Assembly: GCF_025526975.1 (NCBI RefSeq)
Contig: NW_026515698.1
Span: 248,001 to 312,000, forward strand
DNA from: Fimicolochytrium jonesii
Taxonomy: Eukaryota
Direction of reading: 5' to 3'
Length of the DNA stretch: 64,000 nt
Shown here piece after piece: positions 1-64,000 of the stretch. A program made the translations under genes and the position numbers. Position 1 is the stretch's first letter. Each line of letters opens with the position of its first letter. Below the pieces are notes generated by a model. That model worked only from the letters and a program-made list of their open reading frames with translations. It was not told the DNA's origin and searched no databases.

Positions 1-1360
1 GGCTGCGTTGAAGAGGGCAGGTGCGTGGGGTCCGAGGGAGAATGAGGGGGAAGGGGGGGGGACTGAGGGCAGATTGAGCTGATGTTTCGATGTGTTTGTG
101 GTGGAATAGAGGAGGATGAGAAGGTGGTTGTGACGCTGATTACTGCTTATGGGCGGTATTTCAGTAGGTATGTAGGGGAGGTGTCCGACTGCGGTTTTAC
201 TGCAATCATCTTTCACTCTCCGACGACATCCCATGTCCATCGCTCATTCACCCGTCTTCGTCCACCTCTCAGCGGCCAAGACGTAACAGAACAGCCCGTG
301 GAACTTCCCCCGGCTCAAAGCGACGCAGACGCCACCCGCGCCTACTACCGCCGCCGCTTCGACGGCTCCGTCGGCCGCATAGCATTGGCGATGGCCGCAC
401 ACCCCAAAGTTCTGGTCGTTGGGCTCAATGGGCCTGTTGTTGGTGTTGCTGCCGGTGCGTGCATTATCGGCAGTTCGCTTTAGTTCCAAACCACTCAGTT
501 CTCATTACACATCTGTTTATGGATTTAGCGATGATAAGCCACGCGGATCTGATATACGTATCCGACACGGCGACGCTGCATGCACCATTCACGGCACTGG
601 CCATCTCGCCCGAGGCGGGGTCGTCGTTTATGTTTGTGAGGAGGATGGGGGTGGCGAAGGCTATGGAGGCTTTGGTAATGTGCATCATATCGGTTTTGGG
701 GCCGAGGAATATCGCGGGGTGTCGTGAGCGAGGTTCTTTTTTTGGGGAAATGTGACTAACAATCACGCTTTGTGACAGCTCCTCTCGAAAAAGTTTACAC
801 CCCATGAACTCGTCACCTGCGGATTCGCCAAGTAAGCCGCACCCACTCACACACATCCTCATCCTTGTTCCCCAACTCTCACATATTCCCCACACCAGCG
901 CAATCCTCCCAACCACCGATTTCCACGCCACCCTCCGCACGGCCCTACTCGCGACCCTGGCCAATGTCTCGCCGGCGTCGTTGAGGGTTACAAAAGCGCT
1001 TGTGAGGGGTGCATATGGGGTATGTTTTTGTGATTCCCTTGTGAACGTTCCACACTGGTTGTGTTGGGGCACGCGATGTGACGGACCCGATTCCATTTTT
1101 TCCTCATGATCTCCTACGTTTGGATACAGGCCGAAGCCGAGCGTAATATCCACGAAGAAGTCGCTGCGTTGACTGAACGGTACAGTATTACCCGAATCGC
1201 CCGCTTTCTGGTTTCATCCATTACATGGGATTTCACATGCCCGCCACTACGAAATAAAAGAATTGATCCGTTCCCCTCCACATCTAGATTCGTCTCGGGC
1301 GCCCCGCAAAAGGTATTCGCAGGCTTGGCCACGCAGTTCGGGAAAAAGAACAAGTTGTGA
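1..1360 (+). CDS. Peroxisomal enoyl-CoA delta-isomerase / crotonase-family protein, multi-exon, 5' end outside the window
   Basis: Exon fragments HPKVLVVGLNGPVVGVAA and ADLIYVSDTATLHAPFTALAISPEAGSSFMFVRRMG are crotonase motifs. GT-AG introns. C-terminal -NKL is PTS1-like. Confidence 0.8.
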
Positions 1361-1681
1361 GGAGTGGACGCGTATCCTACATGACAGGGAAGGCGTATGT
1401 GGGGAGCGACATGATTTCCAGGTGTGGTAGGGATAGGACAGTAGTCTATGTAGCCTTTCAGACCTTTTGTGGTTGGTGTTGATGTATATAGCAATGCCTT
1501 GATGGGACGCTGTGGGCTCTCCGTATCTGTACGTTGAAAGATTAATTTGGACATCGACGGTGTTTCGACAGCGCGAAGGCATACTTTCCGACCGTCAAAC
1601 GCGTCCGATCTCAGTTGAACTCGGGCATCCGAGGGCACGCCCTTACTTTCTATTCCTGCGAAGAGCAATACATACGCAGTC

Positions 1682-4378
1682 ATGGCCGCCATTGCAGCAG
1701 CCAATCTTTCCCATAATTCGATCCCCGAGGACACGGAGGAGGAGGAGGAGGAGGTAGAGAGGCCGAATGTCGCTGTGCGGCCCCTCACTGTGTCGTCGGT
1801 GAAGCGGCCAGGATTGAGACTCATTGAGGGGCAGGCTTTTGCGTAGTAGGTTTGTCCGGCATTTTCTGTGGTTTAAAGAACCCCTGAACAACAATCACTC
1901 TAAATCTCATCAATCTTATTCAACTCAAAGCAATGAAGAAGGCCTCGCCCTCCTCGCCCAAGGCAAAACCCTCAACTCCAACCCCACCCTCGCCCTCTCC
2001 CTCGCCAAATTCGACCGCGCAATCCAACTCCTCCCCACCGAACCCACCTTTTTCAACAACCGCGCCGAAGCCCACATCGCCCTCTGCGATTTCGAGTCCG
2101 CCATCGCCAATTTCCGGCACCACATCGCTCTCGCCGACGCCGTGGCTACCAAGTCGTCACCCACGAGGTCGATGGCGGCCAGCCCGATGAGCAGTTCCAC
2201 GCGGCCGGCGACGAGAGCGAATGGAGATGTGGGCGTGCATGCGTCGGTCTTTGTGCTGACGAGGAAGCTGGCCCCGATTGCGTATACATGGGGCAACTGC
2301 TTGTTTGATATGAAGCGGTTTGAGGAGGCGTTGAGGATGTTTGAGTATGCGATGGGGATTGGGATGCGGGCTGAGGCTGTTTTGCTCAAATGGTGGGTTT
2401 TTTGTGGATAATATCTACCCTTTCGTGCCCTCGGGGCAAAACCTGCATCATTGACGCTGGAACGGGATGTCGCAGTGCATTGGCGTACATAGGTCTAGAC
2501 CAGCTCGACGCCGCCCTCGAGATCCTCTACAAGCTCACAGAAGCTCCCAACCCCAACATCGAGCTCTACATCGTCCGCGCCAAGATCTATCGTCATCTCG
2601 GAAACGTGCGTCGCCTCTCCCATACCCCCATGCCCTACTCCCCACGCACTCATCCCTCTCACCCCCTAGGTCGAATTCACAAACATAGACCTCCAACGCG
2701 CCCTCCTCGTCGACCCGACCCACCCGGAACTCGCGCCCCTGCTGACCTACACACTCAGCAAAGCGGTGGATTATAAGAACTTTGCGTGGCATGAGACGAT
2801 GAAGGGGCATCCATTGGCGGCGATACAGTATTTGACGCATGCGTTGGATTTGGATGAGGGGGATGTGGCGGTCTATAAGCAGAGGTGGGCTATGATACAC
2901 TGGACGGTTATGTAACTCCCAGGATAGGGTTCCTGATGTTTCGGATCTGTTTAGAGGGATACTACTGGCAGAAAGCGGCCAATACGAAGGTGCTATCCAA
3001 GACCTCGAAAAAGTGCTTTCGGTCACTTCACCGGCTGATGTGGGCACCGTGGCGGAAGTTCGGAGCTGCTTGGCGGGGGTTTACGTCGATATTGGGTTGA
3101 TTGCATACCAGTAAGTTCTCTGCAATTGGTGGACGTGGGGATATCGGTGCTGAGAAACACGGGCGACGATAGGAAGGGGGAGCTCCAGGCTGCGATTACC
3201 TCGTTTACGGAAGCGTTGGGGTATAGTCCTGACAATCCCATTATTCTCAAGAACCGGGCGGGTATGTATCTGAATCTGATCCCGCCTCCCCTTCTTGTCC
3301 ACCACCTCCCCTTCCGCTCCCACTCTCCCTCCCGCCACTGACCAACCCCCCTCCCTTATTTTCCACAGACTGCCACCAAGCCCTCGGCCACATATCCGCG
3401 GCAATAACCGACCTCGCCCACGCACTCGAAATTGACCCAGACGACGACGCCTGCCGCGAGCGGTGCGCGCTGCTGTGGGCGATTGTCGCGGACCATGCGA
3501 GTGTGGATGCTGGTGCGGGCGGGGAGTGGAGGAAGGCGGTTGAGTTGTGGGGGATGGTATGTCTACGGCGCTTCGGCTGGGTGGGGTTGATGGATGGAGA
3601 TCTTGATTGCTGTCTCTGTCTTTCTCGATGTAGGCTCTGCAATATGATCCGCTATGCGCCGAGTACTTTTTCCGAAGAGCCAGGGTGTATTACCGTAATC
3701 AGGTGCGTTGTTAACCCCCTACCCTAAGCTTCGCTCCACTCCACCACCTACCTACATCTCCACCCCCCTCCCTCCCCTTTCTTCAGAAAATAAACGAAGC
3801 CTACACCGACCTCCTCTCCGCGCGCGCCCTGGATCCCACCAACGTCGAGATCTACGCGATGGTGTGTGAACTCCAGGGCGGGCCGCAGTTGGCGTCGTTG
3901 CAGCCGTTTGCGGCGCCGGGGGTCGTCAAGAGAGTGGGTGGGAATTGGGTCGGTGGGGGTGTTGGGGTGGTTAAAGGTATGGTGGTTCGTGGGATGTTGA
4001 TCTGCAAGGTGCGTCGGGAGTTCCTGATGTCTGGTTGGCTGTTGGATAGGTAAACGAGGTAGCACCCCACCCGCCAAAGCCGGCGCGTCTGCCACTACAT
4101 CAGTTGCTTCCAGCCCGGCCTCCACAACCACAATCCGCATCCCAGCCTCCAGCCACGACCACGTCCTCTCCCTTCCGCCGCTTTCTCTCCCGAAACTCTC
4201 GGTTAAGGAAGGCGGCGAGCATCCCTATCAGAGTAGCAGGAGAGGGGTGGAGGTGGGGAAGAAGAAGGAGGGGGAGGGGAAGGGGAAGGAGGGAGGGATG
4301 AAGAAGAGGGAGGAAGATGAGGCGGTGGAGAAGTTGAGGCCGATGTTGCATAGGGTGGCGTTGGAGTTGGATGTTTGA
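1682..4378 (+). CDS. Multi-exon tetratricopeptide repeat protein (TTC16-like); start approximate
   Basis: Repeated TPR helices (AIQLLPTEPTFFNNRAEAHIALCDFESAIANF; AITSFTEALGYSPDNPIILKNRA) separated by short GT-AG introns. Confidence 0.75.
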
Positions 4379-5360
4379 GATGTTTCGATGAGTGATTGCG
4401 ATTTGGTACGGCTCCGATATCCAGTTTCTTCTCAGTCGCATCGCCAGATTTCGATATGGACGGCACCGAGCAATGGATTTTGGGAGAGAAGCATGCTGTG
4501 AGACGACGATATCATAGGTTGCTATTTGCTACCCACATAATATCTCGAATGGGAACTATTAGGAGAACTACAATATACAGACATAGCGAATAGCATATCC
4601 AATCTTCATCGCCCCGGAACAAAGGCATCCCGGACCTACGCATGAGACAGATGCGCCATCCTCCGAGCTACACGTAACGCCTCGCAAGCTCACGAAACAC
4701 ACAATTCTGCGGCTTCAACGAATGTGTTTCCATACGCTACGTAGGCTTGGGGGCCTAAGAAGGGCCGATCTGCTCTTGACACGACACTCTTTGAGCACTG
4801 CGCCGCCTTGCAGCGAGGAAATCGGGCCACGAAGCGGGATGGAGGAATAAGGTGAATATCAGCGCATCTTTGTTTTCATGGAGATGGGTGGAGAGAGCCG
4901 AGACACCGGACCGACGGGATCGCGCTGTCGAATTTCAATGGGAATTGACCTGTCAACTAGCCGGGTGAACGTCTCTCCTGCCTACATAAAAATTTGAGGT
5001 TAGCGACAGCGTTCTTGATCTGTCCTTGCGTCGTGGCGACCGCGGACATCAGGGTGGCCACCCATATTCATAAGATCTAGATCTGGGCTAAATCAGTCGT
5101 CGAAGTTCAACTTGGTAACAATCAGCCATACAGGGATAATCCCCTCTCCACATTCGTTTGGGTACAGATACACACCTTACTCTACATAAAACCATTTACA
5201 TACTGCACAACGACCCTGCCAGGCAGAAAAACAAGAGAAGAATGTTCAAGAATACACAACCATCGGTGGCTACAAATCGCTGAGCACTAAGGAAAAGCGT
5301 CTCACGCAGGGGGCCCTCATCCTCGCTCGCGAAGAAAGTCCATCCCAATGTCCCATTTGC

Positions 5361-7138
5361 CTAAAACCGATACGCCCCATCCCCAACCACACTCATCCTC
5401 CACCCTTTCTTCTCCTCCCTCGTCGCCCTCGCATTGCCCCCTCCCCCGTCTCCCACATCCCCCCTCGGCACCGGCGGCCTCACCCACACCAGCAGCGGGC
5501 CCCAATCCGCCTTCACCCTTGGGACCACCTGCCCCTCCCCATCCGCATCCTGATCTCCCACATGGCTCGCATCCGGCACATCAACATACCCATGCTCCTT
5601 ATAAAACCCCTCCGTATGCCACAGAGACCAGACCTGGACAGTCTGGATGCGCGGCAGGCGATGCAGTTCCTGGATGAGGCGGCGGGAGAAGCCGCGGCCT
5701 TCGTAGAGATTGTTCACGTAGAGTTTGTCGATGCAGATGTGGGTTGGATCTGTTAGGGGGTGGAAATACTGATAAAAAAAACATAACGACATGCGACGTG
5801 AAATGTTAGTGAGACAATGTCATCCAGCGGTTCCGACTGGGATCATAGCTTTACCTCGATAAACCCAACCAAATCCCTCGTCCCCAAATTCGCACTGTCG
5901 CGATTCCGCCCCGTCTCCGCCCTCCAATACGACAATATATGGTGGTCGTTCTCCTCATCCGGTCCCACTCGCGGGAACACGATCCCATCGTCATCATCCT
6001 CATCTTCCGTTCCATCCGTGTCATCGGAGGGGATATGTGAATCGGCCTTTTCTTTTTTGGAGGAGTGTGCGGCTGATCGGAGGAGATCGCGGCAGATCCG
6101 GATGAAGTGCTCGTCGCCTTGGCGAAGGTGGCGGACGGCGATTTTGGGTTCGGGGGTTGGTGGCATTGGTGGAGGAAGGGCGGCGTGTTGTTGTTGTTGG
6201 GAATGTGGAGGATGGTGTTGGGGGTGCGGCTGGGCGTGTTGGTGCTGGTGTTGCGGGTATGAGTGTGCGTGCGCGTGCGTTGGGTGTTGGTAGGAGCTTG
6301 GGTATTGCTGGTGGGATGGGGAGCTGTGGATGGGGGAGACGAGACTTGAGAGCGAGTTTTTGCGCTCTGAGTGCGAGTAGCCTGCATAACCCCAAACCAC
6401 ACATGTCAGCAAATCCTCAGCGCCTCTCAAAGATCATCAGAGGAAATTCTTACGTCGCTCAAGCGTCGGCGCCGTCGAACTCCCCCCATGCCACGACAAC
6501 CGCGACCCCGGCTCCTGCGGCATCTCCTCCCCCTGCGCATTCGGACTCAACGAGTACCGCAACGACCCGTGTCTCGACAACTGCGGCAGCGGCTTCCGTT
6601 GCTGCAACCCCAAATCCGGCTTGGAGAAATTAGAATGTGTGTAGAACGCGTTGTTAACGGCGGCATTCAGACTTCCATTGCTGGAGTGCGTTTGCAGCTG
6701 TTGCTGCGGATGTGGGTATCGTTGCGTGGTATGCACGCCAGCTCCAGCTGAAGAATCGCTCATCGCGTCGACATCGGACATCAAGACCTCGTCATCACCC
6801 GTTTCTGCCGCGTCATCGCTCAGGTAATACTGCATCTTGTACTCGCCGAGGGTATCATCTTTCTTCGCGGCGGCATCGCTTTTGGTCTTTTTCCGGCCGA
6901 ACCCTAACCGCCTTGCGACCCTCCTGAGACCCATGTACACGATCTTTGTCGAGTAGAAACAGACGGTGGCGGACGTGACGATGGGTACGGCGGCTACAGC
7001 GGCTAGCGGAAAGAAGAGGAGGGAGACGGGGACGGCGAAGAAGGCGGTGACGAGGAAGACGCCGAATATCCATGTTACGAAGATGTGCGAGAGATGGAGG
7101 GATTGGTTCTGTTGTGCGTCCTCATCCACTTCTGCCAT
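5361..7138 (-). CDS. Protein with an N-terminal hydrophobic hairpin, a His/Gln-rich linker and a C-terminal GNAT acetyltransferase domain; start may lie further upstream
   Basis: ORFs 6437-7198, 5843-6430 and 5361-5792 join in phase through introns (e.g. 6382-6453, GTAAG..GCTGAC..CAG). GNAT motif A-like IDKLYVNNLYEGRGFSRRLI is followed by EGFYKEHGY. Confidence 0.6.
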
Positions 7139-8299
7139 ATTGTCGGGGCCTGTGGTTTGCGTGGGATGTATGTGAGATGGACGATATGTGACACACATAA
7201 GTATGGGATGTTCTGATGTCTACATTCGAAACCGGATGCTCCAAGAGGACTCTTGCGCGGGAGAGTCCCCTCACGATAGAATCAGCCGCTCTGGCTGCCC
7301 TCTGTTTTCCCCTCCAATCCTCCTCTCCCGTACCGCTTTTCGCGCTTGCCACGATGTCGCCCCAACCCCCCTTCACCCGACCGCAACATCCACCACATGC
7401 GCTTACCATTCTCACCCATAAACATCCCCGCACTCCGCTCATCACCCTTCAGCGCCGCTGGAAGTTCCAACGGCTCCGTCGACGGCGAAGCGTCCGGGGA
7501 CGGGAGGGAGGCCGGGCCGGCCTCGAATGGCATCACCCTTTACTCGAAGTGGTTATGTCGAAGTTGGTAGGTGTGGTAGAGAGGTTGGTTTTCTATCTAC
7601 GATTCCCTAGTGGGCGCCAGCGCCTGGTGTCTAGGTAGATGCCCTTGCGGTCTGTGGTGCCGATATACGGCCGGCGGGATTGCAAGACGTCGGGAGTGGA
7701 ACGTACGCGCTGAATAACGACCGGTGAGAAGACTTTGAACGATGGCTGCTCGCTCTACGTCCAGTACAGAGTATACGGGAACCAAGCGCTACTACGTATG
7801 CAGACAGTCCTGTTAGGACGCTGAAGGGACAGCTGCTGCCGGAGAAGACGCTGACGACAACGAGTGAGTTCAGGGCCCTGTTGTGGGTGGTGGCCGCGTG
7901 ATGGCTGTGAATTTGAACGTCATGTCGGTGGAAGGCGACGTTCCACAACACACATGGCCCTGACTTTACGCGCACAACAGCCTGCTGCCCACATCGATTC
8001 ATTGTTTGACAGGCCTGCCGTCAGAGCATCCTCCGAGCAAAGATGTCAGGGAATCAAAGAAAAGAAAAGGTAGGTATCGGATAGTGAAATTGTGAGCAAC
8101 TATATGTGTATCAGATATCGAAGACGCATCAGGAAGTTTCTCTGTCTGTCTGTTTGTCTTTTGTGTCTGCCTAGCCCTACGTCTATCCTAAATGGGAAAC
8201 AGCCTAAACGTAGTAATCTACGGACGATCGTACGCACTCGGGTTCCTTGCGGGTCAGCATTTTTTCTCTCAGTGTTTCATCGCAATCGCGAAACGCAGT

Positions 8300-9439
8300 T
8301 CATCGCTTCCTCATGGGACTCCAAAAGTTCCTCGCAAAGTTCGACGCCCCAGTCGACGTCGCCTGCTGCACCACCACGCCCAACAGCATCGGCAACGGCG
8401 ACATCCCCCTCACGACCCGCGGGCTCATCTTCGGGCTTGCAGTCGGCATCCTCGCCGTCGGCGATGTCGGCGACGTCACGCGGTGCGCCAACGACGCCGG
8501 CGGCGTCCCTGGTCGCTGTGGGCTCACAGGGGAAAGATGCGACGACGACCGAAACACAGGCGCGGACGAACTCCGCGGCCGACTCGCATTCGTCACATTC
8601 CGCAACTGTGTATTGATCGCAAACTGCTTCCGCGCGATCCTTGCAGTGGTCTCGCTCACACGCTGCGTCTGCTGCTGCTCCGTCGTGAAATGCTCCCGCA
8701 CGCTCGCATACACCTTATCCGGGCCCTCCACCGCCTCAATCCTCACAAGATTCGCTTGCGGGACCGGAGTCGCCCTGGTCCCTGCCAAGACCCCACCCTG
8801 CCGATAAAACTCAACAACACTCGGCGTCTCCACCGCGTGCAAGCGCAACCGCTCCTCAATCACCGCTTCGGTATCGTCCCCCCTGCCGCGGGCACCTAAT
8901 CTTGCACGCAACATCTCCGGCGGCGCGTCGAAGAACACCACCGTCCGCGGTGCACCCACACACTCCTCAAACAGTTTTGCCTGTGCTAACGTGCGCGGGA
9001 ACCCGTCCAGTAGTATCCCCTTCCCTGCATTCCCCGCACGTACGATATCTTTCACGGCCGCCTGTAACACCCCGACGACGATGGGATCAGGCACAAGCCT
9101 TCCCCGGGAAATAAGCCCCTCGATCTGCCCCCCGAGCTCGGTCCCGCTTGCGACCTGCTGCCGTAACAGCTCCCCAGTGCTCAAATGCGCCATACCGAAC
9201 TCGGTCGCGAGACGCGTGCTTTGAGTTCCTTTGCCTGAACCGGGGCCGCCGAGAACTAGAGTTATCTCTGGGCATTGAGTTTGAGTTTGGGACGCGCTTT
9301 TGGGTTGTGGTGTTGCCGGTTCCGATACCGGTTGCTGGGTGTTGGGCTTCACGTTCGGGCGGACGGTCCACTGGGCCACGTCGATGGGCAGCGACGCGGA
9401 TGTGGAAGCGAGGCGGGTATGCGAGGGTCTGGTGAGCAT
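8300..9439 (-). CDS. Adenylate kinase / UMP-CMP kinase family protein, intronless
   Basis: P-loop GGPGSGKGTQ, HLSTGELLR, ILLDGFPRTLAQA and short LID GRGDD. Confidence 0.9.
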   Translation of the reverse strand: MLTRPSHTRLASTSASLPIDVAQWTVRPNVKPNTQQPVSEPATPQPKSASQTQTQCPEITLVLGGPGSGKGTQSTRLATEFGMAHLSTGELLRQQVASGTELGGQIEGLISRGRLVPDPIVVGVLQAAVKDIVRAGNAGKGILLDGFPRTLAQAKLFEECVGAPRTVVFFDAPPEMLRARLGARGRGDDTEAVIEERLRLHAVETPSVVEFYRQGGVLAGTRATPVPQANLVRIEAVEGPDKVYASVREHFTTEQQQTQRVSETTARIARKQFAINTQLRNVTNASRPRSSSAPVFRSSSHLSPVSPQRPGTPPASLAHRVTSPTSPTARMPTASPKMSPRVVRGMSPLPMLLGVVVQQATSTGASNFARNFWSPMRKR

Positions 9440-10257
9440 CTTTCTGTAGATTGTAAATTCTGTTATGAAAAACTTGGTGGAGTGGTCTTGTTCGAAAAGT
9501 CAACTGATGGAGAGAGTAAAATGCGAGCGAGGTCAAGCGGTGTCGGAAGGGGATTCACATGCACATCCACCTGATGTAGAGCGGAGAACCTACGCATGGC
9601 AGGTGCTGGCCTGGAGGGTCCAAAATAGGCCGACCTTGTTGACCTGGATGGGCCTTGGCAAAGCACCGTGAGCCGAATTTAGAAAGGCAAGAAAGCCGAA
9701 CGCGTCAACAAACGCGTAAGGCAGAATCATACAAAAACAGAGCGGCAACAAGCTGGCGACGACTGATGAGACGCTAGGAAGAAATCTGGGGATTCAAAAT
9801 ATGCCAAAACAGAGGCAGGGTGCAAAAGCAAACAGAAAAACAAAAATGGGTGGTTTGGGCCAATAAAGCGGATCGAATTTGAAGAAAGCGTTGAGTGAGG
9901 CCCCTACGTCACGTGATACTCTCGGGTGTTCTGGCGCGTTTCCCCTTACATAATCGGGCGGATGCTGTTGCAGGCTTCCCTGCGTCCTCAATAAGCAAAA
10001 AGCCATGGCGGCCAGAGGAGTTAAAACTGTACCTATGAGAGTGCCCGGATAAAGGCAGATTCCATAAGCGAAAATGACCGGTGCTAGGCCCGGCCGTAGC
10101 CAACTCGGTGTGAAATAGTGCATCAGCAAACGGAGTGGTTGGATTGTAGAGTATAAGAGCAGCATGTAGCCCGGTCTTCCGGGAACCAGCAAGATATTTC
10201 ACAGGGACATCAATCTGGCGCTTCATAGTGCATGTACACAAATAGGAGATCACCGCA

Positions 10258-11445
10258 ATGCATCTTCCATCCTCCATCCAGAACCTCGCACTACTGGCCT
10301 ACCTCTCCAACCTCCTTGCCCCGGTGCATGCCATCCCAGTCCTAGATCGACGCATCGACGCCGCCAAAGAGTCTCTCGACACCTCCGCATCGCCCAAATG
10401 CCGCATCGGCGGCTGCCACCGCGAACGCTGCATCAAAACCGACTCGCCGGACATCAAGGTAGAGGAACACGTATCGGGATCGAAGCGTGAGGAAAGCGAG
10501 AACTGCGATGGAAATATCGAACCTTCAACGGCGAGATGCTTTGAGAACGTGGAGTGTCGGTATAATGAGGACCGTAACGAGTGTGGATGGGCGGAGAGCG
10601 AGGCGTTGAGGACATGTTTGCAGGCGGCAGCAGTGATTCATCCTGAGCCGTCTAAATCAGAAGCGGAAGAAGAAAAAGAAGAGAAACCAAAGCCGGAAGA
10701 TGGCGGTAAAGAAAAGACCGACAATTCCAAGAAGGAGGCGGGACAGTCTGAGAAATCTGACAAAAAGACGCCACAAAGGCAACGCAAGCCCGACGACAAT
10801 CAAACCGAGTGGGAGTCTTATGTCGAAGGGGAAGAAGGCGTAGACAGTGTGGCGGAAGTGGACACGACGCTGCCGCCCAAAGACATCAAATGGGATTACG
10901 ACACTGGCAAGGAAAAGGTCGAACAGGGAAGGCAGCCATGGCGGTCCCAGGTTTTGGAGAACGTCAAGGACGAAGGCATGCGAGATGAGGCCAAGAACAA
11001 GGACAATGGCGACGAGACTCCCGAAAAGAACGTCTCCGCCAGTCCCTCAGCCACATCCGCCAACATATACAACCACGCCGTCCCCGCCTCCGACTCAGTC
11101 CCCGAGCCCGACACACCTCCCACCGACGACGACTCCCCCCGGCACAACAAAGCTCTTTCCGACTACAACCCTGCTCTCTCCGTCCTCAAATCCGACGCCA
11201 CGACCCGTCGCATCGCGCCAGAATGCCGGCCGGCGGGCTGTCACGGCGAGCTGTGCGTATTGGCCGGGAACGCACCGATTTTGACACCGTGTGTGTGGCG
11301 CAATGAGTTTAAGTGCTATCGGGAGGCAAACTGTGTGTATGACGAAGAGTTGGGGATCTGCGCGTGGGATTGGACGGAGCAGATGGAGGGGTGTGTTGTG
11401 GGGAAGAAGGAAGAGGAAGAGAAGAGCATTAGGGATAATTCCTGA
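10258..11445 (+). CDS. Secreted protein with two eight-cysteine domains joined by an acidic/charged linker
   Basis: Signal-peptide-like N-terminus. Two domains (CRIGGCHRERC...CGW...C and CRPAGCHGELC...CAW...C) each contain 8 Cys. Confidence 0.8.
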   Translation: MHLPSSIQNLALLAYLSNLLAPVHAIPVLDRRIDAAKESLDTSASPKCRIGGCHRERCIKTDSPDIKVEEHVSGSKREESENCDGNIEPSTARCFENVECRYNEDRNECGWAESEALRTCLQAAAVIHPEPSKSEAEEEKEEKPKPEDGGKEKTDNSKKEAGQSEKSDKKTPQRQRKPDDNQTEWESYVEGEEGVDSVAEVDTTLPPKDIKWDYDTGKEKVEQGRQPWRSQVLENVKDEGMRDEAKNKDNGDETPEKNVSASPSATSANIYNHAVPASDSVPEPDTPPTDDDSPRHNKALSDYNPALSVLKSDATTRRIAPECRPAGCHGELCVLAGNAPILTPCVWRNEFKCYREANCVYDEELGICAWDWTEQMEGCVVGKKEEEEKSIRDNS

Positions 11446-11649
11446 CAGGGGCATCGGAAGCTCATGCTATTTACTTTGACTGCTATGTATAAACTTCTTC
11501 TACTACGCTTTGTTTAGCGTCCAAATGGATATACTTCTCGCTTGACTTCCACATCCTGAAGGTGGGCAAACGCCAGCGACACGCCGAGAACCAACGCGAC
11601 GAAGAATGAGAAGATGGCGTGCAGAATGGTGAGACATCGGTGGGGGAGC

Positions 11650-12500
11650 TGAGGTATATAGGGACGATAGCAACGGTGGCGATGGTGAATGGAGTAAACA
11701 AAGGGAGCGAACAGCCCCCAGAAAGATCCCCAGCGGCCCATTTTCGTAGGGAATGGATGAGACGCTTGTCCTTTCTCGCAAGATGCGCGAACATCCTTGC
11801 AACGCAATCGTGGATGCGAGGAAGAACGGCTGACCGTGTCAAGGTGTGGAACTCGCAGATCTTCTTGGGCGGTCTGTGGGAGTGGAAGATCAAGTGGATT
11901 TCTTACAGTCGAGGATTGGGAAGGATATGGATGGGCTGAAGCGTGAGCCAATCATTGGAGTTGATAAAAACACACAGCTCCTGTTCATGTTCCTTCCTGT
12001 TCTCATTGGCCCCAAATGGCAGCATCAACTCGGAGTGACTGCTCAAGCATACCTCCAGATACTGGCCGACAAGGACGAGGGGGATCTGGAAGCCCCTCAA
12101 TCCGACATCCGCCATCTACGACTATGGTTTCTGGTAGAAAGGCTTCTTCCCACTTTGGGATGTGGCAGATGCAGAAAGCGGATGTTATGGTATCATGCAA
12201 ATGCACCGGTTGTCTACAACGTTAACTGGTTCCTCAGAGAGACATTGCTGCTCTTGGTTCAGTTCCTCACTGACGCCCGTCCCAGGCCATGTCACATCAT
12301 CTCAAACTTTTCTAGGGCCAGCACGGATCTCACCTTTCTGCGGTGATATCCTCCCAATGCACAACCAGGCCTTGGAGCACTGTGTTGAGCAATGGGAGAA
12401 AAAGGAGACAGGCTACTGCTACGCATTCCTGATAACATGCTGTTCAAACTCGACCTGGAAGCGTTTGAGAACTTCCACCAGAACGAGTTGACAAACGATC
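11650..12500 (+). pseudogene. Decayed TET/JBP-like 2OG-Fe(II) dioxygenase copy, internally deleted
   Basis: Fragments IIGVDKNTQLLFMFLPVLIG, HFGMWQ, VNWFLRETL and GDILPMHNQALEHCVE match the 56.7-58.2 kb copy across different frames. Confidence 0.6.
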
Positions 12501-12856
12501 TGGTGTTCGACAATGATGATGCTCCACCCATTTCCGACAGACTGCCCATGTTTCCATGATGGAGCAGCATGTCAATGAGGTCAGGGAAGAGTACAGGCGA
12601 CAAATCGAATAAGAACATATATTTTGAGTTTTTTTATCGGGTATGTCGAACTGAGCGTGTGTATCAGGTTGACCAAGTCGCAACGTACATCAGCCAAAGC
12701 AGGAAGAAAGAATGTCTGTATGAGCGCCTGATATGTATTCACAGTAACCAAGCCCAACAACACAAAAGAGAGGTCCAGCCCGCAGCATTACATTAGGGGG
12801 TGTTCTATTCTATTAGGGGTTATCTACGGGGGAGGAAATATTTCGCGGGGGTACTA

Positions 12857-13861
12857 TTATACTTTCAACTTATCATGTTGCATCGAGCGGCGACGAATGG
12901 GGGTGCGATCTCGGTCGGCTTGCGCGGACTTGAGTTGCGCTTTCTCTAGCGCCAGCGCAAAGAGTCGGCGTAGTTGGGCTTTTGCGCTCGATTTTGGTTT
13001 GATGGGCTTGGTACCATCTGCGACGACGGTGGGGCGGGCGTCTTCCATTTCCTGAGTAAGGAGGGTCGTGCCGAACGCATGGTCGTCGTCCAGCGCGGCC
13101 AGCGAAGAGGTGAAATCGATCTCGCTGACCGGACAACTCCTCAGAAGCCCGCCGACGAGACTGTCGACGGGGTCAGCGCCGACGGCCAAGTCCTCAAGAT
13201 GGACATCGAAGTAGATCGCAAGGCCCTTTTTATCCGTCATCGTCTCGCCGACGTACTGCTCAAACAGCTTCGCCTGCCGCGGGGTCCTGGGGAACCCTTC
13301 GAGGACGATGCCGCCGCCGGAGCGGGTGGCCTCGCCGGTGATGACGAGCTTGCGGACGGCGCTTTGCAGGACGGCGACGACGAGGTCATCGGGGACGGGG
13401 AGGTTCTGGGCGACGTACTGCTCGAGCTGGCGGCCGAAAGAGGTGGATGCTGCGATGTGTTTGCGGAGGAGCTCCTCGGTGCAGATGCGGGAGGGTTTGT
13501 TGTTCATTGTGCGGGAGCGCATTTGGCGCTTCGTGCGGAGGTGTTGTGCGGTGAGGGGGTTGCGGGAGGACTTGCTGTTGCGGCTAGTTTTGCTGTCGAT
13601 GCTCTTGACGCTACTGTCGCTACCACTGGAAGAAATGCTGAGGGTGCTGGCGATGGTGGTGGAGGATTGTGTGCGGGTGTGAGTAGGTTGGTTGGCGATG
13701 AAGTGGCGGAGATGAGGACGAACGGCAGGAACGCTTTGTCGCCGCCCACCAGCGGCCCTTGACTTGGAAGGCACGGGGATCGAGGCCATATCCTGCGATG
13801 AGGATGAGGAGTCGGAACCCCGACGGGTAGTCTTAGCAAAGTGACGAGTCTGTACACGCAT
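12857..13861 (-). CDS. Divergent adenylate-kinase-like protein lacking the P-loop
   Basis: CTEELLRKHIAASTSFGRQLEQYV..VPDDLVVAVLQSAV and IVLEGFPRTPRQAKLFEQYVG resemble 8300-9439, but there is no GxxGxGK. Confidence 0.65.
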   Translation of the reverse strand: MRVQTRHFAKTTRRGSDSSSSSQDMASIPVPSKSRAAGGRRQSVPAVRPHLRHFIANQPTHTRTQSSTTIASTLSISSSGSDSSVKSIDSKTSRNSKSSRNPLTAQHLRTKRQMRSRTMNNKPSRICTEELLRKHIAASTSFGRQLEQYVAQNLPVPDDLVVAVLQSAVRKLVITGEATRSGGGIVLEGFPRTPRQAKLFEQYVGETMTDKKGLAIYFDVHLEDLAVGADPVDSLVGGLLRSCPVSEIDFTSSLAALDDDHAFGTTLLTQEMEDARPTVVADGTKPIKPKSSAKAQLRRLFALALEKAQLKSAQADRDRTPIRRRSMQHDKLKV

Positions 13862-15179
13862 GGCTGAGAGAAAGAGAGAGCGAGAATGCCGTGGAGGGAT
13901 CGATCGTTGGATTTCTCCGAAGACGCTCTGGAGTGCTTTGCGGATGCTCTTTTTCCAGGGAGGGTGTCCGCCCGCCCTCCATTTTTATCTCTCGCGGGCG
14001 AAAACTTACTCCCTTTTTCTGCCCCCCTTTTTGCTCACATTTCTCGAAGTCCCCCAAGCGGATTCCCGAGCGTGGGAGACAGAGCCCTTACTCTCCGCCT
14101 CTCCAAATTTCTCGGCGAGAGCGAGCCAGGGGCGGGTTCCATCTGGGTCTAGATTGATTAGCCCATGATTTAGACCGTGGCGGGCCGGGGCGCGCCTTAT
14201 GCTCTACCTTAAAACCCTGCAAGCTTTGGACAATCGCGCGACCGAGTTCCCCGGACCGTGTGGCAGCTGATCTTCTCTCCATCTCTTGCTAGCTCAGCCG
14301 TCGGAAGCGGACGGGTCGGCAAAAAGCTGTTGCCTAGTTACGGTGCCCGTTCGGAGATGCACGCTCCGGTCGTTATTCCATCTCGAATCTTCTCGCATGA
14401 GCCGGAGGAGATAAGTTTCTAACCCAAAGTCTTTAATGAGGAAGGGGGTGATTAGGAATGGACAGGGGACACTCCGATGGAGCTGCGGAGCTGTTCGGCT
14501 CCACTATCAGCGGCAAATCTCACCAGGCGACTCGATGGCTTGGCACGAGGAGACCGGCTGAACCGACCCTCAAACGTGCTCAAGCTTGCCTTGCAGACAG
14601 TCTTCGACCATTGCCGCAAAGAATAAAATCTCTTCATACTCGCCCCGCCCTGCCCACTCTTTCCAAGCGTCACCTGTGCTTATAGAACTCTCCGGAAAGA
14701 CCCAACTGGCGATATCAAATCAGAGAAAAATGTTGTCAAAATGGCTTACGGAGTTGGAGTCGCGCTGTCGAATTCTGTTTGTTCTCGTCGCGCAAAATCA
14801 AACGGTGAGCGAAACATGAAGGCGGGCCTAAGTGCAGCCTAGGCGTTTCCATTTCCCGGCACACAACTCAGCGGTTACCCTTTTCAAACAGAAAGGGAGT
14901 TAACAATAGGCTTCTTCACTGTCTTCTCTTTACAACAGCTACCATCCTCCCCATCCAAAAGGCCATCACAATCGACGCTCCCCAACCGCACATGTCGCCT
15001 GGCGAGAGCGAATCGGGTACGTCGAGTTCTAAAGGCCTAGACGAATCCCGGATACGGATCCTGCAGCTCGTAACAGACTTGCCCCTTTTCGCATTCATAT
15101 TCCGGTCCCAAAGCAGCAGTCATGTCCACATGGGAAGAGGAACTGGACAATCGATTATGTATTACGGAACGCCAATAAA

Positions 15180-15730
15180 CATGTATGCGTTCATGAATGC
15201 GCTGGGCTTTGGGCTGTGCGTTCATGCGCTGTATGCGTTCATGAATGCAGCAGCTTTCAGCATGCATTTTCTCGACCACTATCGCGGTCTGCGACGCAAG
15301 TCGAGATTCAAAAATCCGTTCGAGTTGACATCAAATGAACTTGCCGTTTGAGTTTCCGCCGGTCACACATTCACCTGTGATTCCGGAACCGGAAAGAACC
15401 ATTCGAAACAATACACATTTCGCCTAAAGAAATTATAAGCGTTCATGAATGCGATACTCCGGACTCCGATTTCCGGTCCTCAACTTGTCGGTCAACCTTC
15501 GTTCCGGAATCACCAGCTTTGAACAATACACATGTCGCCTAAAAAAGTATAAGCGTTCATGAATGCCATACTCCGGACTCCGATTTCCGCTCCTCAACTT
15601 GTCGGTCAACCTTAAAAAAGAAGTAGAGCACCACGTTCTCTTCTAACCCTACCATTACGGGACGCTAAAAAAATATCAGCATTCATCAATGTACTAGTCC
15701 CTGCAGGAGACCGCATTCATGTATGTATAT
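15180..15730. repeat. Repeat block: about 95-bp direct duplication plus recurrent near-palindromic GCGTTCATGAATGC motifs
   Basis: About 15407-15500 is nearly identical to about 15522-15613. The motif recurs near 15188, 15235, 15439 and 15553, with variants near 15679 and 15713. Confidence 0.75.
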
Positions 15731-15962
15731 ATATATATATCACATAGACCATCAGAAAAAGAAGTACAGAATGAAACAGAGGTACACAAATAAAGGGGTG
15801 AAGTTATGTACTGAAAGGATGGGAGACAGGGATTCTACTGTATACAGCGATGTACGGGTGTCCGCAGTGGTCGCAGTCCGGAAGTCGAGGTAGGAGGAAT
15901 GGGAGCGGAGTTGGGGGACGAGCCAGCGTCCTTTATGTTTCTGGTTTTCATGTCGAGGATCT

Positions 15963-16601
15963 CTAATGGCAGATCTTGAACGTGTTGCCGTTTCCACCCT
16001 GCAAGAAAGTAAGTAAGCGCCTCATCTACTAACCGCCCCACTCCCCACACGTCCCAGGCACTCACATGATAAACAACAGCACAAAGCACGCTACTCCCCC
16101 CACTCGGGTAATAGACCACGCGATACTTCCCGGGGCTGCCGCCGTTATACACGCCGCCCCTAATGATGGGAAACTCGTACGTGTTTCCGTTGTTGGATTG
16201 GGTCGCGCATTTGCCGGTGAGGAAGCCTTCGCGGTTGTCGTAGCCGTGCGGGTAGGGCTCGTAGCGGCGGGTGAGGGTTACGGTGGGGGAGGAGGTGGAG
16301 TCGGTGGTGGGGGCGGGGAACGGTTCGTTGGATTCGGAGTCGTTGAGGAGCCCGATGGGGTTGTTCTGGTACTTGTGGGCGGCTGTGAGGGCGGCATTGA
16401 TGTCTTTGGCTATAGGAATGAGGTTGATGAGATGGGGTGCGACATGGGACATTTCGATGCTGCCTGGTATATGGGAGCAGGGAACGTACTTTTGATGCTC
16501 ACGTTCCCACACGACTCGTCGCGGGCTACGATGTGGGCCGGTGCGGCGGAGATCAAGGTGGCGGATGCCGCGAGAGCCAGGGCAAGGTACGATGAAAGCA
16601 T
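15963..16601 (-). CDS. Secreted guanyl-specific ribonuclease, RNase T1/N1/U2 family, two introns
   Basis: Signal peptide MLSSYLALALAASATLISA. Catalytic motifs YPH, YEFP, YRVV and YH. Final exon GGNGNTFKICH*. Confidence 0.85.
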
Positions 16602-17369
16602 TGTGATGGGGTATTCGAAAGGGCGAGAAAGCGGAATGGTGGCAAAAGGTTTGGTGCATCTCGGCTAGCTTATATAACCCGGTCGGGTCGGAATTCGGGG
16701 ACAGGATTTCGTCGAAGGCCTTCAAATTCATCGAGAAAGCATTTCCCGAATGTGAGCCTCATGGTGCTTCGCAGGAGTTGACCGTTGCGCCGGATGGCAC
16801 GGGGATCAAGAATCATGTGTGTGGGAGGTGGGCAGATCATCTCGCACAAGCGAGGAAACGTTTCTGAGCAAAGCGAGTCGAATACTCTGTACATGTTACT
16901 GTATTTACACAATGGACGTCATGCTGTACATGGATGGTTTCGAGGACGTTATCGCTGGTCGGTGGAGCCCTGCAACGCAATCGCCGGTGCGAGTATGGAC
17001 ATGCTGGGTTCTGGACGGATTGACAGTCCCGTCAATCGGTGATCCCCCGCGGCCCGACTGATACACCCACTATCGGACAAAACGAGAGACACCGTTGATC
17101 AGATCAAGCAAGGGCGTCTGACGGGGGGATCCAGCATAATAAATACGAGACGGTGTCCCGAGGAACGTGTGTGTCCGACCGCGGACTTTCCTGTTGCAGG
17201 GGACGACTCACGCGACGGCGCCAAGCCACCCTGCGCCACGCTGCTTACGCCATCCGTCATGGCCCCACTGGCGAGTTCCATCCCAAAGTAAAGGCAAGGA
17301 ACGCAGCGAACCACAACAAACGACACACCCCCGCCCTCGGCACCCACCCCCCCACAAACAAAGCACAAC

Positions 17370-18709
17370 ATGATACGTCGTCAAACCCGCATGCGGAGGG
17401 AGTACCTCTACCGCAAGGCTCTCGAGACGAAAGATAGGCAGATATACGACCGCAAGCAGGCGCTCAAGGAGGCTGTGGAATGTGAGTTGGGACCGGAGAG
17501 AGGAGACAAGGCGTGGGAAAGGGAGGAGAAGAGGTAGAAAGAGAGGACGGGCGGTTGCGGCGGGTACTGTTGTGTGGTTGAGTTATTTGCTGAGGTGCAA
17601 AGAGGCCGGCAAGCCACGTCGCGGGGAAAACCTATGCCCGAAGTCGATGGTCCTGAAATGCGCTTCCTAACCTTTTGGCGTACTCCTTTTCTCAGCTGGA
17701 AAACCGATACCCGTAGAGCTCCGCAAAGAGGCAAACGCATTACGGAAAGATCTGCAATACGATGAAAACCAAAACTGTAAGTTTACGACCGTACGCTCCT
17801 TTCCTCACTCACGAAACCCGCTGCTAGAGCTCACACAAAACTCCATACGTAGTGCCGACATCCCACATCGACGATGAATACGCCCAAGCAGGCGTCGTAG
17901 ACGCAAAAGTCCTCATCACAACCTCGCGCGACCCATCGACCCGTCTCGCCATGTTTGCCAAAGAAATGCGCTTGATGCTGCCCAACGCCCAACGGATAAA
18001 CAGGGGAAACTACGTGCTGAAGGATATCGTGGAAGCGTGCCGGTCGAACGAGGCGACGGATCTGGTTATCTTGCATGAGCATCGTGGACAACCTGGTGCG
18101 TATTTTTGAAAACAATGTCCGCCCACTCTTTTCATTGAGACTAACTGCGGAGTCAGACGGCCTGGTAATTTCCCACTTCCCTTACGGCCCGACTGCCTAC
18201 TTCACCCTGCACAACGTGGTCCTACGACACGATATCCCCGACCGCGGCACCGTCTCCGAGCAATACCCACACCTGATCTTCGACGGCTTCAACAGCAAAC
18301 TGGGCGAACGGTGTCAGAATATCTTGAAATATCTGTTTCCGGTCCCGAAGGAGGACTCGAAACGGGTTATGACGTTTGCGAATAAGAGTGATTTTATCTC
18401 GTTTAGGTATGGCTTTGCTGCTTCGATGAAACTGCTTGTGAACGTGCCAAGAAACATATCTGCTGAATTTCTAGGCATCACGTGTATTACAAAGTCGGCA
18501 ACGAAGTGCAGTTGGCGGAAGTTGGACCACGCTTCGAAATGCGATGTGAGTAATCCCGATTCCCACTCTAGAGACGTCAACGCACACTGATCTTCAATCT
18601 CGGAACAGTATACGAAATCAAACTGGGCACAGTAGACGTGACGGAAGCGGATACCGAGTGGGTGTTTAGGCCGTATCAGCGCACGGCGAAGAAGCGCGAT
18701 TTCTTGTAG
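17370..18709 (+). CDS. IMP4: U3 snoRNP protein Imp4 (Brix domain)
   Basis: [64 protein letters not shown]. Confidence 0.95.
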
Positions 18710-19394
18710 AAGGGTTTTCATTCAGGGAGGGGGAACGGTTTGCTGCAAAGTCCGGGTAGGGCTCGGTACGGGCTGGAGGTTGGAAGGCGGGGCGGTTGAG
18801 TGTAAGTCTGGAAGGCAGACAGGACGCACACGTACGCTACGCAACACATCGGTCCGAAGAAACATCAGGTGGCCTTTCACCCCTCTCACCCGGATAACGG
18901 GCAACGTCCGCGGCGACTGCACCGTACTCGCCACATTTCACCGTACACCGTCACTGCACACCCGCTCTTGGATGGTTCTCCACGCACCCCATCGCACGCA
19001 TTGCACGAATCGCATCGCATCGCATAGCATTGTCCGCCATCTGTATATAGCCTACTTCCTTTATGTAGCCGATTTTTGCGTATAATTTATAGTGCTCCTT
19101 TTTGAATATCGAATAGACATGTCTCTCCTGTGGAGTTCAGTCGGAGGATGTTGCTGCGGGGGGTATGTTCTGCAAGTCCTGTGTGTGTTGGGTGCGTGGC
19201 AGTCCCGACAAACAACACGCGCGCCAAGACCACCCCTTCCAGACCCCTTCCCTTCGCACTTTTCTCACGGCTCAGAAAACCCTCACCACCACAAAACATC
19301 GACCAGAAAAGCAACCCTACAACAATCCAACAGCACACACCACACCACACCACTTCCCACCTCCCCGTCATTTGGCAAACGTAAATCCGCAACC

Positions 19395-20576
19395 ATGAAC
19401 CGCATCTTCGGCACATCCAAACCCCGCGCGCCCAAACCCACCATCGCAGACGCCATCAGCTCCGTAAGCGCCGCCCCCATTAAAATCCCCTCCTCCTTTC
19501 TCCCCCTGTTCTTCCGCTAACCCCTCTATGAATACCCCATAGACAGATGCAAGAGCAGATTCCGTCGAAGTCAAGATGCGCAAACTGGACGCGGAGCTTG
19601 TCAAGTACAAGGAGCAGATGAAGAAGATGCGGGAGGGGCCTGCGAAGGAGGCTGTCAAGCAGAAGGCGTTGAGAGTGTTGAAGCAGAAGAAATTGTGAGT
19701 GGTGTGTGGGGGGGAGGGAGAGGTGGTGGTGGGTGAGATAACGACGACGCTCGAAGGCGAGGGCGGAAGGCTTGAGTGTGGTCCACTCAGCCCGCTATCC
19801 TTGGGGGATAGCAGGATCGTCCTTTTCATCGACCATCGTACGCATCGTCTCACTGACGGGGCTGCTAACCCGTACGATCCCCCTGACACAGGTACGAAGG
19901 CCAACGCGACCAACTGGTCCAACAATCCTTCAACATGGAGCAAGGCACGATGGCGCTCGACAACCTCAAAAACACGCTCACGACCGTCGACGCGATGCAG
20001 CTCGCCAACAAGGAACTAAAGGGGCAGTACAAGAAGATCAACATCGACAAGATCGAGAAGATACAGGATGAGATGGAGGATCTGATGGAGCAGGCGAACG
20101 AGCTGCAGGAGACGATGGGGAGGGCTTATGGGTTGCCGGACGGGGTTGACGAGGATGATTTGGAGGCTGGTGGGTTGCGGGTTTGGAGAGGGGGCGTAGA
20201 CACGAGAGGGGATGATTGCTGATGGGGGTTGAATTTTCCACAGAGCTGGAAGCATTAGGAGACGACCTGCTGGAAGACGAGGCGGAACCGTCGTATCTGC
20301 AGGAGCCGACGTACGCAGCCGAGCTGCCTGCCGCGGGGACGTCTGAGCCTGCAACGGTGAGTTTTCCGTCCCAAATCACCTGAAATTCGTGATAGTTTAG
20401 GGAACTCATTTTTTCTGGGTGGCTTCGTAGGCTGTGCAGGTGGATGAATACGGTACGCACTCTCTCTCGTCGTCCCTTTCGTCGTCGGCTCCCCCGCTCA
20501 TGCCATTCTCCCCACCCCCGTGCTCGCGCATATAGGTCTTCCCGTAGCACCAACACCTGCGAAAATGAACGCATAA
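19395..20576 (+). CDS. VPS60: ESCRT-III Snf7-family protein Vps60/CHMP5
   Basis: [62 protein letters not shown]. Confidence 0.92.
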
Positions 20577-21196
20577 ACCACAATCGTCCGGCCAACACAC
20601 TTCTGCTCCCGCCCCGCTCTACTTCTCTATCCGAGCCCATTTTTATGAGGCATCGTAGTCACGCAAGCACTTCGGTGCTGTGCCATGCCCCATAGACGGA
20701 CGGGCAGGTGGACGGATGGTGGCGAAAATCGGGCAGAGTAGTCGGTAGTGCGCGGGCGGGGCATGGAATTCGGGTAAACGGGGGTGCAATTTTGGCAGGA
20801 ACGGATAGGGTAGGAATAGCGAGTGATTGAGAGTCGTAGCGCAAGGAGGGAGATCTTATTCGGGGAAGCGGGGTTTATTATGCGTACCGCGGGAAGTGTT
20901 GCGGCTGTGGCTTCTGAATATATCCATGCATGCCCCAGGTTTAGGGCCTTATGAAGCATCAAACGGGCTGTGGCGGACGGGCGATGTACAGTACAGTAGG
21001 TTTAGGCGTGGGATTCTCTTGTCGAGGTGGAATATATTTTCCCGTCACGGAATCTGGATTACAGCTTCGTTCTCCTTCTGACGGCTCTTTTTCACGCTAC
21101 ATACGCCTACGCCTGCCCTCTCACCTTCACCACTCCCCCCCCCCCCCCCCCCACCACCACCACCATGGCCCCTTCCTCTCCCCCCTTCGCCCCACA

Positions 21197-23224
21197 CTAA
21201 ACAAACCTCACAACAACACAAATACTAATCGGCAACGCCTCATCTGTAACCGTGATCTCCTCCCCATTCTCCACCAGCTCGCCCATCTGCTTCGTCAAAT
21301 TCGGACGCGTGGCTTGCTCGAGGGCGCGCGGGGCGGCCATGTAGAGGGAGGTGGTGGAGGTGCGGAGGGAAGGCTTTTTGAGTTGGCTGAAAATGATATC
21401 AATACGTGTGAATCGATGCCCATACCAGGCAGACACAGTGAAAGAGAAAGAAAAGCGAGGAAACGGCCAACACATACAAATCCTTCCTGTCCACCAACCG
21501 CTCAATAAACCCTTCAAGCGTCTCCATCTTATTGCAATCAACCTTGACCGTCGCGCCTCCACACACGGGACAATCGTCTTTGCGTTGCAGTTCGAATGTG
21601 TAGGTGTAGACGCCTTGATCGCCGACGTACATCATGTAGTTGTTCATGGCGGTCGCGCTGTTGGTGGCGATTTTGAAGGCTTCGGTTGCGCAAGAGGCTG
21701 GGTGGGGTAATGGAGGTGCGCAGTTGGCGTAAGATGGGAGTGGGAAAGGGAGGGTAGGTGGGTCAGCTTACCGGCAACGATGGCGTTCGTGGAGGCAATT
21801 GCCGGGATGATATTCTTGACGACGCCCTGTGTGAGGGAATAGGAGACGCCGGAGATGTTGAACTCGGTTGCGCGCGCTGTGGCTTTGTCGAGGACCCAGC
21901 GGATGTGTTCTGAGTCGTCGCCGTCCAGTTTTGTTTCTGAAAGAGAACAAAAGTTGATGATGGAGTTAGTGGGGCACAGGGCGCGGTGAGAAACACACTC
22001 GCACATGCGAAACGCACCTGGAAACACCTTGGGCCATTCAAGCACAGAAGCCCACTCGATGCAGTGTTCCGGCAACCTAGGCGTATTTGCGATCGTGCAC
22101 ATGGGGTATGTGGTGGGTTTGGTTTGCATGTCGAGGGAGCATTCGTAGCAGGCCGTCATGCGCGGGAGAATGATGCGGGATTGCCCTTTGAAACCTTAAT
22201 TTGGTAATACAATCTTTGTAAGTCGATAGAACGTGCTGAGTGGAGAATGGGGCCTCAACTACCCACCCTCGGTCCCGCCGTCAATGATAGGCTTAAACGT
22301 CTCCGGATCATCCTCATCATACATATTTGCAACCGTCGCATTGATCCACCGCCGCGCAACGACGGAATCCAAGCCACAGATAATGATCGTGAACTGGCTG
22401 TAATAGTCCTCGTCTTTATCTTGGATCTTGCCAAAGTATCTGGTGAGCATGGGGGGAGTCAGCATACACTTTTGTTCGTTGTTGTGGTGATGGGGTAAAA
22501 ACTCACGCTTACGGGGTGATCTTAACGCCTGGGACGCGCTTCATTACAAAGGCCGCAGCTACTTCGGCTTTGGGCTTTCCGACGTCTGATGCTCTGTTGT
22601 AAACCAAAACGTTAGACGTTGCCTTGCTCCGTGCGAATCGTTTCACCACTCCGACACTTCGCATTGCCTCTCGTTGCTTCGCTCGCAGAGGGCATTCTCA
22701 CGCGTCTCCCATCCTTCCGCTCCTCTTTCTCGCTAGCTCCTCCATCCCGATACCCACTCTGCCTTCCTCCCTCCGACCCCCTCGCAGTACCCACCGAAAC
22801 AAAAACTGCCGATTCAAATTCGACACATCAATCGTATCCATATCAATCACATGAATGTCCGTGAACCCCATCAACGCCAGATCCTTCAATAGTTCGCAGC
22901 CGAGCCCGCCGGCGCCGATGACGAGAATTTTGAGAGAGTGCAGGAATTCTTTTACCTGTAGAATGCAGTGAGACTTTGCAGGAGTGGGACTGGGGTGTGG
23001 GAAAGTGGTACTTACGGTTTCACCGGGCTCAAACCCTTCGTTCGCGAATGGGCCGGTGCGGTCGAGGTAGGTGTAGATGTCGCGCCATCGTCTGCCATCA
23101 GACGAGTGGAAGGAATGAGACGGACCCTTCTCTTAGAGATATGAAAGACGGGTTTGTAAGACACTTACTCCTCGGGAACCAGGATGGGTGCGCGGAGATC
23201 ACTTTGCACGGGCATGTTGGGCAT
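21197..23224 (-). CDS. UBA3: NEDD8-activating enzyme E1 catalytic subunit
   Basis: [37 protein letters not shown], catalytic [31 protein letters not shown]. Confidence 0.95.
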
Positions 23225-23504
23225 GCGGTGCAGCTTTCTTCTGGCGTCCTTCGGAAGCTATCTACTATATACACCGGCGGCTTCGATGGCTGACGATATG
23301 CGCTCGCTGGGGTGGCTTAAGGGTTGTGTGAAGCTGAGGACAGGAGTGGTGGGTGCTGTGGAAACTATTGCGATGCTGCTAGACGGACGTTGAAATTGGA
23401 CCGAGTGGGGAAACCGACGCAAACTCTCTATGGAGCTCTCTGCCCTCGCGCGTTTGGCCTTCTCGCCGGCTGTTGCCCTCTTTGCCCACCAAGTCTCACT
23501 ACCA

Positions 23505-24233
23505 ATGTCAGCCACCACAGCAACAAAGTCCGAAGTCCTGAGCGTCTTCCGGGGCATGCTGCGGGAAGTGTCCAAGCAGGTACCACCTTCTTTCCCCACT
23601 TTGACGGAATTCCTACCTCCATCCTTCATTACTGGCCCGTTAACACCCTTCCTCATTCTTAGTACACCCGGCGCAACAACAACAAACTATGGCATAACGA
23701 AGTGGTGACAAAGTTCCGGGCTGGCGCTGTGGAAAGAGATCCGAGCATTGTGGCAACGAATTTGGGGCATGCGAAGAACGTGTATGCTTTTATGAGGAGT
23801 AATAGGTCGCATAGGGTACGTCGAGGGAGAGTGGGCTGTTTTTGATCAGAGGGGCGAGCCATACGGTGGGAAGGGGATTGAGAGACAGCCAGTGGGGAGA
23901 GCGGCAAAGCCATCCCTCTGTTTCTCGGGAGGGGAAGAAGAGGAGGGGACAGCTCGCAGAGATTCCAGTACTATACTCAACTGGAATCAACCGCATACCT
24001 TCAAATAGGAAATGGTGGAACGCTACTGGCCAACATCCGGCCTGACAGAAGAAGAGAAACTCACACGGACAGCCAACACCGTCGGGCTGTCGCTACCGAA
24101 GATGTTTGGGGCTGGAGAGAGCTGGGCGGATTCAGGTGCCGCTGGTGGTGAGGCGGCGAAGGCGGCTGTGGATCCGGAACTGGCCCCAGAGGTTAAGGAA
24201 GCGTTGGATATCGTCAAGAATGCGCCGTCGTAG
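23505..24233 (+). CDS. FMC1: Mitochondrial ATP synthase assembly factor Fmc1-like (LYR family)
   Basis: VFRGMLREVSKQ, HREMVERYWP and TANTVGLSLPK; two introns. Confidence 0.7.
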
Positions 24234-24711
24234 TGGTAGCAACAGCAGACTATATATCGTAGTGGTGTTGCGGACGGAATGCAGCGGCAGAACGTGGAAA
24301 TAGATAGATTGTTAGGAAATACAGAAGCGGGATCCTTGATTAAAGAAGGCATTTCTTTGTTTTTAAGAAAGAATAGAAAAAATGTAATTAAACAGTTTTT
24401 CAGAGCGGCCTCTTGCGCACATATCCTACTACAATACGTGGGGTGGCCGTAGCCTGTGTGCAGAGGCCGTGGGGTTGCAAGGAGAGATGTCTATGTGGAA
24501 AAGGGCATGGCAAAACCGGGAAGAAAGAGAGGCGACGCGCCCGAGACTGTATGTACTGTATGTCGGCCATTCCGCACGTTCCGTCTTGCAATCCCTCTTG
24601 CATTCCTGCGGTGTTTCTTGCTGCGACAAAGGCGGCGAGGACGACCTTACATACAGTGTCGGCCAGCGCAGCAACCCATACCCTAACGCCATTCGCCAGT
24701 CGCTCGCCAGG

Positions 24712-26218
24712 ATGCCCATCCTGCCCGCCGCCCTCGGCATCCCCACGACCCCCACCTCCCCCCAAAACCAAACCGAAACCACCCCGCTCCTCCCCGCCTC
24801 CTCCCTCCCCGCCCCCCGCTCGCTCACCTCCCGCCTCTGGGAAGTAACCCACGACTTCCTCCCCCTCGCCTTCATCACCTTCGGCGGCCCCCCCGCACAC
24901 ATCGCCATCCTGCACGACCTCTTTGTCGCGAAAAAGAGATGGCTTACGGAAGCAATGTTTGCGGAACTCCTCGGGATCAGCTCCGCGCTGCCCGGGCCGG
25001 CGAGCACGCAGCTTGCGTATACGGTTGCGATGATTCGGGATGGGATTATCCCGGCGATACTCGCATTTTTGATATGGAGTGTGCCGGGGGGGATCGTGAT
25101 GGGGACGCTGGGCGCGGTTGTGGGGAGCTGGAGTGATGAGGATGGAGGAAGTGGGTTGCCGCTGTGGGTGAAATACGCAGAGAATGGATTGGCGTCGACT
25201 GCGGTGGCGTTGGTGGCGCTTGCTGCGTACAATCTGGCGAACAAACTCTGTGGGGATCATGTTACGAAGATTATATGCGTTGTTGCTGCTGGGGTGACGA
25301 TCAACTTTACTACTGTGCCTTGGGTTATCCCGGCGTTGATGGTTGCGGGAGGTCTGGTTTCGTACGCCGCGCATCTGCATGGACAATATACCCGGCGACA
25401 CGTCCATATCACCGACTCCACATCCGTCGCCATCCCAGCAGAAGAAGAGCCCGAGATCTCCTTCTCCCTCAGCTGGAAAGGCGGCATCGCAGTCCTGCTA
25501 GTCTGGCTATCGCTCTTCCTCGGCGCCATCCTGCTCCGCTCTCTGGTCGAAACGCGCTCGTGGCAGGTCCTGGGCACCTTCTACTATGTCGGGTCGATCA
25601 TCTTTGGAGGAGGGCCGGTGGTGATCCCGCTGCTTTACAACTATATCGTGACGCCTGGGTGGGCGAGCAGTAGCGATTTTTTGCTGGGGTTGGCTATCAT
25701 TAATGCAATGCCAGGTGAGTGTTTCCCTCATGCTGCATCCCACACCTTTCCTCATCGCTTGCTGAAACCTAATTCAAACCCCCCCAATGAATCCCCCAGG
25801 CCCCAACTTCAACTTCGCCGCCTATTGCGGCGCCCTCATCCTCCGCCCCTACGGCCTCCCCCTCTCCATCCTCGGCGCCCTCCTCGCCTGGCTCGGCATC
25901 TTCCTCCCCGGCCTGCTAATCAAAACCGGCGTCCTACCCCTTTGGCGCACGTACCGCGGCTTCCCCACCGCCCAAATCTTCTTTAGAGGCGCCAACGCCG
26001 CGGCTGTTGGGTTGGTTTTCACTGCGACCTATTTGTTGTGGGAAAAGGCGATCGCGGTCGGGAGTGAAGGTGCGGGATTGGGGGGGTACCCGGTTTATGT
26101 TGCTTGGGTGGGGTTGGTTTTTGTTGGGGTTGGGTTTTTGAAGGTGCCGGCGCCGGTGATGATTGCGGTGGGAGCCGTGGTGGGACTTGTGCCGTATTGG
26201 GCTGGGTGGGATTTGTGA
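24712..26218 (+). CDS. Chromate ion transporter, CHR/ChrA family, long-chain
   Basis: FITFGGPPAH, ALPGPAS, IIFGGGPVVIP and AMPGPNFNF duplicated motifs; one intron at about 25714-25799. Confidence 0.92.
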
Positions 26219-26432
26219 GTAGTTTTCCTCAGAACTGGATTTTGCTCGATGAACTCTGACATGATTTGTGTATACATGTATAATATACAGGCAGATGTGA
26301 ATTTTTACATAGATACACCAATACTTCACTCTCTTCTCTCTCTGATGGAGCGCCAATTGGAACACTGCGTTCGAACTCCGGCGGACATCCCGGATCTCGT
26401 GCAGAACATACGCCGCCATCTCACACCGCACC

Positions 26433-27221
26433 TCAAAACCCAAAAACACTCATCCCCCCATCCACCAACAAAACCTGGCCCGTAACATACGCACTCGCAT
26501 CACTCGCCAAAAACACCGCCGGCCCCACAAGCTCCGCCACCTCCCCAATCCTCCCCATCGGCGTGCGTTCCAACACACTCCCCAAATACTTCTCATCCCC
26601 CAACACACCCTCCGTCAACGGCGTGCGGAAATACCACGGCCCGATCGCATTCACTCTGATATTAAAGGGCGCCCATTCCAATGAGAGGATACGCGTCATG
26701 TGGTCCAGCGCGGCTTTGGATGCGCCGTAGACCACTCCCGTGCGTAATGCCACCGACCCGGCGACGGAGGAGATGTTGATGATACGACCGGAGACATTGT
26801 GGTGTTTCATGTGGGCTGCGACGGATTGGGAGAGGGTGAATGCGGATTTGAGGTTGGTGGACATGATGGTGTCCCATTCATCTGATGTTACGTCGAGGGC
26901 TTTGTTCCGGATGTTGGTGCCCGCGTTGTTGATTAGGATGTCGATGTGGCGGCCTGGGGGGAGTTGGGAGACGATAGAGTCTACGATCTGGTGTGCGGCG
27001 TCCTTCTGGGAGAGGTCAGCGGTGACGGGGTAACATTGCCGGCCCAATTTGCGGATTTCATCGGCGACGGCGTCCAAGTCGGCGGAGGTCCGGGCGATGA
27101 TGGCCACGTCGGCGCCGGCTTCGGCGAGGCCGATGGCGAGGGCTTTGCCGATTCCGCGGCCGGCGCCGGTGACGAGGGCGGTTTTCTTGGAGAGGGAGAA
27201 GGAGGGGAGGTAGGTGGGCAT
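26433..27221 (-). CDS. Short-chain dehydrogenase/reductase (gluconate 5-dehydrogenase/KduD-like), intronless
   Basis: TGAGRGIG, NNAG, catalytic YGASK, VTGQVLLVDGG. Confidence 0.92.
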   Translation of the reverse strand: MPTYLPSFSLSKKTALVTGAGRGIGKALAIGLAEAGADVAIIARTSADLDAVADEIRKLGRQCYPVTADLSQKDAAHQIVDSIVSQLPPGRHIDILINNAGTNIRNKALDVTSDEWDTIMSTNLKSAFTLSQSVAAHMKHHNVSGRIINISSVAGSVALRTGVVYGASKAALDHMTRILSLEWAPFNIRVNAIGPWYFRTPLTEGVLGDEKYLGSVLERTPMGRIGEVAELVGPAVFLASDASAYVTGQVLLVDGGMSVFGF

Positions 27222-27542
27222 GATGTTTGGGGTTGGGGTTGGGGGATGTCGAAAGTGCAAAGATGGGCAGAGAGGATTGACTGCGAAAACCTGTTGGGAA
27301 AAGTGGGCCGCGTGTGGTCGCCCCCAAACACCCAATGGACACATACAGACCTGCATACAGACGGTCAGGAAGGTGCTTTCTCTCACCGCAAACCATCCCA
27401 TTGCCTTATCATCTATGCTCGATTTGATGCACTCCATACGGTAATAGATGGGTATCCCAATGAGTTCATGGATATGTCACAAATGTCTGCTCCCTCGCTT
27501 CCGTTATCGCCCCCAAGCCCACTTGGTCCCTTGCTCGTTCGC

Positions 27543-28764
27543 TCACCCTACCGACTCCCTATCCCGCAAAGACCCCTTCTTCTTCACACTCCCCCGTCCA
27601 CTATCCCGACTCGGCTGATTCCCACTAGCGGCCTGGGCATTAGAAGCTTCGACAGCGGCGAGCCCACGCAGTTTCCGAGTAGATGCAGTGAGGTCGGTAG
27701 CTGCGTTGGACGGGGAGTAGAGGGTAACCTGCCGAATGATATGGATATTATAGTTGGTCCACGCGCAAAACACCGCCGTCCCTGTAAACAAAGGGTTCGA
27801 CATCAGACCAGAAGATCGCCCCAATCGCATCACACTCGTTATAGAATGCACAACTTACACATAGTAGCAATCCCATCCCCAAGCACCGAGTACGGACCCG
27901 CCGTATACGCCCCAACCCCGATCGTAACCGGGATAAACACCGCGGCGATGCAGCTTGCTTGTTTGCGGATTGTGTCCAAAACCTTGACAGGGGAAACAGC
28001 CGCACCATCCCCAGTCCCCTCCTCCACCGCGGCCGCCAACGATCGTTTGATCGTCGTCACCAGCCGCAGAACCATGATGGAGGTCACCATGATGTACAGT
28101 GGGGTGTACATGGCGGAGACGGTGAAGAGCCAGCTGCGGATGTCGTCTAGGTCGGTGGTGGGGTCACCGTGGACGCGGCGGATGGCGAAGAGTGTGGTTG
28201 TGCCGAGGAAGCCGCCGAAACAGGTTGTGAACAAAAGAATGTTGGAGGTTTTAATGAGCGTGTGCCAGCGGATGTCGTATCGCATGCAGGATTGGATTGC
28301 TGCGAGGAGGCCCTGGGTGCGTGGAATGGAGTGAGTTGGAGGAGTGAAGCGAAGCGGAGCCTTGGGACGTTGACGGGCAGCAGGCTCGCTCGCCCTGAAA
28401 CCGCGACCGCTCGCTTGGTTCAGCCACTCACTCACCTTACCTGAAGCGAAAACAGTAACAAGAACGACCCAAAGATAAAGAACCCGTCCGGTATCCGCAG
28501 ACCCCTATCACACGTCCCCGCACTCTCCCCGCCTTCATTCCCATCCGTCGTCGCCGCGCAACCATACCCAGTATGAAACGACAGCGCATACACAATCAAC
28601 ATACACGTGTGCGCGAGCGTTTGGAGATAATTCCTGGGTGCGCCTTCTGCTCGTAGGCCGAGGTGGTGCCGGCCGACATGGGCGAGGCTGAGGAGGCCGA
28701 GGAGGTTTGCAAGGGTGTAGCAGGTGAAGCTGGTGATTATCGAGGCGGTCAGTGGTGGTGGCAT
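27543..28764 (-). CDS. Multi-pass membrane protein of unknown function (about 6-7 TM), two introns
   Basis: Three ORFs rich in hydrophobic helices, joined at GT-AG sites. Confidence 0.55.
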
Positions 28765-31700
28765 TGCCTTTGAATGGAATGCGAGTGGGGGGTGCTGGAG
28801 GGAGGCCGGGTGCAGGGAGGGAGGGAAGGGGCATGGATGGATGGGCCGCTATTGTTTGGGGTAGGCGGTATGGCTTTGTTGATATGTATGCAAGGAGAAA
28901 AAGCCAGGGCAAGCAACGGGACACCTTCTGGCCAGCAACGATGAACGCGTGTGTCACATCGCACGGGGCGCCGAATGAAATACTTTGTGAATTTGCATAT
29001 ATTGCCATGTGCCGGTGGGAACACAGGCGCCGCGTTGGTGCAACTCATGCCGGCATTCGCAATACGGTAGTGTGGACGGGCACTTGGACGGATGCATCAT
29101 TCAACCTGGTCTCCCAGACTGCGTGCTGCCTCCATGTGTACTTTTGCATGACATCACGATGTCCGCGCCTTGCATTTGTCCCTGGTTACGTCCAAATCTC
29201 GTTCATTTCCCAAGACCTAACCCCCTCTCCTATTCGAAGACTTCATAAGACAGTCCTTCTCCGAATCATCCCAGTCGTACATTCGTAGGAGTGCATTCTA
29301 AAAGGCCCAAGACAAGAAATTTGGATCTACGGATCTAATGATACTTTTCCCAACTGAAAAATTCGTGGTATAAGAAGGAAGCAGACCGACAACTCCGGTT
29401 CGTTTAGTCCGTATGCAAGGGTTTTTGCCGATGCGGACAACCGAAGGACCTTGAAGTGCAGATGGATGTGGTTTCATGCAGGGGCAGGGCGAAGTGCAGA
29501 TGGATGTGTGTTTCATACGGGGCGAGAGCGAAGAGACGAAGGTCGCCTCCCCACTCATCCACCCACCCGCGCCTCTCCGAACGCCAGATCACTTCCCCAC
29601 TCTCGACCATCGGTGTCAGAAAGCCAACCAGCGATCGCAATATTGTTGCTCGACAAGATAATGCAGTGGTCCACGCAAATACTGCAATTGGCTGCTTCCC
29701 CTTCCGACCCTCACCCTCCATTTTTGACAACTTTTGACAGTCCGCTCATGGAAATGTTCATCACGTCATCAGCGGTGTTTACGCTGGGCTGAGTGAAAAC
29801 GAGCCGTGAGGCGCCTCGGGGAACGTGTTGGGCCAGCGTTGACTTGATAAAAGCAGCGATGTGCCCATCATTTTCGGCGAGAATCCTCACGTCCCGTTTT
29901 CATCTACCGTTGTCGTTGACGCTTGTGCGCATCGTTCATCGCTGCGGTACTCCTCGTCGCTGTTCCTGGTCCGGCCAACTGTCGACGGATTCCACGCCTC
30001 CCCCACCACAGCCTGGAGGATCAGCTCGGGTTAGGATCAACTCGGGAAGACATCTACCGCCGCTCGGAGGGTCCAAGCAACAACTGCGATGTTGGCCCGC
30101 GACGGGAAACTTACTGAATCATTGCGACAGACGAGCTCATCGCAAGGCAGTTCCGGGAGGAACTTGCGCGGAACTCAGTCAAAGGCGCAAAAGAACGGTA
30201 TCCATGGCTCTCAAGCCCGGAGCGACAGAAGGCCGCCGTTTCCACACCAAGGCAACCCGTCGTCTGGCCGATGGATGGCAACATGCGCAACACCAGTACA
30301 TTGCCTGTTCCTTCGCCGCATGTGAGGACGATGCAGACGGGGAAGCATCAGAAAAGAAACACATCTGACAATGACTTATCAATGGCCTGGACCGTGCCTA
30401 CACACTTCCACGCTGTCCATCTTCACCGCTATCCGCCACTTCCAAGCGTGCAGATTAACCCACGGCGTCCGTCGTCCGCGGCATCGACTCGGTCGGTCGG
30501 AAGCCGAAGCATCCCACTCCACGAACAAAGTGGCTTCCCCTGCCCCCCCTACCCGTTACCCGGCTGCGCTCTTCACTACGCATGTCCGGAAAGGGCCTCA
30601 ACAACGCAATTCATACCTTCATCGGTCTTTCGCACGCTTCTCCAAACGACTACTACCTGGCCGTCGTCACCAAAGATGATACGTACTTCGATCAACAGCC
30701 AGGGGCATATGACTGCAGAGGATCCAGCTCCGTTCTTCGACACACTCTTCAACAGGCCGGCGTCGTCTTGCAACATGTCGATACCGGTCTCCACGGCGCC
30801 TTACAAGCCGATTATCCGAACGATCACTTGTTCATTGACTTCGGTAAAAGTGTAGGACCCATTCGGTTTGTGAAAGGGACTGCAGCGGAAATTCCGGGAA
30901 TGTTTTTGATGCGATGGTTATAGACTTTTTGTTTTCGATGGCACCACGCTCTCGGCCTTTCGCAAGCTAACGACAAATGCCTGGTGGTGTCGTCACCGAG
31001 ACGCAGTTCGACTTCTCCCGGTCCCTCTTCCGCTTCTGACATGGACAAATCAAGTCACCGACCATCGCATGAGAAATTGTTGGTTCTCTTATGCTTGTCT
31101 TTGCTGTCTCGCCGTACTTCGACCGACCAGCAGTCAAGGCGGCTTGGCTCTATCGATCTCAAAAACTCCACCAAGAGGGACATGACGATCAGGCCAACAT
31201 GGGCACGGCGAGCGTCGGCGACTCGGCGACGGCGACCCCAAGAAAGCAAGCTGCACGACCCGCACAGCCACAGGTCCCTCGACCTCGGCACACAGGGGGA
31301 TCAAGGAATGCGCCGCCCCTGTACAACTCATGAAAACTACCATACACAAACGCGCTGTGGCTCCCGGTAACGACTTGCTTCCCCACCTCAGCAGCATCCC
31401 TTGCCTAGGAGATGTCCTGGGTCACAGCAGAGCTCAACGGAATCGCAAAGGCTGTTGCTACGACCGAGCGATTTCCGGCGATGGGTCGCACCGACAAAAC
31501 CGGCTCCTCTTCGCTCCTCGTCGCCGAAGGGCATGACTCCCTCGCCGCCTACCTCTTCTTTCCTTCGCAGGAACAAGGACAAGGCCGTGAGCGACAAGCC
31601 AATCGCCAGACTTCCTAGACGACTCCCCTATGGACATACAAGTCGTGCCGGTCTTTTAACACCGCGCGGACGGGATCCGCCTGGAGGACCGAAAGGCCCT

Positions 31701-32089
31701 GAGCTGTCGGAAGGCTGATTTCGCATGTCTGCCTGAGCTGCGTTCCACCGGCTGCAAGTAAGCCCATATGCCCAGCACACTTAGCAGACAACAAGCATCC
31801 GTTTGGTGAGTTTTTCTCTACCGTGGTGCCAGTGCCGGCGGTCCATGATGAAGGCCACTAATCTTCCAATCCGCTATCCTCATCACCCCATCCAGCCATG
31901 GATCTGCAGTCATGTAATGTGTGGTGCGAGGATTGTAGGCAGTCTGTGTACGCCGGCTTGCTCCGACCCCTGCGGAGACGACTTGTCGTTTGAGCGAGCA
32001 TCCAAGCCGGACTTGCTGTTGCAGGCCGGAACGAAAGTGTTCTTCGAGATCACCTCGGAAGACGGCACTCAGATCCGATTCCCCGCTAG

Positions 32090-32232
32090 ACCCGAACGTG
32101 AACCTAGAAGCTATCAAGGAAGACGAGAAGGCGCCTGACGCCTCGACGTACCAGTCGATGATCGGGTCGCTGATGTATTACCTCATGATCGGAAAACGGC
32201 CAGATATCGCTTTCGCAGTGTCTCGGCGATAG
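32090..32232 (+). mobile_element. Ty1/Copia reverse transcriptase C-terminal fragment
   Basis: YQSMIGSLMYYLMIGKRPDIAFAVS matches the Copia YxSxVGSLxYLxxTRPDIxFAV motif. Confidence 0.8.
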
Positions 32233-32497
32233 CCCTTTCAGGCAGTAGGGCTCCTCCCATTGACGCCAGCCTATACACGTCAAATGTCCTCCTGGAACTT
32301 TCTTGAACCTTGAGACGAACTTCAACGGACAATACCGGCTGGCGATAGGGCGGAAATGTCTCACCTGCGACACGACCATCAAGCCACACATCTCGCAGCC
32401 AGTTGAATTCCTTTACACATACTGTATAACTTCTTTATATAGCGACGTTTTACCGCCGAGTGCGCCGGCTTTTGCAAAGACGAGGATGGACATTAAA

Positions 32498-32950
32498 TCT
32501 CCAAGTGAGTCAGTCAATGAATATTTCCACCCGCACTACCGCACTAATGACCGAATCGTGTTGCAACTAGTACATGGCAATCTACAAGGATTGCACCCTG
32601 AGAGTGCTTCAAGAAGACATGCGGGCGTTGAGTTTTGCCTGCGAGTGGTTGCCTTGTGGCGTCCGTTTTTGGCACATCACGGTGGGCATATTTGATGGTC
32701 CCTTAATATTTTTATGTAAGTATGTGAACACCTTGTCGCTAGAAGCTCCACACACTAAGCAAGGTACGTTTTCAGAAATCTTCATGGGAGATGGATCTAG
32801 CATGGATCTAGCATGGATGGACCTTGAACCTCCAGGTGAGTGAGTCAATCAATTATTTCCAGCCGCACTAATGACTGAATCGTGTTGCAACTAGTACTCA
32901 GCGATCTACAAGGATTGCACCCGGAGAGTGCTTAGAGAAGATTTGCGGGC
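32498..32950 (+). repeat. Diverged direct duplication of about 115-130 bp containing an intron-like unit
   Basis: About 32498-32628 matches about 32830-32950; both contain gtgagt...ctaat...gaatcgtgttgcaactagtac...atctacaaggattgcaccc. Confidence 0.8.
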
Positions 32951-35900
32951 GATGCGTGTGCCGCGTCGACCCCGAGCGGATAGACGCCCACACCGCAATC
33001 CACTCCCCAAGGCTGTCAGATGCTTCCGCCCCTTGGGGAACCGGAACCCCCTCGGTACCGGCAACAACCGCTGTCCAATCAAGTCCCCTCACGATAGCGG
33101 CACGAACTTGGTGCCGCAGCTTAGTTCCGCAAGCTGCTGTTCGCAGAACCATGTCGGCGCCGCCATCCATCATCCATCAAGCAACTGCTATCCACTGCCG
33201 ACTCGCTGTCCCTCGTAGGACACCCTACTACACTCACCAGCACGCCCAATAGGATCACTACTTTTTATACCGACGCTGGGGTGCGTAAAGAGTCTCACGT
33301 CCCGTCGTAGTCTGACAAGGAAGTGGGACCAAGCTGGAAGGTCGCTGCTTCTAGAATCTGTTCCTCCTCAGGCGAAGGTCGCCTATAAGGAAAGAAAGCT
33401 ACGACGCATGATAATCGCGTTGATAGACCGCACGGGCATCAAGGTTTACCGTAAGCTGCGCGCCCTTCCGCCATTGGAAGAACTCGACGCTATCCTCGGA
33501 GACGAGCCACTCCGCGCAGAAAACGAGGCACTCTGCGCAAGAGAGGAGGCAAGCCGCGCAAGAGAGGAAGCGCTCCATGCCGAAGTCCGCAAGCTGCAAC
33601 AGTTGGTTGCCAAGTGGCAGTTGCCGTCCGTGGAGCTCCACTGTTCGAACGCCCTGAGCTCGCGTATAAGATTGGCAGTATGTTCGCGTTCGGCACCATC
33701 TCCCCGCCGCGACACAGCAACGCAAAATCCCAACGGCGCACGACTTTATCGGGTCCGCGAAACGTCGCCGTCATCGACGGAGAGGAGGACAGGAGAAGCG
33801 TGTTCGGCGGAAGTACGCAGCGAACGTATTCGCGATGTTCCTCTCCAATCGCCACAACAGCTAGCCATGTGTCCGTGTCGCATGCCGTTCAAGCCGACTT
33901 TGAGGCTACCAAGGCCCTACATGCGGAGATGAAGGAGATACAATCCGAAATGAGCGATTTTGACGAACAGAGTGGTCGGAATCGCAGCACGATGTGATCT
34001 CACCGCCAAGCTGAACGATTCGGAGTTGCAGCGAGAGGCTGAAGACCTAGAAGCTGCCACCACTGTCATCTCAAATCTAGCTCGCTTCAAGGTGCCTTTC
34101 GGGTTGGTCAGCGTAGCGTGCCTGGGACGATCCGAACTTTCCGTGTCCACATACAGTGCGACTCGCTGCGTTTCGCAGGACGACATGAACCCGTACATCG
34201 GAAAGACAAGACCAAATCTCCTCGGCCGACACCGGTGTGGTGGGTGGCGTCGTCGACAACTTCTTGGACCCCCTCAGCCCAAAGCGAGATCTAATGCAAA
34301 TGCCATCTCAGCGCAAGCCCGCCGCCCCTGCCCGAACATCACTTGTTGTCGAGCTTGCGACGGCTGTCGGGGAGCAGCGCGGCCCTGCCATAATCATCGC
34401 TAGAGTGCCAGCGGATGTGTGGCGCCTCGTGTCCGTATATGCGCCGCGCGCTGCAGAGCAAATGTCGAAGGTATCGAAGGACCTCCGATGGGCAACATGT
34501 TCACTACTATTCCAAAGAGCTACTATGACGCCGGTCCGCCACGCACTGAACAAAGAAACGTCCGTCGAAGTCAGGCATCTGACCCTTCATGGAGCCGAGC
34601 AAAGACTTCAGCTATGAGAAACACACGACCCTTTGGAAGTCTATCCCATATTTCAAGAATCTTTCGACAATGACAATAGACGGAATCGTCGGCCCATCTA
34701 TCGTTGAGGACTTTTTTTTTTTGGCTCTGTGGAGCCCAAACTTACAGATTCACCATGACACCGATGGAACGACCAACATGGGTTAATTGAAGCCGGAGAC
34801 AAATAAAGTCGGGCAGGATGTCCTCGCTACCACCGCCTACGCAATCGGAGAGTATCTGCATCAAGTCGATCAAGGCTGCACAAACAAGCGATCAAGGGGA
34901 TGCACGGTCGAACCACATCAATCATCGCAATCAGTTCCTCCAACATGACATCCACCAGACCAGCCATTCTTGCACCGACTGCCGCCGCCCGACCGTGGCC
35001 GTTTCCGATTTGCCTGTCTCGATGCGGCAGAACGGCTTGTACTCGAAAGCCGCGTCGGCAATATCGGCAGCGCTTTGGGGTCGCGAGCTCAATCACATTT
35101 CTGGAGCATATTACGCCGATTACGGTCCCACCACCGCCCCCCCTTTTACAACAAGCCCGCACAGGATCGTCACGTATCCTGTCCTCACCTGGGGTTCCGT
35201 CATGAGTTTCACCTCCCATTTCGGGTGTTACGGACACTGCCACCGACACCATGACGACTACAACCACTCGGGCACAACGTGCATCCTCCGGTGCTGCCAA
35301 GAAGGCTTCGGTCCCGGCACCGAACCCTCAGCATCATCCGGCTCCTACCGCACAGCAGCAGCCAGCACAAACCCAGCAGCAACAACGCCCTCCCAAGACC
35401 AGAACGGACCGGTAGCGACCAGATTGGCTTCGACGGCACGCACAACATCACCTCGTCAGAGGGAGAAGAAAGCGACCACGCTGTGTGGGGGAACGAGACG
35501 GCCTGCTCTCGCTCAGTATCTAGTTCGGCGACATAATTTGGCAATCACAAACTCGAACATCATTGCGGCTTCAACTCGCTGGCTCTCGGACGATTGGGCA
35601 CCAGGGGATTCGGGCCCGTTTATGCCGCCACCTGGTCAGGCAGCAGGACAGCAGGACAGGAAATGGGTTGGCTGCGCTAGAGCTAGAGGCCGACTGGCTC
35701 GCGCATGTGATCACCACCGACGCAGATTTCCAGTATGAAGCCGACGATATCATTTCGATCCCAACCAGCCAAGCATCCCTGAGGAAAGAACCCGACTCAA
35801 AAAGCTGTCCGACCATGATAACTACCCTGATCTCCCGAGCAAATCCCTCGTCGCTGAAGTCTGCACGAGCATCACATATGTCCATGGAAAAATCGTACAA

Positions 35901-38494
35901 GTCGAACGGCTTCTGGGGTTTCTTCTTGTCCGCGGAGGCCTGCTCTTTTAGTCTCGAACGCGCAAACCAACGGCAAGAGTGAAGTCGCAGCCAGAAGCCC
36001 CTCATCATGTCCGAGCGGCTTCAACTTGGCGAACAGATTGTTCGTAGCATCCGTTCCAAAGAGTGAGTAGCGATGCTAGCAAAACGACTCCGGCACCACC
36101 GCCTCACGCACCGACGAGAAAGAGCAACAGCGCTCCTCGCCACACCACGCGCCGCCGCGCCAATGACAAGCGAGCACGAGCGATGCGGGGGAAAGGGGGC
36201 GCCGGCGGTGGCGGTGAAGGAGGCGGTGGCGGCGAGTAATGTGGGGGCCGAATACAAACATTTGCAAGCGGTTCAATTTCCTTCTTTACAAGAGCACCAT
36301 CTCGAGCGAGCAGCAATCCACGGATTGAACCGCATGGGCTATCATGCGACCAATGCGAAGGTATGGAGACTAGTTCTTCTCATCTTTTACGCTGCCAGAG
36401 TAGACGGCTGATCGGCGTTTTCTTTTTGCTGTGGAAATAAGGTTGTGCCGAACAATGTGACCCACTAATCTTCCTTCACGTCACCATCATTGGCCGTACG
36501 CGCGCAACGTGCAACCTCAGCACGGGAATGCTATGAGGCCACCCCCGATGCCCGGATATCAAGGAAGGAACCCGCGGAACCAAGGAATGCCTTTGGCATT
36601 TCCATGCCTCCGGGGGTCCCGCAAACGGCCCCCACGTCCATGCGGTCCCCTCAAGACCGATGTTTCGCATGCCGCAATACGACACCCCCGACTTCTCGAA
36701 CATGTATGCCTTCCAACGGTACCCGCAACAAGGGTATATGGTATCGTTCGACTTGAAAGACCGGCAACCGGTGGGTCTTCTGCCGACCGAGACTGGCACA
36801 GAGGTCGTTCGACGCACCGCGCCAGAGTTTGTGGAGCTTCTTGCAAATCAATCGCAGGGGCACCTCTCTCCGGAAGCTGGACCACATCTTAGGATTCAAA
36901 CTCATTGATGTCGGACCCAACACTTCATCTACTGCAAAAAGCTGCGTCCGATCATGACAAGGAAAAGAAGTTCCTTGCCCATACGAAAGGAAGATGGACG
37001 AGTCGCAAAGGAAGATGGACGAGATGAAGAGGAAAATGGACGAGATGGAGAGGACTATGGGCGAGAAGCAGAGGAATATGGAGACGACATCGAGCTGCTC
37101 AGGAGTGGCGGCCTTCTTCGGTCTCAAGTTGGATGAAAGCTCTGACTACACGGCATGTCCTCCAAACTCAACTACAGTCTACCGATGACATTGCCGGACA
37201 CTGGATACGCCTATCGCAAACGGGCTCGAATCCCATTGTTGGGGACATGGCCGTCGGTCAATCAGTGGGGTGCTGCGACAGTCCACAGGGCTACCCGGAT
37301 GAGCAAAGCCGCCGGCGAGTGCAGGTCGCCATCGTGCATATCGATTCTCGTCCATGTTGCCGAATGTAGGGTCGGCAAGAAGATGCTGAGGAGTTCTTGG
37401 ATTTATCATAGACGGGTTACATGAGGAACTGGTGTCGTTACAGAAAGAAGACGGGAGTGGGGATGCGAAGAGTCCAGATTCGGACGGGAGTTGGGTTGAG
37501 GTGGGAAAGACGGGGAAGAACCTCGTCACGCAGAACGCAAGTCATAGAAGACACAAATTCAGCGCGGCCATGTGCCAGGCAGCGCTGGCGCAAGAAGCGT
37601 TTCGTCGGATTCCGCCAACGCACGCAAGAACTCGAAACTCGCATGAAGACGCAGCAAAGCCACAAAAAACGGACCTCGTGTCTTGCGATGTGTGGTGCGA
37701 GGACTGCGGCAATACGCCTACGACAGATCTACGTCAATCTGCAAGCTAAACGCCGTGCGCGCCGATTTCGAGGCCATCAAGGCGTTCCCTGCCACAACGG
37801 GCGAGATCCGTTAGCGTTAGAGACTGGACGCTCGGCATGCCACACAGCCCACCGACTACGGCACTCTTTGAGTTGTTCGCCCTGCGCTTTCGCGAGACGA
37901 TGGAGGTCAATGTCCTCCCGCGAAGTGGTGCGAAGCCGAGGGGAAACTCGTCGAACAATGTTGCAAAGGGCGAACGCGCCTCGCTACATCGACGGCCGAA
38001 GAGAAGCGAAAGATGGCCGAAGTACTAGGACAACGGTCTCTGCGGTCGGTGCCAGCTACCTCCATGGTCATGGTTATAGCAGGACACCCGACGGGCCCAA
38101 TTACTGGACTACGCCCGGCGACATTGGAGCGGACAGTTAACATAGAAACCAGACTTTGTTTTGACATTTGTAAAACCTGACAATAGAGTGTACACAAAAC
38201 GGACTTTGGGACTGGACGGCATGCTTGTAACATAAATCCTTTTTCCTTTTTGGTGTGAGGGTGATGTGAGGGGGGGTCGTTGCTCGTCCGTCCGAGTCGA
38301 GCGGAGTTGGACGGGGACGCCGGGCGGCGCGGTTGAGAAGCCGTCATTCGTGCCGTCTCCTCGTCGTCCCTTTCCATCCCTCTTCCACCGTTCCTCATCG
38401 CAGACCATCCTCGTCCGCTCGCACGTCCGCCAACCCACCCCCGTCCATACAGTACATCTCTCTCTCGTCTATCCGACCACACCCGCGCAACAAA

Positions 38495-39277
38495 ATGTCC
38501 CAACCCCGCACCCCAACCCCGCTCTCCTCGACCCCACCCCGCACCTCCTCCATCCCTCACACCTCCGGCCGCTCCCCCGCCCGCCCAATCCCCTCCCCCA
38601 TCTCCTCCACCCAACCCCACCCCGCCCAATCCTTCACATCCCAAACCCTCTCCTACCTCTCCTCCTCCCCCCCCATCTTCGCATCAACCGCCAACGCCGC
38701 AATCCACACATTCAACGCGCTGAACCCATTCCCCGCCCTCAGCGGTGGCGGGGGAATGGCGAGGGATCATGCCGCCGGGAGCGCGGTCCCATCCCCGACC
38801 GGGAGCATTTCCCCGGGGGGTAGCATGATCATCACGCCGTTGAGCAGCACGACCAGCCCCATCGCCACGCCGACGTCATCAACAGCAACAGCAAGTGCGA
38901 CGGCAACACATACCGAATTCCTCCACCACATCAAACCCACGCTCCACCCGCTGGCCCTCTCCACGCACGCCTCGTACGCCAGTGCGTTGACCCACCCGCT
39001 CCAAGGCACCGCCGAGATGCTCGGCAAATGCGTCAAGACGTGGGTGGAGAAGGGGGACACGGCGGTGGATCGCACGCGGATGGCATTGGAGAGGGTGAGG
39101 GCGTCCGTGGAGGAGTTGGAGAAGAGGGCGGGGCGGACGTGTGGGGTTTTGAAGAGTGTGACGGTGGATACGATGGCGGGGGTGGAGAGGGGGGTGGGGA
39201 TCGGCGTGGGGATTAGGAGTCCGGTGAGGAGTGCGGGGGGGTCGGCGAGGGGGTCGACGACGGTGGGTAGGGGATGA
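38495..39277 (+). CDS. Hypothetical protein with a Ser/Thr/Pro-rich N-terminus and a C-terminal coiled coil (possibly BORC/BLOC subunit-like)
   Basis: Open ORF with host-like codon style. The family assignment is weak. Confidence 0.5.
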   Translation: MSQPRTPTPLSSTPPRTSSIPHTSGRSPARPIPSPISSTQPHPAQSFTSQTLSYLSSSPPIFASTANAAIHTFNALNPFPALSGGGGMARDHAAGSAVPSPTGSISPGGSMIITPLSSTTSPIATPTSSTATASATATHTEFLHHIKPTLHPLALSTHASYASALTHPLQGTAEMLGKCVKTWVEKGDTAVDRTRMALERVRASVEELEKRAGRTCGVLKSVTVDTMAGVERGVGIGVGIRSPVRSAGGSARGSTTVGRG

Positions 39278-39426
39278 TAGTTTTGGATAGCAAGTTTTGG
39301 GGGCAGGGTGGAAGCGGAATTCATTCATTCAACAGCGATGCAGAACCACCAACAAAAAGAGGCAGATGTACACAAAAGGAAGGGAGCCGCCTGTACGAGC
39401 CCCTCTGGAGCGATATATACACATCC

Positions 39427-42400
39427 CTACGGATGTATCCTCACAGTAAAAAGCCGGATATGCGTCCCTAGAGTTCGGTGAAAAAAGCGCATCAGCAATG
39501 CGTGGGAATCGACGGACAGGACAGACGCAGAGACTTACCAGTCCATATCGGCGGACACAGCTTCGCCGCCTCCCCAGCGCCCATCGCATTGCTCTTCATA
39601 TACACGCATCCCTAAAGGGGACGAAATACAAGAATGTCAGAATCCACATCTCGGAACCTCCCCACAACGACCGAACATATAAAAACAAACACGTACCCAA
39701 AACCACCCAACAAACCAAACCCTCACCCCAACGCCCCCGACAAACCTCCTCACAAAGATCGGATGCGGCACCGGCAACACGCCCACCAACGTCCCGCTAT
39801 TCAAATACTCGAGCACTTTCCGGTCGTCGTTGATCCCCTGCTCGACGCAGAGCTGCTCGATGGTGGGGGCGAGGGATGAGAGGAGGGTTAGGAGCGTGTG
39901 CAGGGGGAGGTGGGCGTGCCAGTAGGCGAACTAAACATCACCCAAGTGAGAAATGACAGTTAGTTTGGCGGTGGGGGAGAGGATGGCGGAGGGGGAGGGG
40001 GGGGGGGGGGGGGGGGGAATCGATGGACGTACCCATTCCTGCGTCGGCACGAATTTCCCGCGTTCATCCACCATAGCCTTCCCGTCTGCTTTCGCGCCGT
40101 CTACCCTGTCCCCATCATTCTTCCCACCCTCCTCCGAATCCACGTGCGCGGGTAACTTCCCCTTCCCCTTCTCCGACAACCCCTCCTGCGGGGGTATCAC
40201 CTCCCCCACATCCTCAGAATGATCCACCTCGCTCTCCCGTCTTGACGTCGGCAGCGACGTCTCCCCCGGTGGTGTCGTGTCTCCATTCGTGTTACTCGTA
40301 GCAGCAGTGGGTGTGGTGGTGGTCGAGGGAGTTGAGATCCCAGCCTGCTGTAATTTCTGAGCCCTCAACGCACGGATCCGTTGCAGTTCCGCGTTGGCGT
40401 GCTCGAAAGTGAGGTCGTGGAGGGCGTAGAATTTCTGTTTGTAGCGGACCAAGGCGTACAATAGTGGTGTGTTTCCTAGAACATGAAATCGTCGTTAGCA
40501 TGATGCAGACCCTCCATTGTGGAATAAACATAATGACAACGTATTTGTGTACCCACCAGTAACCTGATACTGCACAAGATTATTAAACACCTCCAACACA
40601 TAAAACACATTCTTATGGTTATACTCATTCGCGAGCATGAACGCCGGGCTCGCAAACGCCGAGTACAATGACAACAACTTGTTGGCGGTCGTCACTGATA
40701 GCGTTTTGACGTAAGGGGAGACGTTGGCGAGGGCAGTGAGGAGGGGTTCGTGTAGGGGGATGGAGGTGGGGGGGCGCGTGGTGGAGGTGCAGAGGGTGTG
40801 GACGGCCTGGGGTTGGGTAGAATGGATGGGGTGAGATGGAGATGTAGCAGTGGTTTGATGAGTTGGGATAGTGGGACTTACCAAGAACAAGAAATCAGCC
40901 CAAGTCCCCGTCGTGAAATTCGGCACCGCTTTCGCGGCAGCCCCGACCGCGGCATGGTCGAAGGGCCCGTTGAGCTGCACGCTGAAGTTGCGGTCTTGGG
41001 AGAGCATGTGGAGGAGGAAGCTGCACATGCGGAGGAAGCCTACTTGTGCTGTTAGGTGGGGAAGGGAAGATGCTGTGAGTGATGGTGTGGTGGGGGAGGC
41101 GGTGGGGTGGAGGATACGTTACATGGGTCGTTCCGGGCCTCAACAGCAAGGTAGAGTATAGAAGCGAGCACGATCAGAATCTTATCCGTTTCCATCGCCT
41201 GATGTTGGAATTTCTGTACGCCGAGGGGGCAACCACACCACAACTTGAGCATGCGATGACTCCCATCTCGAATGAAGATGCCGTACGTACCGGATTGCTC
41301 TCCATCAACTTCCAAAACAGCATCAGCACCTCGGCCTGCAGGTTCACGCGTTTCGTCGAGCCGGGGAGGTATGTGTTTGCCGACTGCCACATACAATCCC
41401 ATATCACCTATTAGTGACCACCCATTACGGGATGCATCTGCCACGGGACATACCTCCAAAGGATTCTTCAAAATCCGGCAAAACCCCGTCATAATCAACA
41501 AAAAGTCCTGCGGGCGGTGTAATTTGCCCGCATAGAACGCAAAGTCGTTGCGGAGGGCGTCTCTCTGCAAAAAGTGAATCACGTTGGACACACACGTACG
41601 TACGGCCCATTTCATAGTCATAGTAGAGGGGCACATACCTTGGGTCCACCATCCCCACTGGCGGGGTTAAACGCTGCCGCGCTACTCCCGCTCGCGAAGG
41701 ATGTCCGTCTATCCGGTTCCGCGGGTGTGTTCCGGCTATAAATTCGAGGTATCAGTAAACCATGCTTTCCTCCGAGCTTCCGAAGGCGAACTCATCTTTA
41801 CCTAGAACCGACATCGGGCGTTGACGGCGCCGAATCCTGAATCGGTGACCGAGCGTCGAGTAAAGCTACCAGAGTTTGGAGGCAAAGCATGACGAACTGT
41901 TCTTGGACGTTTGCAAAGATAAGCTGTGAACAGGATAAGTACCAAACGTGCACTCCACATTAGCGAAAGACCGGGGACATTACATCAGCCGCTCAAACCC
42001 CAAACATACATGATTGTAAGGCAGCATCCCCCACCCAACCGGATCATAATTCACACTCGTATTCAACAACGAGCACAGCAACGACAGGGTGGCTTTCTTC
42101 TCCAACCCGGTAACGATCGCGTTAGACCACCGGCTTTGTGTTGTTGTCAGTTTAGCGGTGGGTATGTAGATGGTGCGCGAGAGGAGGGTGAGGAGGAGAC
42201 GGAGGGTTTCGGTTCGGTGGGTGATTTCGGTGCGGGTGGTAGCGGGGGAAACGGAGGCGCCTACGCCTTGTTCCCTGGGGAAGTGGGGAGACCGGTGAGT
42301 CGGTTGTATGTTGCGATGGAGGACGAAACGTCCGAGACTCGTACCAGATGATGTATTGCACGCCATGCCCCGTCTGCGGGTCCGTCCCCTCCGGCAACGT

Positions 42401-43141
42401 GAACCCTCTGAAAAACAACAACTGCACGACTGCCCTGCACAGCTTTGGCGCAAGGAGATCATCCCCGCTCCAGAACAGCTTGTCCTCAAAGTCGGATTCG
42501 GCTTCAAAGATGTATGGTAACAGCCGCGTCAGGATCCGGATGCAGTTTAGGATCTCTTTTGCGTCGTCTTTTGTGGGGGGTGTTGTTAGGGAGAGGAAGG
42601 TGGAGATTCGGTCTAGGATCTGCAATAAGTCGATGGGTGAACGATATCCTTCGACAACGCAAATACAACGCGGATGAAGCGTCGTCAACCCATCAATCCA
42701 TCAACCACCATTACCAACGCGACAAGGACGTTGGACCGGTGTGTGCTCCGCCCTCCTAGGCCCCGCCGCACTCAAGCATGCCCTGCACCTGCCCTCCCCA
42801 TCCACCCATTCTCCACCGCAAACCTCCCATCCCTTGTCACCGCTCCCGCCGTAACCCACCTTCTCGATCAGCGTCACCAAATTCCCACCGGCCACATCCC
42901 TAACCCTCCTGATATCCTTCGGGGCGAAAAGATTAAAGACATCCTCGGCCGTGTCGGGGAGGGTGTAGAAGTTGTGCCAGAATTCTTGGGAGGTTGGAGG
43001 GATGTTCTGGAGGAAAGGACAAAGATTAGGGGAGATCTCGGTGAGGAAGGGGCGAGAGGAGAGAAGAGAAGAGGGTACTTGTTGTTCGTAGAGCTGGAAG
43101 ACGTTCTTGCGGAAGGCTAGTTTTGACTCTGTTGCGCCCAT
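39427..43141 (-). CDS. HID1: HID1/Ecm30 family Golgi protein, multi-exon
   Basis: Myristoylation-type start MGATESKLAFRK, EILNCIRILTRLLPYIFE, YDPVGWG, ALANVSPYVK, C-terminal PPIWTGTHIRLF. Confidence 0.9.
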
Positions 43142-43358
43142 TGTGAGTAGCTTCCCGTGTGCCTGTCGCTTGTATAGTGACGTTTGAAGCGGCAGGGAAC
43201 AGAACGAGGGGAAAGAGCAAGAGGGAGGCCGCCGTTGTCTGTCTGTCTGTCTGTCTGGGTGTCGCCCATCGGACGCGTCTCTCCGCCCTCTCTCTCTGGC
43301 TCCAGCACCTCCCTCAACTCCCCCCTGACTCCCAGCCATATGATATGCATCTGCAACA

Positions 43359-44758
43359 ATGGAGCTATCAACCATAGGCCTCCAGTGCTCCGCTCAACTC
43401 TGCAACAGGCTAGGTAACACACTCCCCCCCCCCCTCCCCTCCCCTCCCCTCTCTGACCTCTTCCTAACACACACCCTCCTGCAATCTTCGTATTCTAGAC
43501 TTCCTTCCGTTCAAATGTAGCGCTTGTCTGTTCGTCTTCTGGTACGTATGGGCGCGAGGGTTACGACTTTCTCCGCTCTTGCTTGGTGGGGAGACGCATG
43601 TCGGGTGGTTTGTAACCCAGCGAGTGTTTTTTTTTGGCAGTCTGGAGCATAGGACGCCCTCGTCGCATGCATGCGCCAAATGGACCGAGAAGGACGTATG
43701 TGCTGCGTTTATTCATGAATGAAGGGAAGATCCAGGGGACCTGGAGCGGAATCTCATCAGCCCCCTCGCTCCCGCCCGCAAAGGCGTAACAGAAACACCT
43801 CCCCGTCTGCCCTCTCTGCTCAAACATCCTGTCCTCCACCCCCGGTGTATCCGACACCGATATCGTAAGAACAGCCAACTCATCCCATTTTTGGCTTCAC
43901 GCCCTCCGTGCTTTTTTGCTTATTTCCCGATGTTTATCTATCGAACAGTTGAACGCCCACCAATCATCAAAATGCACCACGCACATCACACCCACGAAAC
44001 CGTCCGAGAAGATCACATGTGGGATGCATGGATGTGGGAAGAGGGAGTTGTGGGGGGTCAAATGTCGGAAATGCAGCCATGCTTTTTGTTTACAGTATGC
44101 ATTCCCACCCCCCCCCGTTTTGCTATCACTGTGAAGCTGACTTTTTGTTGTTGTATCGTGTGCAGACATAGACACCCCTCCGCACACGCATGCACAGTCC
44201 TCGCCCGCGAACTGACCGTGAAGAAGGAAAAGGACGACGCGTTGGCGGGCGTGACGGGGACGAAGCGGACGGGGGGGACGAAAGTAGGGGGGGCGTCGGA
44301 TGCATCGGGCAAGAAAACGAAATTGAGCCCGGCTGTCGAGTTGATGAGGCTCAAGATGCACGCCAAGGTGAATCGTCCTCATTCTCAAACGCAGGCGACA
44401 TCCCCCACAACTGACCACTAAAGCTGTGACAAAACCCGCACAGGGCGACGCATCCATCCCCGTCCCATCCCGCACATACCTGTCGATCACATCCACAACC
44501 GAGCCCGCCCTCTCCACCCCGACACCCATGTTCTTTCATAAAGACTGGACGGTTGGGCGGTGTGTGGATTATATCGCCAGCGCACTCAAGATTACCAACG
44601 TCAACAATACCGGGAATAGAGAGAGTTTGCTTGCGCTCTATGACGCGGAGGGGCGGAGGCTGGGGATGGGGGAGAGTGTGGGGACGGTGGGAAGTGGGAG
44701 GGGGGTGAGGTTGGAGAGGGGGGTGATGGAGAGTGTTGATGTCGAGACAACACCGTGA
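43359..44758 (+). CDS. AN1-type zinc finger protein (ZFAND1/Cuz1-like)
   Basis: MELSTIGLQCS..CNRLDFLPFKC, a second AN1 finger, ELMRLKMHAKGDASIP, FFHKDWTVGRCVDYIA. Confidence 0.85.
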
Positions 44759-44907
44759 GAGAATCACTCCATCGAATGTACTGTACGTGAAGTGTGAGCG
44801 AAACTTTGTGTACAAGTTGCCATCATCGGCGACGCCTCAGGCAGAGGTACAATGATGTGGATGGCAGATAACCACCACGGAAAATAGTATGGGGTGAAAA
44901 TTCTAGA

Positions 44908-47250
44908 CTACCGGTTACGGGAGAATGCGTCTGGTCTGTGGCCATTGCCAAGCACCACCGAGCGCACAATCAAGAGAAAATTCTTGGTGCTTAGGACGTC
45001 CCGATTGTGCACTTTCATCCGTAGTCGTTGTGGTCGTCTTCCAGGAATCTCAAATGGCGTCCAGTCTTGGTTGATACATTCGGGGTTGGGGCAACCCACC
45101 AATCCATGGACGTATTCCATTCTTCCCTTTCTAGCTTGCCATGGTCGAGATGACAGCCGCTGTCGGATGTTTTTCTTCACACGGCCGTGGCAGTCGGGGC
45201 ACACGGACGAAGTTCAATACTCATCCAGCAAGTAGGATGGAATGCTGTTTCTCGCAAAGAGTGTGCAAAATCTGTTCCATGATGAGTTAGCATAATGGAA
45301 TACATAGTAGATACCACCAATCATGGTCACTCACCCCTTGATCTTCGATGACTCCTGAAAGCGCATCGTTTTCCCAGCATCGCTCCAATCACCCAAGATG
45401 ACCAAAAAATTCTTTCCATACTGGCGTCGCATGTTCTTAATGAGCTTGCTCTCAGACTTTTGCCGCAGTGAGAACGCCTTGAACCTGCGAGCGACTTGAA
45501 TCTCATCCTGGTAAAACTCATCCAGGGCGGGATCTGGGATATGGATGGATGTCAGCCCATGTATTACTAAATTTGAAGACAGCGCATAATACATCATACC
45601 TGCATGTATGTGATCCACAATGAGCGCTGAGAACGCCTCCATCTTCATGCTCTTGTGCGACGGAATATGTGATTCCATCTCAGCGACGCCGGCATTGATC
45701 TTTCGCTCTGTCATGTCTCTTTGAAAGAACCGAGACTTTGTCTCTACCGCCCGTTGATTGGATGTGTATCTGGTACGGGGTGGCGTTTTGTGAGAATGTG
45801 GCAACGGATGGTGGGGACGGTAAGGGGGGGGATGGTGGGGACGGGGACAAGGACAGGGTTGGCCTCAATACCGTCATGCAGGTCATCAACATGGGCCACG
45901 CGACGAGCGATATGATGCGCGACGGCGACGAGCAAACCAACCGCGGGCGCTCCCTCATCGGCGGCGTTCCCATCGACGGCTCCGTGCTTGTCCAACTCTA
46001 TCAACGAACTCCTCGCCCAGATCCGCGACGGTGGCAACCGCTACAACATGATTAGCGCCACCGAGGCCCTCGTTGCCAACATGGCTGCGGAAGCCGTCAA
46101 CGCCGTCTGGACCAACTTCGTTGCCCGTGTCCGCAAACAGGGGAACCACCCCTTCCAAATCAACGTCCGCAAACACCTCCGCAGCGTTGGGGCGGGGCGG
46201 GGGGGGGGGGGGGAGGGGGGGGGGGGGGGGACAGCAGGGCAGTAGTAATCAACTGAAACGTACCGAAATGGGCGCTCCTTCTCCATGTCTCGACAGAACA
46301 GGAGGTCACGCTTGCCCGGATCAATGCAGACGATGTTTGGAGCCTCCCTTAATTCGTCAATGTGGTGCTCAAAATACTGCTGCTTGACTTCTTCCTGCAT
46401 TTGGGCCTTGCTGCGCTTCCGGGCCCGATACGCGAACTTGAGCCCTGGCTTCTTGAAGTGGATGGTAACGGAATACCCGTCGGTGCTAATTGACCCATCG
46501 AACTTGAGACCAAGCTTCTTTCGATGTTTGAAGACCTTGTCCTATAACCCGTCGTTCAGCAGGGCAATCGAAATAAGCGCAGAAGGGTACAGACTTAACT
46601 TACATTCACATTGAGAAACTGCCCCCACAGCTCCCGCTTGCGTTCATCGGTGAACTTCCCCATGCAAGATTGGCTCAAGCTCAGAATATGATTGCCTAAG
46701 ATCATCGTGTCGATCCTAACAGATGACTGGATTCGAGATTTGCGCAGCGGGATAGCCGAAAACAGCCGCATTCTACGGCGCTCATAAAGGCGTGAGAGCT
46801 CACAATAGGCACCTGTGATGAGGCAGGTGCGGACCATGATTAGACAAAAGAGGAAGCCGCGCGGGGGGGGGGGGGGGGGGGGGGGGAGGGGGAGGGGGGG
46901 GGCCGGCTGGAAAAAAACTAACTCACCTAAATATGGCATTGCATTCACCGCAAGGCTGTATGCAAGTGGTTCATCCTGGGGAGGAAACAGAGCCCATAAC
47001 TCATTGAGGAGAGTCTGCTCAGGTCGTGTGAGGCGGTCAAACTCCTCTTCAGTTGGGTACTCTTCAAATGTTGCAAACTTTATGAATTGACGGACACGCC
47101 GGTAATACTGTTGGCGCTGCGCTCGGCTGACTCCGGCTCTCTGAAGATGCAGTACGACTTCTTTCAAGCCAATCCTTTCATTGACGTAGCGCAGAAGCAT
47201 TTGCAGAAAATGCTCTTGTACGTTAACTTTCAGGTTGGTGAAGATGACAT
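44908..47250 (-). pseudogene. Fanzor1-type (eukaryotic TnpB-like) RuvC nuclease gene with five introns; 5'-truncated, one premature stop
   Basis: Spliced product includes FSAIPLRKSRIQSSVRIDT, ISTDGYSV, RuvC-I VCIDPGKRDLLFC, FRYTSNQR, ILGDWS, LLDEY*TSSVCPDC, CPNPEC and RuvC-III HNRDVLSTKN. Introns at 46813-46926, 46542-46603, 45770-46263, 45534-45599 and 45272-45334 all restore frame. Confidence 0.88.
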
Positions 47251-47271
47251 CAAAGAACCCTCCACGGAACA

Positions 47272-47315
47272 GGGTTTTCCCAAGGTCCAGCCGCAGTAAA
47301 GCCCCAGCGACTGGA
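47272..47315 (+). promoter_or_regulatory. Gag-pol -1 programmed ribosomal frameshift signal
   Basis: Slippery heptamer G GGT TTT (47272-47278) in gag phase, 7-nt spacer, then stem TCCAGCCGC..GCGACTGGA. The gag frame stops at 47299; the -1 frame is open into pol. Confidence 0.75.
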
Positions 47316-50300
47316 GAACACACACTCCTCCGGGCCTCCTAACCTTGCAGCTCCTGCAACGGAAGAGGCCACCCCCCTGGTTCCCGACTCCGTTAAATCC
47401 AACACAACCCTCCTAGCCGCCGCCCATGTCGAAAACTCCGAAATTAACCCACGCGCCATGCTTGCGCTGGGTCCTGCCGAACCCTTCAACTACCCCGTTA
47501 CCATCATGGTATCATCCAGCCGCGCCCCGATACCTACCTCAGCCATGATCGACAATGGTGCCCTGTCCTGCTTCATCGACAGAGACTTTGCCCGCAAACA
47601 CCGCATCGCCCTAGTCCCGCATCAGCGTCCACTGACAATCGAACTCGTTGACGGTCAACCCAGCTCTGCTGGGCCAATCACCCATCACACCCAACCAGTA
47701 GGCATGTGGGTTGACAACCACTTTGAAGAACTCGTCTTCCATGTCACCAAATCACCCCACGCTCCAATCCTCCTTGGTCTCCCCTGGCTCCGCCTCCACG
47801 ACGTTAACCTTGACTTCAAGAACCTTTCGGTCGGTTCCCGTTGCGACTGTCAGTACCATGAATTCGCAAATTGGCACCGCTCCCCGGCACCCCCGAGCCC
47901 AGCACCCGCCAGATCTCCCGAGCCCTTGATCCGCATCCCCCAGGATGAAGTCCCCATCAACAAAACATGGTCGATCCCAGTACCCAAGGTATCTCGCTCC
48001 AGCACCCCAGAACTGGCTCCCACGCCGCTCCGAGTCTCGTTCATCTCCGCCCCAGCCTTCCGGGTCGCAGCAAGGCATGACCAGGTCTCTGTCGCCTACG
48101 CCAACCCTGCAAAACCCGAGCTCCCGGCCTCACCTAGCCCCAGTACCCTCCCAACAACCGAGAAAGACATCAAAGACTTCCTGCCCCCCGCATATCAAGA
48201 TTTCGCCGACGTTTTCGAAAAGAAAAATGTTGACACTCTCCCTGAGCACCGGCCCTACAACTGTCCTATCGACCTGGAAGAAGACAAGCAGTCACCTCTT
48301 GGCCCGATCTACAGCCTCAGCAAACCAGAAATGAAAGCACTCTGCGAATACCTCGAAGAAAACCTCGCCAAAGGATTCATCAAACCCTCAAAGTCCCCTG
48401 CCGGTGCGCCAGTCTTATTTGTGAAGAAAAAGGACGGTTCTCTCCGCCTCTGCGTCGATTATCGAGGCCTGAAGAGCATCACGGTGAAGAATTGCTACCA
48501 CCTGCCCCTGATCAACGGTATCATGGACCGTTTGCGCGGTGCCCGCCATCTCACCAAGATCGACCTCCGCGGCGCTTACAACCTCTTACGCATGCGCCCG
48601 GGCGATGAATGGAAGACCGCCTTCCGCTGCCGCTACGGCCTATTCGAATACAATATCATGCCCTTTGGACTCAGCAATGCTCCTGGCGTTTTCCAGTACC
48701 TGATGAACGACATCTTCCACGACATTCTCGATGTGTTTGTTTTTGTCTACCTTGATGATATCCTGATATTCTCCAAGAACCCCGAAGATCACCCCAAGCA
48801 CGTCCGCGAAGTCTTGTCCCGCCTCCGCCAGCATGGGTTGTACGCCAACCCGAGAAGTGCGAATTCAACCGTGAATCTGTCGAGTTCCTAGGCTTCATCA
48901 TCTCCGAGAAAGGCATCCAAATGGACCCCAAGAAGATCGCTGCCATCACGGATTGGGAACCTCCCAAGAATGTCAAAGGCGTCCAGCGCTTCCTCGGCTT
49001 TGCCAACTTCTATCGCCGATTCATCCAAGGTTATTCCAAGATCGCTACCCCGCTCACAGCCCTGACCCGGAAAGACATCCCGTACGCCTGGACGCCCGCC
49101 GCAAACACCGCCTTCGAGAACCTGAAGAAATCATTCACCACCGCCCCCATCCTTGCTCACCCTGACCCAGAGAAGCCCTTTGTCGTCGAAACTGACGCCC
49201 CCGACTTCGCCTCTGGCGCAGTTCTCCTCCAACCTGACCAGGACAATCAGCTCCACCCTGTGGCCTTCCACTCTCGCAAATTCACGGCCGAAGAGATCAA
49301 CTACGAGATCTACGACAAGGAACTTCTGGCCATCCAAGACTCCTTTGCCCAGTGGCGACACCATCTCATTGGCGCCCGTCACAAGATCACCGTTTACTCC
49401 GACCACAAAAACCTTCAGTACTTCATGACCACCCGCACCCTGAACCGCCGCCAAGCCCGCTGGTCGATATTCTTCTCGGATTTTGACTTTGTCATTACCT
49501 ATCGCCCCGGTTCCCAGCAGCACCAAGCCGATGCCCTCTCCCGACGCTCGAACATGAGCTAAAGAGGGGGAAGAAGCGTTCCGCTCCCAGGCGACCACAA
49601 TTTTGACTCCCGAACGCCTCCGACTCGCCGCGGCCTACCTCACACCCATGGATACTACGCTGCTTGACAAGATTAAGGCCGCCCAGGCCTCTGACCCCTC
49701 GCTAAGACCATCCGCAAAGAGCTCAAGATACCCCTTGCCCAACGGACCGAGGAAACCCAAGATCGTATCAAGCGGTTCTCAGATGAAGATGGGATCCTGC
49801 TGCACGATAACCTTGTCTATGTCCCCACCAATGAGCTCCGAGCTGAAGTCTGCCACGACATGCACGATACACCCCTAGCCGGCCACTTTGGGATGTCCAA
49901 GACGCTCGAACTCGCCTCCCGCAACTACTGGTGGCCCAGCCAGTGGCGCTTCGTCAAGGCCTACGTCAAGTCCTGCGATATCTGTAGCCAAGCGAAATCC
50001 AGTCGACACAAACCTTACGGCCTACTCCAGCCCAACAGTATCCCTACCCGCCCTTGGGGATCTTGGTCCCTGGACTTTATCACCGGTCTGCCTCCCGTTG
50101 ATGGGTACGACTCCATCCTGAACGTCAACTGTCGCCTCACCAAGATGGCCCACTTCATCGCCTGCAGCGAGTCAGAATCCGCCGAATCCACCGCCGACCT
50201 AGTCTTCCACAATATCATCCTGTCTCCACGGCCTCCCCGACGACATCATCTCTGACCGAGGACCCCAGTTCAAGTCCCGGTTCTGGCGTCGACTTCTCGA

Positions 50301-51190
50301 ACTCCTTGGGGCGAAAGCCAACCTCTCCTCGGCCTTCCACCCCCAGAGCGACGGCCAGACGGAACGCACCAACCAGATCCTGGAGCAGTATCTCCGATGC
50401 TTTGCAACCACCAACAGGACAACTGGAAACGGCTTCTGTTGTCCGCCGAGTTTGCCTACAACAACACCCACCAGTCCGCTTCCCAGACCACCCCCTTCTA
50501 CGCCAACAATGGTCTCCACCCCCGCTTCAGTTTCGCTGCCTCTGCTACCTCCGAATCCGTCAACCCCGCCGCTGAAGCCCGCGCTAAACAAATCAGGGAA
50601 GTCCATGAACAGCTCGTCCTTGAGCTCAAGGAAGCGCAAGATCGAATGAAGGGCTACGCTGACGCTATACGAATCCCTGGACCAAACTTCAAGCATGGTG
50701 ACCACGTCTGGCTCCTCCGAAAAAACCTCCAGACGACCCGGCCCTCTCCGAAGCTCAACCATCGCGAGATTGGGCCATTTCCCATCGTTGAAAAGATCAA
50801 TCCAGTCGCCTACCGACTCAAGCTCCCGCCTACGTACAAAATCCACGATGTCTTCCATGTCTCGCTCCTCGAACCCCGCTTCACCATCCCCGAACGACAC
50901 GAACCCGAACCCGGGCCCCAGAGACCGTTGAGGGTCAAGAAGAGTGGGTTGTTGAAGCCATACTTGACTCTCGCATCCATCGTCATCGCCTTCAGTACTT
51001 GGTCAAATGGCAGGGCTGGCCTGACTCCGAGAACACCTGGGAGCCCGTGGAACACCTCACCCATACCGACGCACTCCTCAAGGACTTCCACAGCGCGTAC
51101 CCCAACAAGCCTTCCTCTGTCCCCGGTGCCCCTCCTCCACAACCACACCAAACTCGCCGCCGCCGCCGCCGCCGCTAAAGAGAGGGGTGA

Positions 51191-51730
51191 TGTTATGGAC
51201 GACGCGCCCATACCATAAGCTTACCTACTGACAGCCGCCAATGTCAACCGCCAATGTCAAACGCCAATGTCAATGTCAATGTCAGTGTCAATGTCAGTGT
51301 CAATGTCAATGTCAATGCCACTCCCCCTCGCTCCTCTCATTTCGCCAATCCTCCCGCAATATGGCCACTCCTCCTCTCTCCTCTCATTTCGGCAATCCCC
51401 CCTCGGCTTCTCCACACTCCCCACTACTTCTCCATAGCCAGCAGCTGTAGCAATGCTCTCTACGCTCGCCACGCACGCTCTAGGAGCATAGCTGGCGCCC
51501 CCCCCCAGTCCCCTCTTGTTGTTGTTGTTCTCTGGCCTGCTGGGTTGCCTATCTATAAATAGCCGGCCTCTCTTCGTCCATTCCCTTCCTCCCCAGCAGA
51601 TCAACACCAGTTCTTCTCATCTCCTGTTCTAGTCCTTGTTTCTTGTTTCGCCAATACAATCTCTTGTCGCCTATCACTCTCGCCTTGTCTTCTCTACTTC
51701 GTTTTCGCCTCAGTCTTCGAGATCATAACA
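51191..51730 (+). repeat. 3' LTR (540 bp) of the Gypsy element
   Basis: Follows the polypurine tract AAAGAGAGGGGTGA. Starts TGTTATG and ends CATAACA (7-bp inverted termini). TATAAA near 51554 and a (CAATGT)n microsatellite at about 51239-51316. Confidence 0.9.
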
Positions 51731-53000
51731 CGCTGACCATGTCTGCAATTGCTTCGGGCAAGTGGCGATGGACAGACGGTGGGAACTCAAATCGCGGACG
51801 TGATTGCAATGGTGTCTGCACAGCGGTCGGCAGACGTATGGGCAACCGGGGGGTAACTGGAGTAACCTTCCTCCTCTTCCGCCGTGGTGTGGTTACTCCG
51901 GTGAAGATGCCACACCACAGGTGCCCCTGGAGCGCCTGGTGTGATGACATGTTGGCTGTGCTGTGCTGTGCTGGCAGGGAGGGTAGATTGATATGTATTA
52001 GGTAGTGTGAGGGATTGCCGCGGGGTAAGGGATTGCTGTTGTTACCTGGAGGTGGTTGGCGGGATGTGTACTGTTTGCAATTGCGGTGGAAGGAAGGGGG
52101 TTGGTAGGTTGGGAAGGAGAGAAGGGCCTACATCCTCCCCACTCTACAGCGTCTTTATACGTATATGAATCTCCATGTTCTTGTGCGATACAGAGTGTGG
52201 CTTGGTCCAGCGAAGAAAAAAGCCCAGCCAATGGGGGGAAGCTATACGCTTGCTTATGGGAATGGGGGAAAGCGGGGGTATGGCACTGACAGCACTGGAT
52301 CACGACAGCTCAGCGGAGTACATGTACAGTATGTTTGTACAGTACTATGTACATATACAGTATATGTACGTGACTGCGTTTGTCTCGCCGTGGCCAGAGG
52401 TGCGGTACCGAATACTTGGAATGTTATGGTGTCGGGCACTTTCTCATTCATTTGGTTGGCCACGGCTGGCCAGAGGTGCGGAGTGTGCCGGTGGAGGGTT
52501 TAGCCAGAGGTCTGGTCAGAAGTGCGCTCCAAAAGCGCACGTGAGAGATGTATCCTCACCCTCGGACTTACAGCCTTCACCCTCAGTTTTTAGCCTTCAG
52601 CACGCGTAATTGAACCCGGAAGGCTGTTATTTCACGCAAAGAAAAAGCTGTTATTTCACGCGGCAGGCGTGGACCCGGACTCTTTCTTCAAGGTCCTTTG
52701 AACGAGCAGAAAGGCCAGCGGGGCAGGCATTTCCGTTAGCAGGCATTAGCAGGCATTCAGGGACATTCCCTTGCAGCAGGCATTATTATCACCTGTACTC
52801 TACTCCAGACCGCTTCAAGTTATTTCAAGGTAGTGGGATGTGCTTTCTCGCCCCCCGATCCCTACCCACTCAGTCTCACTCTCACTCTCCCTCTCTCTCT
52901 CTTGCGCTCAGGTAACCTTGGGCATACCTCCATGCCGTGCACTCACACTTGGAAGGAACACTATAGGTGAGAATTAAAAGCCGCACACAATACCAAAACC

Positions 53001-53160
53001 GATCGCCCGAGGCAGCTCGGCATAGGAGCAGCCTCGCGATACTCTACCTTTTCGAATCACGATCGCCCGAGGCAGCTCGGCATAGGAGCAGCCTCACAAT
53101 ATGCTACCTTCTCGACTCGCGATAGCCCGAGGCAGCTCGGCATAGGAGCAGCCTCGCAAT
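53001..53160. repeat. Three-copy 60-bp tandem array with a conserved 35-bp hairpin-containing core
   Basis: GAT(C/A)GCCCGAGGCAGCTCGGCATAGGAGCAGCCTC at 53001, 53061 and 53121; CCGAG-gcag-CTCGG is an inverted repeat. Confidence 0.95.
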
Positions 53161-53532
53161 TTGTTTGCCATTCTATGTCACACACCCGCTCCATGCTCCC
53201 GCGACGAGTGGGAGCAGCTTCTCACCGATTTGACCAAGATGATTGACACAAGGGATCTCACTCGGGCTGCAGATGCTGGATTTGATGAGCGATGTTGGTG
53301 GTTTCCCCAGAGCCCCGTCGAGGCGGAGCCGTGTGAAACAGGAGGAATAAAGCGAAAAAAAAAAATGGTCGTGGCTCGAACTGTTTGAGAGTGGGTAAGG
53401 TTGCTTTCTGTTGCGATACATAGTACGTAGTTTTGCTGTTCAGTTAACACCCACGAAGCGCCAAGCGCAACAGTAGTTACCACGCCGCGCCTAGCGCGAC
53501 AGGGGTCATAATCTGAACAAACAAAGAAGTTG

Positions 53533-53604
53533 TCTGGGAGTGGGAATTGAACTCGCGACCTGCACGTCTGCAGGGAGAGCAAGATTCAACTGTGCCAAAG
53601 CGCC
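53533..53604 (-). ncRNA. tRNA-like Pol III element (pseudo-tRNA or SINE head)
   Basis: Minus strand: A-box-like TGGCACAGTTG, anticodon-loop-like CTGCAGA, B-box GTTCAATTC. The acceptor stem does not pair. Confidence 0.45.
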
Positions 53605-53796
53605 AGTGTTATCAGAATCCAATTACAGTACCAGAAGGGTGTACAGTAGGTGGCCAAAAGTCCGGGTACGATGGGTTCCCTAAGCCTGCTGCCTCAACGA
53701 CCAGCTGCCGTCCACGCACGTGATTAAGTCAGTGTCCATTGCGAGCTGCCATTGAATTGACAGCATCGACCACGGCATCAGCCACTTGAATAGAGA

Positions 53797-53875
53797 CCCT
53801 AACCCTAACCCTAACCCTACCCCTACCTTGTATTCTCAATTGAAATCAGAACTCTAACCCTAACCCTAACCCTAA
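53797..53875. repeat. Interstitial telomere-type (CCCTAA)n repeats, two short blocks
   Basis: ccctaaccctaaccctaaccctacccctacc ... ctctaaccctaaccctaaccctaa. Confidence 0.9.
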
Positions 53876-54168
53876 ATTGAATCAAGGAACTTTGTGTATA
53901 TTGGGAGAGTACCGTGCTGCACATGTAAACAATCGGCTGCTCAAACTGTAACATTCCCCACAATCTCCCACGATCCAAAAACACCAAAAAGGCGACCAAG
54001 ATGGAATCAAATGCAAACAGTAGTGTGTAAAAAGCCAAGAGAAAAACGAAAAGCGTGCGATTCTTATTCCCTTCAAAAAAGGGTGTCAAAGCAAACATGT
54101 ATAATGCCTCCCTCCCCCGTGTTACCCTCCTCCCCTCTCTAAACCCCCCTCCTCAAACGCCCCCGGGC

Positions 54169-54756
<588 letters not shown>

Positions 54757-55324
54757 TTAGAGCGGTGTGGTGTTGTTGGGTTGTGGTTTAGGGAGGGTAG
54801 CTGAGCGGCCAGTTGTTTATTTATATGTACACGAGGGGTGGGTTGGGGGGGTTAACGTTGCGCTTGGCATGAATTTGAAACGGGCGGTTCGCAGATAAGA
54901 ACTCCTAACCACCGGATCGCTCTCTCTCGCTCTCTCGCTCTCTCGTCGTGAAATTCCAAGTAAGTGACGTGGCAAGGAAGACGTGCTACGATGACAAACA
55001 CCCAATGACTCATCAGCCTCACTCTGAGGATTTACAATGCACTTGAGCTGCATGTGATGTCTGCCAGATTTTAAATGGTACCGTAGTAGACAGCGTAGTA
55101 GAGCTCTGATTGCCGCGGATACTTTTGACATTTGGGTTGTCATCACGCGCTTGCTGTCCATCCCCCGCTGCTTGCAGCTTCTCAAAGCCTCAAAGAGAGT
55201 GAGAAACGCAGCCGCCGCCAGACTGAAGCAAACGAGGAATAACCGCCGCGGGCTCTTCCAAAGAGCCTTTCTCATCATCCACGCACCAAGGTCCTCCAAC
55301 ACTGCCGCCCGCCCCACCACCACG

Positions 55325-55830
55325 ATGGCCACCACGGAAGAAGTCCAAAGCTGGCTCCAAGTAATGGCCCTCAACGACTCCTACTACGGCGCAACCATCG
55401 CAGACAAGCTGAAAGTTGTGAAAGCGCGCCCAGGCGCAGTGGTCTTTGAGCTCCTCGTCGACGGGCCTATGCTCAATTTCGCAGGGTCTATACATGGCGG
55501 GCTTTTGGCGACTGTAAGAAAAAGAGGCAAGATACGCTCGGTTATCTCAGCCTTGTCCATGCTCATCCATCCCCATTCATTATATTACAGTTAGTGGATG
55601 AATGCACGACCTTTGCAATAATGTCCGCGGGCCACAAGCCAGGTCTCAGCGTCGATATCACAGTGCAGTACCTGTCCACCGCAAAGGAAGGCGAGACGAT
55701 ATCGGTTGCGGCGACGTTGGATAAGGCGGGGCATAATATGGCGTTTGCCCGCTGTGTTGTGGGGTTGAAGGGGTCTGACAAGATTATTGCAACTGGATCG
55801 CATACGAAGTTTTTAAATGTGAAATTGTGA
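55325..55830 (+). CDS. PaaI/THEM2 (ACOT13-like) hotdog-fold acyl-CoA thioesterase
   Basis: MLNFAGSIHGGLLAT|LVD, GLSVDITVQYLS, IATGSHTKF; one intron. Confidence 0.9.
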
Positions 55831-56479
55831 TGCGGGGGTGGGTGATGAGTCGGAAATGGACAGGCGACAACACGATTGCAAGCCACAACGAATGCGCGGG
55901 ATAGCGGGTCTACTGGAATACCGCCGCTGCGGGCGACAGTAACGGCTAGGGAGTGAGCCAGGCGGGGCTTAAGCGAGCAGCGACTTGCGAATGGAGGCAG
56001 ATGGATGATGCCAGCCGCAATTCAAAGTTCGCCAGATCGATCTGTCCCGTTACTCGGCAATTTCGCATGTCTGGCATCATTTGCATCATGGATAGCAATC
56101 GATTCATGGGCCATGGGCCTATGGATTTCACCGCATGTCCGTAAGGACTGCACATAGGTACAGCGCTCGGATTATGGAGAAGCTCGTATCTAAGAGAACA
56201 GTCAGCATAGATAGAGCTTCCTCACAGGAATGCAGTAGAGACCGGCTGTCTTCGGATTTACTGTATACAGGGTATAGTGTAGAAACGAACAACGTCCCTT
56301 ATACAGTCCCTTATACAGTCCCTCATACACCAGTCGTTGGGAATCAAAACCTGGTCTGAATTGTGAGTTGTGAATTGTGATTGTAAAATATAGGCCGCTC
56401 CTACGTAGTACAGGCTACTACACCGCTACTGCCTACATACAATATGATGCGACGCGATCCTAGTGGTACTCCATCTTCA

Positions 56480-58230
56480 TGTCCTCCTCCGTCTTCATGT
56501 CCTCCTCCATCTTCATCCCCGTCTTCACCTCCAGCTTCATCTTCCGGCCCTTCCTTTCCTTATCCGCCAACAACTTCTTACCCTCCTCTCCAACTCCACC
56601 TCCTTATCCTCCATCTCTATATGATGACCATTCCCTTTGCACATGGGGGGGGGGGGGGCCAGCGAATGCTAACCATCTCCTCAGCAAGCTTTCCGTCCAA
56701 CTCCCGGTTGTGAAAGTTCTTGAGAACCTTCCAACCCGAGCTCAAACACCTTCTGATAAGTAAACTGCAAGAACGCATACCGGGTGTCGGCAGGGTCCGT
56801 CGCCCACCATCTCCACAAAGTGCTCAAGAGCCTGACTGCGAATGAGCAAAATATCTCCAGGTCGATAAGGCAGCATGATGCCAAGATCGGGAAGGCACAA
56901 TCTTCCACCTTTGGAAAAAGTCCCAAAGCAGCTCATGGTGGCCCAGCTGTAAGGAATGTCGCGTTTGTCATGATGCGGTGCAGTTTGGTGGTTGGCTGCT
57001 AGAACATTCATGGCATTGACTTGGGGGCCCCTCGTACCAGCCCAGAAGTGCTTCAAATCTGGCCGAAGGTGGGTCATCGATTGAGTGAGACGGTAATGGC
57101 CAATGGGGTCAATAAGGCGAAGAGCCTCACTGAGGAGCCAGTTGATGCATTCCACACCGGGATCGCAGATGAAGTGATAGGTGTCGCACTGGGCAGGGCC
57201 CGAGTGCATGTGCGTGCAGTCATAACGTCCCCATACATAGTCTGCCACACACAGATGTGCATGGTGGCTTTTTGGCTGGTGACATCGATGGCATCCGTTG
57301 GCTGGTGGCAAGGTCAAACATCCTTTGACAGCTTCCCAAAATCCTCCTTCTGTTCCTTCTAATTCTTCACCACCTTTTTTGCCACCTTCACAAAACCCAG
57401 CTGCCACCCCTGCCCAATGATTCCAGGGAGGAACATGAACAACGCCTTCCCGTCCTTGTCCACTCCAATTGACGGCACCCTCCCACTTTTGATATCGTCC
57501 ACATCCTCAATGCTCAAGTTGGTGCAGTCAGCATTCTTCGGTTTCGCAGCCAGCTCACTCAATGATAAGTGGTCAAAGATCCAAACATTGTTCTCAATGG
57601 CACGCACTACCTCATTGCAGAGGTATTCACGCATGCTATGGGAAAAGAGAACACTGGCTTCCATCTCTGGGAGAGCGGGGCCCCAAAGGATCTTCCTGTG
57701 CTTCGAAGTCTTTTGTTTTTCCTTCACATTTCCCCTATGCCGGTTCCCTCCACCGCCTTCGTAGTCGCTGTCGTTGTCATCGTCGTCATTGCCGTCTTCA
57801 TAATCGTACTCAAAGTCGCCTTCTTCAAGATCAAGGTCGAGGTGGACTTCTACCTCCTTCATACTCTGAACTCGGTCGCGACGCGGGCGAAGGCGGTTAC
57901 GGATACGGTCTTCGCCGACGTATTCGGTGTTGGAGGTGGAGATGGACATGCTGATGCACCCACCGACGCTGAAGTGCGAGCCGCCGCTGCCATTCTCGCC
58001 GCCGCCGTTGTCGTTTGCACCATTCTCCCCGCCGCCATTGCCACTCTCGCCACCGTCGCCATTCTCCCCACCATTCTCGCCACTCTCGCCGACGTCGCCG
58101 TTGGCGCTCTCGCCATTTTCCCTGCCACTCTCGCCGCCCGTTACCGTTACCACTCTCGCCGCCACTCTCGCCCACGTCGCCGTTGCCCACTTTTTCGGCT
58201 ATCTCTTTCAATTCCCAAGGCCTAACTCCC
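56480..58230 (-). pseudogene. TET/JBP-like 2OG-Fe(II) dioxygenase pseudogene
   Basis: TAPHHDKRD (HxD), FGTFSKGGRLCLPDLG, PGDILLIRSQALEHFVE (distal His), TRYAFLQFT (2OG-binding Arg strand). In-frame TAG/TGA near 57359 and 57317, plus frameshifts. Confidence 0.7.
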
Positions 58231-59236
58231 TCTCCCATTCGAGCCCGTGGGTTTGAACTACGGTTCGTTCAGTTCATATGCAAGGATTTTGGCCGATGCG
58301 GACAACCGGAGGAACTTGAAGTGTGTGTTTCATGCAGGGGCAGAGCGAAGAAGCAGGAACCTCGAATCTCGAACTGATCTTAGTCTGCTTTGTAGATCTA
58401 GCCGTTCAAAGCCGCGCACGTTTGAAGTGAAGGCGAAGGTGTTACGGCCGCAGTTAGGCTACAGGCAATGGGTGTGAACGAGGAGATGATAATGATTTTG
58501 GAGATCGGGGCCGATTGAGGCAAGAGGGTACGGCAGAGGTTGGGTTGATGGAGAACTGGAGAAATTTTGCGGGATACGAGCGGACGCTCTATGTATATAC
58601 GAATTCCGAGAAATACATAGAGCCCTCAATCTGTTGCAGTGTTTTCTCGCCCGTGCTGGACCACTGAAATGGCAAGCGCGGCAAAGCAAATGCCTCGGTG
58701 GCCATCGACGCGTCCGACACGCGTTAGGTCATGGAAATTGCCCATTGAAGAAATGCCTTTTGATGCGATCAGTATACATTTCCGAGAAGAATGTTCGTGG
58801 ACGTGGGAAGCAAATGAATTGTTACTGATGAGCTAGGTGTTAAGACCCACGTTTTTCAACCACCTCGAGCGTCTTCTCGATGCATTTGATATCATAGCGG
58901 CATCATGCGTGTGGGGCAGAACCTGTGCCTCGCCCTCAATCCGGCGGGCAATCAACTTACCAGTTTCGCTTGCGCTGGAAAGGATGCGGGACCTAGTATG
59001 CATTTACTGTGCGTTCTGTGGAATCCCAAATCAAGAAAAATGTCCTAATTGTAATCAAACTGATGTAACGTTGCCGACTAGCTAGACGAGAGGGGGGAAA
59101 GGGTTTATCTCGTAGAGTTTCCACACGGTGGTTATCATTGTGAGTGGTGGGTCTAGATTACTCCGATTAACAGGAAAATCACTACCACATGTAACCTGAA
59201 TTCAAATTGCTTAAATACTCCCATGAGTTGCGGTGC

Positions 59237-60360
59237 TCAAGTGCTCACCACAGCCGACTTTCTAGCAACGTTGAGCTTGAGCATCAGCTGATTGCACAGG
59301 GCTTCAACGGTGTCAATGGAGCTGACGAGGGTGGCAAGACGAGGGGCGGTGGCTTCCACGATGACAGTGTCGAGGATCTCGACTTGTTTGCCTTCATAAG
59401 TCGCAAGCTTCGCGCTCTTGAACTTGCCCAATATTTTGCTCTGGAACTGAAGTGGGATGGCCGATTGAGGGTAGTGGAGCGCGTGAACCGAAACGACAAC
59501 GTTGGACTGTATCACGTGCAGGTCTATGACAAGGTCGTCGGGGAGGTCTGGTGCGAATGCCTTAGCATCTCCCTTCTTGGCCGGAAAAATGTCGGCATCA
59601 TCCACACGGCACAGCTCCGCTTTTGCACTCTTCATATTCTCCCTCACACGCCTCAGTGGAGAACGCAGCAGTTTGTCGCGCCTCCCATGCCCGGCATCTG
59701 CAAGCTGCAGGATGATGTCGAGCGAGGCGAGGAGATGGTTGCGCGCTGAGGAGATTTGCCTGAGGAGGATGGGCCGTGCGCTGTTGATAGTGACCCTGAC
59801 GGCGTCGCCGTGGTTGTGGTGTGGGAGTTTCAGGGTGAGGTCGCCTTTCGTAATAAAGGCTCCATCAAGCGTGAGCAACCCTTTCACGAGGTCAGTGCTG
59901 CAATCAAAATTAGGGCATAGGTGAGTAGATCAGGTAGCAGGCTGTTTGCTAATTGCCATCTCTTCATGCACACCTCGCCGCTGTTATCGCTAACGTCGCT
60001 GGGGGGTTCACAGGCTGGGACGGTGGTGTTGGCTCTTGCGACCCAAGACTACAGCTCAGGCCGGTCTGATACCGATGGGACAACAAAACGCAGACATGAG
60101 AACTGCGTTCCGAGCAACTGAAACACGCCATATGGAGATACCTACGTTGATGATGGCCACCATCTCCGTGATGAGGGGTGGCACTTGGGTCTCCATGAAC
60201 CACTTCAGCTCTGGCCCCTGAGAGCGGCGAACGTATGTGGAAGTGAGAGTTATTGAGAACAATCGACGGAGTCATTGCCCGGTCGCCTCGAACAGAAGTC
60301 CTAGTCTGCGTACGCCCCGCAGTCACTGTCCTCCCCTGCCTATCCCCTCCCACTCGCATG
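59237..60360 (-). CDS. RAVE complex subunit Rav2/Rogdi-like; start approximate
   Basis: ELKWFMETQVP, VKGLLTLDGAFITKGDLTLKL, LRQISSARNHL, FAPDLPDDLVIDLHV. Confidence 0.75.
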
Positions 60361-61157
60361 GCAGACACCGCGTCCCATCTTCACCATGCGCCACCGAACT
60401 ACCACCCACACGTCGCACAAAGCAGCCTACTCACCACCAGGTCCTTTTCGCTCATGACAACGCGCCCTGGAGAACCGCTACTAGGTATGGGATTTGCACT
60501 CATCATGGTCAAGGCGGAAGACCGTCCAGCGATGAGGTTGAATGGTCCGTCCCGTGATCATCCACGCGCGCGCGGGAGACGCATCGTCCAACTGAGTGTC
60601 TTCAGGTGCTTGATGCGAACAGAGTGCGCGCCGAGCTGGCGCAGGGGGTGCGAAATGCCAAACGGCTGAAATCCCTACGTAGAGGGCGTTCGGGGACGGC
60701 GAGTCGGTCGCTGGTCGACAGGGCAATACCGTCGGGTAACTTCATGAGTGCATGCCGTGATAATGAAGCCCCTATTCTTTCGGAAGCGATCGTGAGCGTG
60801 TGTCTGCGACTCTGCGTGTGCCCCTGCATCTCCCAGGTAGTCTGAAGAAGGTGCGCACATAAGGAGCATAAGGAGCGCCGCCGCGTGAATTCTGAGCTCG
60901 AAATTCCCACCATTGCCGAGACATTTCATCCCTAATCAACTTCCGGCTTCTCCGGCCCGACAGACATATCCTTGAACATCCCTGCGTGAAGGCCTGCGTG
61001 GTCCCTTGTCCCCTGAGTCTTATACTTTTTGGCGCTAAAACCCACAGCAGGGACCCTCAACCACGCCAGCCAGCGTCCCTCAAACGTTTGACTATCGCTC
61101 AATACACCATCTTAGACTATTCAGACCATCTTCGTGCTTAGCACGGCGCCTTAAACA

Positions 61158-63684
61158 ATGGACGTCATAAAAGCGGTTCAGGTAGATGCTGGTTTGCGCA
61201 AACTGACGAGCATATGTCTATGCGCTACGACAGGGCTGACAAAATGCTCGCGGTGTAGAATTATCTGAACAGGATGATAACCGAGGTGACGGGGATGAAG
61301 GTGTTGCTGATGGACGCGGAAACGGTGGGCAGCTATATACGTTCGGCCATCCAGCACGGACTATGGACATTTTCTGAGACACGCATTTTTGTTCTGACGC
61401 GATAGACGGCCATCATCTCAATGGTGATGACACAAACGCAACTATTACAACGAGAAGTCTACCTGATAGACCGCATAGACAACCGTCAACGGGAGAAGAT
61501 GAAGCATTTGAAGTGCATAGCCTTTGTGCGGTCGACGGGCGAGTCGGTACAGGCGTTGGTGGAGGAGCTCCGGGATCCGCGCTATGGAGATTACTACTTA
61601 TGTGCGTATACGGAGATGGCGTGGAGTCGGAGAGCGGTGAAGCGGACGTGGGCCGGTTTGAGTTCCTTTGGAGGCTGATATCGGCATTCCATAGATTTCA
61701 GCAATACGCTGCGGAAATCCGACATAGAACGCTTGGCGGAAGTGGACGAGCACGAGGTCGTTCGTGAGGTTCAGGTATACCAGCCGACATACATTCCTGA
61801 GCTGTTCGATCAGCGAAGAAGGGATTCAATAACTTTCGGATCGTTCTTTAGGAGTACTTTGCGGACTTCCTGTCCATCAACGCAGACCTTTTCCACCTCA
61901 ACCTGCAAGCGCCAATGAACCCGATGTTCACGGAGAACCTATCGACTTGGGATACAAAAACCTTTCAACGGACAACAGAAGGGATTCTCGCAATGCTGTT
62001 AGCATTGAAGAAGAAGCCGCTGATTAGATATGAAAAGAGCTCTTCTCATGCGAAGAAACTGGCTGGGGAGCTTGCGGTATGCAAAGTGCTTGGACCCACT
62101 GTTTTACCCAGGTCGGACATTTATGCTCACTTCTCGTGGCTTTGCAGTACCAAATGCAACAAGAGGGTCCACTCTTTGATTTTAGGAGACCAGACACAGC
62201 ACCGATACTTCTCATCATGGATCGTCGCAACGACCCTGTCACGCCATTACTGTTGCAGTGGACATATCAGGCGATGGTGCACGAGCTGATTGGTATCACG
62301 AACGGACGGGTGGACCTGTCATCGGTACCAGATATCAGACCGGAAATGAAGGTATACCGCTCAACTGTTTCACATCATTTTCCGCGAGAACAAGCTGATT
62401 CACGGTAGCCCGCGGCCGATCAATTTAGGAAGTCGTCCTCAACCCGGATCAGGACAGCTTCTACCGCAAGAACATGTACCTCAACATGGGCGATTTAGGC
62501 GGCAACATCAAATCATACGTCGACGAATATCAAACGAAGCACAAATCATCCGCCCAGGTTAACTCCATCACCGACATGAAGAAGTTTGTAGAGGATTACC
62601 CAGAGTTCCGAAAACTCTCGGGAAACGTCACGAAACATGTCACGCTTGTCGGGGAGTTGAGTCGGCAGGTCGGGAGGGGTCACTTGATGGAAGTCGGAGA
62701 GCTGGAGCAGAGTTTGGCTGTGAATGACAACCATACGCAGGACTTGAAGGTGGGAAACTGATTGATGGGAATGACGAGATTCCCGCGTGCACTCAGACTC
62801 AGACTCCGTTTCGACACCCACCAGCAACTCAAAGCCCTCGTCGAGCGGACAGACATCCCGGATGACGCTCGGGTGCGTCTCGTCCTGCTTTACGCGCTAC
62901 GCTACGAAAAGTCCCAGGCGAACGCCACACCGCAACTTCTCGACATTCTGGCACGTAGCGGAGTCAGTGACAAGAAGATCGCGGTAAGCCACTGATGTGT
63001 TCACATAAACGCATGCAATCACTCTCACGCACGTCCTCCTTGTAATCCCTCCCTCTAGCTCGTCGGCCACATGATACAATATGCCGGCTCAGACCATCGT
63101 CTCGAAGACCTCTTCTCCAACCAAAACGTTTTTTCACGGACCAAAAACGTCTTCAAAGGCTTGCAGGGCGTCGAGAACGTCTACACGCAGCACTCACCGC
63201 ATATGGTCGAGGTGTTGCAGGAGTGTATCAAGGGGAAACTGAAGGATCAGCTGTATCCGTTTGTGGAGGGGGTGTCCCGGGATAAGTAAGCGCGCATGTT
63301 CGTTGGCTGTGGAAGAGGCATCCTGGTGTTGACGGGTGTGACACTCTTGTTCAAAAGACCGCAGGACATCATCGTGTTCATGATTGGCGGCACGACGTAT
63401 TCGGAAGCATACGAAGTCAACAAGCTGAACGCTGCAAACCCTGGCGTGCGGATCGTGCTGGGCGGTACCACCGTGCATAGTTCTGGCAGGTGCGTTTTTC
63501 CCTCCATCCGCATTTCCCCTCTCATGCGCCACGCGTCACACTCATCCACTATCTTCAAAATCCCCATCTTTACAGTTTTCTCCGCGAAGTAGCCGACTCC
63601 GTCACGCGCTGGAGCGGATCCGGTAAGAGTCACGCGCCGGCGTCGTCGCCACCGCAGGACCGGCTGCGCAGTGCCCGGATATGA
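61158..63684 (+). CDS. VPS45: Sec1/Munc18 family protein Vps45, multi-exon
   Basis: MKVLLMDAET, REKMKHLKCIAFVR, DRRNDPVTPLLLQWTYQAMVHEL, YPEFRKLSGNVTKHV, GVENVYTQH. Confidence 0.96.
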
Positions 63685-64000
63685 GGTTAGACAGAGAGAG
63701 AGAGAGGAGACCCCTGTACCCCGCAGCCACAACCGTTTTGGTGTTCCTTTTTTTGGGGGGGATTTTGGGTTGGTTCGGCTGCGGGAGGTTGGGGGTTGTC
63801 AGTCTGAGGTTAGGATCAGCCTTGTTTCTGTTGTTCGTTCTAAGCGCTTTGCCGGGCCTGGTGGCGACGATGACCATGGGAAGGGTCTCTGGCTCAAAAA
63901 GGCGAATTGGAGAACGCAAAAGTGGGCGGGCGAGGACGGGCGGTGAAAGAGCCGCAGAACGCGCTTCGGGGTCAGGCCACTGTGCCGCTCACTCCCATTT

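Follow-up and report, generated by a model that had tools for sequence, protein, structure and literature searches.

A decayed SpuFz1-clade Fanzor1 gene with introns and its sister copies in the chytrid Fimicolochytrium jonesii

Introduction

The founding case of Fanzor1 comes from the fungal order Spizellomycetales, where the Spu-1 elements of Spizellomyces punctatus encode the nuclease SpuFz1 (Bao and Jurka 2013, PMC3627910; Saito 2023, PMC10432273; PDB 8GKH and 9CEU-9CEZ). Spu-1 is multi-copy, no transposase has been seen in it, and it possesses terminal inverted repeats (TIRs) of 30-33 bp and a TA target-site duplication (TSD); Ty3 insertions within the Fz genes of this fungus are reported. 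[quoted passage not shown] A hallmark of Fanzors, according to PMC10530073 and a review, is a rearranged RuvC-II motif with Gly or Pro at the canonical site and the catalytic Glu located just ahead of a zinc finger.

We analysed a window of 64,000 nt from the genome of Fimicolochytrium jonesii, a chytrid of the same order, which contains a gene of this type. The F. jonesii family shares with Spu-1 the multiple copies, the lack of a visible transposase and a Ty3 insertion into the gene, and with SpuFz1 44-46% sequence identity, the fold, the D/E/D catalytic triad and a Glu placed seven residues ahead of the zinc finger. Unlike SpuFz1, it has at least five introns and a head of about 130 aa that is predicted to be disordered. 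Spliceosomal introns in Fanzor1 and an N-terminal NLS-like run also occur in CrFNuc of Chlamydomonas, which (Jiang 2023, PMC10530073) resides, unlike the F. jonesii family, within Helitron2 elements of a green alga; the density of introns is 3.2 per kb in the window gene as compared to up to about 9.6 in that study.

Results

Exon structure of the window gene

Six exons on the minus strand, between 47245 and 44908, join into 512 codons with one internal TGA:

47245-46927, minus: exon 1, REC region of Fanzor; homology restarts at paralog residue 248
46812-46604, minus: exon 2, with the motif PLR..IDT
46541-46264, minus: exon 3, with TDGYS and the RuvC-I Asp at 46322-46320 (SpuFz1 D383)
45769-45600, minus: exon 4, Fanzor coding
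45533-45335, minus: exon 5, with ILGDW and Gly (45393) at the canonical RuvC-II position
45271-44908, minus: exon 6, with the catalytic Glu at 45222-45220 (SpuFz1 E541), zinc finger and RuvC-III
45216-45214, minus: nonsense TGA in exon 6
45201, minus: first zinc-finger Cys, in exon 6
45000-44998, minus: RuvC-III Asp in exon 6 (SpuFz1 D606)
44910-44908, minus: natural stop of exon 6

When the exon join is read on the minus strand from 47245 (or 47293) to 44908, the two alternative frames contain 18 and 30 stops. The five introns, of 114, 62, 494, 66 and 63 nt, without exception begin with GT and end in AG, their phases agree, and in four of them a branch-site-like motif is found 19-31 nt before the 3' end. 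A publicly annotated gene, P0001 (EV422DRAFT_606826, 312 aa), which is a computed model and not RNA evidence, matches the spliced product exactly between exon 2 and the TGA and therefore has the same introns 2-5; its start falls within intron 1. The six exons are real, and the preliminary description, which had proposed six phase-consistent GT-AG exons encoding about 510 aa, was right in this respect; its motif coordinates (the Asp of IDPG, ILGDW, the Glu, the zinc finger and the Asp of NRD) were all correct on re-reading. To call the gene hidden was, in turn, an overstatement: exons 2-6 up to the stop are already part of the public annotation, if only as an unnamed gene.

Intron 3 (46263-45770) harbors a piece of a host gene:

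45861-46188, plus (antisense to Fanzor): internally deleted fragment of a guanylate-binding-protein (GBP)-like GTPase gene, inside intron 3

The fragment, which had escaped the preliminary description, is a patchwork of about 330 bp with 77% identity to F. jonesii P0221 and 60-76% to other chytrids, and its pieces derive from residues 187-368 of the chytrid GTPase; a run of 42 G adjoins it. The parent genes (P0221/P0222) encode unnamed proteins of 490-510 aa that are conserved across chytrids, and the GBP matches of the parent are weak (one out of ten above the Pfam cut-off; E 2e-4 to human GBP1). The antisense ORF of intron 3 had also been considered as a second Fanzor fragment, which was rejected since it yielded no match to the family profile and matched the GTPase gene instead; all its ESM Atlas matches remained under 0.8. 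Judged by eye, a paralog model extending into the 3' part of intron 3 diverges from the window at the insert junction, which hints weakly that only the window copy carries the insert.

Identity of the gene product

The product of the window gene is, with virtual certainty, a Fanzor1. Exon queries matched SpuFz1 (8GKH) with an E value of 1.4e-25, exon 3 with 2.9e-15 and exon 6 with 2.1e-27, and the spliced product is 46.5% identical to SpuFz1 and 88.7% identical to P0030, which at 761 aa is the most complete paralog model. P0030 in turn matches SpuFz1 over residues 129-759 (E 4.6e-149), and its AlphaFold model (mean pLDDT 77; residues 1-129 below 50 and predicted to be disordered) superposes on SpuFz1 with a TM score, normalised to the target, of 0.90-0.93, followed by PpFz1, GtFz1 and Cas12f. 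Foldseek with the same model returned E values of 1e-53 to 1e-19 for Fz1, 1e-5 for Cas12f and 6e-3 for Fz2. The homology, by sequence and structure, spans the WED, REC, RuvC and zinc-finger domains (window exons and P0030 taken together). The SpuFz1 triad D383/E541/D606 corresponds to D497/E656/D731 in P0030, all three residues are present in the exons of the window copy, and RuvC-II is rearranged, with Gly at the canonical site and the catalytic Glu seven residues ahead of the zinc finger. The assignment to Fanzor1, the kinship with SpuFz1 and the rearranged RuvC-II, all put forward in the preliminary description, are thereby borne out by homology, triad, fold and tree (see below), including the profile and structure match to SpuFz1, which was checked with P0030.

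The Mg ligand N385 of SpuFz1 is Gly in the F. jonesii proteins. PpFz1 of Parasitella parasitica and GtFz1 of Guillardia theta (Xu 2024, PMC11423790) match the fold of P0030 with target-normalised TM scores of 0.63-0.69 at 15-21% structural identity, and the Fanzor RuvC insertion domain is not evident in the F. jonesii family.

In a quick IQ-TREE search with 35 rows and a midpoint root, in which TnpB and Fz2 were not represented, the F. jonesii copies were monophyletic (SH-aLRT 100) with a Gaertneriomyces protein as sister (99), and a clade of 21 rows (99) united them with SpuFz1 and a family of Phlyctochytrium arcticum. The nearest relatives found, P0044 of Gaertneriomyces sp. JEL0708 and P0071 of P. 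arcticum, are unnamed Fanzor1 proteins of 637-660 aa; P0044 is 52-55% identical and has no long head. Six P. arcticum models fall into one 90% cluster (P0071), three of them with 660 aa. Active enzymes may be easier to obtain from this species. All 21 proteins matched by an exon 3 query belonged to F. jonesii (Spizellomycetales), and a profile search with the Fanzor family recovered 7,278 relatives at E values up to 0.001; the wider family is therefore large. No relatives were found in viral contigs, and neither the six exon pieces nor 15 homolog scans gave a match to a Fanzor/TnpB Pfam family (precomputed label: PF26935.1).

Lesions of the window copy

Upstream of exon 1, a retroelement separates the six exons from a displaced N-terminal Fanzor piece:

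51950-51731, minus: Fanzor N-terminal coding piece, ATG at 51950, 73 codons (51950-51732) plus 1 nt
51191-51730, plus: 3' LTR of a Ty3/gypsy element, 540 bp, with 7-bp inverted termini; polypurine tract at 51177-51187
47248-51190, plus: 5'-truncated pol of a chromodomain Ty3/gypsy element with protease, RT, RNase H, integrase and chromodomain; several broken frames

The preliminary description had the N-terminus as lost. Codons 1-73 are in fact present beyond the Ty3 element, with 83-94% identity to five paralogs (tblastn), and include a basic NLS-like run, PRRKRRK, in a region that is predicted to be disordered in the P0030 model. The LTR interrupts the coding sequence directly after codon 73, and 4.5 kb of Ty3 sequence lie between this piece and the six exons. 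The pol region gave clear Pfam matches (RVT_1, E 3e-31; RT_RNaseH, 2.8e-35; Integrase_H2C2, 9.4e-21; Chromo, 7.7e-18); Ty3 elements with a chromodomain are labelled chromoviruses. No 5' LTR and no gag were seen, and the LTR occurs in a single copy within the window; it contains a (CAATGT)n array at 51239-51317.

Between codon 73 and paralog residue 248 about 175 Fanzor codons are deleted, among them those for the first WED strand and for the counterparts of four out of the five residues by which SpuFz1 contacts TAM bases (R96, Q129, Q130 and N133); the equivalent of R291 is still present. The TGA, two codons past the catalytic Glu, cuts off the zinc finger and RuvC-III. An ancestral Arg at this position (DEYRTS), as had been proposed, is in line with the Arg found in 28/28 other F. 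jonesii models that cover it. With the Ty3 insertion, the deletion of about 175 codons and the TGA, the window copy has no open full-length reading frame and is almost certainly dead, that is, unable to make a nuclease. It is more decayed than supposed at the outset, when the TGA was taken as the only coding lesion; there are at least three. Inactivation as such thus stands. That it was recent is doubtful, since the window copy departs from the family majority at 42 out of 512 positions and its end branch of 0.078 is the longest among six near-complete copies (0.02-0.058 in the others).

Candidate omegaRNA and ends of the element

Downstream of the stop lies a candidate guide scaffold, which is new compared to the preliminary description, followed by a convergent host gene:

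44885-44809, minus: candidate omegaRNA scaffold of 75-77 nt, 3' end at 44811 or 44809
44372-44758, plus: last exon of a ZFAND1-like host gene (UBL_ZFAND1, E 7e-17), up to the end of its ORF

According to a published supplementary table, the omegaRNAs of SpuFz1 and PpFz1 have in common a 5' UCC, a stem of 5-7 bp and a GUURUCGC loop. This strict loop motif has no match in the window. Relaxed by one extra loop base, which was decided on once the window had been seen, the motif matches only once on both strands of the window (128 kb), at 44881, 26 nt past the stop and with a 6-bp stem; a Markov simulation puts the expectation at about 5e-4 such motifs per 150 nt, or about 2e-5 when a stem of at least 5 is also required. 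The candidate consists of a U-rich leader, UCC, stem-loop 1 with a GUUAUCUGC loop, a short linker and a long stem 2, and in the fold of the 77 nt from 44885 the leader has 7 nt, the linker after stem-loop 1 has 5 nt, and stem 2 begins at position 35. Stem-loop 1 has a z score of -3.5; the whole scaffold, at -1.85 (8/200 shuffles), beats shuffled sequences only by a modest margin. The candidate, of about 75 nt, has its leader, stem-loop 1 and stem 2 arranged as in the SpuFz1 omegaRNA, and the UCC-stem-GUUAUCGC motif is shared with the PpFz1 omegaRNAs. When ending at 44811 the scaffold has 75 nt and closes in TA, as in Spu-1. Past the scaffold, the following 15 nt of flanking DNA would serve as the guide. 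Position 20 is U, where SpuFz1 has a G pairing with C6. Motif and fold together suggest that 44885-44809 is probably the omegaRNA. No second copy of this region was found within the window, and Rfam gave no match in 44300-54200.

Among 12 metagenome loci, the strict stem-loop-1 motif was absent from 11, several of which have no 3' flank or are distant. It was present in L003 (3190-3290), just past the stop of an intronless SpuFz1-like gene.

The ZFAND1-like gene ends at 44758, and the right end of the element must therefore lie within 44759-44907 (149 nt). In contrast to Spu-1, no TIR was detectable: a comparison of the right end with 51950-54200 gave no match above the level of shuffles, and the left end may have gone missing or may be of another kind. 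The ends of the element, its TSD and the class of transposon are, therefore, not established. A 9-nt palindromic match between 52345 and 44778 was rejected as a TIR, being attributable to chance. Several further observations concern the flanks. At 52310-52370, some 400 bp upstream of the ATG, TGTAC/GTACA palindromes cluster together with an inverted repeat of 21 nt; TGTACA likewise terminates the candidate right end, a match at chance level. Further upstream of the Fanzor start, 53000-53160 and 53789-53882 contain 2.7 copies of a 60-nt tandem repeat and short (CCCTAA)n runs that resemble telomeres. The element is located between two AN1 zinc-finger host genes, the ZFAND1-like gene (43468-44758, plus) and a ubiquitin-AN1 gene (54169-54756, minus). 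Beyond these, 56742-58350 (minus) shows a weak match to the Tet_JBP oxygenase (E 0.01, below the cut-off), an adjoining ORF resembles 11834-12346 by eye, and repeats of 68 and 30 nt recur in 29391-29534; the three regions are possibly remains of a decayed transposon family carrying TET/JBP.

Sister copies in the F. jonesii genome

The genome contains 42 unnamed gene models of this Fanzor1 family on at least 26 contigs, told apart by their lengths, a dispersal resembling that of transposons, and the family is uncharacterised, as the preliminary description had thought possible. The count leaves out P0042 (51 aa, unrelated sequence), and as some loci are split into two models there are fewer than 42 loci. 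The median identity among paralogs is 88%.

Several mis-spliced models retain intron text (intron 1 in P0016, intron 3 in P0007, intron 4 in P0017 and P0021, intron 5 in P0015), and P0010 and P0013 skip residues right at intron 2, both partly judged by eye. As the models do so at identical junctions, we infer that the introns are shared and that the copies multiplied as DNA with introns in place. SpuFz1 is a single ORF, and the metagenome relatives L001-L003 align without intron-sized gaps; intron gain is therefore the parsimonious reading, and as the checkable relatives (SpuFz1, L001-L003) are intronless, the gain would be datable within one fungal order.

Among the positions equivalent to SpuFz1 TAM contacts, Q129, Q130, R291 and Y345 are kept in the family, N133 is replaced by Ala, and the R96 column is poorly aligned, so that a change there is possible at most. 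Given the Ala at N133, the TAM may differ from CATA. One model, P0014, fuses a Fanzor fragment to a weak tyrosine-recombinase domain (E 5.6e-4, below the cut-off); rather than a partner transposase, the recombinase part more likely represents an element that lies next to the Fanzor fragment or was inserted there.

Discussion

We consider it very probable that the window contains a dead copy of an intron-containing Fanzor1 of the SpuFz1 clade, which belongs to a multi-copy F. jonesii family likely spreading as a DNA transposon. By analogy to SpuFz1, an intact copy would be spliced and translated into a nuclear protein of about 760 aa, composed of a disordered NLS-bearing head of 130 aa and a SpuFz1-like core. 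This protein would bind the 75-77-nt omegaRNA from the right end of the element, the last 15 nt or so of which would be a guide copied from flanking DNA, and would cleave double-stranded DNA at TAM plus guide, i.e. at the vacated donor site, where the element might then be restored by homing. According to a review, homing has been established for TnpB and IscB of bacteria and not for Fanzor1, and for the F. jonesii family it is proposed on this basis. As no transposase was seen in the window copy, one would have to act in trans. It might further be speculated from the Spu-1 ghosts that the omegaRNA of the window copy could load onto sister proteins.

A reading that must be taken seriously, although we place it somewhat below an even chance, is that the entire F. 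jonesii family is extinct and consists of decaying relics of a past burst, with no DNA cutting left. Only P0030 and P0031, out of 42 models, have the whole core and all three catalytic residues, and both are altered at conserved positions (E329D and T659K in P0030, E265K and R458Q in P0031). Furthermore, 59 out of 67 substitutions away from Arg lead to Cys, His, Trp or Gln, the pattern expected of CpG decay. The exons, however, are barely depleted in CpG (observed/expected 0.91), so that methylation-driven decay is only a hint. Against extinction also speak the retention of D/E/D in 18 of the 42 models, pairs of copies on different contigs with up to 97% identity, and P0004 (563 aa), which does not depart from the family at any conserved column and, having a late start, may merely be annotated short. 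The intron-bearing CrFNuc-1 showed no cleavage in Jiang 2023 (PMC10530073), which would be in line with extinction. Some of the dozens of sister copies may still work; from the sequences, we see the prediction that at least one is active as evenly balanced between true and false.

Two further explanations concern the window copy itself. The six exons and the N-terminal piece at 51950 might stem from two different Fanzor copies that were joined by a deletion through the Ty3 element, as about 175 Fanzor codons are absent along with the Ty3 5' LTR and gag, and paralog models do cluster, for example three on one contig of 615,915 bp. Both pieces, however, lie on the same strand in the order of the gene with no residues duplicated, and one insertion and one adjacent deletion suffice, with Ty3 insertions into Fz genes already reported from S. 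punctatus; we hence regard such a chimera as unlikely. Highly improbable, finally, is a domesticated, catalytically dead guide-binding protein of 312 aa. A gene of this length is called by the public annotation, and introns 2-5 retain intact splice sites; the model nevertheless lacks the N-terminal strand of WED, most TAM-reading positions, RuvC-III and the zinc finger, which in SpuFz1 holds stem-loop 1, it starts within intron 1, and no other near-complete copy has as long a branch. A single dead Fanzor1 copy, broken by insertion, deletion and a nonsense codon, is thus the reading that we prefer.

With regard to the family as a whole, it might be hypothesized, tentatively and with considerable doubt, that the F. 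jonesii lineage is still active and recently expanded, that it gained at least five introns and the disordered 130-aa head after its split from intronless SpuFz1-like ancestors, and that it uses an omegaRNA of 75-77 nt, a non-CATA TAM and an element devoid of Spu-1-type terminal repeats. If true, this would provide an intron-bearing Fanzor near a solved structure that is directly testable, and a new TAM for the SpuFz1 scaffold.

Fanzors, their introns (PMC10530073) and Ty3 insertions into them were known before, and the F. jonesii family does not represent a system of a new kind. What had not been reported is a Fanzor1 family with multiple copies and introns in a clade whose checkable members are intronless. 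The family was not found among the listed titles of the literature on Fimicolochytrium or in that on Fanzor and chytrids; tables outside this material could list it. In the readable supplements of Saito 2023, Fimicolochytrium or jonesii does not occur, while the control Batrachochytrium does; the Jiang 2023 supplements gave no match to Fimicolochytrium, which is uninformative as the control Spizellomyces gave none either.

Dead as it is, the copy leads to some 40 gene models of Fanzor1 that stand unannotated in the genome of a single chytrid, a soil fungus. Because of the introns, ORF-based mining would miss this family, and Pfam does not recognise it either. The identity of 44-46% to SpuFz1 makes a residue-level transfer of structure and engineering feasible, yet positions contacting the TAM differ. 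The family is also a case in which the gain of introns by a mobile nuclease gene can be dated. With dozens of copies in varied flanks, the TAM, the element ends and the guide repertoire would be obtainable by alignment alone, and the same flanks bear on the question of what mobilises Fanzor1 elements that have no transposase.
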